DNA of 64,000 nucleotides from Eledone cirrhosa (lineage: Eukaryota), in the NCBI GenBank assembly GCA_964016885.1, contig OZ024742.1:353090001-353154000 (forward strand), given 5' to 3'. The translations under genes and the position numbers were made by a program. Shown piece after piece: positions 1 through 64,000 of this stretch (within the stretch, counting starts at the first letter, position 1; each line of letters starts with the position of its first letter). The notes beneath the pieces were generated by a model. That model made no database searches. It saw nothing but the letters and a program-made list of their open reading frames with translations, and had not been told where the DNA came from.

Positions 1-692
1 GCCGAGGGGACAACACCTATCGGGAAAATGTTCTTTAGGCTCATTGAAAAACACTTTCCACTACAACACCGCTACCACAACATAATAAACAAAAATACCA
101 TCCAACTCTCCTACAGCACCACACCTAACTTTTCACAAAACAACGTCTCCTCTAACAACAAAAAACTCAACCCCTATGGAAGAAATAACCTAGATAGTAG
201 TGGAGAACCGACCAGGAGGTGAAACTGTCCTGTTGGATCCCTCGACAACAGATGAAGAGATCGTAATATGATCTACCAGTGCAACGTGAGGACGGACACT
301 CCAACACAGCTTATATAGGATTAACCGCGTGTGACTTCAAGACCCGGCTATACCAACAGAGACATACTTTCCGAAACACGGCCCGGCGTCACGCCACTAC
401 ACTTTCGGGCCACATCTGGAACCTTAAAGATAATAATATAACCTACAATCTCACCTGGAGCCTACCTTGCAGAGCCAACTCTTACACGGGAGGACGCCGT
501 CCGTGTAACTTATGCTCGGAGGAAACTTTACAAATGCTCTTTTCCATGGACCAACTCCTAATCAAGAAAGACGAACTGGTAACTGCATGCAAACACAGAT
601 TGCGTAGGACCTACCTCGCCCTCAAACCCCATAATGACCCAGGGGGTAGACAAGGGCTGAAACACCCCACTTGCCGACTTTGTAAGGGGTAG
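1..692 (+). pseudogene. Degenerate PLE thumb/linker plus GIY-YIG endonuclease
   Basis: ORF pieces 28-222 and 279-692 are broken by TGA stops and a frameshift; they are homologous to 40953-41405. Confidence 0.88.
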
Positions 693-1158
693 CCCCTTCT
701 TACAAAGTTAGACGTAACTTCCTTTATTATTATTTTTTTATATAATCTTTTTTATATATTTGTTATTGTTTCCTCTATATTTCCTTCTTCCCCTCATCCC
801 TTCGTAGTCCTAACACCACAGATCTCCTTCTTTGGTGTCTTTCTTTTCACCTTCTCGCCCACCCCGATGTAGCCCTTCGGTTCTCTGTAGCCTCAATACC
901 CCCACCCCCCTTATTTTATTATAGAATTTGCTGATTGCGCTTTTTAAAGCAGATGTGCTAGACCCGAGATAATTGCGCTCTTCTCTGGTTGCTGCCCCAT
1001 TTCCGTGATTTCTAGATTTCTAAGTGGTATTTCTGCTTTAGTTTCTTGTATATCAGTATTTATTTTGGGGGGAATCTGAATTAATATTTCGTATTAATTT
1101 TTCATATATAGTGTACGATATTTATGTAGATTGTATTATAAGTTATGTATTGTAGCAG

Positions 1159-1195
<37 letters not shown>

Positions 1196-2033
1196 ATTAG
1201 TCTTTTATATATATTGTATGAGTATTTATGTAGATTGTATTAGAATTTATGTATTGTAGCAGTACTTATATATATTGTATTAGTATTCACGTTTCGGGAG
1301 TCTGAATTAATATTTCGTATTAGTTTCCGGATTCTGAATTAATATTTCGTATCAGTTTTTTTTTAGTGTGTTGGCCCTCAACTTTTTGACCTGTCATTGT
1401 AAGAGAGCATTGGCCGATTACTAACTATTGTAGTGATGGTAGAGCCCCTGTAATGATGGCCTCATAAAATTATTTCACTAAAATCTCGTATTTAGTATTA
1501 CTTCCCACTTATTAAACTCTTCTATAGCTTAGCAGTACCAGTGAGATATTTTATTATTGTGGAAGGGGACTAGTAACCAGAAATGTTTTAAATATATTTT
1601 TTTATAATTTTTATATATTTACTCCTCTTTAGATTTACTTATTGTTTCAACTCCCCCCTCCCCTTCTCTAGTATACTTGTTCGACCTTCTATACACTATC
1701 CTTGGAATCTGCTTTAGTTATCACTTTCAATGCTTGACTGAGTTTCCTACACTCCCTCTCCCTCTTTCTTCTACTGGCAAGTTCATCTACCTCTACCTTC
1801 CACAAAATGCCATGATAGATTTATATGTCTTAATAACAAACTTTGACCAATCCTTGTGACAATCGCTTTTACCATGTATGGAATTACCCCCTGAGAAGTT
1901 CGGCTATTCATTTTCATTTAGTCCAGAATTAGCCGTCGGGTCCTACTTCTTCCTATTACCCAGTCTACTACACTAAGTATTGAGTACTTTGGTGCGTTAT
2001 GGTCCATCTGGTTCCTTACCACATTTGCTTCGT

Positions 2034-2035
<2 letters not shown>
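1..2035 (+). mobile_element. Penelope-like element, family A (Hydra-type), 3' part plus 3' pseudo-LTR; runs off the window start
   Basis: Translates to IFFRLIEKHFP..YSTTPN, IYQCNV..AYIGLTACDFKTR..CNLC..LINKKDEL (GIY-YIG). The 3' UTR aligns with copies at 21037-23791 and 39592-44187 and ends at (TA)n. The HHR has lost its GAAA/stem III by a deletion between the two agccgtc repeats (~1935). Confidence 0.92.
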
Positions 2036-2091
<56 letters not shown>

Positions 2092-2774
2092 TAATCAATA
2101 TATTTCAAATACAAATAAAAATATGTTTTCCATCAAAATGAGTTTGTTTTGAGATCTCAGGTATTACAGTTTATCTGATATCTCCCTCATGAATATCCGT
2201 GGACAGTTCAGTAAATATTAGATCATGCGACACATTAATTATTGACGTTTATGATATTTGGCGTTTGATCCATCAAAATGAATCCCATTGTTATGAGGTA
2301 ATATACATTACAGTTACTAAATATAACAATCAAGTTATGTAAACGATATGTTATAAAATCATTATTAAGCTTTATCAATTATTGCCTTTGAATAGGTTAT
2401 TGTTGCACGTAAATTATTCGTTGACGTTCAGGCATATGTTCTGTTACATGGGAAGTCACATGTTAGAGTGTCTGTTCGAATTAGAAAAAACGTATATCAA
2501 TTCATAGATTTATTTCATAGAATGTAAGGAAGTAGAACGGCACAGAACGACATACATTATTTTTGTGCATACATTATGTGTTTTTTTTGACAACATGACC
2601 CCACGAGACTGACGCCTATTAGTTACATGGCTTTACGATCCGTATCCGACGTATGACCCTTTTTTATGATGAGGATTGAAAGTGAGAATGACAGCTTAAC
2701 ATATACAGGTGCAGTATGTAAGCTTCACCCGTCCTTCTCGTTAATTGTGGTCATCCGAACAAGAATATCACTGT

Positions 2775-3125
2775 ATATACTGCACGAGAATGCTGAGGAT
2801 GGCTCTAAACTGTAATCACTATACACTGAGGAGGAAGAACTCAGAGCTGTACGGGAGCCTCCCAAACGTCAGCCCGAGAGTAGCACAGATGAGACTGAGG
2901 TTAGCTGGACATGCTCACCGACATCCAGAATTGACACTGCACCGAGTGCTACTGTGGGAGACCCTGCATGGATACACTAGAAGGGGAAGAGCGAGGTTAA
3001 CATATGTTGATGCCCTAAGGATATGCACTGGTGTCTTGGAGACGCAGGACATGGCAGCGATAATGAGGGACAGAGACCGCTAGAGAGAACTCGTTCATAG
3101 ATCTCGGGAATTTTACCCACCCTAG
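2775..3125 (+). mobile_element. RTE-type LINE, 3' fragment
   Basis: RMLRMALN..LYGSLP..RLRLAGHAHRHPEL..VLLWE..GYTRRGRARLTYVD is a typical RTE ORF C-terminus. A second copy lies at 28525-28683. Confidence 0.8.
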
Positions 3126-3429
3126 AGAGATATACTTTTAGAAATGGGCCCTCAAAAGTATCCATTTGGTGTAGGGTTTCCTATTGTTTTAAATTTCTGT
3201 AAACGTGACTTGCATGACATGTGTGGTGTAATTCTTATGTATCGTCTAGGTAGCATTGGTGTTGTATATTTATTTAATATATTGTTTGTGATAAGTTAAC
3301 ATTTCGTCTTTTCTGTTTTTGTATGAGTAATTTGAACAGTTGTTTGTGGTGGTGCGGATTTGATGTAATTACTGTTGTGAAACGGGGAGTATGGTGTGAT
3401 CTTGACACAGTGTTAGTGTCTGTGATACC

Positions 3430-3790
3430 TGTGATGGTGATGATGGTGGTGGTGCCAGTGTTGGTGATGATGCTGATGGTGATGATGATGTAGGTGTTTC
3501 TGGTGATTATGCTGGTGGTGGTGATGATGGAGGTGTTGTTGCTGATGGTGTGGGTGTGTATGTGGGGGGGGGGGGTAACAGTGTTGGTGGTGAAGGCGAT
3601 GGCAGTGTTAGTGGTGATGGTGATGATGATGGTGATGGCAGTGTTAGTGTTGATGGTGATGGTGATGGCAATGTTAGGGGTAATGGTGATATGGTGGTGA
3701 TGTTAGTGTTGGTGGTGATGATGACGATGACAGTGTTGGTGGTGATGATGATGATGGTGGTGATGACAGTATTGTTGGTGATTATGACAA
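3430..3790. repeat. Degenerate (GAT/GGT)n trinucleotide repeat
   Basis: Direct inspection. Confidence 0.9.
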
Positions 3791-3849
3791 TGGAGGAAAA
3801 ATATGAAGTTAGAGGAATGAAATCGTCGGTTTTCCAGAAATGTAGTGCT

Positions 3850-4155
3850 TCCTCAGTTGGTATGCGAAGCCTAAACGCCGATATAATAAAGCAAGTTGAC
3901 GACTTCAAATACCTGGGTAGCTATATCGCCTTCACAGAACATGATGTTAACATCAGACTGGGAAAAAGCCTGGGAAGCATTGAATGCAATGGAAAAAATA
4001 TGGAAATCAAACCTGAAGGCCAAACTGAAAAGGAATTTCTTCAGAGCTGCTGTGGAATCTGTGCTTGTTTATGGCTATATCACTTGGACGCTGACATCGA
4101 AACTGGAGAACAAGCTAGACGGGGCAGACACACATGTGCTCCGTGCTGGTTTAAA
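3850..4155 (+). mobile_element. RTE-type LINE, RT C-terminal fragment (frameshifted)
   Basis: KQVDDFKYLGSYI..DVNIRLGK / AWEALNAMEKIWKSNL..LKRNFFRAAVESVLVYG.TWTLT..LENKLDG. Confidence 0.85.
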
Positions 4156-4189
4156 CGTGATAATACAGAGCCAGATAATTGCAGCTGAA

Positions 4190-4795
4190 TATCAGACAAT
4201 TTGCAGGAATAATATCAGAAAAGAAGTGTATAAAGAAGAGCTGTCTCCTCTGTCTCGATTGGGTGGCGGTGTATTTGAAACAGTGGCACACATCTTCTCT
4301 GAGTGTCAGAAAATTGCTCAAAATGAGTATTAGGTGAGATACGATAATTTGGACAACGTATTCCACTGGAACCTATGTGTGAGAAGAGATTATTTGGCAA
4401 GACATACAAATGTTACATGCACCAAATGGAGTTGTAACACTGCAGAATATTATGGGATTGGCCCATATAAAGCGATAAACGGCTAGATCATAACAGACTA
4501 GATAGCGTTGTAATTGTTAAGATATATAAAAACGTCAGTTGATAGTTCCAGCTTGTCCAATTGGTACTTGAATAGAAGGAAAAAATGAAGAAATGTGCAT
4601 AAATTACGGTCCCTTGGACAAAGAAATTCTATGATTGTTGAACAGAAACAAGATGCAAGTCATTCCAATAGTTGTTGTTTTATGGACAACCAAACGAAAT
4701 TTAGGTGGATTGATAAAAAAACTGAATTTTACAGTAGAAATATTACAGAAACAATGTTTGCTTCGAACGAATTGGGTAATACGAATGGTGTTTGA
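4190..4795 (+). mobile_element. R4/Dong-like non-LTR fragment (CCHC knuckle plus restriction-like endonuclease), degenerate
   Basis: RLGGGVFETVAHIFSECQKIAQNEY..RYD..FHWNLC, followed by ILWDWPI..DKRLDHNRLD..VV (a decayed PD..D motif). Confidence 0.65.
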
Positions 4796-4911
4796 TACAA
4801 ACCGAATGTAAGAACACGTCGTCATAATGTCTGACACCACTGGATGTAGTTCACTATATTGATTAAAACAAGAATTAAGGTCAATCTCGAGGGAGGATAT
4901 GAAAATAATAA

Positions 4912-5126
4912 TGGTTTCTTATATAGGCACAAGACCGGCAATTTTGGGTGAGCGAAAGTCGATTAAATCGATTCACGTGCGTGACTGGTACTTCATTTTA
5001 ACCACTCTGTAAGGATGAAAGGCAAATTTAGCCTCGGCGGAATTTGAACTCAGAACATAAAGGGCCGTAACTCTATACTGCAACGCATGGCGTCCGACCC
5101 TCAACCGATACTGCCATTCCACCGCC
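4912..5126 (-). mobile_element. tRNA-derived SINE (octopod type)
   Basis: A box TGGCAGTATCGG, B box GAGTTCAAATTC and core ..tttgcctttcatccttac.. on the minus strand. Confidence 0.9.
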
Positions 5127-5150
5127 TTTGGACATGAAAATAATAATACT

Positions 5151-5367
5151 AATGATTTCTACTACATACACAAGGCCAGCAATTGTAACGGTGTGGTGGG
5201 GGAGGGGAGTCTATCAAATAGACCACATGGCATTACAGGCGCTTTATTTTATCGACCCCGTTGGCATGAAAGGGAGAGCTAATTTCGGTAAGATTTGAAC
5301 TCAGAACTTAAAGGGCCGTAACTATATAACACAGAACCTGTGGTTGGACGCTCTACTGATACTACCA
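5151..5367 (-). mobile_element. tRNA-derived SINE, diverged copy
   Basis: Same core and B box as the neighbouring copies. Confidence 0.85.
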
Positions 5368-5374
5368 TGATAAT

Positions 5375-5563
5375 AATTGTTTCTACTTTTGGCACAAGGC
5401 CAGCAATTACCCAGTACATTACTGGTACTTTATTTTATCAACCCCGTAAGGATGAAAGGTAAAGTTACCCTCGGCGGGATTTCAACTCAGAATGACAAGG
5501 ACCGTAAGTCTATACGTCAAAGCATGGCGTCCGACCCTCTACCGATACTGCCAATCCACCGCC
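5375..5563 (-). mobile_element. tRNA-derived SINE
   Basis: Reverse complement closely matches 32747-32930. Confidence 0.9.
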
Positions 5564-7199
5564 ATACTATCATGATAATAATAATAATTCAAAATGGATA
5601 ACATTGATTAAACAATTTCTTAAACGTGGGTCGTTTGTATCCCCTGTGTATTTTTCTTGTATAATATTACCAATTACCAATTACCAAATAATCATGCGAT
5701 GATATTAATTAAAACTACTTACATTCGGAAACGCATCTTATTATAATTAGATTCAACTGTAATCAAATAATGTTTCAGAAAAAATATTCGCACTGAGTCT
5801 GATCCGAATAAAACCATTGCATTAATTACATCATTTTCAATAGAAATATTTCTTAGATGCTTCGTCTGTAGGAAATTAAAGGAAAGCAATAAAAAAGAAA
5901 ATAATTTTGCAAGTTTAGACGTGTATTACATTTATTTCACATTGCACGACGTTTCGTTTAATGATTAAAATAATTAAAATATTGCAATTAAAATCATTTA
6001 ATTTATATATGTTTTCGTTGTTGTTTGTCATTATTTAATTATTGTTATTGTTCTAACAAACGTTATCTTACGAGAGAATATTAATATGGAATTATATTTC
6101 TGCACTTACTGATTTTCATTTTGATTAACCTACTCAATATCTCTCGACAGATTTCATTACATATTTTAATATTCAGCTCAGGAGGATATAAGAATATAAA
6201 ACAATTAACGAACATGCCACTCAATTCTACTAGTGGGTTATACATGTTACATACGTCATTGGCTATACATTAACCGGCTTTAGTTATATGCTTTTGCGCA
6301 GATGTCGATGAAACTAACGAAATTTATGTGCGATGATGCATGGAAAGAAAGAGCTGTCGAGCAAACACGTATGCTCAATGATTTCTTCATTAATTGTGTT
6401 TTGTTAGAATACAGTTTGGCGGGCAAATATCAACATCTTAATGTTCATCTTGAAATACATGTAATTAAAATTATTAAAATCAAGGATAATTTTCTTCCTA
6501 ACTTGTCAGTTGTTAACAATTTTGTGTTAGGTTTCGATACAAAATTTTCCCTCATCACTCTCAATATTAACCTCATCAAAGGCATCCCAATCTTCACCAT
6601 CATCACGATCAATACAACACCTACTATCACCATCATGAATTGTATACCCCCCCCCCCCACACCACACCACACACAGACTATCACAGTATATCTCACACCT
6701 CCTTCGTCTCCTTGCACATTACGATAAATACAAAACAACCGCAATGCTATATACAGGAATTTGCACTATTAAAATGTTGCGGATTCTGATGATGTCTGCA
6801 AACTATTTCTTAGAAGAACGGGAAGATATTCTGATACTAAGAGCTATATATATATAAGCACCCTCGCATGTACTCTTAAATCTTCTTATTACACTGGAGG
6901 TATTAATTGTATACATATAACGCATAACGCCCTCAATTCGAATGGCACACATTGAGCCAAGCAACACTTTTTTTATAAGAATAGATGAGATGTGCTCGCT
7001 TGCCAAAACACTAATCCTCATTCTAAGTCTCAATGCATCACAGTTCATTTTAAAATGAAATTATTACTACGTACAGCGTATGATACATGTTATATATGAC
7101 TCATTAATCCTACCATTTTGAATAAAGACAAACTATTACTTTAGGAATAGGGTCATTGTCTTTCTAACGTAAAGTATACAACCAAATTGTATTTATTTT

Positions 7200-7560
7200 A
7201 GAACTGAGGCACAAAGTCTTTTTGGTATAACCTTATTCCATAAAGTGCTTAATTTGGAGATCAGATTATCACACCAGGTAGAGCCAAAACTTCTCTGAAT
7301 TGAGAGATCTCATCTCCGATACTATGGGCATGTGGTTAGAATATCTCAGGAGAGAATGAGTTGGCAGATTTTACGGGAAGAACGAATCAGCAGGACACCT
7401 AGGAGTAGAACCCGATCACGATAATGGGATAACATCCATGCGCTTGGAGGTCCTGCCGGATAATTTAGAGATGGTTACTTCTAAGAGAACCCGCTAAAGG
7501 GTGTGTTTGAAAGCACCTGACCGCAACCTTGTCAATAATATGCTGGCGAAGAAAAGTAAG
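7200..7560 (+). mobile_element. Old LINE (RTE-like) 3' fragment
   Basis: LRYYGHVVRISQERMSWQIL...RTPRSRTRSR*WDN resembles the LxWxGHVxR...RxRGRPRxRWxD tail. Confidence 0.55.
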
Positions 7561-8624
7561 AATAAGTGATGTCCCAGCATTAATTCCTCTATGCTATATA
7601 TGATAAAAGAACGTGTTTACCATCGTGAGCCAAATTAGTTTGTTGGTCGAAAATAAAGGACCTACAAACATAAAATGCCATTATTAAATTTTATATTTTA
7701 TCAATTGTAATTTACTTCCTCCGACTAAGTGAATATTAGGAATCACTAAATGAATAAATTGCTTGTATGCATATTACATATTCCGTAAGATTAATTGTGA
7801 AGATAAAAGAAACATATTATTGATTTGCCATCATGTGTGTTCCAGTTCTTTTCAAATTTATTTTACTGTAACTTTAAAGTCGGATGTTATGTTAAGGACT
7901 CTTACGTCAAATTATGAAAATAATTGTGAAACATGTATATCTGATCGTCTGACAAGTGAATATAAAACGTTTAATATTTTACAGATTTCTAAATTGTGTG
8001 GCCCGTCTACGGGTTTCTATAAAAGTGCAACATAGGTATAATAAAGTCCTATGCATAATTGTATATAAAACAAAATCCCCCATTGATATATTGATATTTT
8101 ATTCGGTCAGTCACGTAAGCTAATATCAAAGCTAAAATGTAGACGGGCCATATATTAGGGTTGCCTTATTTTATTTAAAAACATCATGCAACTTATCTTC
8201 ATATCCTAGTAACTATTACTTACACCTATACCATTTTACAAAATTAAAACTGACAGACAACTATAACAATCAAATATGCTGCAACCGTAGTCGTAAAACA
8301 TATATTGTTTTTATGTCGATTTAAGAGCTTCAACATTACCAAAGTCTGCAGAGTTTAAAACAATAATTGTCTTTGAGAAATATACTAAAAAGGTAGAAAG
8401 TAAAGTAGTTACATATATAAAACTAGACGGAAGGACATATTGACAATTTCAATACCACTAAATTATAGTGTTTCGTTTATTGTAGGTTTATCTTCGAGAG
8501 TTCTATTGGTTAAAGAAATGTATTTTTGGTTTGGTAAGAAAATCGAATCTAAAGGAACATCCCTCTAAAGAAGGGAACATATGTATTCCTTCAATATAAT
8601 TTAATTACGAAACATTCATTATCA

Positions 8625-8785
8625 CGACCATCATCATCATCATCATTACCATCATCATACTCAGCAGCGGCAGCAGCAATAGCAACAGCAATAGCAGTAG
8701 CAGTAGCACCAACAGCAGTAGTAGTAGTAGTAGTATGTGTTGCTGTTGTAGCAGCAACAGTAGTAGTAGTAGTAGTAGTAGTAGC
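8625..8785. repeat. Compound (CAT)n/(AGC)n/(AGT)n microsatellite
   Basis: Direct inspection. Confidence 0.9.
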
Positions 8786-9087
8786 GATGTCGTTTGTTAC
8801 ATTAAACAAGTAATGTTGATTTAGTTGCAATTTGCATTTCGTGGTGCAACAAATGTGAAATATTACACCAATATACACATCGAATCTGTCTAACTGAATG
8901 CTAGCAAGGTAGTTTCTAGACATTTGTTAGAATCCAGATGTTAATGTAATCATGAATGCCGTATTTTTCACAAGGTTTATACATAACGAAATATCTTATT
9001 AATATTACTTAGATTAATCCTTCAAATATAAAGTATCCGTGAGTACTTTTTTGCATTGGAATCGGGAGGAAATATATGCGGTAACTA

Positions 9088-9305
9088 ATGGTTTCTTATT
9101 TAGGAACAATGCTAGCAATTCTTGGGGAGGGGAAAGTCGATTAAATCGACCCCAGTTCGTGACTGGTACTTTATTTTATCGACCGCGTAAGGATGAAAGG
9201 TAAAGTTAACCTCAGCGGTATTTGAACTCAGATCATAAAGCGTCGTAACTCTATGCTGCAAAGCATGGTGTTCGACATTCTACCGATACTACCAATCCAC
9301 CGCCC
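9088..9305 (-). mobile_element. tRNA-derived SINE with 13-bp target-site duplication
   Basis: SINE core flanked by atatatgcggtaa at 9072-9084 and 9307-9319. Confidence 0.9.
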
Positions 9306-10581
9306 TATATATGCGGTAAGTAACAACATATAGTCATTCAATTATTGTTGCTGCTAACACATACGTATGTATTTATGGCAACCATGATATTTGCAAGAGT
9401 GTTAGCTTTGTTGCACATTTAAAATCACCATGAATATTATTTACATATGTCGGAACATTAAATAGATGGACGTCAATATGCCACCATATCCCTGGTAACA
9501 CCACTTCGTAAGCCCATTAGGAATGATGCTGTAGAAAAACATTTACTATGGTTTTCCGTATTCTAGAAATAGAAAGTGTTGTTTTGCATTTGTTTCTGAA
9601 ATTACTTTGTGGAGATAATCGTATGAACTTGTCCAAACTATATCCACGGGTCATTCATCACCAACTATAGTTCATTCGGATAGTAAATATAAGAAAACAT
9701 GTTTAATAGAGTAAATGTATTAATATTAATATCAACATATATTACTTGTTATACGACAGTTTATTTATGTTCTTATATTCCAAAACAGCAGGACATGTTT
9801 TCGCGGAGCGCAAGTGTAGAGGAAGGAATCTGAACAAATTTTCCTGATAACAAGTACATCATGTGAAGATATTTTATGAGTTGCAATTCCGGTATTATAC
9901 CTTTACAACTAAATATAGATGCTGTAAATTAATTTATATATAGTAATACCGAATGAACTTGCTATGTTTTGTAATACACCGATGGTCACTTAGATATTTA
10001 CTCATGCATAGCAAGAAGCAAATAATTTCCGAAGAATGAAATTTCATTATGCCAGTTATTAGACCCGATATCAGCTGCACTAAACCTAAATCCCATTTAC
10101 ATATGAATGGCATGAATAAACAAATTAAATACGTCTTTAATATATTTGAAAGAAAAGTAATTTAGTTCCGCTGATGAGATTGCCGCTTTGATGGAAATAA
10201 ATAACAACGAAACTAATTAGTATTATTTCGATCAGATGATACTTTAATAATTAAACGACTCTTCTGTTGTTTACTCAGCGTTGGCAGTTACAATTCTAGT
10301 TTCATTTAATATGAAGAGTTCATCTCAGGAATAGAAAAGTGGATAGAAAATGTCATATAAAACTATTTAATATAAAACCACAAAATATACTTCGATCAAT
10401 TACATCTATTTATGAGATAAGATTTATTGCGTATCAATCATTTAAATATTTTTCAAATATATTTCTGGCATAAGGTTTTTCGTTATTAGTTGGAAATTAT
10501 CAAGACATTTAAAAGTGATATATATTAAGTCATACTTGCTTCTCCTCTCCAGGTCTCCGACTCGGCGATTGACATGGCCAT

Positions 10582-10645
<64 letters not shown>

Positions 10646-10646
10646 T

Positions 10647-11285
10647 CAACTAGAAATTGATTGACATATATATATATATATATTTAAAATAAACACATAA
10701 AACAATCACAGAGCATAATTTGTAGAGTGTGTAATCACACACAGCTAGGTAGGTAACTAATTAAAGTTTAACTAGATCTTCAATATTACCTTTTAAAACA
10801 TGATTAATCCTCCTTGTATATATTTCATTAAAGAAATATTTTTCACTAAAATCCGTAAATTCACAGTAATTAAATCTTAGATTATCAGCAAGGAAGAGAA
10901 ATAACTGTCTGTGTTTACGCATTAAATGCAAACCTGCGAGTGACACGTCGCACGTGCTGCAATTCTAAAACTACTAACAACATTCTAGCTATTCATGTGT
11001 TTATTTTTAAACATATATATATATATATATATGTCAAACAATTTCTAGTTGATATAAAATGCTCGGATCTATTCATTTGAAATTTTGAGCTTATTCTTCA
11101 GTGGATATGCCGCATGTCTCGGAGATTAATCCTTCAATTGAATTTAATTACATTTATTTCGGATATATAAACGGCCCTTATCTTTAGAGCTAAATCAGTT
11201 GAAAGGACTTGGCTGCTGTTTATAGCTGTCGACCACCCTGTTCCCGACAATGGGAGGACGCTGACATGTTGTTGTTAGTTTTAGA

Positions 11286-11290
<5 letters not shown>
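10647..11290 (-). mobile_element. Non-coding fold-back insertion in (TA)n, family J (probable pLTR remnant)
   Basis: 10647-10698 is inverted at ~10995-11056. The minus strand has CTGAAGA..GAAA. A related sequence lies at 13950-14043. Confidence 0.5.
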
Positions 11291-11359
<69 letters not shown>

Positions 11360-11914
11360 TTATGTATATGCACATCTCGTGTATATGTTTATTTTTAAGT
11401 TGTTTTTATTCCCCCACCCCGCACACACTCATACTTATCGTTGTCAACACGTATCCTTTTGTCTTTATTTTGTTTTCGACTTTGTATTTTTTGTTCTTCT
11501 CCATTTATTTATTTATTCTTATTACTTCATTTATGTGTATGTATTTATGTCCCTGTCAGTAGACGCATATACGCTTATGTTAAAAAGTATACGTCTACGT
11601 ACTTTTAAAGTACATGTTCGTGGTTGAGTGTGTATATGTTTATGTTCTGTATATGTATTGTTAATATATATATATATATATTTATATTCTGTTTCCCCTC
11701 TTCTTCTTCGCCTGTTTTTTTTTTCTCAGCCTCACTTTCATATTTCTTAAATTTTGTTTTCAAATCCATATTTAATATAAACACCATGCTTTATATTCAT
11801 TCTGACCACTGAAAACAGATACAATATCTGCTTTCAAGAAACCACTGATAAATGAAATAATTATGTTATGTTGTTTATTACATAACTAAATATATATATT
11901 TATATATATATATA

Positions 11915-12185
11915 TCTTTCCTTCTCTATCTTTCTATTTATCCGTAACCCAACGGCTTATTTAAAAAATATCTAATACTAATAATTAACGGTATAACTGC
12001 ACTATCCGGGAGCTTCCAACAGTAATGGGTGCATTATTTAAGGGTATGTCAATATTTATTCATAAAACTGATCTATATTATATTTTATCTAATGAAAGCA
12101 CACCATAATTTAACGTGGTGTCCTTGAAATATGTATAATGAAATAAATATGGTTTTATAAATATAGTATCCATTTCTTAATATCG
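11915..12185 (+). mobile_element. Solo 3' pLTR fragment related to family G, with decayed HHR (12081-12145)
   Basis: tttat-CTAATGA-aag.acacca/tggtgt.ctt-GAAA-tatgta-TA-atgaa, followed by the aaatatggttttataaatatagt tail shared with 47217-47245. Flanked by (TA)n. Confidence 0.7.
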
Positions 12186-12216
<31 letters not shown>

Positions 12217-12407
12217 GGTTATGCACGAGTGCATTAAGGTTTTCCAGGACACAGTGTTATGTACCGTGTAGGGGAAGGTCTGCTTACAACAGAGTGGTGC
12301 TCAACGAAATGCAGAAAATAGGTGTATATTCCAGTTTAGCTATACTCCGGGGCGTGTATAAAGAATCAAAAAGAACAGAAAGATGCAGTAAAAGAGATTT
12401 ATTCGGT

Positions 12408-12503
12408 TCTAACGTACGTTTCAATAGACATCAATTTGCCTAGATCTCGCTGTTAGTAGAGCATTCGACATCCAATGCACAATCGATTCCATATCATCAG
12501 AGA
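12408..12503 (-). ncRNA. Hammerhead ribozyme (type I, long stem II)
   Basis: tct-CTGATGA-tATGGAATCGATT...AATTGATgTCTATt-GAAA-CGTACG-TT-aga. Palindromic stem III ACGTACGT; sense to the ORF. Confidence 0.8.
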
Positions 12504-12887
12504 TTATGTTTACCGTACCAGAATATTCAGGTTTTTATAGAAATTCATGTGAAGTTGAAGTAAAGAAGAAGGGGGATGTGACAAAGACGAGAGAGATAGG
12601 GGGGGGGGTCATGGTTGTTGAGGTAAAACAAACGGGGAGGATAAAATACGATAATGAAGTCTAGATATGGACTAGTCCAACTGTGTGTGTGCTAGGGAGA
12701 TGGTAGACGTTGATAGGTTTATGATCTATGATAGATGGAGGCAGGGCAGATTAAGCCGAGTGAGTTGTAAAGTATGTAGGAGGAGATGTTGAATAGGGGA
12801 GATGTGGTCAATAGAAGGCATAGCAATAATCCATGTGGACAGATAGAGGAGGTAGAAGGAAGGTAGAGGAAAGCATAAGTCGCAGGA

Positions 12888-13721
12888 TTAAATCAAGCCA
12901 GATTTGTATTTCGAGAACGTAGCCTTGAGTCTGTGATTGCAATAATGAGTCCTTTCCGTTCTGTTGTTGAGAAGAGTATAATTCAATTTTAGTATGTAAA
13001 ATCGCTCCATATTGCATAATCGGCAGTAAGGCTGGCCTGCACGATATGCGGAAGCACTAGAGAGTTTTGTCCATTTCAAAGTGTATTGCAGGTTACTTTC
13101 GTACAACTGCCAAATTTTATTGGCTAAGGTAGTTACGGAACGGTATTTGATGTTCTTCATCGAACTACGGTGTTGGTACCAACGAGATTTAAAAGTGGTA
13201 GAGGTACAGCCGATATAGTGCCATCTCCGGTTATCCGATTCAACGGTGCATTGATACACCATATTGGATTCCATGCATTTGTTATTCAGAGGGCAACGAT
13301 CAGGTAGGTTGCAGTTGCACTTATCAGCTCTTGTAGTATTATTATCTTGTACAGGTTGCGTTAGGTTTATATGTGTGTCTGCTGCAGGAGGGTTTACATT
13401 CAGTGGTTGAGAGTTTGAGGAAGTGTTAATGTAGTTTGGGGTGCTTCGTGTGGATGTGCTGACTAATCGTTTGGAGTTAAGTTTTTTAATAATTAGATCG
13501 AGATTGGGTGCTGTAGAATATGAAAGCTTAATGGACCTTAGATTTAGTATTTTAGCGTATCGATGTGCAGGAGGAAAATGTGTTTTGATTAAATTGAAGA
13601 AAAGTGAAGAAATTTTAGGAGATGTTGAGGCATTGTATATTGGATTGTACCAAAGGTAGCTACGATTCCGCTTTCTAGCTAGGTTGGGTTGTGTGCTTCT
13701 ATTTCGACTATTCGACCCCAT
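12888..13721 (-). CDS. PLE linker plus GIY-YIG endonuclease (277 aa, uninterrupted, no RT core)
   Basis: WYNPIY..HFP..KLSYSTAPNL; CNCNLPDRCPLNNKC; MVYQC..YIGCTSTTFKSR; LKW; CRLCNMER; LLNNRTE. Confidence 0.85.
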   Translation of the reverse strand: MGSNSRNRSTQPNLARKRNRSYLWYNPIYNASTSPKISSLFFNLIKTHFPPAHRYAKILNLRSIKLSYSTAPNLDLIIKKLNSKRLVSTSTRSTPNYINTSSNSQPLNVNPPAADTHINLTQPVQDNNTTRADKCNCNLPDRCPLNNKCMESNMVYQCTVESDNRRWHYIGCTSTTFKSRWYQHRSSMKNIKYRSVTTLANKIWQLYESNLQYTLKWTKLSSASAYRAGQPYCRLCNMERFYILKLNYTLLNNRTERTHYCNHRLKATFSKYKSGLI

Positions 13722-13869
13722 CCTTTAATTTAAAGGACCACGAAGTCAATTTATAAGTCAACTATATAATATTATAGATGCAGCGAGATCTAGGCAAGTT
13801 GATGTCTATTGAAACGTACGTTAGAACCGAATAAATCTCTTTTACTGCATCTTTCTGTTCTTTTTGATT

Positions 13870-13916
<47 letters not shown>

Positions 13917-14064
13917 AAATTAAATTAAGGTTGTCATGTTTAAGAAACATGCGCCATATTCACTGCAGAATAAGCTCAATGATTCCGATGAACAGATCTG
14001 AGCAATTAATATCAACGTATGTGCCAATCGATTTCTAGTTGATATATATATATATATATATGTT

Positions 14065-14100
14065 TCTTCTGATGAAGGACTAGCGTCCGAAAGGTCAGGA
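14065..14100 (+). ncRNA. Minimal hammerhead-like motif in a ~100-bp insert between (TA)n tracts
   Basis: tctt-CTGATGA-aGGAC tagc GTCC-GAAA-gg-TC-agga. Stem III is vestigial in this fold. Confidence 0.6.
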
Positions 14101-14297
14101 CCTTCTTCCTGCTATTTTAGGCGTTATCTTAACATGTTTTTATCAAACACTGTTTACCTTTTACACACATATATATATATTAATATATATATATATATAT
14201 ATATATACATACATATATATATACATGTCAGAGGGTCAGTAACCCCAGTTAGAGAATATGCTCCGAAATCATTAGACGTGTCCGTTTCATTTTCTAT

Positions 14298-14409
<112 letters not shown>

Positions 14410-14721
14410 TTATTTTATACACAATTAATATTCAAGGAAAAATACACACTTAAATATATTTTCTGAGAGTACAATTCCGTAGTCCAAAAAATCCGACGGC
14501 TAATAGAAAATCGATTTAAGCAATATATTATCGATCGCCAATTATTGATTCAGTTAAAGCAAAGAGAAGTCAACGAGTTACTTATCAGAGGAATTGGGAT
14601 TTGTCAGGTCCCACAATGTACAAAACATCCTAATATTTGTTGTGAGGATAGAATCTGAAAGCTACAACTTCACATGTTGTATATATATATATATATATAT
14701 ATATATACAACTTCACATATT

Positions 14722-14764
<43 letters not shown>

Positions 14765-15563
14765 GGGGATTGCTTGTGTGTGTGTGTATAGATTCTTCTA
14801 ATCTATCTAACATGTACACATGACAAAGAATGTATGAACATTTGCAAGTTAGCACTAAACATACATCAATATTTGTATATGTATGTTCTACTTATTATAT
14901 CTCCAAGCGTATAAGAATTCTGAATCTTTTCCATGATTTGCAATGTTTACGTAGCAATTAATATATTTGGAGGGCTTATTTATTATGAAAACAAATATTG
15001 TTTTGAACACAAGAGAAATTGTAAGACATATGTTATATGCAAAGAATATGGTAACATAAACCCTACGGTGTATCAATTGTAATAAAAATTATAACCTCAG
15101 GTTTATTAATGATTTTACTTTTGAGTTACATTCAAGTATATTATGAGATATTTCATACATTCATTATACTGCATTGTAATCAATAAGGGGTTATGTTATA
15201 TATCCACGCAATATGTAAACATAATAAACGATAATATATCAACATAGTTAGGAGTTAACTATATTATACATATATATGGATAGCAGGTATAGTAATTAAA
15301 CTGAATGTAAGCGTTATGTCAGCATAATCACGTCGAAGGAAATATTGTATAAAACTATATGTTAGAGAGTATCTGTAACATATTTGTGACATATAGTATC
15401 ACGCAGCTAGGGTTAGGATTATATGATTCTAAAAGTATGTAGAAGAAAACGGGCAATTATTTTTACAAATACTCGTCGTGGAGATAAAATATAACAGAAA
15501 GTTTAAAAAGCAGTTTATAAATGAGCGGTAAAGATAAAAAGATAAGAGAAATGAACAAAATAT

Positions 15564-15748
15564 AATTGTTTCTACTGTTGGCACAGGCCAGCAATTATCA
15601 CAGTGTATTACTGGTACCTTATTTTATCGACCCCGTAAGGATGAAAGGCAAAGTTAACCTTGGCGGGATTTGAACTCAGACCATATAGGGCTGTAACTCT
15701 TTGCTGCAAAGCATGGCGTCAGATCCTTTACCAATACTGCCAATCCAA
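15564..15748 (-). mobile_element. tRNA-derived SINE
   Basis: Matches the other SINE copies. Confidence 0.9.
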
Positions 15749-16082
15749 AAATGTAATAGAATACTATGAGAGAACTTGATGTAAACATACTCAATATGTA
15801 GAGCATTAGCTCGTATCATTAAAAAAAATGTAGGCGATGCATGCTTGTACTGTTCGAGGAATATGCATTAAATATTAGTAGAGTATCTCTACAGTTATTT
15901 ACATATGATGGTGAAAATAAATCTATCCAACTGCAGCAAACTCTATGTAACACTAAATGTTGAAGGTTCAAATGTGCATGAAAGATTTCATATAAAATCC
16001 CTGGCCAAATTTTCGGAAAAGTTGTACCTATAGTATGAGATAATCATGTATACATATAAATACAAAAACACACACACACAAA

Positions 16083-16121
<39 letters not shown>

Positions 16122-16367
16122 ACACACACACACACGCACACACACACATACACACACACACACACACACATATATATATTTATTTAGGTTTGAAGGTTCA
16201 CCACTGGAGAGAGCTGGTCATTCCATATGGTCAATCTTGATGTGATAATATGGAGAGTACTCAACGTAAAGCCGCTCAGCCGTCTTCGTTTGTGTAATTG
16301 TCCGGAGTTAAATATTATAATAAAATAACAGGAGGCTGTACTTGTGTAAATCCTTGAAAGGTTTGTT

Positions 16368-16425
16368 ATACTATGATCATTTCAATGACCGGGTTCCGTG
16401 TGAATCCAGTGATATCATCAGGTAT
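16368..16425 (-). ncRNA. Hammerhead ribozyme (family F)
   Basis: atac-CTGATGA-tatcactgg..ccggtcatt-GAAA-TGATCA-TA-gtat. Stem I is 4 bp; stem III is palindromic. Confidence 0.85.
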
Positions 16426-19030
16426 TCGAAATATAATAAATGCATGTAACAGATAAAATCCATGGGGCTGAAAATCATAGACCCGAGGACGACCGACGAT
16501 CTAGCATCTTCCACTTTAGCCGGTCGCCCTCAAGTGCTGGCTATTCGGTCTACTTAAGGCTATCTGGTGAGGGGGCGAAAGCTTATAATGTATACTAACC
16601 TCCCGGTCAAATTGAAAAAGGAAGACAGAAAGAAACAAGAAAATCAGCGTTAATGTCATGCTACAATAAGGCTAGGAATTGCCGCGAAAAATGTTATTCT
16701 AAAGAACATATATCTTAACAGAGGTATATATTATTACAGAGGTATATATATTGGGCGTCTGCATGGTATAATGTGTGAACAGAGAATTGGAACGTTAAAT
16801 TTGTGTTTAGATTTATAGGATTAAATTAAAATAATTAAATTAAAGACTAACATTATGAAATAAAAAAATATTTGAAAATTAAAAAGTAAACAGTTTTAAA
16901 AAATGATGGTTTGGGTTGCGAGATTTATTTAAAGAATTTACAGAGAGAGTCTTTTATGAAAGGTTTTAAGTATATTATAGAAATCCTCGATAAGTTTTCA
17001 GGGTGGGGTATAGAGTAAAGATTAATCTTTGTTTAGCAGTCAAACAACACGCTACGACTGCAGACTCCGGCCAGCCCATCCTAACCATTTGACAGCCATT
17101 CCGAGTGAAACCGTCTAGCGAGAGATATTGAAATCAATTTTTCCGAGCACTCGAGGAATGTAACTGTTCTAGGCTCCGGGTGTAATAGACGGTTGAGCTG
17201 CTTTACGTAGAGTTCTCTCCATATTATTACATCAAGATTGACCATACGGAATGACCAGCTCTATCCAATGGTGAACCTTCAAACCTAAATAAATAATGCT
17301 CCTGAAATGTTGAGCACTTCCAGATGTAATAATGAACAGCGGCCTGGAACTGAATCTATCTACTCACCATTCGGATTTTGGCTACTCTACGGCTTGTCTA
17401 TCGCCCATCTGGTCCAATGCTACTTCCATGTCGGGAATATTCAAACTACGACACATTTCTACGGATTATACCATAATCCGTATTGTACTGTACTGTATTG
17501 ACTGAATTCTCTACCCTATACTTCAGGGCCTTTGTAATTCACATTTCTTCCATCCCTTATATCTAAAGCATTATCTAACTGCAACTTGATCTATATTGTA
17601 TTTCCCCTGTGTTTTGATTTCTCCGATATGTTCTTATATACTTCCGTTTTACTCCACCACCACCCTAGCTATGACGGCGAAATTATTTATTGTTTTATGT
17701 ATTTTTTCATTTATTTATTTATTTATATATTTCTACCTTTTTACTTTATTAATGTGTTTTTATATTCGTATTCTGCATTTAATTATCTATGTATTCTTGG
17801 TTTTTGCCTACTGTTCCTTTTATTTGGGTTTTTACTCGTTTTACTCTCATTAAGTACTTATCATTGTACTCGTTAGCACACGACACTATAATATCTTCCC
17901 CTGAGAACCACAATACTTATAACTCGGACTATCTGGGGACCTAGATACAGACTATTTGCGCTTTTCACCGGGTTTTATAATTGATAACACGCGATGATCC
18001 GACTGGTGTGGTGGTTTTTCTGGCTGCGCTCCCGGCGCCCTGGAGCATATGCCTTGGAAAAACAAATGTCCTCTTCTTTCGGTAAATGAAATTACTCGGA
18101 GCGGATGCTTCGCCCCGGGGCCCCTCACGACGCCGTTTTTGACCGCCATATAGTACTTTTAAATTCTAGGCATAATCTTAACTATTAGCTGTATCATGAC
18201 TCCCTCTACTGGAACTTAAACAAATCCCCCTCCTGTGTAAATTAATAGTACTCGTTTGGTATAACGATGGCCTAACGACGATGGCTGACTTCCCACTAGC
18301 ACACCAGAAGCCTAGAACAGTTACATTCCTCGAGTGCTCGTAAAAATTGATTTCTATATCTCTCACTAGACGGTTTCACTCGGAATGGCTGTCAAATGGT
18401 TAGGATGGGCTGGCCGGAGTCTGCAGTCGTCGCGTGCTGTTTGACTGCTAAACAAAGAGTTAATCTTTACTTTATATCCCACCCTGATAATTTATCGAGG
18501 ATCTCTATAATACTCTTAACATTTTTCATAAAAGACTCTCTCTGTAAATTCTTAAAATAAATCTCGCAACCCAAACCATCATTTTTATTAAACTGTTTAC
18601 TTTTTTAATTTTCAGATATTGTTTTATTTTATAATTTTAATAGTTATTTTAATTTTAATTATTTCATCCTATCAATCTAAACAAAAATTTAACATTCCAA
18701 TTCTCTGTTTACACATTATACCCTGCAGACGCCCAATATATATACCTCTGTAATAATATATACCTCTGTTAAGGTATATGTTCTTTAGAATAACATTTTT
18801 CGCGGCAATTCCTAGCCTGATTGTAGCATGACATTAACGCTGACTTTTCTTCTTTTTTCTCTGTCTTGTTTTTTCTTTTTGACCGGGAGGTTAGTATCAC
18901 ATTATAAGCTTTCGCCCCCACACCGGATAGCCTTAAGTAGACCGAATAGCCAGCACTTGATGGCGACCGGCTAAAGTGGAAGATGCTAGATGGTCGGTCG
19001 TCCTCGGGTCTATGATTTATTATATTTCAA

Positions 19031-19088
19031 ATATCTGATGATATCACCGTATTCATACGGAACTCGGTAATTGAAATGATCATAGTAT
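19031..19088 (+). ncRNA. Hammerhead ribozyme (family F, second arm)
   Basis: atat-CTGATGA-tatcaccg..cggtaatt-GAAA-TGATCA-TA-gtat. Confidence 0.85.
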
Positions 19089-19140
19089 AATAAACCTTTC
19101 ATGGATTATCACAAGTCCAGCTTCCTGTTATTGTATTATA

Positions 19141-19352
<212 letters not shown>

Positions 19353-19401
19353 CATGTGTGTGTGTGTGTGTGTGTTTGTATAACCTAGATATAATTATAT
19401 T

Positions 19402-20072
<671 letters not shown>

Positions 20073-20111
20073 AATATATATATATATATGTATTTATAAA
20101 TATATATATAT

Positions 20112-20644
20112 ATAGTAATAATAATAAATTTGAAGACTAACATCCACAGAGGACTCGATAAGGATAAATATATATTAGATATATAAGAATCGTAGAGCAA
20201 ATATTTATTCAAATAACACATTAAAGTTTAAGCAAATAATCGCTGCTTTCACCCTTAACGAGATCTTCTGAAACTAAATAAAATCAAACTGTGAACGCAG
20301 AAATAAATTTTTCGAAAAACGTTGTAGAAATAGTCAGATGTTGTTGCTTCATGATGAATATAAGTCAATAGATTGATCTACGGTTCTTATATATCTTATA
20401 CATATTTATCTTTATCGAGCCCTCTTTAGATGTTATTCTTCAAATGTATTATTATTACTATTTGGCTCCCTCGGTTGAGCACTCTATTGACTTATATTCA
20501 TCATGCAGAACCAACCTATGAATATTTCTACAAATTTCTTTCGAAATATATACTTCTGCGTTCACAGTTTGATTTTTTCTTTAGTTTCAGAAGATCGCCG
20601 TAAGTGTGCAAACAGCGATTCTTTGCTTAAACTTTAATCTGTTA

Positions 20645-20652
<8 letters not shown>
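20112..20652. mobile_element. Fold-back of a ~285-nt internally deleted mini-derivative of PLE family B, with HHRs at 20225-20275 (-) and 20583-20633 (+, decayed)
   Basis: Both arms join the family B 5' UTR and first ~10 codons (ttcatcATG..atttctacaa) directly to the 3' pLTR (..ttt.gaaa..ttctgcgttcacag..HHR). Confidence 0.85.
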
Positions 20653-20682
<30 letters not shown>

Positions 20683-20687
<5 letters not shown>

Positions 20688-20999
20688 AGAAGTTGTATTT
20701 AATTTGATGGCAGTACGACAAACGTAAATGTTTTAACTGATTTAGAGCACTCAACAGCTTACTGGAGTAAATATTCAATGATATTAAATAAATGGAAACT
20801 ATATTTATAAAACCATATTTATTTTATTATATATATTTCAAACCGATAAGGTATAATTTTCATGAGTACGTCTCTATTCATAAAACAAACGTTGTATGTT
20901 ATCTGATGAAAGCGTACCAATGTAGTCTTGGTTGCCCATGAAATATATATAATAATATAAATATGGTTTTATGAATATAGTTTCCATTTATTTAATATA

Positions 21000-21000
<1 letters not shown>
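20683..21000. mobile_element. Short fold-back of family G-type pLTR
   Basis: 20781-20840 is inverted at 20939-20999. 20683-20830 matches the reverse complement of 47205-47347. Confidence 0.8.
20896..20958 (+). ncRNA. Hammerhead ribozyme (G-type)
   Basis: atgttat-CTGATGA-..accaa/ttggt..-GAAA-TATATA-TA-ataatat. Confidence 0.75.
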
Positions 21001-21036
<36 letters not shown>

Positions 21037-21039
<3 letters not shown>

Positions 21040-23789
21040 AAATTCATCCAGTTTGACATAGAGAGTTACTATGCTTCAATTACCTTACCGCTACTTACGG
21101 CTGCCTTCGACTTTGCCGAGACACTTGCGCCAATCTCACCGGCCAGGAAAGAAACATCATCCTCCACGCCAGGAAGACAGTCCTACTTTTCGATAAATCC
21201 AAATGGATAAAGACAGCTCCTGACTCACCCTTCGACGTCAGCATGGGCGCGACGGATTCGGCTGAGGTCACATATCTTATAGGATTGTTCCTACTAGTTA
21301 AACTCACAGATATGTTTCCTGCATTCGGCAGTGGATTGTACCGTCATGATGAGCTCCTTACCCTTAAAGAGTACAATCCCAGTAGTACAGACAGGGTCCG
21401 TAAACAATTAATCAGCTTCTTACGCGACTAGGGATTTAAAATAACCCTACAAACGTCTCTGACCCGAGTAAACTTCCTGGACGCTACACTTGACCTCGAT
21501 AATGATCTGTACTACTCATACAGGAAACGCAACGACAACCTGCACTACACCACCGCCGGTCAACCCATCCTAGGAACATCACCAATAACCTGGTTAAAAA
21601 CAACTCCCTCCGGATATCTCGTTTCTCCGCTAATGAGCAGATATTTGAGGAACATGCGCCTTATTGCAACCAGGCCCACAAGCGGAGTGGCTTCCGGGAG
21701 GAAATATCCCAGTGTCCAGCTTCCATTAGAGGAACCAGCAGGCGACACCGCCGCTAACGCAACGTAAAATGGTTCAATCCTCTCCACAACGCCGAGGTGA
21801 CAACTCCTTCGGGAAAATCTTCTTTAGGCTCATCGAAAAACACTTTCCACTACAACACCGCTACCACAACATAATCAACACAAATACCATCAAACTCTCC
21901 TACAGCACCACACCAAGCTTTGTACAAAACATCGTCTCCTCTAACAACAACAAAACTCAACCCCTATGGAAGAAATAACGTAAATAGCAGTGGAGAGCCG
22001 ACCAGGAGGTGCAACTGTGTCGACGGATCCATGTGCCCCCTTGACGACAGATGCAGAGATCGTAATGTGATCTACCAGTGCAACGTGAGGACGGACACCT
22101 CCAACAAAGCTTATATAGGATTAACCGCATGTGACTTCAAGACCCGGCTATACCAACACAGACAAACTTTCCGAAACTTTGCCCGGCGTCATGCCACCAC
22201 ACTTTCGGGCCACATCTGGGACGTCAAAGATAACAATATTACCTATGATCTCACTTGGAGCTTACCGACCTGAGCCAACTCTTACACGGGAGGACACCGT
22301 CCGTGCAATTTATGCTCTAAGGAAACTTTACAAATGCTGTTTTCGACGGACCAACTCCTAAACAAGAAAGACGAACTGGTAACTGCATGCAAAACACAGA
22401 TTGCGTAGGACTTACATCACCCTCACACCCCATAATGACCCGGTGCGGGGGGGGGGGGGGTAGACAAGGGCTGTAATACCCCACTTGCCGACTTTGTAAT
22501 GTGTAACCCCTGCTTGCAAAGGTAGACGTAAATCTTCTTTTATATCTTTTTATCGTTTCCTCTATATTTCCTTCTTTCCCCATCCCTTCCTAGTCCTTCC
22601 ACCCAGTCCTCCTTCTCTGTCGTCGTCCTTTTCACTTTCTCGCCCACCCGAGGCAGCCCCGCGGTCCTTTGTAGCCTCAGTACCCCCACCCCACCCCCTA
22701 TTCTATTATAGAATTGGCCGACTCCACTTTTTATAGCAGATGTGATAGACCCCACATACTTGCTTTCTTATCCGATGGCTGCTCCATTTCCGTGCTTTCT
22801 ACATTTCTTAGTGGTATCTCTGCTTTAATTACTCGTATATCAGTATTTATTTTTTTTTGGTGATTCTGAATTAATTTTCCGTATGAAATTGTTCATATAC
22901 TTCGAACGAGCATTTATGTAGTTTGCACTAGCATTTTTGTATCGTAGCGGCACCCTTAGAGATAGTATTAGTATTCATTTTCGGGATTCTGAATTATTAT
23001 TTCGTATTAGTTTATTTTTTACACTGGGTGGTTGCTGGTATTGTGCTTAGGGTAGAAACAATTATTTCGTATTAGTTTCGGGACTCTGAATTATTATTTC
23101 GTGGTAGTCTCTTTAGTATCCCCCCCCCCCACACACACACACTTGTTGACCTGTCACCGTAAGATATACTCGGTTGATTACTACTAACTCTTAAAATTGT
23201 CTCACTACAATTCCGTCCCACCTAGTAAACTTTTCTATAGTTTAGCAGTACCAGTATGAGACTTGATGACTGTGGTTAGGGAATAGTAACCAGATATTGT
23301 TTTTTAATATTTTTAACATTATTGGTATTCTTCTATATATATATACTCCATATTGATTTACTTATTGTCTCGACTGCCTCCCCCTCCCCCTCCCTAGTAT
23401 ACTTGCTTGACCTCCTGCCCTGATGTAGTTGGCACTATCAACGCACGACTGGGTTTCCTCCACTCCCTCTCCCTCTTTCTTCTACTGGCAGGTTCAGCTA
23501 CCCCTTCCTTCCACAAATTGCCATGATAGAATTATGTTTCTCGACAACAGACTTTTGACCAATCCTTGTGACAATCACTTTTACCATATATGGAATTAGC
23601 CCCTGAGAAGCTCGGCTATTCATATACCAGTATAAACATTTTCATTCAGTCCAGACCAGAATTAGCCGTCGAAACGGCTTGAGCTCAGCCGTCGGCGTCC
23701 TACTCGTTCCTATTACCCACTCTACTACCCTAAGTATTGAGTACTTTGGTGCGTTATGGTCCACCTGGTTCCTTACCACATTTCCTTCG

Positions 23790-23791
<2 letters not shown>
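21037..23791 (+). mobile_element. Penelope-like element, family A, 5'-truncated degenerate copy
   Basis: KFIQFDIESYYASI..FDVSMGATDSAEV..GLYRHD..VNFLDATLDL, then GIY-YIG, with many frameshifts. pLTR ends at (TA)n. HHR-like motif at 23600-23697 (core CTGAGAA). Confidence 0.93.
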
Positions 23792-23823
<32 letters not shown>

Positions 23824-23869
23824 ATATATATAATAATAATAATAAGGGTTGACGGATGTATATATATAT

Positions 23870-24503
23870 ATTATAAATGTAAGCTATCACCGTATTTTGA
23901 CTAAAGAAATTAAAGAAATTATTTAGCCTGATTAAGAACCCTCGGAGAAATGAAAAAAGATGTGTATTGACGTACGTGGGAGTCTAACACACATCTTTGG
24001 TTATCCAGACTACTGTGCTACCAATTACACCAACACATTACCCGTCTTTTTCCATTCAAATTAGAAGCTATACACTTAGCGACTGTAATGCCAAGTAAGA
24101 ATATTTTCGAAACAGGGAGCGCGTTTGAAATTATTATAAATGCAAGCTATCGCTGTATTGTACGTCAATACTCGTCTTTTTCCATTGATCCGAGGGTCTT
24201 AAGCCCACTCTCAGGCTAAATAATTTCTTTAAATTCTTCAGTCAAAATATAGTCGCTAAGTTTATAGCTTCTAATTTGAATGGAAAAAGACGGGTGATGT
24301 GTTGGTGTAAATGGTAGCACTGTGGTCTGGATAACCAAAGATGTGGGTTCGTCTCTCATGTATGTCAATACTCATCTTTTTCCATTTCTCTGAGGGTTCT
24401 TAACACCACTATCAGGCTAAATAATTTATTTAGTCAAAATACGGCGATAGCTTACACTTAAAATCATTTCAAACCAGCTGGCTGTTTCGGAAATATTCTT
24501 ACT
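23870..24503. repeat. Complex non-coding fold-back/partial tandem element between (TA)n tracts
   Basis: ~23880-24085 is inverted at ~24250-24457, and 24094-24155 is inverted at ~24440-24503. Confidence 0.75.
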
Positions 24504-24706
24504 ACATATATATATATAGTTGTTATATAGTAAGGTGTATTATTGGTTGTGCAAAATGGTCCAAGAAATTTCTGTAGGCAATATTAAGTTATCCACGCTT
24601 TAGTATATCACCAATTCCATTCACGGGAACAACTAGATGATGTAAAACGGAGTATTAGTAGCAAAATAAAAATACGAAGGCAACGTAAAATTTCCAATCA
24701 TTTTAA

Positions 24707-24752
24707 TCACGACACATGTTTCAATAAGAGATAGATCGATCTCATCAGGTGA
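24707..24752 (-). ncRNA. Hammerhead ribozyme (family E, inverted arm)
   Basis: tcac-CTGATGA-gat..att-GAAA-catgtg-TC-gtga. Confidence 0.75.
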
Positions 24753-27700
24753 ACATGAATTGTCTTCAAATTCTTGATATGAGGGAGAAACTTAGCAAAT
24801 TCTCAGGCTGATAGCCCCTTCGAAGTCGGACATAGGAATCGTGAGAATCCCCTCTCTAGTTAGGAGATCGAAGATTAAATTGTGGTCAGGAACTAGTGAG
24901 GGAATTAACTGGTTTCAGAATACGCAGAATAAGAATAGCACTAGTTTATACAGTTCGATATCTCTAATTACAACTCTTCGATCTCTCCAACTCTTCTAGG
25001 TAGGGCCCTAAACTTTGTTAGCTTACACACCGACCTTACTTCTGAAGAAATTAAAATTATTCTCCTAGTTAGTAAAACCTTAATTGAGTTCAACGGTGAC
25101 TTGTGGACCAGGGAGGATGGCCGGCAATTTCAACATCACCATGGGATCCAGGGACTCGGCCTAGGTGACGGAACTGGTGGGCCTTTACTTCCTCGACTGT
25201 CTCGGAGTGGAAATGCACCACTTGGGAGGCGGCGCTTACCGTGACAACGTTTTGTTTACTGTGTCATTCCATAATAATAGGATGGTAGAGAGGGTGAGGA
25301 AAAAACTAAGCAAATCCTTGAAGAACATAGACCTAAGCATAGTATTTGAAGAGAACTTAAAGATAGTTAATTTTCTAGATGTTACACTTAACCTCAATTC
25401 AGCCCTATTCCAACCCTACCACATAACCAACGAGAATTTAAACTATGTCTACGCAAAATCGAACCACCCTAGAATAGTCACTAACGGTATTACAAAAAGC
25501 GTCTCTAGTGGAATTTCAGGACTATCTTCCAAATGAAGGTACCTTTAATAGGATCTGGAATTACTATAATAGCGCCCTGAAATGCGCGGGGCATAGCGAG
25601 GGAATCTCATTCAAACGTCCAGTAAATAATAGTAGCAACATTGCCTGCGATAGCTTAGACCAAAATAGTGACACTTTAGTTAACAGCAGGCGGGATACGA
25701 GGGAGGATCAATATAGACTTCATATTGTATTGCCTCCTAGTCCCAATGTTGATGGTACCAATGGAAACAACCACCCAGTTACTAACACGGGGTATGAGCA
25801 CCGTAATACAAGCGGAAACTCTATTTGTAAGCTTAATTGTAGAACTGATAAAACAACCTTTGAACGTAAAATGGAACGAGGTTCGAGTAAAGGGAATAGG
25901 AATAGGTGTAGCAGACGCATATTGGATATAACCCCGGCTATTGAGGGTAATCCCAATGGTTGCACGGGGGGTACACCGCCCCGGAGACTTGGGATGATTC
26001 CGCACACAATCGGGACACCCCAGGACCCCATCGACCCACAAGCAGTTTTCAGTTATAATAGACCAGTAGCTACTAAGGAGACAGGTTACTCTAATATATT
26101 TGGTAAGAACAAGAGGCATCGGACCAGAAAAATCCTGTGGTATAAGCCTCCTTTCTCCACTAGCCTGACCACTAGTATAGCTAAGCTTTTCTTTAGAGCC
26201 TTAGACAAATGCTTCCCTAGATCACACAGATACTATAAAATATTAAATAGGAATACCATCACGCTGTCCTACTCCACAACCAGTAACAGCTCAGAATATA
26301 GATAAGATGAATTATAGTAGACTTAGGACAGCCCAGGGGAGGACTATACATGGCAGAACTAATGGCAGCTCTATGGATGAACGGCCTCATACACGTGAGG
26401 CAAGTCGGGTCACCCCAACCCCTGGGAACTTACCCATAGAGCAGACAAGAACTGAGACCCGCCCTCAAAGGTACCGTGGTCCCTCTGGAACTAACCAGGT
26501 CAATAACAGAAAATGTAATTGCAGGAACACCACCGCTTGCCCCTTGGCTGGGAAATGCATCACCAAAAACATAGTCTACGACTGTAAGGTTTCTACTCTT
26601 GATAGAACCTCCAGGTATGTTAGGGCAACTGCAAATGAATTTAAGGATATATGGTATAATCACCGCTATACCTTTAATAGATTGGATAAAAAAATAACAC
26701 GGCACTTTCTGAATTAGTCTGGAAGCTTAAACAACAGAATATAGAGCACTCCTTATCCTGGTCCATAGTGTATTCAGTCCAGTCTTATAACGGAAGCACT
26801 GGCGTCTGTAATTTGTGCATAGCTGAAACCTTTAATATTATTAGAGGCGGCCCCCTATTAATTAATAGGAGAGCGGATTTTTTTAGCAACTGCCAACATA
26901 GTACCGCGAAAACCTTCCGCGGGATTTTTGGAAAGTAACCCACCACTAACTCCTCACTCTCTACTTTAGTCATTGAGTTCTCTCAATAAACAGACAATCA
27001 CACACTCAGGTAGTTAGATGGCTAAGATCGTTTGCGCACTTACAAACGGTACTCGGCCTGTTTCCACAGAATTCTCACAGCTGTGTGCACTTTAGAATAC
27101 CTAGTTCGTAAATAGTTAGAATGATTACACACTCACAATACCTAGTTAGTAAATGATTACACACTCAGGCAACACTGATTACGCGCATTTACATTTACCT
27201 CAAGATACCCTAAGCATTCAGTTCTCCCGGCTGGGATATAGCTAGACGTATTGCACACTCAGTTAAGACCGTTTACGCTTTCTATACATAACTCTACACA
27301 CAGTACACGTTTTCTTTAGACATTTAGTTCCCACAGTTACGACTGGTCACGTTCTTACCGATTGAACACTACACTAGGTTTTGATCATCTAACCATGGAG
27401 TGCTCACAGTTACGGATTGAACAAAAATACTTACACACCATTAATGGGCCTACACACATCCTCTAGGTTTTGCTATCCTTTGTTATTTTACTTTATTTTT
27501 GTGTTGGATAACACATCTCCACCACTCAAACACCTATCTTAAAAACCCAAGGGCCCATATGACGTGAAATCGCACTTCTGACACCTTAACCCAAATACCC
27601 AACCCTATACGGAACCCCTTGCTGGCCTACATAGCGGTTGCTTGCACGCACAGATTTGGGGACTCGGATTGTCAATGGGACAGCGGTACATAGTGAGTTC

Positions 27701-28410
27701 GATATGAACTGATTGCTTGCTCTTCACATGGATGTGTATATACCTAGACATACCCTTTTGTGACGATACGGATGTGTATATACCATAACATACACTATTT
27801 GGAGATACGGATGTTACAATTCTATCTATACACGTATAGCAGAACACTGAATTGAACGTACTTGCTTGTGTGTTTATGTGTGTGTGTATGGGGCTGTGGT
27901 TGACCCAATATTTCCAATGTGCATCGTCAAATTGTGATTTAACCAATGTAGCATTTGTTGTTTTGTAAACTAACTCTCGGTAAATGCTATGTTGGTATAT
28001 TCTTATATGTATTGTTCTTTCTTTCACATGGCTTCGGTGTGTGTGAGAGTGTGTGTGTACCCACTCACACTAATTGTGACCGTCTATAGTTCTACAGATT
28101 TGACACTGTGTTGATGTGTGTATATATATTTATATATCTTTTCTTTGACTTCGAGTCGGTGTGTGTGGGTGTAGAGTGTGCGTGAACCCACTAACATTAA
28201 CTGTGACCGACTGTATTTCTAGAGATTTGATTGATGTTCAGCGTCTTTTGCAGCTACTGATATATAGAAATATGAAAGTTGTATGACCTTAATTGAAGTT
28301 GATAGCAGTCGCCGCATTTTGACTCTAGATCGTCCTATGAGGGAATAAACTTTGTGAGTGAACATTGCTAATTTTCTCCTTCATATCAAGAATTTGAAGA
28401 CATTTCATTT

Positions 28411-28465
28411 TCACCTCATGAGATCAGTGATAATTGATAATCGCTTATTGAAAGATGTGTTGTGA
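28411..28465 (+). ncRNA. Hammerhead ribozyme (family E, 3' pLTR; G5 mutated)
   Basis: tcac-CTCATGA-gatcagtgat/atcgcttatt-GAAA-gatgtg-TT-gtga. Confidence 0.65.
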
Positions 28466-28524
28466 TTAAAATGATTGGAAATGTTACCATGTCTTCGGAT
28501 TTCCATTTATATATATATATATAT

Positions 28525-28683
28525 TCTAAGGCGGGTAAAATTCCCGAGATCCATGGACGAGTTCTCTCCAGCGGTCTCTATCCCTCATTATCGCTGCCAT
28601 GTCCTGCGTCTCCAACAGACCAGTGTCTGTCCTTAGGGCATCAACATACGTTAACCTTGGTCTTCCTCTTCTAGTGTGGCCAT
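28525..28683 (-). mobile_element. RTE-type LINE 3' end
   Basis: HGHTRRGRPRLTYVDALRTDTGL..RDRWRELV; homologous to 2967-3125. Confidence 0.8.
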
Positions 28684-29158
28684 GTATATATGTATATAAA
28701 ATGGTAGATGTCTGTCTGTGTGTGTGTTTATGATTGTTATGCATTTCCACATTTCTCCCCCGATTTTAATGATTTTTTTTCCAATGTGCTCCAAATTTAC
28801 CAACGATGGTCAACGCATAATAAACTTTGCCAATAATGTCCTGCTTCTATGAAAAACATCAATAAAACTGAATACATTCTGTAACCCTATCTCTTACACG
28901 CTTAATTCCTCTCACTTCTACCCTAACAAGCTATGACACTACATACATGTTGCAACTCTCTCTCTCTATATATATATCACACACACACATATACCTATAC
29001 AGCTAAGGAGAAAAAGGAAGATGTAGAGAGAGATAATGAGATATGTCGTTATACAGGGAGAGGTAGAAGATAATCAGATATATAGATATATAGAGAGAGA
29101 GATAGAGAATGGCAACGAATGCTGGTTCACACACACATACACAAACACATATATATAT

Positions 29159-29216
<58 letters not shown>

Positions 29217-29339
29217 TCTACGCGTTCTTTATTGTTCTCCATTCTGTAGAGGAAGAGGAGGAGAGAGGGTATGAGTGAGACATAGAGAGAAATACTGAGA
29301 GAGTATATGCAAAAAAAGGGAGAGGGGTTGACAAAGAAA

Positions 29340-29660
29340 GAAAGTTTAAGCAAAGAATCGCTGCTTTCGACATTAACGGTATCTTCTTAAACTAAAAAAT
29401 TCAATCTGTGAACGCAGAATTAAATATTTCGAAAAACGTTGCAACCGAAGGAAAAAAGGAAGACGATATTTTGGTTCGTGAAGACGTTCCGTGGTAATGC
29501 ACGGAAAAAGGCGAGGATAATACGTCGTTATGTGGACCGAGAAGAACAATTTCATGCAAAGACGAGACCAAGATAATGGAATGAACTGAGTCGCTAGACT
29601 AATATTCTATTTAAAATACCCGAATGATTTCCAGCCCCGGAGATTAAGAATGAAATTAAT
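29340..29660 (-). mobile_element. Diverged family B pLTR fragment with decayed HHR (29343-29393)
   Basis: Aligns with 48170-48610. Confidence 0.8.
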
Positions 29661-29695
29661 AAAATTGTAAAGGAAAATGACAGTGGTTATTAATA

Positions 29696-29803
29696 TAGTT
29701 GTTTCTACTTTCGGCACAAGGCCAGCAATTATCCAGTACATTACTGGTACTTTATTTTATCAACCCCGTAAGGATGAAAGTCAAAGTTAACCACGACGGA
29801 ATT
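29696..29803 (-). mobile_element. SINE, 5'-truncated
   Basis: 3' half of the SINE consensus. Confidence 0.85.
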
Positions 29804-30258
29804 TAAATTTGTTTTAAAATGGTAAAAGTAAATAGTGAAGATTTAGACCAGTACATACGTATGCGACGGCGGACATACACATACATAAAATTACGCACAC
29901 ACAAATATATACACGCGAGCGTATGTGTGTATATTTTATGCATTTCTACAGTATTTTCACCAAACTTAAGACATAGGTTACTTATGCACTCCGGATTGTC
30001 AATGGCACTTTCATTATTCCAGATATTGATTATAGGGCTCCCCGGCAGATAACCCCCTTTAACCACTTCCATGGAGTCGACTGAAGCACTGCAGTGCTAT
30101 GAAACAGAACGTGATAACCTCTGGAGTTCGCAACCGATTTTCACAAAACTTGACATATGGACTAGGTTTCTTCTACAGATGAATGTGAAAGGAACTTAAC
30201 ATTGTAATTTTAACACAGCTACTGAGCAGCCTCGAAGCGACGCAGGGCTTTACTGCTA

Positions 30259-30291
<33 letters not shown>

Positions 30292-30296
<5 letters not shown>

Positions 30297-30466
30297 ATAA
30301 TAATACATTTGAAGACTAAAATCCATAGAGGGCTCGTTAAGGATAAATATGTATAAAATATATAAGAACTGTAGAGCAAATATTTATTATAATAACAGAT
30401 TAAAGTTTAAGCAAATAATCGCTGCTTTCACCCTTAACGGGATCTTCAGAATCTGTTATTTTAATA
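30292..30466 (-). mobile_element. Family B pLTR end with short inverted tail
   Basis: Matches the reverse complement of 52090-52246. aatctgttattttaata (30450-30466) folds back on 30386-30401. Confidence 0.8.
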
Positions 30467-30467
30467 G

Positions 30468-30513
<46 letters not shown>

Positions 30514-30689
30514 ACAGTTCAAGAGTAACCAATCTTAAAGAGAGAGATGGAGATAGAAGAGGGGATATGAGAGGAGAGATTGGTGAATTAGTTAGAAGCC
30601 AAAGCGTAAATGCATGTGCTCAATGTGCAATATGCAATAGAAAGCAGCTAGGTGGCTGGGTTCATGCAGAAGTTAGGTGCGCCGAGCTG

Positions 30690-31288
30690 GAAATATTCAT
30701 TAGTTAAGCAAAACAAGACCACAAACTTCACAAGGAAGACATTATTAAAAGATTGTCAACATATTTTAGTTTGATGTAAGGAATGTAGAGAATAATAATA
30801 ATAATATTAATAATAATAATGTCCGTTTACAATTGTTTCGCTACTCGATATGATATTTCTGGATCAGATGACTATATATCATAATTGATCTGGTTCAGTT
30901 GAAAATAATAAACATATTTAAAAAACAGAGCGCCTCATCGGAACTTCAAAGGAATATAAATTAAAATAATGAGAGAATATTACATAATATAATGTTCCAG
31001 ATATTGATTTTTCAATATGGTTTCTTGGTTGCACCAGTTGTCAGCCATAATGAAGCAGCAATCATCTGTCGAGGCTGCATTGTGTGAGATCTCAGATCAA
31101 TTATGATATATAGTCATCTGATCCAGAAATATTATATGGAGTAGCGAAACAATTGTAAACGGACATTATTATTATTAATATTATTATTATTCTTTACATT
31201 CCTTACATCAAACTAAAATATGTTGACAATCTTTTAATAATGTCTTCCTTGTGAAATGTGTGTTCTTGTTTTACTTAACAAATGAATA
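30690..31288. mobile_element. Non-coding fold-back element with HHR-like motif (30825-30944, minus)
   Basis: 30692-30892 is inverted at 31094-31288. Motif gtt-CCGATGA-g...agc-GAAA-CAATTG-TA-aac. Confidence 0.7.
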
Positions 31289-32746
31289 TATATATATATA
31301 TATATAAATAAATAAGAAAGTAAATCAAGAAAGTTATGGCAGCAGAATCAATTATTTCTCGACCAATATGCTGCAAATCACGGTAAATACTCTGGAATTC
31401 TGAGAAAAACAATTAAAAGTGGACAATCTCACCAACAGAACATAAGCCAGAACACGTGGCAACACAAACTCTCACCTTACCTTGAATCAAAGAAGTACTA
31501 CGGCAAGAATTCTTCGCTTTTTCTACAAAAAGCACCCTAACGCACACAACATCAACAAAAAGCACAAACACGATAGATATTCCTTTGACCAGACCATGGG
31601 AAGTAGAAAAACCAGGAGATCATTCTCAAGATCTCAACAGAGAGTACCCACAAGCAAAGGGGAAAATAACCGTAGAATAACCAGATCACCCTCAAGATCT
31701 CAACAGAGATTACCCACAAGAAATTGGGCGAAAAAACGATCTAAACCTGAAAACAAACCTAGGTCATTTACCCAGATTGTTAACAATAATGCTAACAAGA
31801 AATGGAAAAATAATATAATAATACCAAAAATAGGACAAAAAAGATAACAAAACCAAATATAATATCAGGACCAAAAGTTCATCAAGCAAACACCAACAGG
31901 CATATAAATCCTGAAGAGAGAAAAATCCATTATTTTACGTCAGGACAACAAAATACTGGAACAAAAAAAGTCCAGGAGGAAACATATCCAAAACAACTGT
32001 ACACGAAGATCCTAATATAATTAATTTATTCAAAAGAGATCTTGACAATGAGGAAATGCAAATTCTATCAAAAAGGACTGAAATCCCCCACCCCACCCCC
32101 CAACTCCAACAGTCAACCACCAAGAACTGAAGGAAGTTACCCAAGAATTCTGTCGAAAATTACGACTTGTAAAACTCTTCACTGATAAAAGTATTGAGAG
32201 TGATGAATCACTAGTAAAGAATAAATCAAATTTCCTTCCGCCAAAAGGAAGACATATCTATCTCGACCAATACATTGACATCCTGTCTAAATTTCCTCTC
32301 ATACGTAATACGTAATTTCCTCTCATACGTAATTCGTTAGGCGAAACTTTAACAAATTAGAAATGTCTGCACTTAAACGAATTCAAAATGATAAAACAAT
32401 ACTAATTAAACAAGCATATAAAGAGGCTGCAGTTGTTATAATGGACGCTGAATACTACAAATATTTGGTTGAGGAACAACTGAGACACAACATGAAATAC
32501 CGTCAAATATAGCCCACAACAGCATGAATAAGATCAACAACACATCACCAATTTTGAGCCAAAACCCAGCAACCTGTATGGCCTACTGAAAGTTCATATG
32601 TCAAAAGAAATCCAACTGGCAGTAAAAGAACAAAACAGTGAGTACATTAAAGTAATACACCCAAAAGACTAAAGCTAAGACCTATTATAGTTGGTCCAAC
32701 ATGCCCTACCCTCCGTCAAAGCAATTTTGTTGACATTATTTTGAAA

Positions 32747-32930
32747 GGGCGGTGAATTGGCAGTATCGGTAGAGGGTTGGACGCCATGCTTTCTAGCATA
32801 GTTACGTCCCTTTACAGTCTGAGTTCAAATCCCGCCGAGGTTAACTTTGCCTTTCATCCTTACGGGGTCGATAAAATAAAGTACCAGTGATGTACTGGAT
32901 AATTGCTGGCCTTGTGCCAAAGTAGAAACA
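32747..32930 (+). mobile_element. Full-length SINE inserted in the Neptune RT, 12-bp TSD
   Basis: attattttgaaa at 32735-32746 and 32931-32942. A box tggcagtatcgg; B box gagttcaaatcc. Confidence 0.95.
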
Positions 32931-34780
32931 ATTATTTTGAAACCATTATGTATTCACATATCCATTTTCATCCGGGATGATATTGACTTTCTGTCCCATC
33001 TTCCAAAAACCACGAAAACAATTTCATTTCTACTTAGTTTTGATGTGGTAAGCCTTTACACCAACATCACACATGATTTAGGAATAAAGGCGGTTAAATA
33101 ATGGGTGGAAAAACATAGAGCTGTGATTCCCACCAGATTCACAGCGCCAGTTATATTAGACGCAGTTAAACTTATTCTGGAAAACAACACTTTCTTCTTC
33201 AATGGAAAGAATTACATCCAAATTAGAGGCACAGCGATGGGAACGAAGCTTACTCCCGTTTACGCGAACTCTGTAATGGGATACTTAGAACAACAACTCT
33301 ACCAAGACATAGAGGAAAATATAGCACTGAATTTAGAAAGTACATTGACAATTTTGGAGGAGATACCTTGACGACTGTTTCATCATCTGGGCATAATCTC
33401 TGGATACTCTGGATGAGTTCAATATCCTCCTATATAACCTACACCCATCTCTCCAATTCACAAAAGAGATGAGTAGTGCCAAATTACAATTCCTAGATAT
33501 AATGGTAATCAAAAACGACACCACCATTACCAGGGATATATATTATAAACACAGAGGCGCCCATCAATATCTGAATTTTAAGTCGTGCCATCCACCTCAT
33601 ACAAAACGCAACATCAAATACTGCCTAGTCAGAAGAATTTGTACCATTGTTGAAGATACGAATACCAGGAACAAACGTCTAACAGAACTGAGAGAATGTT
33701 TGCTGAAACAAAAATACCCATCACTACTTATAGAAAATAGCATACAGCGAGCTATAAAAATACATGTACAACTTCAGACAACCCAAGGAAGAAGAAACCA
33801 AGAACTGGTCATACCATGTATAATGACACACAACCCATGTCACCAGAATATATTCAACGCTGCCAAAGCGAACCTACCGATCATTGCACAAAGTAATGAA
33901 TTAAAAGGCTTAATCAAGATCGATCTTTGACTCTTAGTAAAAGACAATCGAAACATCTGAAGCAATTACTAACAAAAGCAAAGTTTGACCTTAACAACAA
34001 AGACCAATCATTCACCTATCTAAATGCAATGATAGTCGATGTGGCACATGTCAATCCATACACACCGGTCAATATATGAACACAAAACTGGAAAAATATT
34101 CCCAAATGTAAATATGAACTGCAAAAGTAGAAATCTAATTTACTGCATTAAATGCCCAAATTGTGAAGAACTATATGTCGGTCAAACTGGAAATGCACTA
34201 TCGGAACGGGCATGGATGCACCGAGAGCAAATCAGAGACCGAAATGTCCTTCAGTTACCACTGAGTAACCTTCTAGCAACATTTGGTCAGAAAATATTTA
34301 TAATATTTCCATTCTACAAAGTACACAGTCCAAGTGAAATCAAGAGAAAAATCAAAGAAAATACTGTTATAGATAAATTCCAACCAAAGCTAAATGAACA
34401 ATAATAATCAGGTATTACTCCTACTAGGACTATGACTACGACCATGTCGACTACCAGCACTAACAACAACAACGACAATAATAATAATAAAAGTGATTTG
34501 ATGGTGAGGATTACTAGAAAATGCTATTTTCATCATTTCTAAAAATAGCAAAACAATTGATCCTTTTGATAGGGTCAAATAGAAGTGGTTTGACATGCTC
34601 AACCAACCGTGACGCCTAAATTAATCAGCTTTAGTAATCCATTCAAATTACACACGAATTGGTCGAAATACAGTTTGCAATATTTAGCATTCTGTAGCCG
34701 CTTTTCACTGTGTAAAAGGCACACAATTTACCCATCTCATTACAGTTGAAAATTGCAAACTTGACTGTCACAACAAAATA

Positions 34781-34819
34781 TGAACCTGAAGATTGCGAAA
34801 GCATGACATTATTTGTTCA
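34781..34819 (+). ncRNA. Minimal hammerhead ribozyme (family D; A14 mutated to C)
   Basis: tgaac-CTGAAGA-tTGC gaaa GCAt-GACA-ttat-TT-gttca. Confidence 0.7.
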
Positions 34820-35117
34820 ATTAAAACGTAACATTTAATATTCTACCACACTATTTCATTCTAATACCATTATAAATTTTAAAGGATTGTAAATAAAACG
34901 AGTAAATCAGACGAAGTTGGAATTTCTTTTATTAATATATATATATATACACACACAATACAAAGAAATACACAAACACACGCGAATACATACATATACA
35001 TGCATATAACCACATATATCACTGAATTTGTGTGGTGCCAAACTTAACCGTTTTTCGCTCCGAATTTCGGGATTCTAGCTCGCGTCCTACGGACGTGTTT
35101 TGAAGTTCTGAATAACG

Positions 35118-35213
35118 TATCCTCTTGATAAGTCGGCAAACCTCACGAAAATACTGCATCTCTATGATGTAATGTTTTTGCATAATAGCCACGAAACTAC
35201 GTAGTCGTGGATA
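35118..35213 (+). ncRNA. Hammerhead ribozyme, U3:A8 variant
   Basis: tatcctc-TTGATAA-gtcggc...gccac-GAAA-CTACGTAG-TC-gtggata. GUC cleavage triplet; palindromic stem III. Confidence 0.8.
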
Positions 35214-35707
35214 ATGAAGGAATTTAGGTATATTATATATTTTTTTATTTATATCTAATGCTTCTTCTTTCTTTATAATGTATTATATAGTTCTGATATT
35301 GAATCAATCTAATCCATTCAGATTATTTTGTCCCTATTATTCATAGAGCAACAACGGTAAGGTTGGCACCACATACATTCAGGGATATATGTGGATATAT
35401 ACATGTATATGTATGTATTCGCATGTGTCTGTGTATTTCGTTGTATTGTTTATAACTCCCTACGGTAGAGTAACCACTGAAGTATAGTGACGGCTGTTAA
35501 GCTTACACTAATCACACTTCTCGCCCTCCAAGCCAACTCTACTACGGCATTAACATAAATACCCCCTCGGCCTTTTGTGGTATTTTTTCTTGGTTGTAAG
35601 AGGCTTAGCTCTGTTTCTTGACCGCTGTATCAGGTGATAAGTTCCCCCTCCGCCTTTCGGGATTCCATCTCGCATCCCACGGACGTGTTTTGAAACTCAA
35701 AATGAGG

Positions 35708-35803
35708 TATCCTCTTGATAAGTCGGCAAACCTCACAAAAATACTGCATCTCTATGATGTAATGTTTTTGAATAATAGCCACGAAATTACGTAGTGGCAG
35801 ATA
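35708..35803 (+). ncRNA. Hammerhead ribozyme, second tandem copy (cleavage site mutated)
   Basis: Same core 590 bp downstream of the first copy. Confidence 0.7.
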
Positions 35804-35868
35804 ATTAAGGAATTGAGGTATATTATATATTTTTATTTATATCTAATGCTTCTTCTTTCTTTATAATG

Positions 35869-35996
<128 letters not shown>

Positions 35997-36093
35997 TGAG
36001 GTTGGTAATGGCACATGGAATATATAAGAGACAGAATACTTTTTTGTGAAAAAACATAATTTTATAAGGTAAGGAAATAATAAAGGGTATAAA

Positions 36094-36141
36094 AAAATGA
36101 CCGGTTTCGATGGGTCTGCAAAAGCCATCTTTTCAAATGTT
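36094..36141 (-). ncRNA. Hammerhead ribozyme, U3:A8 variant (family H)
   Basis: aacat-TTGAAAA-GATGG..CCATC-GAAA-CCGG-TC-atttt. Confidence 0.7.
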
Positions 36142-36663
36142 GATTAATATTAAGAAAAAATAATAATACGAAGAGTTAAAATTTGAGACTTGAAAATTCA
36201 AGTATAAAATTCATTGTGGGATTTCATAGCAATTTTCATCTAGGTAGCAACAACAGGTTGACTGCTGTGTCCCTTTCTGGTAGTGAATGAGAAGTTATTT
36301 GGGGTGTGTGTTATTTTATAAAGGTCAGATTTAGCAATCACCAACTGGCCAGCTGCTGGTCAGAGAGGGGGTGGAAGCAATATACATACACATATCTTCC
36401 TGTGGTGGGTAGGAGAGTGGAGCGTGATAGAAAGGGATTTAGTGCACTTACACCTATATATACACACATACCTTCATCCACACATACATACATATACATA
36501 TACATATACATATATATATACATATACACACATACATACACACACACATACATATACATATACATATACATATATATATATATATATATATACATATACA
36601 CACATACATACACACACACATACATATACATACACACATACACACGCACACATATATACACAT

Positions 36664-36722
<59 letters not shown>

Positions 36723-36777
36723 CATACACATACAGATACACACATGCATACACACACACACACACATATATATATAT

Positions 36778-36833
<56 letters not shown>

Positions 36834-38489
36834 CCACACATACATACACACACACACATATATATATATACATACACACATACAAACATAAACACACACA
36901 CACATATATATACACACATACACACACATATATATATACACACACACACACACACGCATATATATATATATACACATACGCATACATCCAGATACACACA
37001 TACATACACACACGCACACACAATACATACATCCACATGCACACACATACAGACACACACACATATACACATACATACACCCACACACAGAGAAATGGCC
37101 TCCAAATATATATATATATATACATACAGACACATATATTTTTTCCATAATATAAGAAGTTGGGACAGTGAAATTAAAATACAAGTCATTCTGATCACAT
37201 TGAGTTCTTCATGTAGATTGGGCGTATATATATAGATATATGTGTGTGCACGTGCAGGGTTTAACATGGATGTGTTGGTCACACAAAGGCATGGTCTGTC
37301 AATCAATATACCTGATTCTAGAGTATTGGTCTCTGGTCTTTGATAGTAGTGATTCCGTGCGTATGTGTGTTTATATTTTATGACAATTCTATTGGGGTAA
37401 TAACCCGTTTAGTTTTGGTTTAAATTTGTTAAGGAATAGATTTTCTTTGTTTATTCTTTGTTGCTGTGTGAACGAATCTGAGCACTTGTAGAAGGGGAAG
37501 ATTTTAAAGTTGGGCAGTGTCATTCCTGCGCAGTTCGCAATATGGCTGCTCAAGGGGATTTTTCTTGTGTTAGCGTCCCGGATTTGTTGGCGGTGGATGG
37601 TCATTATTTTGCGTAATGTGTTGCCCGTCTGTCCTATGTAGTTGTGTTTGCACCTACCGCAAGTTATTGCGTAAATCAAGTTCTCCGAGTTGCAGGTGAA
37701 ATTGTTTTTTACTGTAAATGTTTGGCCATCTTTGAATGTAAATGTTTGTCCTTCAGTGAGGTAGAGGCACGTTCCACAGTTTGTTCTACCACATTTGGTA
37801 ACTGTAGTATTGAGGATTGGTTTGGGTATATTTGGTCCAGTGAGAATGCGTTTAAGTGATTTGGGTTGTCTTTTACTTTAAAGGATTTTGTGTGTTTCAA
37901 GAATAGACTTCATTTTTACATCTTTAAGTAGGATGGGGAGGTTTTTGTGTAGGTGATCAAACATTTCGGTATTTCTGGGGTTGAAAGTGGATACATATGG
38001 CAGGGTGTTGAGTGTGGTTTTCTGTTTTGGATTGTTAAGTTGATGGGGACTTAAGTGTTTTGCCCTGTCTATTCCATTGTTGATTATTTCAAGTGGAAAG
38101 GCTCTTAAGATAAGGGTGTCTTTTAGTTCCTTTAGTCTTTGCTCCCGTTTAGGTGGATCTGATACTATGGTACATATACGTTTGGCCAAATTGTAAGGAA
38201 TGTTAAGTTTTGTATGTTTTGAGTGACTTGATGTGAAAAAGACGTATTGCTTGGAATCTGTGGGTTTATAGAATATATCTGTATCTAATTTCCCGTCTAT
38301 TACATGTATGTATGTGTGTATCTGGATGTATGCGTATGTGTATATATATATATATATATATATGCGTGTGTGTGTGTGTGTGTGTATATATATATGTGTG
38401 TGTATGTGTGTATATATATGTGTGTGTGTGTATGTTTGTATGTGTGTATGTATATATATATATGTGTGTGTGTGTGTATGTATTTGTGG

Positions 38490-38565
<76 letters not shown>

Positions 38566-38604
38566 ATGTATGTGTGTATCTGTATGTATGTGTATGTATA
38601 TATA

Positions 38605-38665
<61 letters not shown>

Positions 38666-39133
38666 GTGTATGTGTATATATGTGTGTGTGTGTATGTGTG
38701 TATGTATATGTATGTGTGTGTGTATGTATGTGTGTATATGTATATATATATATATATATATGTATATGTATATGTGTATGTATGTATGTATGTGTGGATG
38801 AAGGTATGTGTGTATATATAGGTGTAAGTGCACTAAATCCCTTTCTATCACGCTCCACTCTCCTACCCACCACAGGAAGATATGTGTATGTATATTGCTT
38901 CCACCCCCTCACTGACCAGCAGCTGGCCAGTTGGTGATTGCTAAATCTGACCTTTATAAAATAACCCACACCCCAAATAACTTCTCATTCATTACCAGAA
39001 AGGGACACAGCAGTCAACCTGTTGTTGCTACCTAGATGAAAACTGCTATGAAATCCCACAATGAATATTATACTTGAATGTTCAAGTCTCAAATTTTAAC
39101 TCTTCGTATTATTATTTTTTCTTAATATTAATC

Positions 39134-39182
39134 AACATTTTGAAAAGATGGCTTTTGCAGACCTATCGAAACCGGTCATTTT
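39134..39182 (+). ncRNA. Hammerhead ribozyme, U3:A8 variant (family H, inverted arm)
   Basis: TTGAAAA-gatgg..cctatc-GAAA-ccgg-TC. Confidence 0.65.
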
Positions 39183-39315
39183 TTATACCCTTTATTATTT
39201 CCTTACCTTATAAAATTATGTTTTTTCACAAAAAAGTATTCTGACTCTTATATATTCCATGTGCCATTACCAACCTCAATTTTCTCTATAACCATCGTTT
39301 TGTGTAGAAAATTAC

Positions 39316-39360
<45 letters not shown>

Positions 39361-39536
39361 AGGTAAAAATCCCTCTGAGTACTAAATACCCATAGAGATA
39401 CATAGGGTGTCTATAATATAATTGTTGTTCTATGGTACTAATTTGAGATACCAGAACTATAAAAAATTGAGATGAGCAGAACAAACAAACATTAAACAAT
39501 CCATTAAATAAATTAAAAGATGATTTAAATATCTAC

Positions 39537-39594
<58 letters not shown>

Positions 39595-39686
39595 CGAGGG
39601 AAATGTGGTAAGGAACCAGGTGGACCATAACGCACCAAAGTACTCAATACTTAGGGTAGTAGAGTGGGTAATAGGAACAAGTAAGA

Positions 39687-39778
39687 CCCCGACGGCTGAG
39701 CTCAAGCCGTTTCGACGGCTAATTCTGGACTGAATGAAAATATAATCTGGTATATAAATAGCCGAGCTTATTAAGGGG
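39687..39778 (-). ncRNA. Hammerhead ribozyme, family A (U3:A8; G5 mutated)
   Basis: cccc-TTAATAA-gctCGGCTA...TAGCCGtc-GAAA-CGGCT tgagctc AGCCG-TC-gggg. Confidence 0.7.
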
Positions 39779-40952
39779 TAATTCCATATATGGTGAAAGA
39801 GATAATCACCAGGATTGGTCACATCACAAGTTAGTAGTAAATCTGTGATGGCAAATTGGTAGGGGAAGGGGTAGCTGAACCTGCCGGTAGGAGAAAAAGG
39901 GAGAGGGGGTGGAGTAGACCCATTCATGCGTTGGTAGTGCCGGCTACAGCTGGGTGTGAGGTCAAAGAAGATACTGGGGAGGGGGAGGGGGAGGAAGTCG
40001 AAGCGGTAAGTAAGAACAATGAAGGGTAAAACTATAAAAAGTACTGAAAGAGAAAAAAAAAGATAAGCAAAGTCTGGTTACTAAGACTTAAGTCTCTCGC
40101 TATTGCTAGGCTAAAGAAATACATAAATAAATAAATAAATAAGTGAATAAAAGAATGGATAAATAAAATTAAAAAAAAATATATATATATAATGAAGAAT
40201 AAAAAATAAATAAAAATAAACTAGGTGGGACGGAAATAAAGGGACCCTTATACGAGGTATAAGTGCGTGTATCGTACGGTGACGGGTCAACAAAAAAGGT
40301 GGCCAAAATACTAAAGAGACTACCACGAAATAATAACGGTTTCTACCCCAATCACAGGGCAGCAACCACCCAGAGCAAGAAAGTAAACTAGTACGAGAAT
40401 ATCATTCAGGGTCCCGCAAAAAAATACTCGTGCTAACTCTAAGTGTACCGGCACGAAACAAAAAGTATTATACAAGCTACATGAAAGATCGTACGAAGTA
40501 AAAGTAAAGAACGGAAAATAAATACAGAACCCCCCCCCCCCCCCCCCCATCCAAGAAAAAGGGAAAAAGAGGAAAGAAATACTGGATAAACGAGAAATTA
40601 AAGCAAACATGCCACTAAGAAATATAGAAGGCACGGAAAAAAGGGCAGCGGTCGGGGAAGGGGGCAAGTATCCCAGGTCTAACACCTCTGCTATAAAAAG
40701 CGGAGTCAGCCAAATCTATCATAGTATAGGGGAGGGGGTGCTGAAGCTACAAGGGACCGAGGGGCTACCTCGGGTGGGCGAGAAAAAGACGTCGACAAAG
40801 AAAGGGAACTGGAGTAGAAGGGCTAGGGAGGGATGGGGGGATGGAGGAAATATAGAGGAAGCGATAAAAAAGTAAAAGAAGATCTTACGTCTCCATTGGA
40901 AAGCAGGGGCTACCCCTTACAAAATAGGCAAGTGGGGTGTTATAGCCCTAAT

Positions 40953-42614
40953 CTACCCCCCCCCCCCCGTGTCATTATGGGGTTTGAGGGCGAGGTAAGT
41001 CCTACGTAATTGGTGTTTACATGCAGTAACCAGTTCATCTTTCTTGTTTAGGAGTTGGTCCGTCGAAAACAGCATTTGTAAAGTTTCCTCCGAGCATAAC
41101 TTGCACGGGCGGCGTCCTACCGTGTAAGAGTTGGCTCTGGACAGTAATTTCCAAGTGAGATCATAGTTGATGTTGTTGTCCTTGAGGTCCCATATGTGGC
41201 CCGAAAGTGTAGTGGCGTGACGCCGGGCCGGGTTTCGGAATGTATGTCTGTGTTGGTATAGCCGGGTCTTGAAGTCACATGCGGTTATTCCTATATAACC
41301 AGTGTTGGAGGTGTCCGTGCTCACGTTGCACTGGTAGATCACATTACGGTCTCTGCACCTGTTGTCGAGGGGGAAACTGGATCTATCAGGACAGTTGCAC
41401 CTCATGGTCGGCTCTCCACTGCTATTTAGGTTGTTTCTTCCATAATGGTTGAGTTTTTTGTTGTTGGAGGAGACGATGTTTTGTGCGAAGTTAGGTGTAG
41501 TGCTGTAAGAGAGTTTGGTGTTATTTTTGTTAATTATGTTGTGGTAGCGGTGTTGTGGTGGGAAGTGTTTTTAAATGAGCCTGAAGAAAATGTTCCCGAT
41601 GGGAGTTGTCACCTCGGCGTTGTGGGGAGGATTGAACCATGTTACATTGCGTGAGCGGCGGTGTCGCCTGCTGGTTCCGCTAATGGGAGCTGGACAGTAG
41701 GATATTTCCTCCCGGAAGCCACTCCGCTTGAGGGCCTGGTTGTAGTAATGTGCATGTTCATCGAATATCTTCTCATTGGCTGACAAACGGGATATGCGGA
41801 GGGAGATGTTTTTGACCAGGTTGTTGGTGATGTTCCTAGGATGGTTAGATCGGCGTTGGATGTAGTGCAGGTTGTCATTGTGTTTCCTGTATGGGTAGTA
41901 CAAGTATTTATTGAGATCGAGGGTAACGTCCAGGAAATTAACTCGGGTCAGGGACGTTTGTAGGGTTATTTTAAATCCCCAGTCGCGGAAGAAGATGATT
42001 AATTGTTTACGGACCCGATCTGTACTACTGGGGTTGTAACCTTTAAAGGTAAGGAGCCCATCATCACAGTACAATCCACCACCGAAAGCAGGAAACATAT
42101 TGGTGAGTTTGGTTATAAGGAATAATCCTATAAGATCTGTGACCTCCGCCGAATCCGTAGCGCCCATGCTGACGTCGAAGGGTGAGTCGGGAGCTCTTTT
42201 TATCCATTTGGAGTTGTCAAAGAGTAAGACTGTCTTCCTGGCATGGAGGATGATTTTTCTTTCCTGGTCGGTGATGGGCACGAGTGCTTCGGCGAAGTCC
42301 AAGGCGGCAGTAAGTAGCGGTAATGTGATAGAAGCATAGTAGCTCTCTATGTCGAACTGGATAAATTTAGTGTCTCGTTTATCCTCCATATTGCTGAACC
42401 ATGAGATAACTTCCTGGGTGTTGATCCATAGGCAAAGTCGGGCGTGTTGCTTGACTTTTGGTATCACGCGGTCTAGGATATTTTTGCTGTTTCTCCCTAT
42501 CTCGGACTTCGTTGGGTTTATAAGCCTGATAGATGGTTTACGGTCGAAATCGGATTTGTGGTCCTTCAGTGTGAAGTAGGGTATCCGTGGGTCTAGGGGT
42601 TCGGTGCGGTCGGC
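40953..42614 (-). pseudogene. PLE RT plus GIY-YIG (frameshifted)
   Basis: FIQFDIESYY; SMGATDSAEV; GLYCDDGL; CNCPDRSSFPL; VIYQC..YIGIT. Confidence 0.9.
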
Positions 42615-44082
42615 GACCCCGAGGCTGTCACGCCACTACACTTTCGGGCCACATATGGGACCTCAAGGACAACAACATCAACTATGATCTCACTTGGAAA
42701 TTACTGTCCAGAGCCAACTCTTACACGGGAGGACGCCGTCCGTGTAATTTATGCTCGGAGGAAACTTTACAAATGTTGTTTTCGACGGACCAACTCCTAA
42801 ACAAGAAAGATGAACTGGTTACTGCATGTAAACACCAATTACGTAGGACTTACCTCGCCCTCAAACCCCATAATGACCCGGTGGGGGGGGGGGGTAGACT
42901 AGGGCTATAACACCCCACTTGCCTATTTTGTAAGGGGTAACCCCTGCTTTCCAATGGAGACGTAAGATCTTCTTTTACTTTTTTATCGCTTCCTCTATAT
43001 TTCCTCCATCCCCCCATCCCTCCCTAGCCCTTCTACCCCAGTTCCCTTTCTTTGTCGTCGTCTTTTTCTCGCCCACCCGAGGTAGCCCCTCGGTCCCTTG
43101 TAGCTTCAGCAGCCCCTCCCCTATTCTATGATAGATTTGGCTGACTCCGCTTTTTATAGCAGAGGTGTTAGACCTGGGATACTTGCCCCTTTCTCCGACC
43201 GCTGTGCCTTTTTTCTGTGCCTTCTATATTTCTTAGTGGCATATTTGCTTTAATTTCTCGTTTATCCAGTATTTCTTTCCTCTTTCTCTCCTTTTTTGGA
43301 GGGGGGGGGGGGGGGGGGGGGGGGTTCTGTATTAATTTTCCGTTCTTTACTTTTACTTCGTACGATCTTTCATGTAGCTTGCATAAGACTTTTTGTTTCG
43401 TGGCGGTACCCATAGAGTTAGCACGAGTATTTTTTTGCGGGACCCTGAATGATATTCTCGTACTAGTTTACTTTCCTGCTCTGGGTGATTGCTGGCCCTG
43501 AGATTGGGGTAGAAACCTTTATTATTTCGTGGTAGTATCTTTAGTATTTTGGCCCCCCTTTTGTTGACCCGTCACCGTACGATACACGCACTTATACCTC
43601 GTTTAAGGGTCCCTTTATTTCCGTCCCACCTAGTTTATTATTATTTATTTTTTACTCTTCATTATATATATATATTTTTTATTTTATTTTATTTATCCAT
43701 TCTTTTATTCACTTATTTATTTATTTATTTATGTATTTCTTTAGCCTAGCAATAGCGAGAGACTTAAGTCTTAGTAACCAGACTTTGCTTATCTTTTTTT
43801 TTTTTTCTTCTCTTTCAGTACGTTTTATAGTTTTACCCTTCATTGTTCTTACTTAACGTTTCGACTTCCTCCCCTTCCCCCTCCCTAGTATCTTCTTTGA
43901 CCTCACACCCAGCTGTATCCGGCACTACCAACGCATGAATGGGTCTACTCCACCCCTCTCCCTTTTTCTCCTACCGGCAGGTTCAGCTACCACTTCCCCT
44001 ACCAATTTGCCATCACAGATTTACTACTAACTTGTGATGTGACCAATCCTGGTGATTATCTCTTTGACCATATATGGAATTA

Positions 44083-44174
44083 CCCCTTGATAAGCTCGGC
44101 TATTTAAATACCAGATTAAATTTTCATTCAGTCCAGAATTAGCCGTCGAAGCGGCTTGAGCTCAGCCGTCGGGG
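44083..44174 (+). ncRNA. Hammerhead ribozyme, family A (U3:A8; A15.1 mutated to G)
   Basis: cccc-TTGATAA-g..c-GAAG-CGGCT..AGCCG-TC-gggg. Confidence 0.7.
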
Positions 44175-44246
44175 TCTTACTTGTTCATATATATATATAT
44201 ATATGATATTAAATAAATGGAAACTATATTTATAAAACCATATTTA

Positions 44247-44308
44247 CTTCGTTATATATATTTCAGGGATATCATATTAACAATATGTTATGCCTTCTTC
44301 AGACAAAA
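44247..44308 (-). ncRNA. Hammerhead ribozyme (family G, intact core)
   Basis: ttttgt-CTGAAGA-aggcataacatatt gtt aatatgatatccct-GAAA-TATATA-TA-acgaag. Confidence 0.85.
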
Positions 44309-45604
44309 TACAATATAAACAGTCTTATAAATAAATAGATACGACATACCTTTCAATCACCTTGCATTTGGGAGGTTGATTTGGCAGTAAAAAATATTGT
44401 GGACAGTTGTAAAAAGAAAGAGAGAAAGAAAGAAAGAAAGAGAAACGAAGAAAAAGAAGAAATGCATGTGACTAAATAGAGATAAATATAGAAAGGTAGA
44501 TAAAGAGAAGAACTACATGTAAAGAAACAGAGAGAAATATATATAGAGAGAGGAAAAAAAGAAAGAGATAGATAGAGATAGATAGAGAAACTAGGAGTTG
44601 AGTATCGGTTGATACATTTATTTATTTATTTATTTATTTATTTAGCTCTAGTATTAATGTAAAGAGAGATGTATGTAGTTAAGAGAGAAAATAGCCGTTA
44701 TATAGAGAGAAAAAAGAGAAAATGAAAAAGAGAGAATGTGAACGAGGCAGAATTTAAAACTGCTATGTTTTATCCCGTGGAAAATATTAGTTCGTATAAA
44801 ACAGGCATTATAATGTAAATATCAGTATTCATGAATGAGACATGTATCTATAATGTGTGAAAGTAATGATCTTATGTCTAGTTTTTAAAAAATTCATATG
44901 TTTATATCATAATTATAAACAAACTCCCAATTCACACGAAAACATTCTCATTGTGCTATAAAAAGTCAAGTATACATATATGTGTGTATATATACACATA
45001 TATAAAGAGTCTATATTAATTTTAACAATACTATTCTTGTCTTTACTCTACATGATTGTCGATCAAGCAGAAATAGAGAACAGATTTCAATATATTAATA
45101 AAAATAAAAATAAAAATAAAATAAAAATATCAGAGACAAGAAAATAAATAAATAAACAGAAAACTAAAACATTTAATATTAAATATTAAAAATAAAAAAA
45201 TAAAAAATATTACAAAATATTAAAAAATAATAAAAATAAAACATATTATGCCACGCAAATCGGCCACAGAGATCAGCCTTTCAAAGTTAATTGACAATAT
45301 ATTGCCAAGTTCATCATAAGCATCAGAGTCGAAACAGATAAAACAAAAATTGTTTACCAAATCCTGTCTAGCAGAAATCATTCCAAAAGTTTAGGATACC
45401 CATTTGGTCTACATATGTTCTTATATTTAATATAGAAGTTTATCTAGTTTAAAATTTCATTCGATATATTTGGAGCATCAGCTTTTAGGGTAGTTTAATT
45501 ATTCATGAAGAATGTTTTAATAAAAAGAATGTTTTAATAAAAAGAAGAAATCGAAAGATTTATCGGCTAGTTTCATAAATAATTACAAATCAAATCAACC
45601 ATAA

Positions 45605-46264
45605 CTACATTTTAAATTTAAATTTATATTTAAACGTTGAGTTCAATCTATGTCTGCAGCAACTGAATAAATTTGTCCGTAGATTAAGGGAATTTTTAGA
45701 TTTTAGTATAAAGAATATCTCCTCCGCACAGAGGTCACATGTCTCAGAGGATGAATTAAAAGGATTCCCCCTTGAGACTATATTCCAAGTCGTCGAATAT
45801 CTAACGTTATCATGCCTAAGTTGACAGAGTACGCCTGATAGTGCTGTTGAAGATTTTTTGGATGGATCTGTGAAAGAATTCTTGTGGTTGTTATAGCCAA
45901 GTTTAAATTCCGTCGATGTAGAACCAACGTAGTTAAAAGAATGAACGTCCGTTTTAACATTACAGTTGTATATTATATTTCTAACTAAGCAGTTGTTATT
46001 TAACGGACATTTAGATCTATCTCTACAGTTACAATTGTTAACTTGGATATTATTTATGCTATTATCGCTAGGTTTTAAGTTCCTGTTATTTATTCTATTA
46101 ATATTTTGCGCTAAATTTTTGGTGGATGAGTAAGTTAGTTTTACAGTATGTCTATTGAAAATTGAGTGATACCTATGTGTTCTAGGGAAGCGATTATCGA
46201 GAGCTTTAAAAAATAGTTTTGCAATGTGGGTTTTAATGTTTAGTGAGAAAGGGGGGCAAACCAT
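45605..46264 (-). pseudogene. PLE linker plus GIY-YIG endonuclease
   Basis: PPFSLNIKT..CNCRDRSKCPLNNNC..IIYNC..YVGSTSTEFK..TW..CDLCAEE..LNLRT. Confidence 0.88.
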
Positions 46265-47150
46265 ATTATATTCCTAGTTCTATTTCTTTTATGGCTTTTG
46301 GAATTATTGTAATGCATTCTATTATAGTTGTTAAGGTTGGGGCCGTAATTAAAATAGTTGTTATTTTGTTTAATTTGTTTATCATTATCTATGTACATAA
46401 TGTTATCACTATATCCTGCTCTAGCTAACGCTTCATTGTAATAATGGGCTTTTTCGTCGAAAATCTTTTTATTAGATGAGATTCTAGAGATACGTGATTG
46501 AACAGAGTTTACTATAGTATAATTATGATATAAACATATAGTATAATTATGATATAAACATGAATTTTTTAAAAACTAGACATAAGATCATTACTTTCAC
46601 ACATTATAGATACATGTCTCATTCATGAATACTGATATTTACATTATAATGCCTGTTTTATACGAACTAATATTTTCTACTGGATAAAACATAGCAGTTT
46701 TAAATTCTGCCTCGTTCACATTCTCTCTTTTTTATTTTCTCTTTTTTCTCTCTATATAACGGCTATTTTCTCTCTTAACTACATACATCTCCCTTTACAT
46801 TAATACTAGAGCTAAACAAATAAATAAATAAATAAATAAATAAATGTATCAACCGATACTCAACTCCTAGTTTCTCTATCTATCTCTATCTATCTCTTTC
46901 TTTTTTTCCTCTCTCTATATATATTTCTCTCTGTTTCTTTACATGTAGTTCTTCTCTTTATCTACCTTTCTATATATATCTCAATTTAGTCACATGCATT
47001 TCTTCTTTTTCTTCATTTCTCTTTCTTTCTTTCTTTCTGTCTTTCTTTTTACAACTGTCCACAATATTTTTTACTGCCAAATCAACCTCCCAAATGCAAG
47101 GTGATTGAAAGGTATGTCGTATCTATTTATTTATAAGACTGTTTATATTG

Positions 47151-47216
47151 TATTTTGTCTGGAGAAGGCATAACATATTGTTAATATGATATCCCTGAAA
47201 TATATATAACGAAATA
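47151..47216 (+). ncRNA. Hammerhead ribozyme (family G, inverted arm; A6 mutated to G)
   Basis: CTGGAGA core; otherwise as 44247-44308. Confidence 0.7.
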
Positions 47217-47344
47217 AATATGGTTTTATAAATATAGTTTCCATTTATTTAATATCATAAATATACTCCAAATACTTGTTGAGTGCTTTTATATCAGTTA
47301 TAAATATTTACTCGTTGTTAACCCAACAATTTAAATATAACTTT

Positions 47345-47410
<66 letters not shown>

Positions 47411-47412
<2 letters not shown>

Positions 47413-48019
47413 TGGCTGCCACCTCGTTTTCGAGTACGGCCACTACTTTATATCCATGTAGGAGAACCCCTACCGATGCGCTGAACGAGTGTGATTTTTA
47501 GTCCAGCCAGCGTATTGAAAACTCTGGTACAAACACTACACTTGTGACAATTATTGACACACATAGTGCTGGGCCCATTGTACCATGTGACGACAAGTGC
47601 AGAGAGATCTCCAGATATAAAGCAATGCCTGTGCCGTGAAGCTTTTATCGTGAGCAAAGGCACTGCACAAAGCCAGTCCCACTCTCTTAACCAAGATGAT
47701 ATTTACCAAAAAGAAGAACAAGTCAACATCATTGGATACCATCAGGGTTGCAGGTGTTATATCAGAGTTTTCCTTCTCCTAGAATTCTGCCTTGACAAAG
47801 CCTAAGGGGTCATCTCTCCCGGTGATTTTGGATGGCCATTGACTCTTAAGAGCTCCTTTGCCCTTTGACAGGTTTTGTTTTTAGTCCTGCAGCATGTCCA
47901 AAGTCACCCACCTCACCAAGAAACATTGGTGGGGTTGCCAGTTTAGTCGCCAACGTCCAGATCATGAGACACGTTGTACTGGGATACATGTTACCAGTAG
48001 CACCAACTGGTGACCTGAC

Positions 48020-48022
<3 letters not shown>
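47411..48022 (-). mobile_element. 5' fragment of a non-LTR retrotransposon with N-terminal C2H2 finger (R2/Hero-like)
   Basis: Leader ..ctaggagaaggaaaactctga.. followed by HKCSVCTRVFNTLAGLKI. A second copy lies at 63475-64000. Confidence 0.6.
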
Positions 48023-48065
<43 letters not shown>

Positions 48066-48070
48066 CAAAT

Positions 48071-48156
<86 letters not shown>

Positions 48157-48172
48157 TAAAATAACAGATTAA

Positions 48173-48223
48173 AGTTTAAGCAAAAAAACGCTGCTTTCAC
48201 CCTTAACGGGATCTTCTGAAACT
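48173..48223 (-). ncRNA. Hammerhead-like ribozyme, U4A core (family B, 3' pLTR)
   Basis: agttt-CAGAAGA-tCCC gttaa GGGt-GAAA-GCA..TGC-TT-aaact. Confidence 0.7.
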
Positions 48224-49148
48224 AACAAAATCAATCTGTAAACGCAGAACTGGATATTTCAAAAAACGTTGCAACCGGGGGAAGACAGGAAGACGATACT
48301 TTGGTTCATGGTGACGTTTGCTGGCAAAGAACGGGAAAAAACGAATAATACGTCATTAATAGGAGCGGTGAAAAACAATTACGTGCAAGGACAGAACCAC
48401 GTTTATGGGATAAAAGAGTTCGTAGACTAATGTTCTCTAAGTGGTGCATAGAGACGTTCTCTGGCAATGAACGAAAAAACGAAGATAATAAGTCATATGT
48501 GGAGCGTGGAGAACAATAGCGTGCAAAGACAAAACCACGTAAATGGTATAGCAGAAGTCGTAGACTAAAATTCTAACTAGGAGACCGAATGAATCTCCGC
48601 TACAGAGTTAAGAACAAAGTAAATAGATACAATACAGAAGTAATAGGAACAAATAAATACATACACGCAAACAGATACGTACATACACAAGCATACGCAA
48701 AACCTTACCATAGGTATACAAAACCACGCACATATAAATATGTGTATGTGTGTATGCTTGTGTACACATAAATAAATAATTATATAAACGTATTTAAGTA
48801 AATAAATACGTATATAACAAGCGCACACACATAGCTACAAATAAATACATGAAGGTTCGGAGACGTAAGTCAACTAAAACAAGAAGTACACATATACGCA
48901 CACCTACCATACGTACGAACCTGCATACTCACGCAGACCCAAAACTCCCATATACACATAACCAAGCCCTAAATACCAGAATATGTAAAAATGATACGCC
49001 AAAACAGTCAGATATACGTACGAGAAGGTATACATACCTTCACAAAACATACGGGTAATATATACTTACCTATGCAAAAAGTAAAGGAATAAACAAAACA
49101 TATACTTAGCTCCCACATCAAGACGTAAATATCCACGTATAGATCGTG

Positions 49149-51283
49149 CTATCCTTTAGGGTATAACGTAGGGCTGTAATACAGGAAAGTTTTGTGCAAT
49201 TTATGTTTACAAGCCGAAATTGCCTCAGATTTTTTTGTTTAAGATGTGGTCTGTGGCGTAGAGTATTTCCAGGGCCTCAGCGGCGCAGAGGTCACATGGT
49301 CTTTTATTTCCGTTATACGATCTAGCCCTAGCTAGGATCTCCCAGTGTAACTTATATTGGGTGTGGTTGTCATTTAGACTCCAGATATAAGCTGAAAGTG
49401 ACGTCATATTCCTTCTTAGAGGGTAACGAAAAGAATGGGTATGCATGTAATGACGCTGCTTGAAATTATTGGCGGTTAATCCTATGTAGGCCCTACGGGA
49501 CGTGGGTGTTACAACCATACATTTGTAGACAATGTTACTAGAGAGGCATTTCCCGGATAGGGGACAATCAGCCCGATTCCTACAATTACAGTTAGTACTA
49601 ACTACAGGGTTGCACGTGTTCCTACGGCTAGGTATTTTAGCTAAATTTGAAGCTGTGATGTTATGTGCACGGTTAGGAGTCTTTGAGTAAGAAATTTTAA
49701 TAGTGTTTCTATTAAAAATTTTACTATATGTATGTGTAGGTGGTAAAATGCTTCGTAATAAGGGAAAGAAAGATCTTAGCTAATGGTGTGGCCACCTCCA
49801 TATTATATGGTGGGTTAAACCAACAAATGCGACGGGATCTATTTCTTCTAGGTCTATTCTCGTACTCTGTATATGCTACCTTATCGACAAATCCACTTCG
49901 AGCAAGAGCTTCATTGTAATAAGTGGAATGGTCGTTGAAAATACGCTCGTTGGTGGAAAGACGGGAAAGCCTCAACGAAACGTTTTTTACCAGGTCCTTG
50001 GTTATGCTGGCAGGATGGTTGGAATGCTTACTTATGTAATTAAGCGTATTATTCGGCTTTCGATACGGGTAATGCAACCCATTCAATAAATTGAGGGAAA
50101 AGTCGAGGTAATTAACGACCGAGAGATTGGCCTCAACCTGTATAGAGAGATTGAAGCCTTTAAAGAAGGCTGTGAGTTCTTTTCTGAATCTGTCGCAAGC
50201 ACGAGGTCCGCACTTAGTCATGGTCAAAAGGCCATCGTCACGGTACAAACCACCGCCCGCGTTGGGGAATTCGTCCTTGATAGAGAAAAGAAGGAAAAGG
50301 CCAATAAGATCAGTAACCTCCGCAGAGTCACTGGCGCCCATACCCACGTCGAATGGGGTACTATTGGATTTTTTAATCCAAATAGAATCGTCGAAATTAA
50401 TCACCGACTTTCGGGCATTAAGGATGACATCAACTTCGAAATCCTTAACCACTGTGAGTGTTTTAGCGAAATTGATAGCTCTAAGGAGAAGTGGTAAAGT
50501 GATGGAGGAGTAGTAATTGTTGATGTCGAATTGGATAAAACGGCAATGTTCCTTGTTACATATGCCGTTGAACCAATCAATCACCGCGAAAGAGTTGTTC
50601 CACAGTGCGAGAGGGGCCACATTTCTAATTTCAGGTATAATTCTATCAAGAATCGTTTTACTAAGTCTACCTAAATCGGACTTCGTAGGGTTAATAAGCC
50701 GAATAGAGGGGTTGTTCGGAAAATTGGTCTTGTGGTCCTTCAGGGTAAAGTGGGGAGAGATAGGGTCCAAGGGTTCGGTCCGGTCCAGGATGTTGAGATC
50801 AGATGTGATTTTAAACCCAGCATCGTTGATTTCATTGATGACACACCGATTAGTTTTACGGTAATCCTTAGTTACAGCATTATGTAGTAGTTGATGGTAA
50901 GTACTGCGCTCCACTTGATATAGGTTGCCAGTTTTGTCTGAATGGACGTGCACGGCGTTAGCATCCTTAATAGAACGAATTCTATTCTTCAGGTCTTGAT
51001 GGAAGGAATTGCTCCTATTCCGATGAAATTTGATACTCCGAATGAGTTCCAAGACATCATTTTCGAAGGGTAGCAATGCTGGGTTCCACGGAGGGTTATT
51101 ATAGGTTTTAAATCCAAATTTGTCCTGTTTGTTGTCTGCTTTTCGCGGATTATGGAAATGAAAGGCACGCCAACGCAACCTTTTAATGAACGCGTCTGTT
51201 TTCTGTATCAGGAGTTTTAGGTATGTTTTCCTGCTTGGTACGGGTATGTTCTTTGTAGAAATATTCAGATGTTGTTTCTGCAT
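49149..51283 (-). CDS. PLE polyprotein, RT plus GIY-YIG (~710 aa after correcting two 1-nt insertions at ~49744 and ~49233)
   Basis: The 519-aa ORF has FIQFDINNYYSSI, GMGASDSAEV and GLYRDDGL. Hand translation continues in a shifted frame through CNCRNRADCPLSGKC, IVYKC..YIGLT, HW and CDLC. Confidence 0.9.
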
Positions 51284-52084
51284 GATGAATATAAGTCAGT
51301 AGAGTGCTCAACCGAAGGAGCCAAATAGTAATAATAATAAAATTGAAGACTAACATCCAGAGAGGGCTCGCTGCGTGAGTATGCAGGTTCGTACGTATGG
51401 TGGGTGTGCGTATATGTGTACTTCTTGTTTTAGTTGACTTACGTCTCCGAACCTTCATGTATTTATTTGTAGGTATGTGTGTGCGCTTTTTATATACGTA
51501 TTTATTTACTTATATACGTTTATATAATTATTTATTTATTTGTACACAAGCATACACACATACACATATTTATATGTGCATGGTTTTGTATACCTATGGT
51601 AAGGTTTTGCGTATGCTTGTGTATGTACGTATCTGTTTGCTTGTATGTATTTATTTGTTCCTATTACTTCTGTATTGTATCTATTTACTTTGTTCTTAAC
51701 TCTGTAGCGGAGATTCATTCGGTCTCCTAGTTAGAATTTTAGTCTACGACTTCTGCTATACAGTTTACGTGGTTTTGTCTTTGCACGCTATTGTTCTCCA
51801 CGATCCACATATGACTTATTATCTTCGTTTTTTTCGTTCATTGCCAGAGAACGTCTCTATGCACCAGTTAGAGAACATTAGTCTACGACCTCTTTTATAC
51901 CATAAACGTGGTTCTGTCCTTGCACGTAATTGTTTTTCACCGCTCCTATTAATGACGTATTATTCGTTTTTTCCCGTTCTTTGCCAGCGAACGTCACCAT
52001 GAACCAAAGTATCGTCTTCCTGTCTTCCTCCGGTTGCAACGTTTTTTGAAATATCCAGTTCTGCGTTTACAGATTGACTTTGTT

Positions 52085-52134
52085 AGTTTCAGAAGATCCT
52101 GTTAAGGGTGAAAGCAGCGATTCTTTGCTTAAAC
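52085..52134 (+). ncRNA. Hammerhead-like ribozyme, U4A core (family B, inverted arm)
   Basis: Same fold as 48173-48223. Confidence 0.7.
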
Positions 52135-52257
52135 ATTAATCTGTTATTTTAATAAATATTTGCTCTTCGGTTCTTATATATTTGATATATATTTTCCTTA
52201 TCGAGCCCTCTCTGGATTTTTGTCTTCAATTTTATTATTATTACTATATATATATAT

Positions 52258-52332
52258 AGTAATAATAATAAATTTGAAGAATAAAATCCAAAGAGGGCTC
52301 GATAAGGATAAATATATATCAAATATATAGTA
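52258..52332 (-). mobile_element. Short family B pLTR end
   Basis: Inverted copy of ~52173-52246 across a short (TA)n. Confidence 0.75.
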
Positions 52333-53632
52333 ACCGTATAAATAGTGGTAGAACACTGGAAGGTAATATCCGTAGTGGCAGAGCACTCAGTCCATGGGAC
52401 GAGTTAGGTAGGAGTCCTTACACAACATTTAGTTAACCATACCGAGAACAATTGTTTCACCTTAACGGATCCTCAGCACGTAATTGACATGGTTATATGG
52501 AACAGGGAGGACAACCGTATGTACGTGCATGCGCAGAAATGGTCATTTCACCAAGGCATTTCAAAAGTGCGTGCGTGATGTGTAAGGGAGATAACTGCGA
52601 AAGTCCGAAAGTTTCTAGTTGAGAAGAAAATTAGGATGTCGTTGTAATTCAATAGCGAGCTTTCTAGTTATGGAAGAGGTGTTTCCTGACGTATGGACAA
52701 CGTGTGAATAATTCATTTTCTTGGATTTAGGCAATCGCTATTGCGTAATATCTTTAGAATATTTATTTATCCATCAATGCATAGTCCGCACGACGGATTG
52801 CCCCTTGCGTATGGCTTGGACTCAGTAATTGTTTTCCATTGAATGGAGTAGTCTATACTTGAGTCCTTGAGGGACCATACGGGGCTCACGTGTTTCGTGG
52901 ATGATCGTTTGTCAAGGTACCTAATGATCGACTGATGGTTCAGAAAACGTTCCTTAAATCGGCCCACTGCCATACCCCCGCAAGCTTTGACCTCCTGTGG
53001 TTGATTTCGTCGGTTGGAAGTGACCACAGCTTCATAAATTAGAGCGGATGAGTTGCATTGATGTTGAAGGGGATATGTTTCTGTCCTTCTGCAAGAGCAC
53101 CCTAGCGTTAGCTAACAGCAGCTTTCCGCAACTTATCACTTACTCTCCCACTAACAAAAACAGCAATAAGAAAAGAAAAAGTAACAATAGACAAACTATT
53201 TGGTTCTCTCCTCCCTTCTCACTCGACGTTAAAACAAATATAGGAAAAACATTTCTAGGCCTCTTAGATAGACACTTTCACAAATACAGCTCCATCTTTA
53301 ACAAACACAAAGTAAAACTAGGATACTCCTGCGCTAAGAATGTGAAGGGCCACATCACCAACCGACGAAAGAGCAACACTCAACCAGTGTGCTCTTGCCG
53401 AAAGCCTGAAATTTGTCACCTTCAACAGCAATGCAACACACCCACTGTAGTTTATGAAGCTGTGGTCACTTCCAACCGACCAAATCAACCACAGGAGGTC
53501 AAATCCTATGTCGGTATGGAGCATGGCCGATTTAGTGAACGCTTGCTGAACCATCAGTCAGCCTTTAGTTACCCGGACAAACGATCATACACGAAACTCG
53601 AGTCAAGGACTCAAGTATAGACTACTCCATTC
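52333..53632. mobile_element. PLE family I remnant: EN 3' end plus pLTR on minus (53060 to 52333) and inverted linker/EN piece on plus (53090-53632)
   Basis: WFSPPFSLDVKTNIGK..CSCRKPEICHLQQQC..VVYEA..YVGM on plus; ..QWKTI..CGLC on minus. Confidence 0.85.
52443..52480 (-). ncRNA. Minimal hammerhead ribozyme (family I)
   Basis: cgtg-CTGAGGA-tCC gttaa GGt-GAAA-CAATTG-TT-ctcg. Confidence 0.75.
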
Positions 53633-53725
53633 AAATCGCGCGGTCCTCGGATACGTCTCGATTCTCCGAATCAAAACGAACATCTACTTCGTAGAATCGA
53701 GACGCATCCGAGGACCGCGCGATTT
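53633..53725. repeat. GC-rich hairpin (~37-bp arms)
   Basis: aaatcgcgcggtcctcggatacgtctcgattct pairs with agaatcgagacgcatccgaggaccgcgcgattt. Confidence 0.9.
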
Positions 53726-53838
53726 CAGAGTCTGGTTTGATCACCATATGGATCGTGCCTTGAGTTGGTCGCCCGAGAAATAATTGTAATATACCCAATA
53801 AATTCCTTTCCTCGCAACACTGATTCTCCCTTTTTTCT

Positions 53839-54007
<169 letters not shown>

Positions 54008-54105
54008 GTATGGTTGCAATAAATGCGTGCATAGGCGGTATGCCGTTTGACACTGGATGCTCACGGGGCGCAGAGTATAATATTATAGTAAATTATATAT
54101 ATATA

Positions 54106-54161
54106 AAGTACCAGTAATGCACTGGGTAATTGTTGGCCTTGTGCCTAAAGTAGAAACAATT
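54106..54161 (+). mobile_element. SINE 3' tail fragment
   Basis: aaagtaccagtaatgcactgggtaattgttggccttgtgcctaaagtagaaacaatt. Confidence 0.8.
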
Positions 54162-54401
54162 ATATATATTTATATATAAGAGACATAGATTTACATACGT
54201 ACATATATATATGTACATACGTAAATCCATATCTCTTTTTACATGAATTTCTTAGGCAATTGTAGTCAATATTTTCGCGTTTTATCGATCTTTATCTATG
54301 ATGACTATGTCAGTTTGCCGATAAGTATATTCTTGCGTCGTTGTCATCAAGAAATGTCACAATTAAGTAAATGCTATTTGATGATAGAACCACACACACA
54401 C

Positions 54402-54441
<40 letters not shown>

Positions 54442-54453
54442 ATACCCACACAC

Positions 54454-54524
<71 letters not shown>

Positions 54525-54987
54525 GAGAGAATAGAAATGGCTGTGTAGTCGCTATATAAGGTAACTTAAAATGCAGTGGGAATACGAAGAAAGAAAGAAC
54601 GTGGGAGGAGGTTCCTCATCAGTTGTCTACTGGGTGTCTCGAATGTTTGTACTTTTTAAAGACAATATATCTCGCCCCAACGCGTCAATGACTGGATAAG
54701 TTATTGGAAACACGGAGCAGGAAGGGAAGGAAAGCAAAAGGGAAGAAAAGATAAAACAGTAAAAATAGAGAGAAAAGCAAAAAGAGCAACACACCGAGCA
54801 ATGTGCGAGCAACTTCTGGTAAGGAAATCCAAGACCACTCGATAAGAGAACTGAAGACTGAGTGGTCGAGAGAAAAAAGACACACGTCTGATCGCCGCAG
54901 TTGTAAGTGAAAAGGGAACTGCTAAAGGGTCTGGTGAGGGGGTGATAATGAGAGGGAGAAAGGAAGAGGAATAAAGTGGGGTAAGAG

Positions 54988-55041
<54 letters not shown>

Positions 55042-55043
55042 TA

Positions 55044-55083
<40 letters not shown>

Positions 55084-55089
<6 letters not shown>

Positions 55090-55265
55090 GACGTAAAATA
55101 ATATTTCTTTAAAAAAATTTAAAAAAAATTTTTTTCTTACTTAAATTTTCACTCCAACTAATTAGTTTCTGCAGAAACTAATTAGTTGGAGTGAAAATTT
55201 AAGTAAGAAAAAATTTTTTTTTAAATTTTTTTAAAGAAATATTTTCTTATTTTACGTCCTTTATA
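55084..55265. repeat. Spacer-less palindrome (~90-bp arms) containing the 3' half of an HHR-like motif
   Basis: Centre ttctg|cagaa at 55171/55172; GAAA-CTAATTAG-TT-ggagtg. Confidence 0.9.
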
Positions 55266-55377
55266 TTATTGTTCTGCATTCTCCTGCATTGAACCACCTA
55301 GGTACTATGACATAACCTGTGTATTTGCTGGCATGGGCGTGCATCTGTGCGCTTATGTTAGTTGATATATTAAATTA

Positions 55378-55458
<81 letters not shown>

Positions 55459-55487
55459 TTATATATATATATAAATATATATATATA

Positions 55488-56182
55488 TCATAAAATATGT
55501 CTATATAATCACCAGATAAAATACATACCATTTCCTCTCCCAATTAGCATAATTAACCATATAAAAATCGAATAGAACAGGCTATAAGAATAGGGCTTCT
55601 ATGAAGAAATCTCCAACAAATAACCGAAACTAGCCCTTCGCGTCGGCTTCGACGGAATATTTATCGAATATTTCGACAGCGTAATCGCCCAGATATACAG
55701 TCAATTAAACAGAATTAGGTGTAAAATAAACTAGGAGAAAAGAGAATACATTTATTTACCTCGACCATGGTTTCGTCCGCATTTTGAGATTTCCACTAAC
55801 TTCGGAAACTCGAGCACCGGACACTTTATGAGTTTGCTCAAATCTAGACAATAATTTTTCCAAAGTGATCGCGCCAAGTATACATTCAAAAATGGCTAAG
55901 TGTTATGATATATAGCTCTGATTATTTTACCCCTAGTTTATTTTACACCTAATTCTGTTTAATCGACTGTACATCTGGGCGATTACGCTGTCGAAATATT
56001 CGATAAATATTCCATCGCAACCGACGCGAAGGGCTAATTTCGGTTATTTGTTGGAGATTTCTTCATAGAAGCCTTATTCTTATAGCCTGGTCTATTCGAA
56101 TTTTTATATGGTTAATTATGCTAATTGGGAGAGGAAATGGTATATATTTTATCTGGTGATTCTATAGACATGTTTTATGATA
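55488..56182. repeat. Fold-back element, ~250-bp arms, between (TA)n tracts
   Basis: 55488-55735 is inverted at 55932-56180. Confidence 0.88.
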
Positions 56183-56288
56183 TATAGCTCTGATTATTTA
56201 AGTTATTAACTTTCCATTGATCCACAAAGTGACCCGTTGCAAAACACGTATATATATATGTATGTATACATATATATATGTAAACCTT

Positions 56289-56485
<197 letters not shown>

Positions 56486-56486
56486 G

Positions 56487-56685
56487 AAACGAGTGGGAGC
56501 CCGACGGCTGAGCTCAAGCCGTTTCGACGGCAAATTCTGGACTATTTTACTCCAGAATTAGCCGTCGAAACGGCTTGAGCTCAGCCGCCGGGGTCCTACT
56601 GGTTGCTATTACCCACTCTACTACCCCAAGTATTGAGTAATATGGTGCGTTATGGTCCACCTGGTTACTTACCACATTTCCTCCG

Positions 56686-56688
<3 letters not shown>
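56487..56688. mobile_element. Tiny fold-back of the family A pLTR 3' end (HHR 3' half in both arms)
   Basis: 56500-56541 is inverted at 56551-56592; the tail matches 23660-23791. Confidence 0.88.
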
Positions 56689-56752
<64 letters not shown>

Positions 56753-56759
<7 letters not shown>

Positions 56760-58982
56760 AGATCAAAAGATGGTTAAAAGAGTTCCATGTATTTTATTAC
56801 GCGCATTTTAAAAACAAATATCATTATGCGATGACATTTGCGTTTTCGTCATATAAAATAGGAAGATATGATATGAAGTTTATAAAACATTTGTGAATAG
56901 TGCAGTTTTAAATCAACATATGAAAAGTAGTTTTAGATTGATGTGTGATATTGGGAAAACAATTAGGGGAGGGGATGGAAAGAATGAAAAAGAAGAGGAG
57001 ATGAGAGTAAAGAATGGAGGTGGAGGAGTATAAAAAGGAAGGATGAGATAGGAGGAGAGATGGATGATAGAGAGAGAGATAGCTTTTATAACTGAGAAAA
57101 ATATATTGTTTTACAGAGAGGCGTTAAAAAAACCGTCGGAAGATAATATATGAATTAAAAGAATTTGAAAATGAACGAAGAGAAAAATTTAAGAATAATG
57201 TTAAATTAAGGTTTGTATATTGAAGTGTTTAATAATATGAAAAGAAATTGTTAATATGTATTAAGAATAATATTAAGTTAAGATTTGAATATTGAAGGGT
57301 TTAATAATATGTGCGATGGAAAGAAATTGTTGATATGTATTATTAAAAATAAAATTAGTAATGTAATTAAGGATATATTGTGAAAAGAAGTTGAGAGTTG
57401 ATGAATTATGAATTTAGAGGAATTAGTTAGTGTTTAAGTGTGTTTTTATGTATAGTAATATGTATGTGTAATATATGTAAATAGTTTGTTTACAAATGAG
57501 CGCAGAAAGCAAAGAAGGAGATAGTGTTTAAGGAGAAGACCTTAACATCAAAATATGTATGTTTATGAAGTATTTCCAGTGGTAATAACACAATGTAATA
57601 AAAGAGATTAGTTAGGATTTAATTTTGTTTTTATGTGTTGGGATGTGTAATATGTAGAAGTTAGACGAGCATGAAAGGTAGAAAAAAATAATGAATTGAG
57701 GATGTATAATCTAACGTCAAAAAATGTTTATGATTGCGAGGGATTTTTCAAGGTGATACTATGAAGTATTTAAAAGGGTAATAGTAAGTGTTATGGCCAG
57801 TGATAGGATGGAAAAAGGAAGTGTGGATATATTGTGGTGAGTAATAATGAGAATTGAGAAGTATCTAGGAAGAAAAGGTACAGATTAGAGGTTAGAAATT
57901 AAAAGAAAAAAGGGAAAAGGAAGAAAGGGACGTGATAATTAGGAATGATATAGAATGGGTAACTAGTATTATATAATGTATAATAAATAACATTGAAATA
58001 ATGTAGAAAGATGGGTATATTTTTAAAGAAATATTTATATATATATATATGCCTTTGAGAAAAAGGATTTTAAATTGGTAAATTATTAGATATTAGCTGT
58101 ATACTTTATGGAATGTTCTGTGGAATTTATGCAAGCAGAGAGAAAACAAGTCAGTGCGTCAATTTATTATAGAATCTAAATTAGATATAATGGTAAATTT
58201 CTCACATAAACAGAGATTACATGTTTTGGATAGAGAGGCATTCAAGTATGGAGAGGCAGAACAAACCTTCCTCCAAGAGATGTTATAGTTAATATTTTTG
58301 TCTTTCAAGGACCATATGAGTTCTGAGAGTGCCGTGTTGGTTCTTTTAAGTTGGTATTTAAAAGACGAATAATGATTATAAAGACGAGCTTTAAAGTAGG
58401 TGGAAGTGGAGCCAAAATAGGTAAAGGAATTGGTGTCAGTTATAACTTTAGATTCATAGATTAAGTTTTTTTCAAGACAATGGTTGTTGAGAGGACATTT
58501 ATTTTTAACAGGGCAATTACAATTGCGATTAGAGAAATTAACAGAGTTATTAACAAGTGACCTAGTGTTATCTATAGGAGGAATTGGATTGGAGAAGTTA
58601 TTTACGATAGGAATAATAGTTTCTTGATTTAGATTGGTATTAAGAACATTTAACGAAGTTGCGTTTGACGTCATGAGTACTATTTCTATTATTATGATAT
58701 TCAGTGTTGGAAGGAAGAGATTTAGTATTTAGTATTTTATTGTTGTGTTTAGAGATAATGTTGGAGATGTTGGAGGGGGTCGAATAGGAACATGTTATAG
58801 TGTGTTTGTTAAATATTTTACTATAGATATGTGAGGGAGGGAAGCATTTATTTAAGGCACTAAAGAAAAATTTAGGAATATTTTTATTAATAGAAATGGA
58901 GAAAGGAGTATTATACCAGATTATGAAATGCGCATAATAAAATACATGGAACTCTTTTAACCATATTTTGATCTTATATATT
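56753..58982 (-). mobile_element. PLE family L (Hydra-type), old 5'-truncated copy with short inverted end; decayed HHR at 56793-56857
   Basis: IWYNTPFS..CNCPVKNKCPLNNHC..LIYES..YFGSTSTYFKAR..SW..CNLC. 56753-56808 is inverted at 58925-58982. Motif tttat-ATGACGA-(long stem II)-AAAA-tgcgcg-TA-ataaa. Confidence 0.88.
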
Positions 58983-59067
58983 ATTTATACTCCAGTCCTA
59001 CAAACTGTAGAGTGCTACATATCCGATATCTGCATTGCTTTATTGTACTACAATAAAACTCACCTCC

Positions 59068-59165
<98 letters not shown>

Positions 59166-59952
59166 TATATTTAGAGTTTAAACTCAAAGTCATTTACAAT
59201 TAATTATCTCAAAGAAAGAAGCATTTCTGAGCCGTGAAATACAGGTTAATATATATTAATATATGATAAACACATACGTGCGTGTTTGTATTGCAAAATA
59301 CGAAGTTAGCTAGAATGAAATAAACTAATTAAAATGAATATATTTTGTCTGTCTCGATATAAGTCAATAAAGACAAGCTTATATTGGCAAAGTCGTGATT
59401 CTTGAACAAATTTAAATTTGAAAATTCAAACCTGCTCCGTAGATGAATTTGAACTTCGAAACCTAAATGTGTTTCGCAACGATGGTGTGCATGTGTGGAT
59501 CTACATGTATATATTCAGAGCTAACCAATTTGTACTGTTTGTTTATATTCGATACATTTTAAACCGAGTACATATCGCCATCTTCAAGCAAGGTTATTTA
59601 CATACATAGTTACATAAATTAAATAACTGTATTGAAATTACCTTTAGAATTATGTCTAAATAGTTCTCTCTATAGCTGGTAGTTGTAATTTCATAATCTC
59701 CCTCGAATTTGTGTGCGGATTTCCCTTGTGAATACATAATTGTTAGTCTGTACCCAAATTGGATATATAATATGTTACTTAACCCTAAATACACTATCTC
59801 AAATTAGGAAAGGGAACAGTTATGTCATATAAGTTCCGACAATTAAAGCTATGCTGAAATATTTTCATCAGCACATATAAGTTTCATCTGTCTATCTCTC
59901 TCTCTCACTTTCTATGTATATATATATATATACCTCCACTCTCCCATATTAT

Positions 59953-60051
<99 letters not shown>

Positions 60052-60159
60052 GACAGATAAAGAGAGAAAGAGAGAGGGACATATAGATAGATAGAGAGAT
60101 AGAGAGATTGATAGATATATCAACACTCTCTTATATTATACATACACACAAACACACAC

Positions 60160-60210
<51 letters not shown>

Positions 60211-62033
60211 GAGATTGTGTGTGACTATAACTGAACGTAATTGCTGTCAGATACTCCTGGGAAATAAGGGCAAGCTACATGATGACATGGATTTTTTGCG
60301 AGGGGGATAACATTATATCATTAACACGTGTGTTACTATGAAAAGCAAGACTAGGACCTGAGCTAAAATGAAGCTGGTTGTAAGTGGATGAAATGCAACT
60401 AACAATAGAATATCCACGACTAACCTACGACGGTGTCTCTGCGCAGTAATTCTACAATATAACATTAGGTCTGGAATTCCAACGTAAATCATAGACTACA
60501 GACTTAAAATATAAGGATTCACTGGATAATGTTGGACAGAGACCACATTGCATTAGGCTGATACAGATCAACACTGAACCCTGACGTGAGTCTTGGAAAT
60601 GTACGACTTTGTTTTATCTACTACTACTACTACTACTAGTACTACTACTACTACTACTACTACTTTTTAGTGCAAACATATTCACACAACAGTTATATGT
60701 AATTTGTAACACTTATATTGCCACATATCTATTTATTTTACATGCTAGAAGTCAAGCTCTTACTCGCAATCAATAGTATTGCTGATGGTTATGGTAGTTA
60801 ATTCTAGTTTATCACCGCTTAATTGACATATCGGATAGTTCGGAATTTATTTTCCCATTATATGGTTGATGTACCTTTATTTATTGTCATTGCGTACTTT
60901 GTTAGATTACATAGAAATAATATTTCTCTACAAATATGTAAGAAAAATGGAGAATACGACATTTCAATGTACAATTATCAATCTAGAACTGACACTGCCT
61001 TGCATTGAAGAACAATATATATTTGCTATTGCAACTTCAGTATTATCGTATAAACTACTTTAGTAAAACACTCAAATTCTGTGTATAGCTATTTTAAACC
61101 TTCCTCGACATCTCTGCTCTTAAAGGGGTCTCGTGTTTACTACGCAAATGTTCATACAAAAACAAATAAATTATATAACAACAAGTCTTGTTTTATTATT
61201 CCTACAAAAACTATTCGGCATTATTAATGGTCATAATATTTGTTATCATTTAGAACAAATTTAGGCAAAACAACATAGACGAAAACAATAATAAAACATA
61301 TTCTAAATGTTTGTTAATAAAGAAGTGTAATACTTTACAAATATTGTCGTAAATGGTAATACATATATTCACATTATGATAGCTCGATGCAATCATATCT
61401 AACACACAGAAATCAATATATTCTATAACATTCAGACCAATACTTCAATAGAATTACAACGTTTATTTTCTGAATTGAGAGCTTTGCATAGGAAACGAAT
61501 GCTTGGATTAATGCTAAGTAATTATTTACCATTTACTTGAATCTTTGACGATAAAAAAGGTTATAGTGGAAGCTCAATTATTCAGAATAGTTATGATCAA
61601 AGTTCAGACATTATTGATGGTTACGTATGGTGAAATAAATACAGAAGTAAGTATGTTGATAGATATACATACCTAAATGTAAAGAGAGCAAATACAAAGA
61701 TGTGAATAACATCATTCCTGTTTCGTTACTAGTTCTAACAAATAAAGAAAACTATATTGCAAAATGAAAAAAATAATTTTTCAGAAACAAAAACAGAGAA
61801 GTTTATTTAGTGTGTTTTACGATACTTTCTGAAATGTTGATGTCGCAATGTTAGTAGCAGCTGACTGACAACATTTAATGAATGCAGCATAAGGAGAAAT
61901 GTTATTTATGAATTTAATATTGGTGTATTTATTAGTCCTCATATATCCTCTCACACAGACACACACACACACACTCATACACCCACCCACACTCAAACAA
62001 AACACACATACACACATACACACTCACACACAC

Positions 62034-62078
<45 letters not shown>

Positions 62079-62096
62079 ATAAATAATAATAATAGT

Positions 62097-62286
62097 AATT
62101 GTTCCTACTTTTGGCACAGGGCCAGTAATTACCTAGTACATTACTGGTACTTTATTTTATCGACCTCGTAAGGATGAAAGGCAAAGTTAACCTCGGCGGG
62201 AATTGAACTCAGAATGGCAGGAACCGTAACTCTATGCGTCAAAGCATGGCGTCCGACTCTCTACCGATACTGCCAATCCACCGCCC
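62097..62286 (-). mobile_element. tRNA-derived SINE
   Basis: Matches the consensus of the other copies. Confidence 0.9.
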
Positions 62287-62340
62287 ATATAATAATAGTT
62301 ATTATTATTATAATAATTATAATAATAATAAAAATAAAAG

Positions 62341-63222
<882 letters not shown>

Positions 63223-63474
63223 TGTATATATATATATATAATATATACATTTATAAATAAGATAAACAAGATATGTTGTATGTATATATATATATGCAGT
63301 AGCGCCTTCGAAGAAAAAAATAAGTATATTTGTTTTCTATTGTATCCTCATATTTGTTATCTAATAAAGCCCTCTAATTAATGAATTATGCTAATTATTT
63401 CGAGCAAAACATGATAAGATGGGCACTGCCACACATATAACTATGTATATGCGAGTGTATATGTGGGTGTATTT

Positions 63475-64000
63475 CAGGTCACCAGCTGCTGCTTACTGAC
63501 AACATGTATCCCAGTACAACTGGTCACATGGTCGGGTCGTTGGCGACTAAACTGGCAACCCCACCAAGGTTTCTTGGTGAGGAGGGAGACTTTGGACATC
63601 CTGCAGGACTAAAAAGAAAATCTGTCAAAGGGAAAAGGAGCTCTTAAGAGTCAATGGCCATCCAAATTCACAGAGAGAGATGACCCCTTAGACTTTGTCA
63701 AGGCAGTATTCTAGGAGAAGGAAAACTCTGATATAACACCTGCAATCCTTTTGGTATCCAATGATGTTGACTTGTTCTTCTTTTTGGTAAATATCATCTT
63801 GGTCAAGAGAGTGGGATTGGCTTTGTGCAGAGCCTTTGCTCACTATAAAAGCTTCACGGCACAGGCATTGCTTTATAATGGACATCTCTCTGCACTTGTC
63901 GTCACATGGTACCATGGGCCGAGTACTATGTGTCAATAATTGTCACAAGTGTTGTGTTTTTACCAGAGTTTTCAAGTCGCTGGCTGGACTAAAAATTCAC
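63475..64000 (+). mobile_element. Second copy of the zinc-finger non-LTR 5' region; runs off the window end
   Basis: Reverse complement of 47495-48018 with scattered substitutions. Confidence 0.7.

Follow-up and report, generated by a model that had tools for sequence, protein, structure and literature searches.

Structure of the insertion at 20112-20650

At 20112-20650 of the window (the whole 64,000-nucleotide stretch analysed here), two inverted arms lie between (TA)n runs. Each arm joins both ends of a Penelope-like element (PLE) of family B, which has a representative at 48152-52247. The features of the locus are listed below.

19810-20111, no strand: (TA)n target, left flank (sequence)
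20112-20375, minus strand: left arm, with the last 23 nt of the 5′ UTR, ORF nt 1-31, the junction, pre-hammerhead 3′ UTR, hammerhead-like motif and tail; 88-89% identical to the parent (BLAST and pairwise alignment)
20225-20275, minus strand: hammerhead-like motif, type I, core CAGAAGA (U4A), U.U at 10.1-11.1, one stem II substitution (inspection)
20322-20324, minus strand: CAA microhomology where ORF nt 31 meets position -53 (relative to the core) in the left arm (alignment)
20369-20381, no strand: head-to-head inversion point, where the arm starts overlap; 5-nt microhomology of the parent sequences, two changes since
20373-20650, plus strand: right arm, with tail region, complete 5′ UTR, ORF nt 1-31/32, the junction, pre-hammerhead 3′ UTR and a broken hammerhead; 84-92% identical to the parent (alignment)
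20651-20684, no strand: (TA)n target, right flank (sequence)

In each arm, parent segment 51370-51253 (5′ UTR and ORF nt 1-31/32) was joined to 52037 onward, which corresponds to 48264 onward at the other end of the parent. The left-arm join is 53 nt 5′ of the hammerhead core and ~94 nt 5′ of the predicted cleavage site, which falls between 20230 and 20229 on the minus strand. The right arm has its ATG at 20503-20505, its junction near 20531-20538 and its hammerhead core at 20588-20594; its hammerhead is broken by a change of GAAA to GCAA at 20608-20611 and by disruption of stem II. The left arm terminated at a distal fixed end, ~117 nt beyond the cleavage site, and the right arm at a proximal fixed end, ~22 nt beyond the predicted cleavage site. 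An earlier note on this DNA had described both arms as fusions of the family B 5′ UTR and first ~10 codons to the segment preceding the hammerhead, with arms that begin and end at different points of one unit. Alignment bore out both statements: the fusion lies at ORF nt 31-32, the left arm has no equivalent of 20462-20479, and the two arms stop at different fixed ends. The CAA microhomology that the note reported was present in the left arm (20324-20322); the right-arm junction was 32/-46 with a 4-nt insert. The two junctions, which the note took to be the same, were thus within a few bases of each other and not letter-identical; they go back either to a single junction that has since acquired ~3 changes or to two closely spaced jumps. 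The unit, given as ~285 nt, measured ~280-282 nt, and a natural tandem whose junction is 3 nt longer has a period of 283.

Over their common part the arms were 86.6% identical, compared with 97.3% for the parent's own arms. Because of this low identity, the insertion is considered old. The right arm contains 18 nt of 5′ UTR (20462-20479) missing from the left arm, and a variant common to both arms was found in 3 of 194 units. The arms are therefore copies of one template lineage and not fold-backs of each other, and a local inverted DNA duplication is ruled out by the same two observations. The earlier note had also held that the minus arm reads through the hammerhead and that the template was circular or multimeric. 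The left arm does cross the motif into the tail; however, this is not specific to the deleted unit, since the inverted end of the parent (52037-52247) likewise reads from the hammerhead into the 5′ UTR. A template more than one unit long or circular would fit, but circularity was overstated: both arms would be explained by a linear RNA that carries the ~100-nt tail region at each end and whose 3′ hammerhead had not been cut, so that a circle is allowed and not required.

The parent element

The earlier note placed the parent correctly. Its features, together with the two strands of a helix discussed below, are as follows.

48152-52247, minus strand: family B representative (not the literal donor), Hydra-type PLE (BLAST, motifs)
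51371-52247: inverted 5′-truncated second arm of the parent, 97.3% identical to 48149-48936
51283-49724, minus strand: reverse-transcriptase frame with RWR, DKT and YRDDG (motifs by eye)
49779-49225, minus strand: GIY-YIG-type endonuclease frame with CxCX5C linker (motifs by eye)
51221-51283, minus strand: ORF-start side (5′ strand) of a predicted long-range helix, nt 1-63 of the ORF (fold prediction)
48242-48299, minus strand: pre-hammerhead side (3′ strand) of the same predicted helix, -81 to -24 relative to the core at 48218 (fold prediction)

The reverse-transcriptase and endonuclease frames of this copy are out of frame with each other. The endonuclease is C-terminal, with CNCRNRADC, YIG and CxxC recognized by eye; CxH is not reached, the frame ending at 49225. 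A Pfam search of the parent frames gave no match. By these motifs and by its (TA)n targeting, the parent matches the Hydra clade as characterized in the accessible text of PMC8557442. A Naiad identity was ruled out by the C-terminal position of the endonuclease.

The parent 3′ UTR contains two ~135-nt tandem repeats, 77% identical, at 48302-48574. Other family B material in the window includes a small remnant between (TA)n runs at 30291-30460, with tail and hammerhead fragment and an inversion within the motif, and an older, ~79% identical copy of the 3′ UTR with a decayed hammerhead-like motif at 29341-29661. The window is dense in PLE families, with reverse-transcriptase or endonuclease fragments detected by tblastn at 31-569, 12960-13601, 24802-26872, 45686-46515, 52755-53605 and 58162-58873.

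The hammerhead-like motif

The family B motif is laid out as type I: it has helices I-III, with helix I extended, and a U.U at the base of stem II. The variant core CAGAAGAT was found in 180 of 194 units in a motif search allowing 2 mismatches. U4A is a family-wide core variant, present also in the parent, and departs from the canonical hammerhead. U10.1-U11.1 is a known natural hammerhead variant according to the accessible part of PMC3088659; U4A is absent from the account of variants in the open-access text of that paper and may be already described. The motif is called hammerhead-like here, and its cleavage is a prediction. A search of Rfam at gathering score over the 64-kb window gave only a weak tRNA match, and a search over the parent 3′ end with E up to 10 gave nothing relevant. 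The tRNA-like match, at 24296-24367 (33.9 bits), is possibly the head of a SINE.

Recurrence of the same junction in the genome

A query with the junction gave 40 scored matches, of which 23 span a deletion, but the junctions differed among them. The 31/-53 junction itself was found at ~7 loci on several contigs: six with at most 2 mismatches, plus L002. These copies fall on two subfamily backgrounds, both of which also exist as undeleted copies. A tree in which five 31/-53 copies form one clade was rejected (p-AU 0.007; 53 rows thinned from 76, a short alignment with unsettled bootstrap). The two backgrounds and the rejected clade indicate that the 31/-53 junction was born at least twice and founded no large family. 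No tandem array carrying it was present among the loci seen. A single hotspot at ORF nt 29-46 had appeared in junction-biased searches and was overturned by an unbiased search from the ORF start.

The insertion is, as the earlier note proposed, an internal-deletion derivative of the neighbouring PLE family that was inserted by retrotransposition; the alignments and the junction at other loci agree on this. Neither of the two findings that the note had named as fatal to its reading, a junction unique to this locus and arms explained by local inverted duplication, was obtained. The genome search it proposed showed a recurring junction, at ~7 loci, but no amplified family, and its idea of a single birth that founded an amplified retrozyme family does not survive the two backgrounds and the rejected clade. 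Both ends of an identified autonomous parent are joined by internal deletion, and the (TA)n flanks and the two fixed ends shared with the parent mark insertion by the parent's machinery. Each unit is short, non-coding and low in GC, with 10 codons remaining. There is no tandem hammerhead repeat at 20112-20650, where two inverted arms each contain at most one unit, and the junction census and the tree revealed no persistent replicating lineage from this mini. The locus is SIDE-like in behaviour and has the anatomy of a retrozyme monomer with a putative ribozyme, yet it falls outside the retrozymes in tandem structure and amplification. This copy is a dead end: it has decayed and founded no family. 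What the note took for the possible birth of a retrozyme fits better with a nursery from which units of retrozyme size come, and what the note missed is that the deletion recurs family-wide, with dozens of distinct junctions along a predicted 5′-3′ helix.

Family-wide census of internally deleted units

A census was performed with exact ORF-start and hammerhead anchors. Of 939 exact family B ORF-start anchors, 179 had a hammerhead anchor within 300 nt, and 100 of these 179 matches were examined. The 100 matches listed represent 85 loci with at least 57 junctions, 48 of them at a single locus. Removal of 5 junctions with inserts longer than 10 nt left 52 simple junctions, 45 of which give units of ~282-409 nt after subtraction of a 3-nt offset calibrated on natural monomers. 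The natural monomers are 283-406 nt long with GC 0.31-0.35, and no unusual stability was predicted for the corresponding mini-circles (z -0.4 to -1.2 in 4 natural monomers, from six loci of which two yielded none). Deletions with a remainder above 300 nt are covered by a sample from C1 only. Its first 50 anchors comprised one chance match, 28 near full-length copies and 17 distinct large deletions, and 12 of these 17 have donors at or before nt 125 of about 2900.

Only one junction, 71/-99, was frequent (22 loci). It is a passenger in a larger repeat and was counted once. Its interpretation as an amplified retrozyme was ruled out, as the 22 loci share upstream flanks at about 91-98%. The carrier repeat (L060, L106, L126, L100 and 18 more loci; L139-L142) has kilobases of common, internally repetitive upstream sequence, and each copy contains 1.4 to 3.4 mini units. 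Splicing as the source of the deletions was ruled out by junctions that vary base by base.

Some junctions have three parts: in L095 and L111 the ORF start is followed by a 35-96 nt mid-element piece and then by the 3′ UTR, and the three-part junction is common to all units or both arms. Tandem minis with other junctions were found at L049 (two units), L095 (three) and L097 (ten), and L118 is also tandem. The L097 array (G000:C2:273374800-273384700) has ten units of 406-409 nt and a short inverted arm, and is interrupted by an unrelated insertion of ~3.4 kb. Its units share variants in a higher-order pattern, which does not support a pure rolling-circle product and suggests later growth at the DNA level.

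Breakpoints follow a predicted long-range helix

When the whole 3219-nt unit was folded as full-length RNA, the structure of lowest energy contained a predicted long-range helix of 43 bp that pairs ORF nt 1-63 with -24 to -81. In a fold of two pieces the register continues to about 119/-168, the part beyond nt 63 being absent from the whole-unit fold. At -56.6 kcal/mol, the predicted duplex is more stable than shuffled sequences (two sets of 300; z -3.5 and -4.1), though the ORF start has a still stronger partner in one ORF window (-68.9). A duplex between the ORF start and the pre-hammerhead segment was predicted in all 27 full-length copies, at -21 to -35 kcal/mol. No two-sided covariation was detected in these 27 copies, in which the ORF strand is nearly invariant.

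The breakpoints lie along a diagonal. Donor and acceptor positions increase together over the 52 simple junctions (Spearman rho 0.66), and rho was 0.65 after near-identical junctions were merged (n = 37), within an overall range of 0.65-0.77. Thirty-nine of the 52 junctions lie at most 10 nt from the helix register, compared with 8% under a uniform null, and none of 2000 permutations came as close. The next skipped base was unpaired to the other strand at 39 of 49 acceptors (50% expected) and 31 of 49 donors (41% expected). Microhomology of at least 3 nt occurred in 12 of 47 insert-free junctions, compared with 5.4% by chance, a contrast somewhat inflated by scoring against the best of 27 references. 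The junction of 20112-20650 is located at the first internal loop of the helix. From this pattern we infer that reverse transcriptase may jump across the helix. A search of the open-access literature found no report of helix-guided deletion in PLEs.

Comparison with family A

A second Hydra-type PLE family in the window, family A (41040-42623, minus strand; 21040-22369, plus strand), served as a control. Its unit is 3722 nt long and is tandem in L159; inspection of its hammerhead-like motif showed the U3-A8 variant in the core and a long stem II. No ORF-start helix was predicted for family A (z -0.3). None of 56 family A anchors had an intact hammerhead within 300 nt, whereas 179 of 939 did in family B (Fisher p 2e-5). 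In the 40 of 56 loci fetched, the acceptors of family A are concentrated between +32 and +47, within the hammerhead, and donors range from 79 to over 3000; donors fell at ORF nt 79-181 in 8 of the 40, with a duplex z of about -0.5. Family A thus often jumps from the 3′ end towards the ORF start without a predicted helix, and jumping near the ends therefore looks general. End-to-end proximity may be the general condition, with the helix only steering the jumps; in family B, the helix appears to decide the landing site and the survival of the hammerhead.

Two-armed loci and timing of the deletion

In two-armed loci inspected by eye, the two arms stop at different tail sites, one proximal and one distal, as those of the parent do; the two fixed 3′ ends in (TA)n are thus common to minis and parent, and fit two primers on one RNA. 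Thirteen two-armed loci were compared: the arms have matching lengths over the junction and are 86.6-100% identical. Seven two-armed loci were called with an identical junction in both arms. Since most two-armed loci have the same junction in either arm, independent jumps are disfavoured. Two loci are very young, with arms 100% identical. The junction of L104 (G000:C2:400523726-400524072) occurs nowhere else in the assembly, and that of L044 (G000:C5:19683261-19683479) was found only at its own locus among 23 matches. One junction in both arms of young loci indicates that the template was a deleted RNA or that the jump was common to both enzymes. A source copy may be missing from the one-haplotype assembly, the second enzyme may have followed the first across a splinted junction, or the RNA may have been cut and rejoined.

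Other insertions are mixed. A parent-type unit lies upstream of the deleted unit in L033 and L129, L057 has a full-length second arm, and L116 carries two different junctions in tandem. Together with the three-part junctions, these mixed insertions point to jumps during cDNA synthesis.

Origin of the deletions

We favour, at a probability of about 0.6, the reading that 20112-20650 holds an internally deleted Hydra-type element that inserted long ago, with two arms, and is one of dozens of independent minis, which likely arose when reverse transcriptase jumped a predicted helix between the ORF start and the 3′ UTR. In such a process, the enzyme would prime from both sides of a (TA)n cut, at the two fixed tail sites. 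Copying would go back through the hammerhead and open the helix; reverse transcriptase would stall at an internal loop, re-engage the opposite strand via 0-6 nt of microhomology and skip about 3 kb, and the two cDNAs would then join head to head via microhomology. With the landing point upstream of the hammerhead, 5′ UTR, whole hammerhead and tail are all retained in a 280-410 nt non-coding unit with the anatomy of a retrozyme monomer.

Deletions might instead arise in the DNA of source copies, by replication slippage or by microhomology-mediated repair across inverted complementarity in single-stranded DNA, and then be transcribed and retrotransposed. The excess of microhomology fits repair equally well, a junction common to both arms needs a pre-deleted template, and non-homologous recombination is called the likelier source of R2 SIDEs in the accessible text of PMC3414825. 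However, L033, L057, L116 and L129 mix deleted units with parent-type or differently deleted ones, 48 of the 57 junctions are at a single locus among the matches listed, and the L104 junction exists only in its own two identical arms, so that the assembly holds no source copy; we regard an origin in DNA as unlikely. Slightly less likely again is a shortcut in the RNA, whereby both strands of the helix are cleaved in their unpaired loops and the ends, lying side by side, are ligated into a small, possibly circular hammerhead RNA that both enzymes copy. The preference of breakpoints for unpaired positions would agree with it, as would paired arms that share a junction for which the genome offers no further copy (L104, and L044 among 23 matches), and RtcB circularizes retrozyme monomers in vitro, as described in the available portion of PMC7229834. 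Against it, the microhomology excess, short inserts and three-part junctions are typical of polymerase jumps, and units are mixed inside one insertion.

A protein or a circle could also bring the RNA ends together, the helix being incidental. The family A jumps to ORF nt 79-181 would suit such proximity, but proximity or a size limit predicts a null or negative correlation between donor and acceptor, and the observed correlation is positive (0.65-0.77) and follows the register, which makes this explanation improbable. We give least credence, and very little, to a single deletion having given rise to a ~285-nt retrozyme that then multiplied as a separate family via circular RNA. The ~7 loci on several contigs speak for it, and three copies on the old background, an unresolved group in the tree, could share an origin; but the two subfamily backgrounds, the rejection of one clade (p-AU 0.007), the lack of a 31/-53 tandem array among the loci seen and the broken right-arm hammerhead argue otherwise.

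Beyond the preferred reading of jumping reverse transcriptase, a bolder and tentative idea, which we hold to be possible but doubtful, is that the panhandle from coding region to 3′ UTR is a retrozyme factory. A small domain of 5′ UTR, hammerhead and tail, likely circular, would be detached from the full-length RNA in the course of a single insertion or shortly before it, with no source copy in the genome, and both reverse transcriptases would circle it. L104, L044 and the tandem loci L049, L095 and L097 would then be snapshots of birth, and U4A would be a new active natural variant.

Relation to known systems

Polymerases skip stems at short microhomologies in structure-guided reverse-transcriptase deletions of retroviral vectors and in defective RNAs of RNA viruses. 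Those cases are laboratory or viral; in contrast, family B is a genomic record of a non-viral retrotransposon whose products retain a ribozyme-like motif.

Retrozyme RNAs are circular, and PLEs have been named as their likely movers (Cervera and de la Pena 2020, PMC7229834, in its accessible text). For PLEs themselves, cleavage, circularization and more-than-unit reverse transcription have been proposed (PMC4209133, available sections). A 2026 preprint links retrozymes to pLTRs and has them born by local tandem amplification of terminal sequence (Li, Clavereau and Pollet; bioRxiv 10.64898/2026.07.22.740005, in the part accessible). Family B units differ from that route, as far as the accessible part describes it, in being made repeatedly by internal deletion that includes the ORF start. 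They resemble metazoan non-LTR retrozymes, as portrayed in the accessible parts of PMC7229834 and bioRxiv 10.64898/2026.07.22.740005, in unit size, low GC and absence of coding capacity, in carrying a type I hammerhead-like motif and in kinship with PLE termini, and some sister minis are tandem as retrozymes are (L049, L095, L097, L118). Unlike retrozymes, 20112-20650 has two inverted arms, one broken motif and a U4A core, and is known here from its sequence.

In R2 SIDEs, recombination is the favoured origin and a template jump one possible origin (Eickbush and Eickbush 2012, PMC3414825, accessible text). Like these SIDEs, as that text presents them, the minis retain ribozyme and 3′ end after internal deletion and are mobilized by the parent's machinery. 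R2 SIDEs are described there as rare, with four reported origins, long-lived lineages, HDV-like ribozymes and a fixed rDNA site. Family B, unlike them, has at least 57 junctions in one PLE family, mostly at single loci and aligned with a predicted 5′-3′ helix. Likeness to Hydra-clade PLEs, as given in the available sections of Craig et al. 2021 (PMC8557442), extends to the C-terminal endonuclease, RW(R/K), DKT, the CxCX5C linker and (TA)n targets, and to an inverted 5′-truncated arm with the tail at one end. Unlike them, family B has a non-canonical core, and those sections mention no long-range helix or deletion spectrum; they note non-autonomous PLEs only for Chlamys.

The insertion at 20112-20650 is itself decayed, and the value of these findings lies in the family-wide pattern, which gives a concrete, testable route from a PLE to retrozyme-sized units. 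Of families A and B, only the helix-bearing B yields whole-hammerhead units in the retrozyme size range. The breakpoints can be used as an indirect structural map of PLE RNA, and the minis record priming, jumping and the joining of two arms by the PLE reverse transcriptase, an enzyme that has received little study. PLEs are the presumed source of animal retrozymes; the literature, in the portions accessible to us, offers co-occurrence and phylogeny for this and no mechanism caught in the act, and family B provides dozens of independent births with a testable rule, breakpoints that track a predicted 5′-3′ helix.
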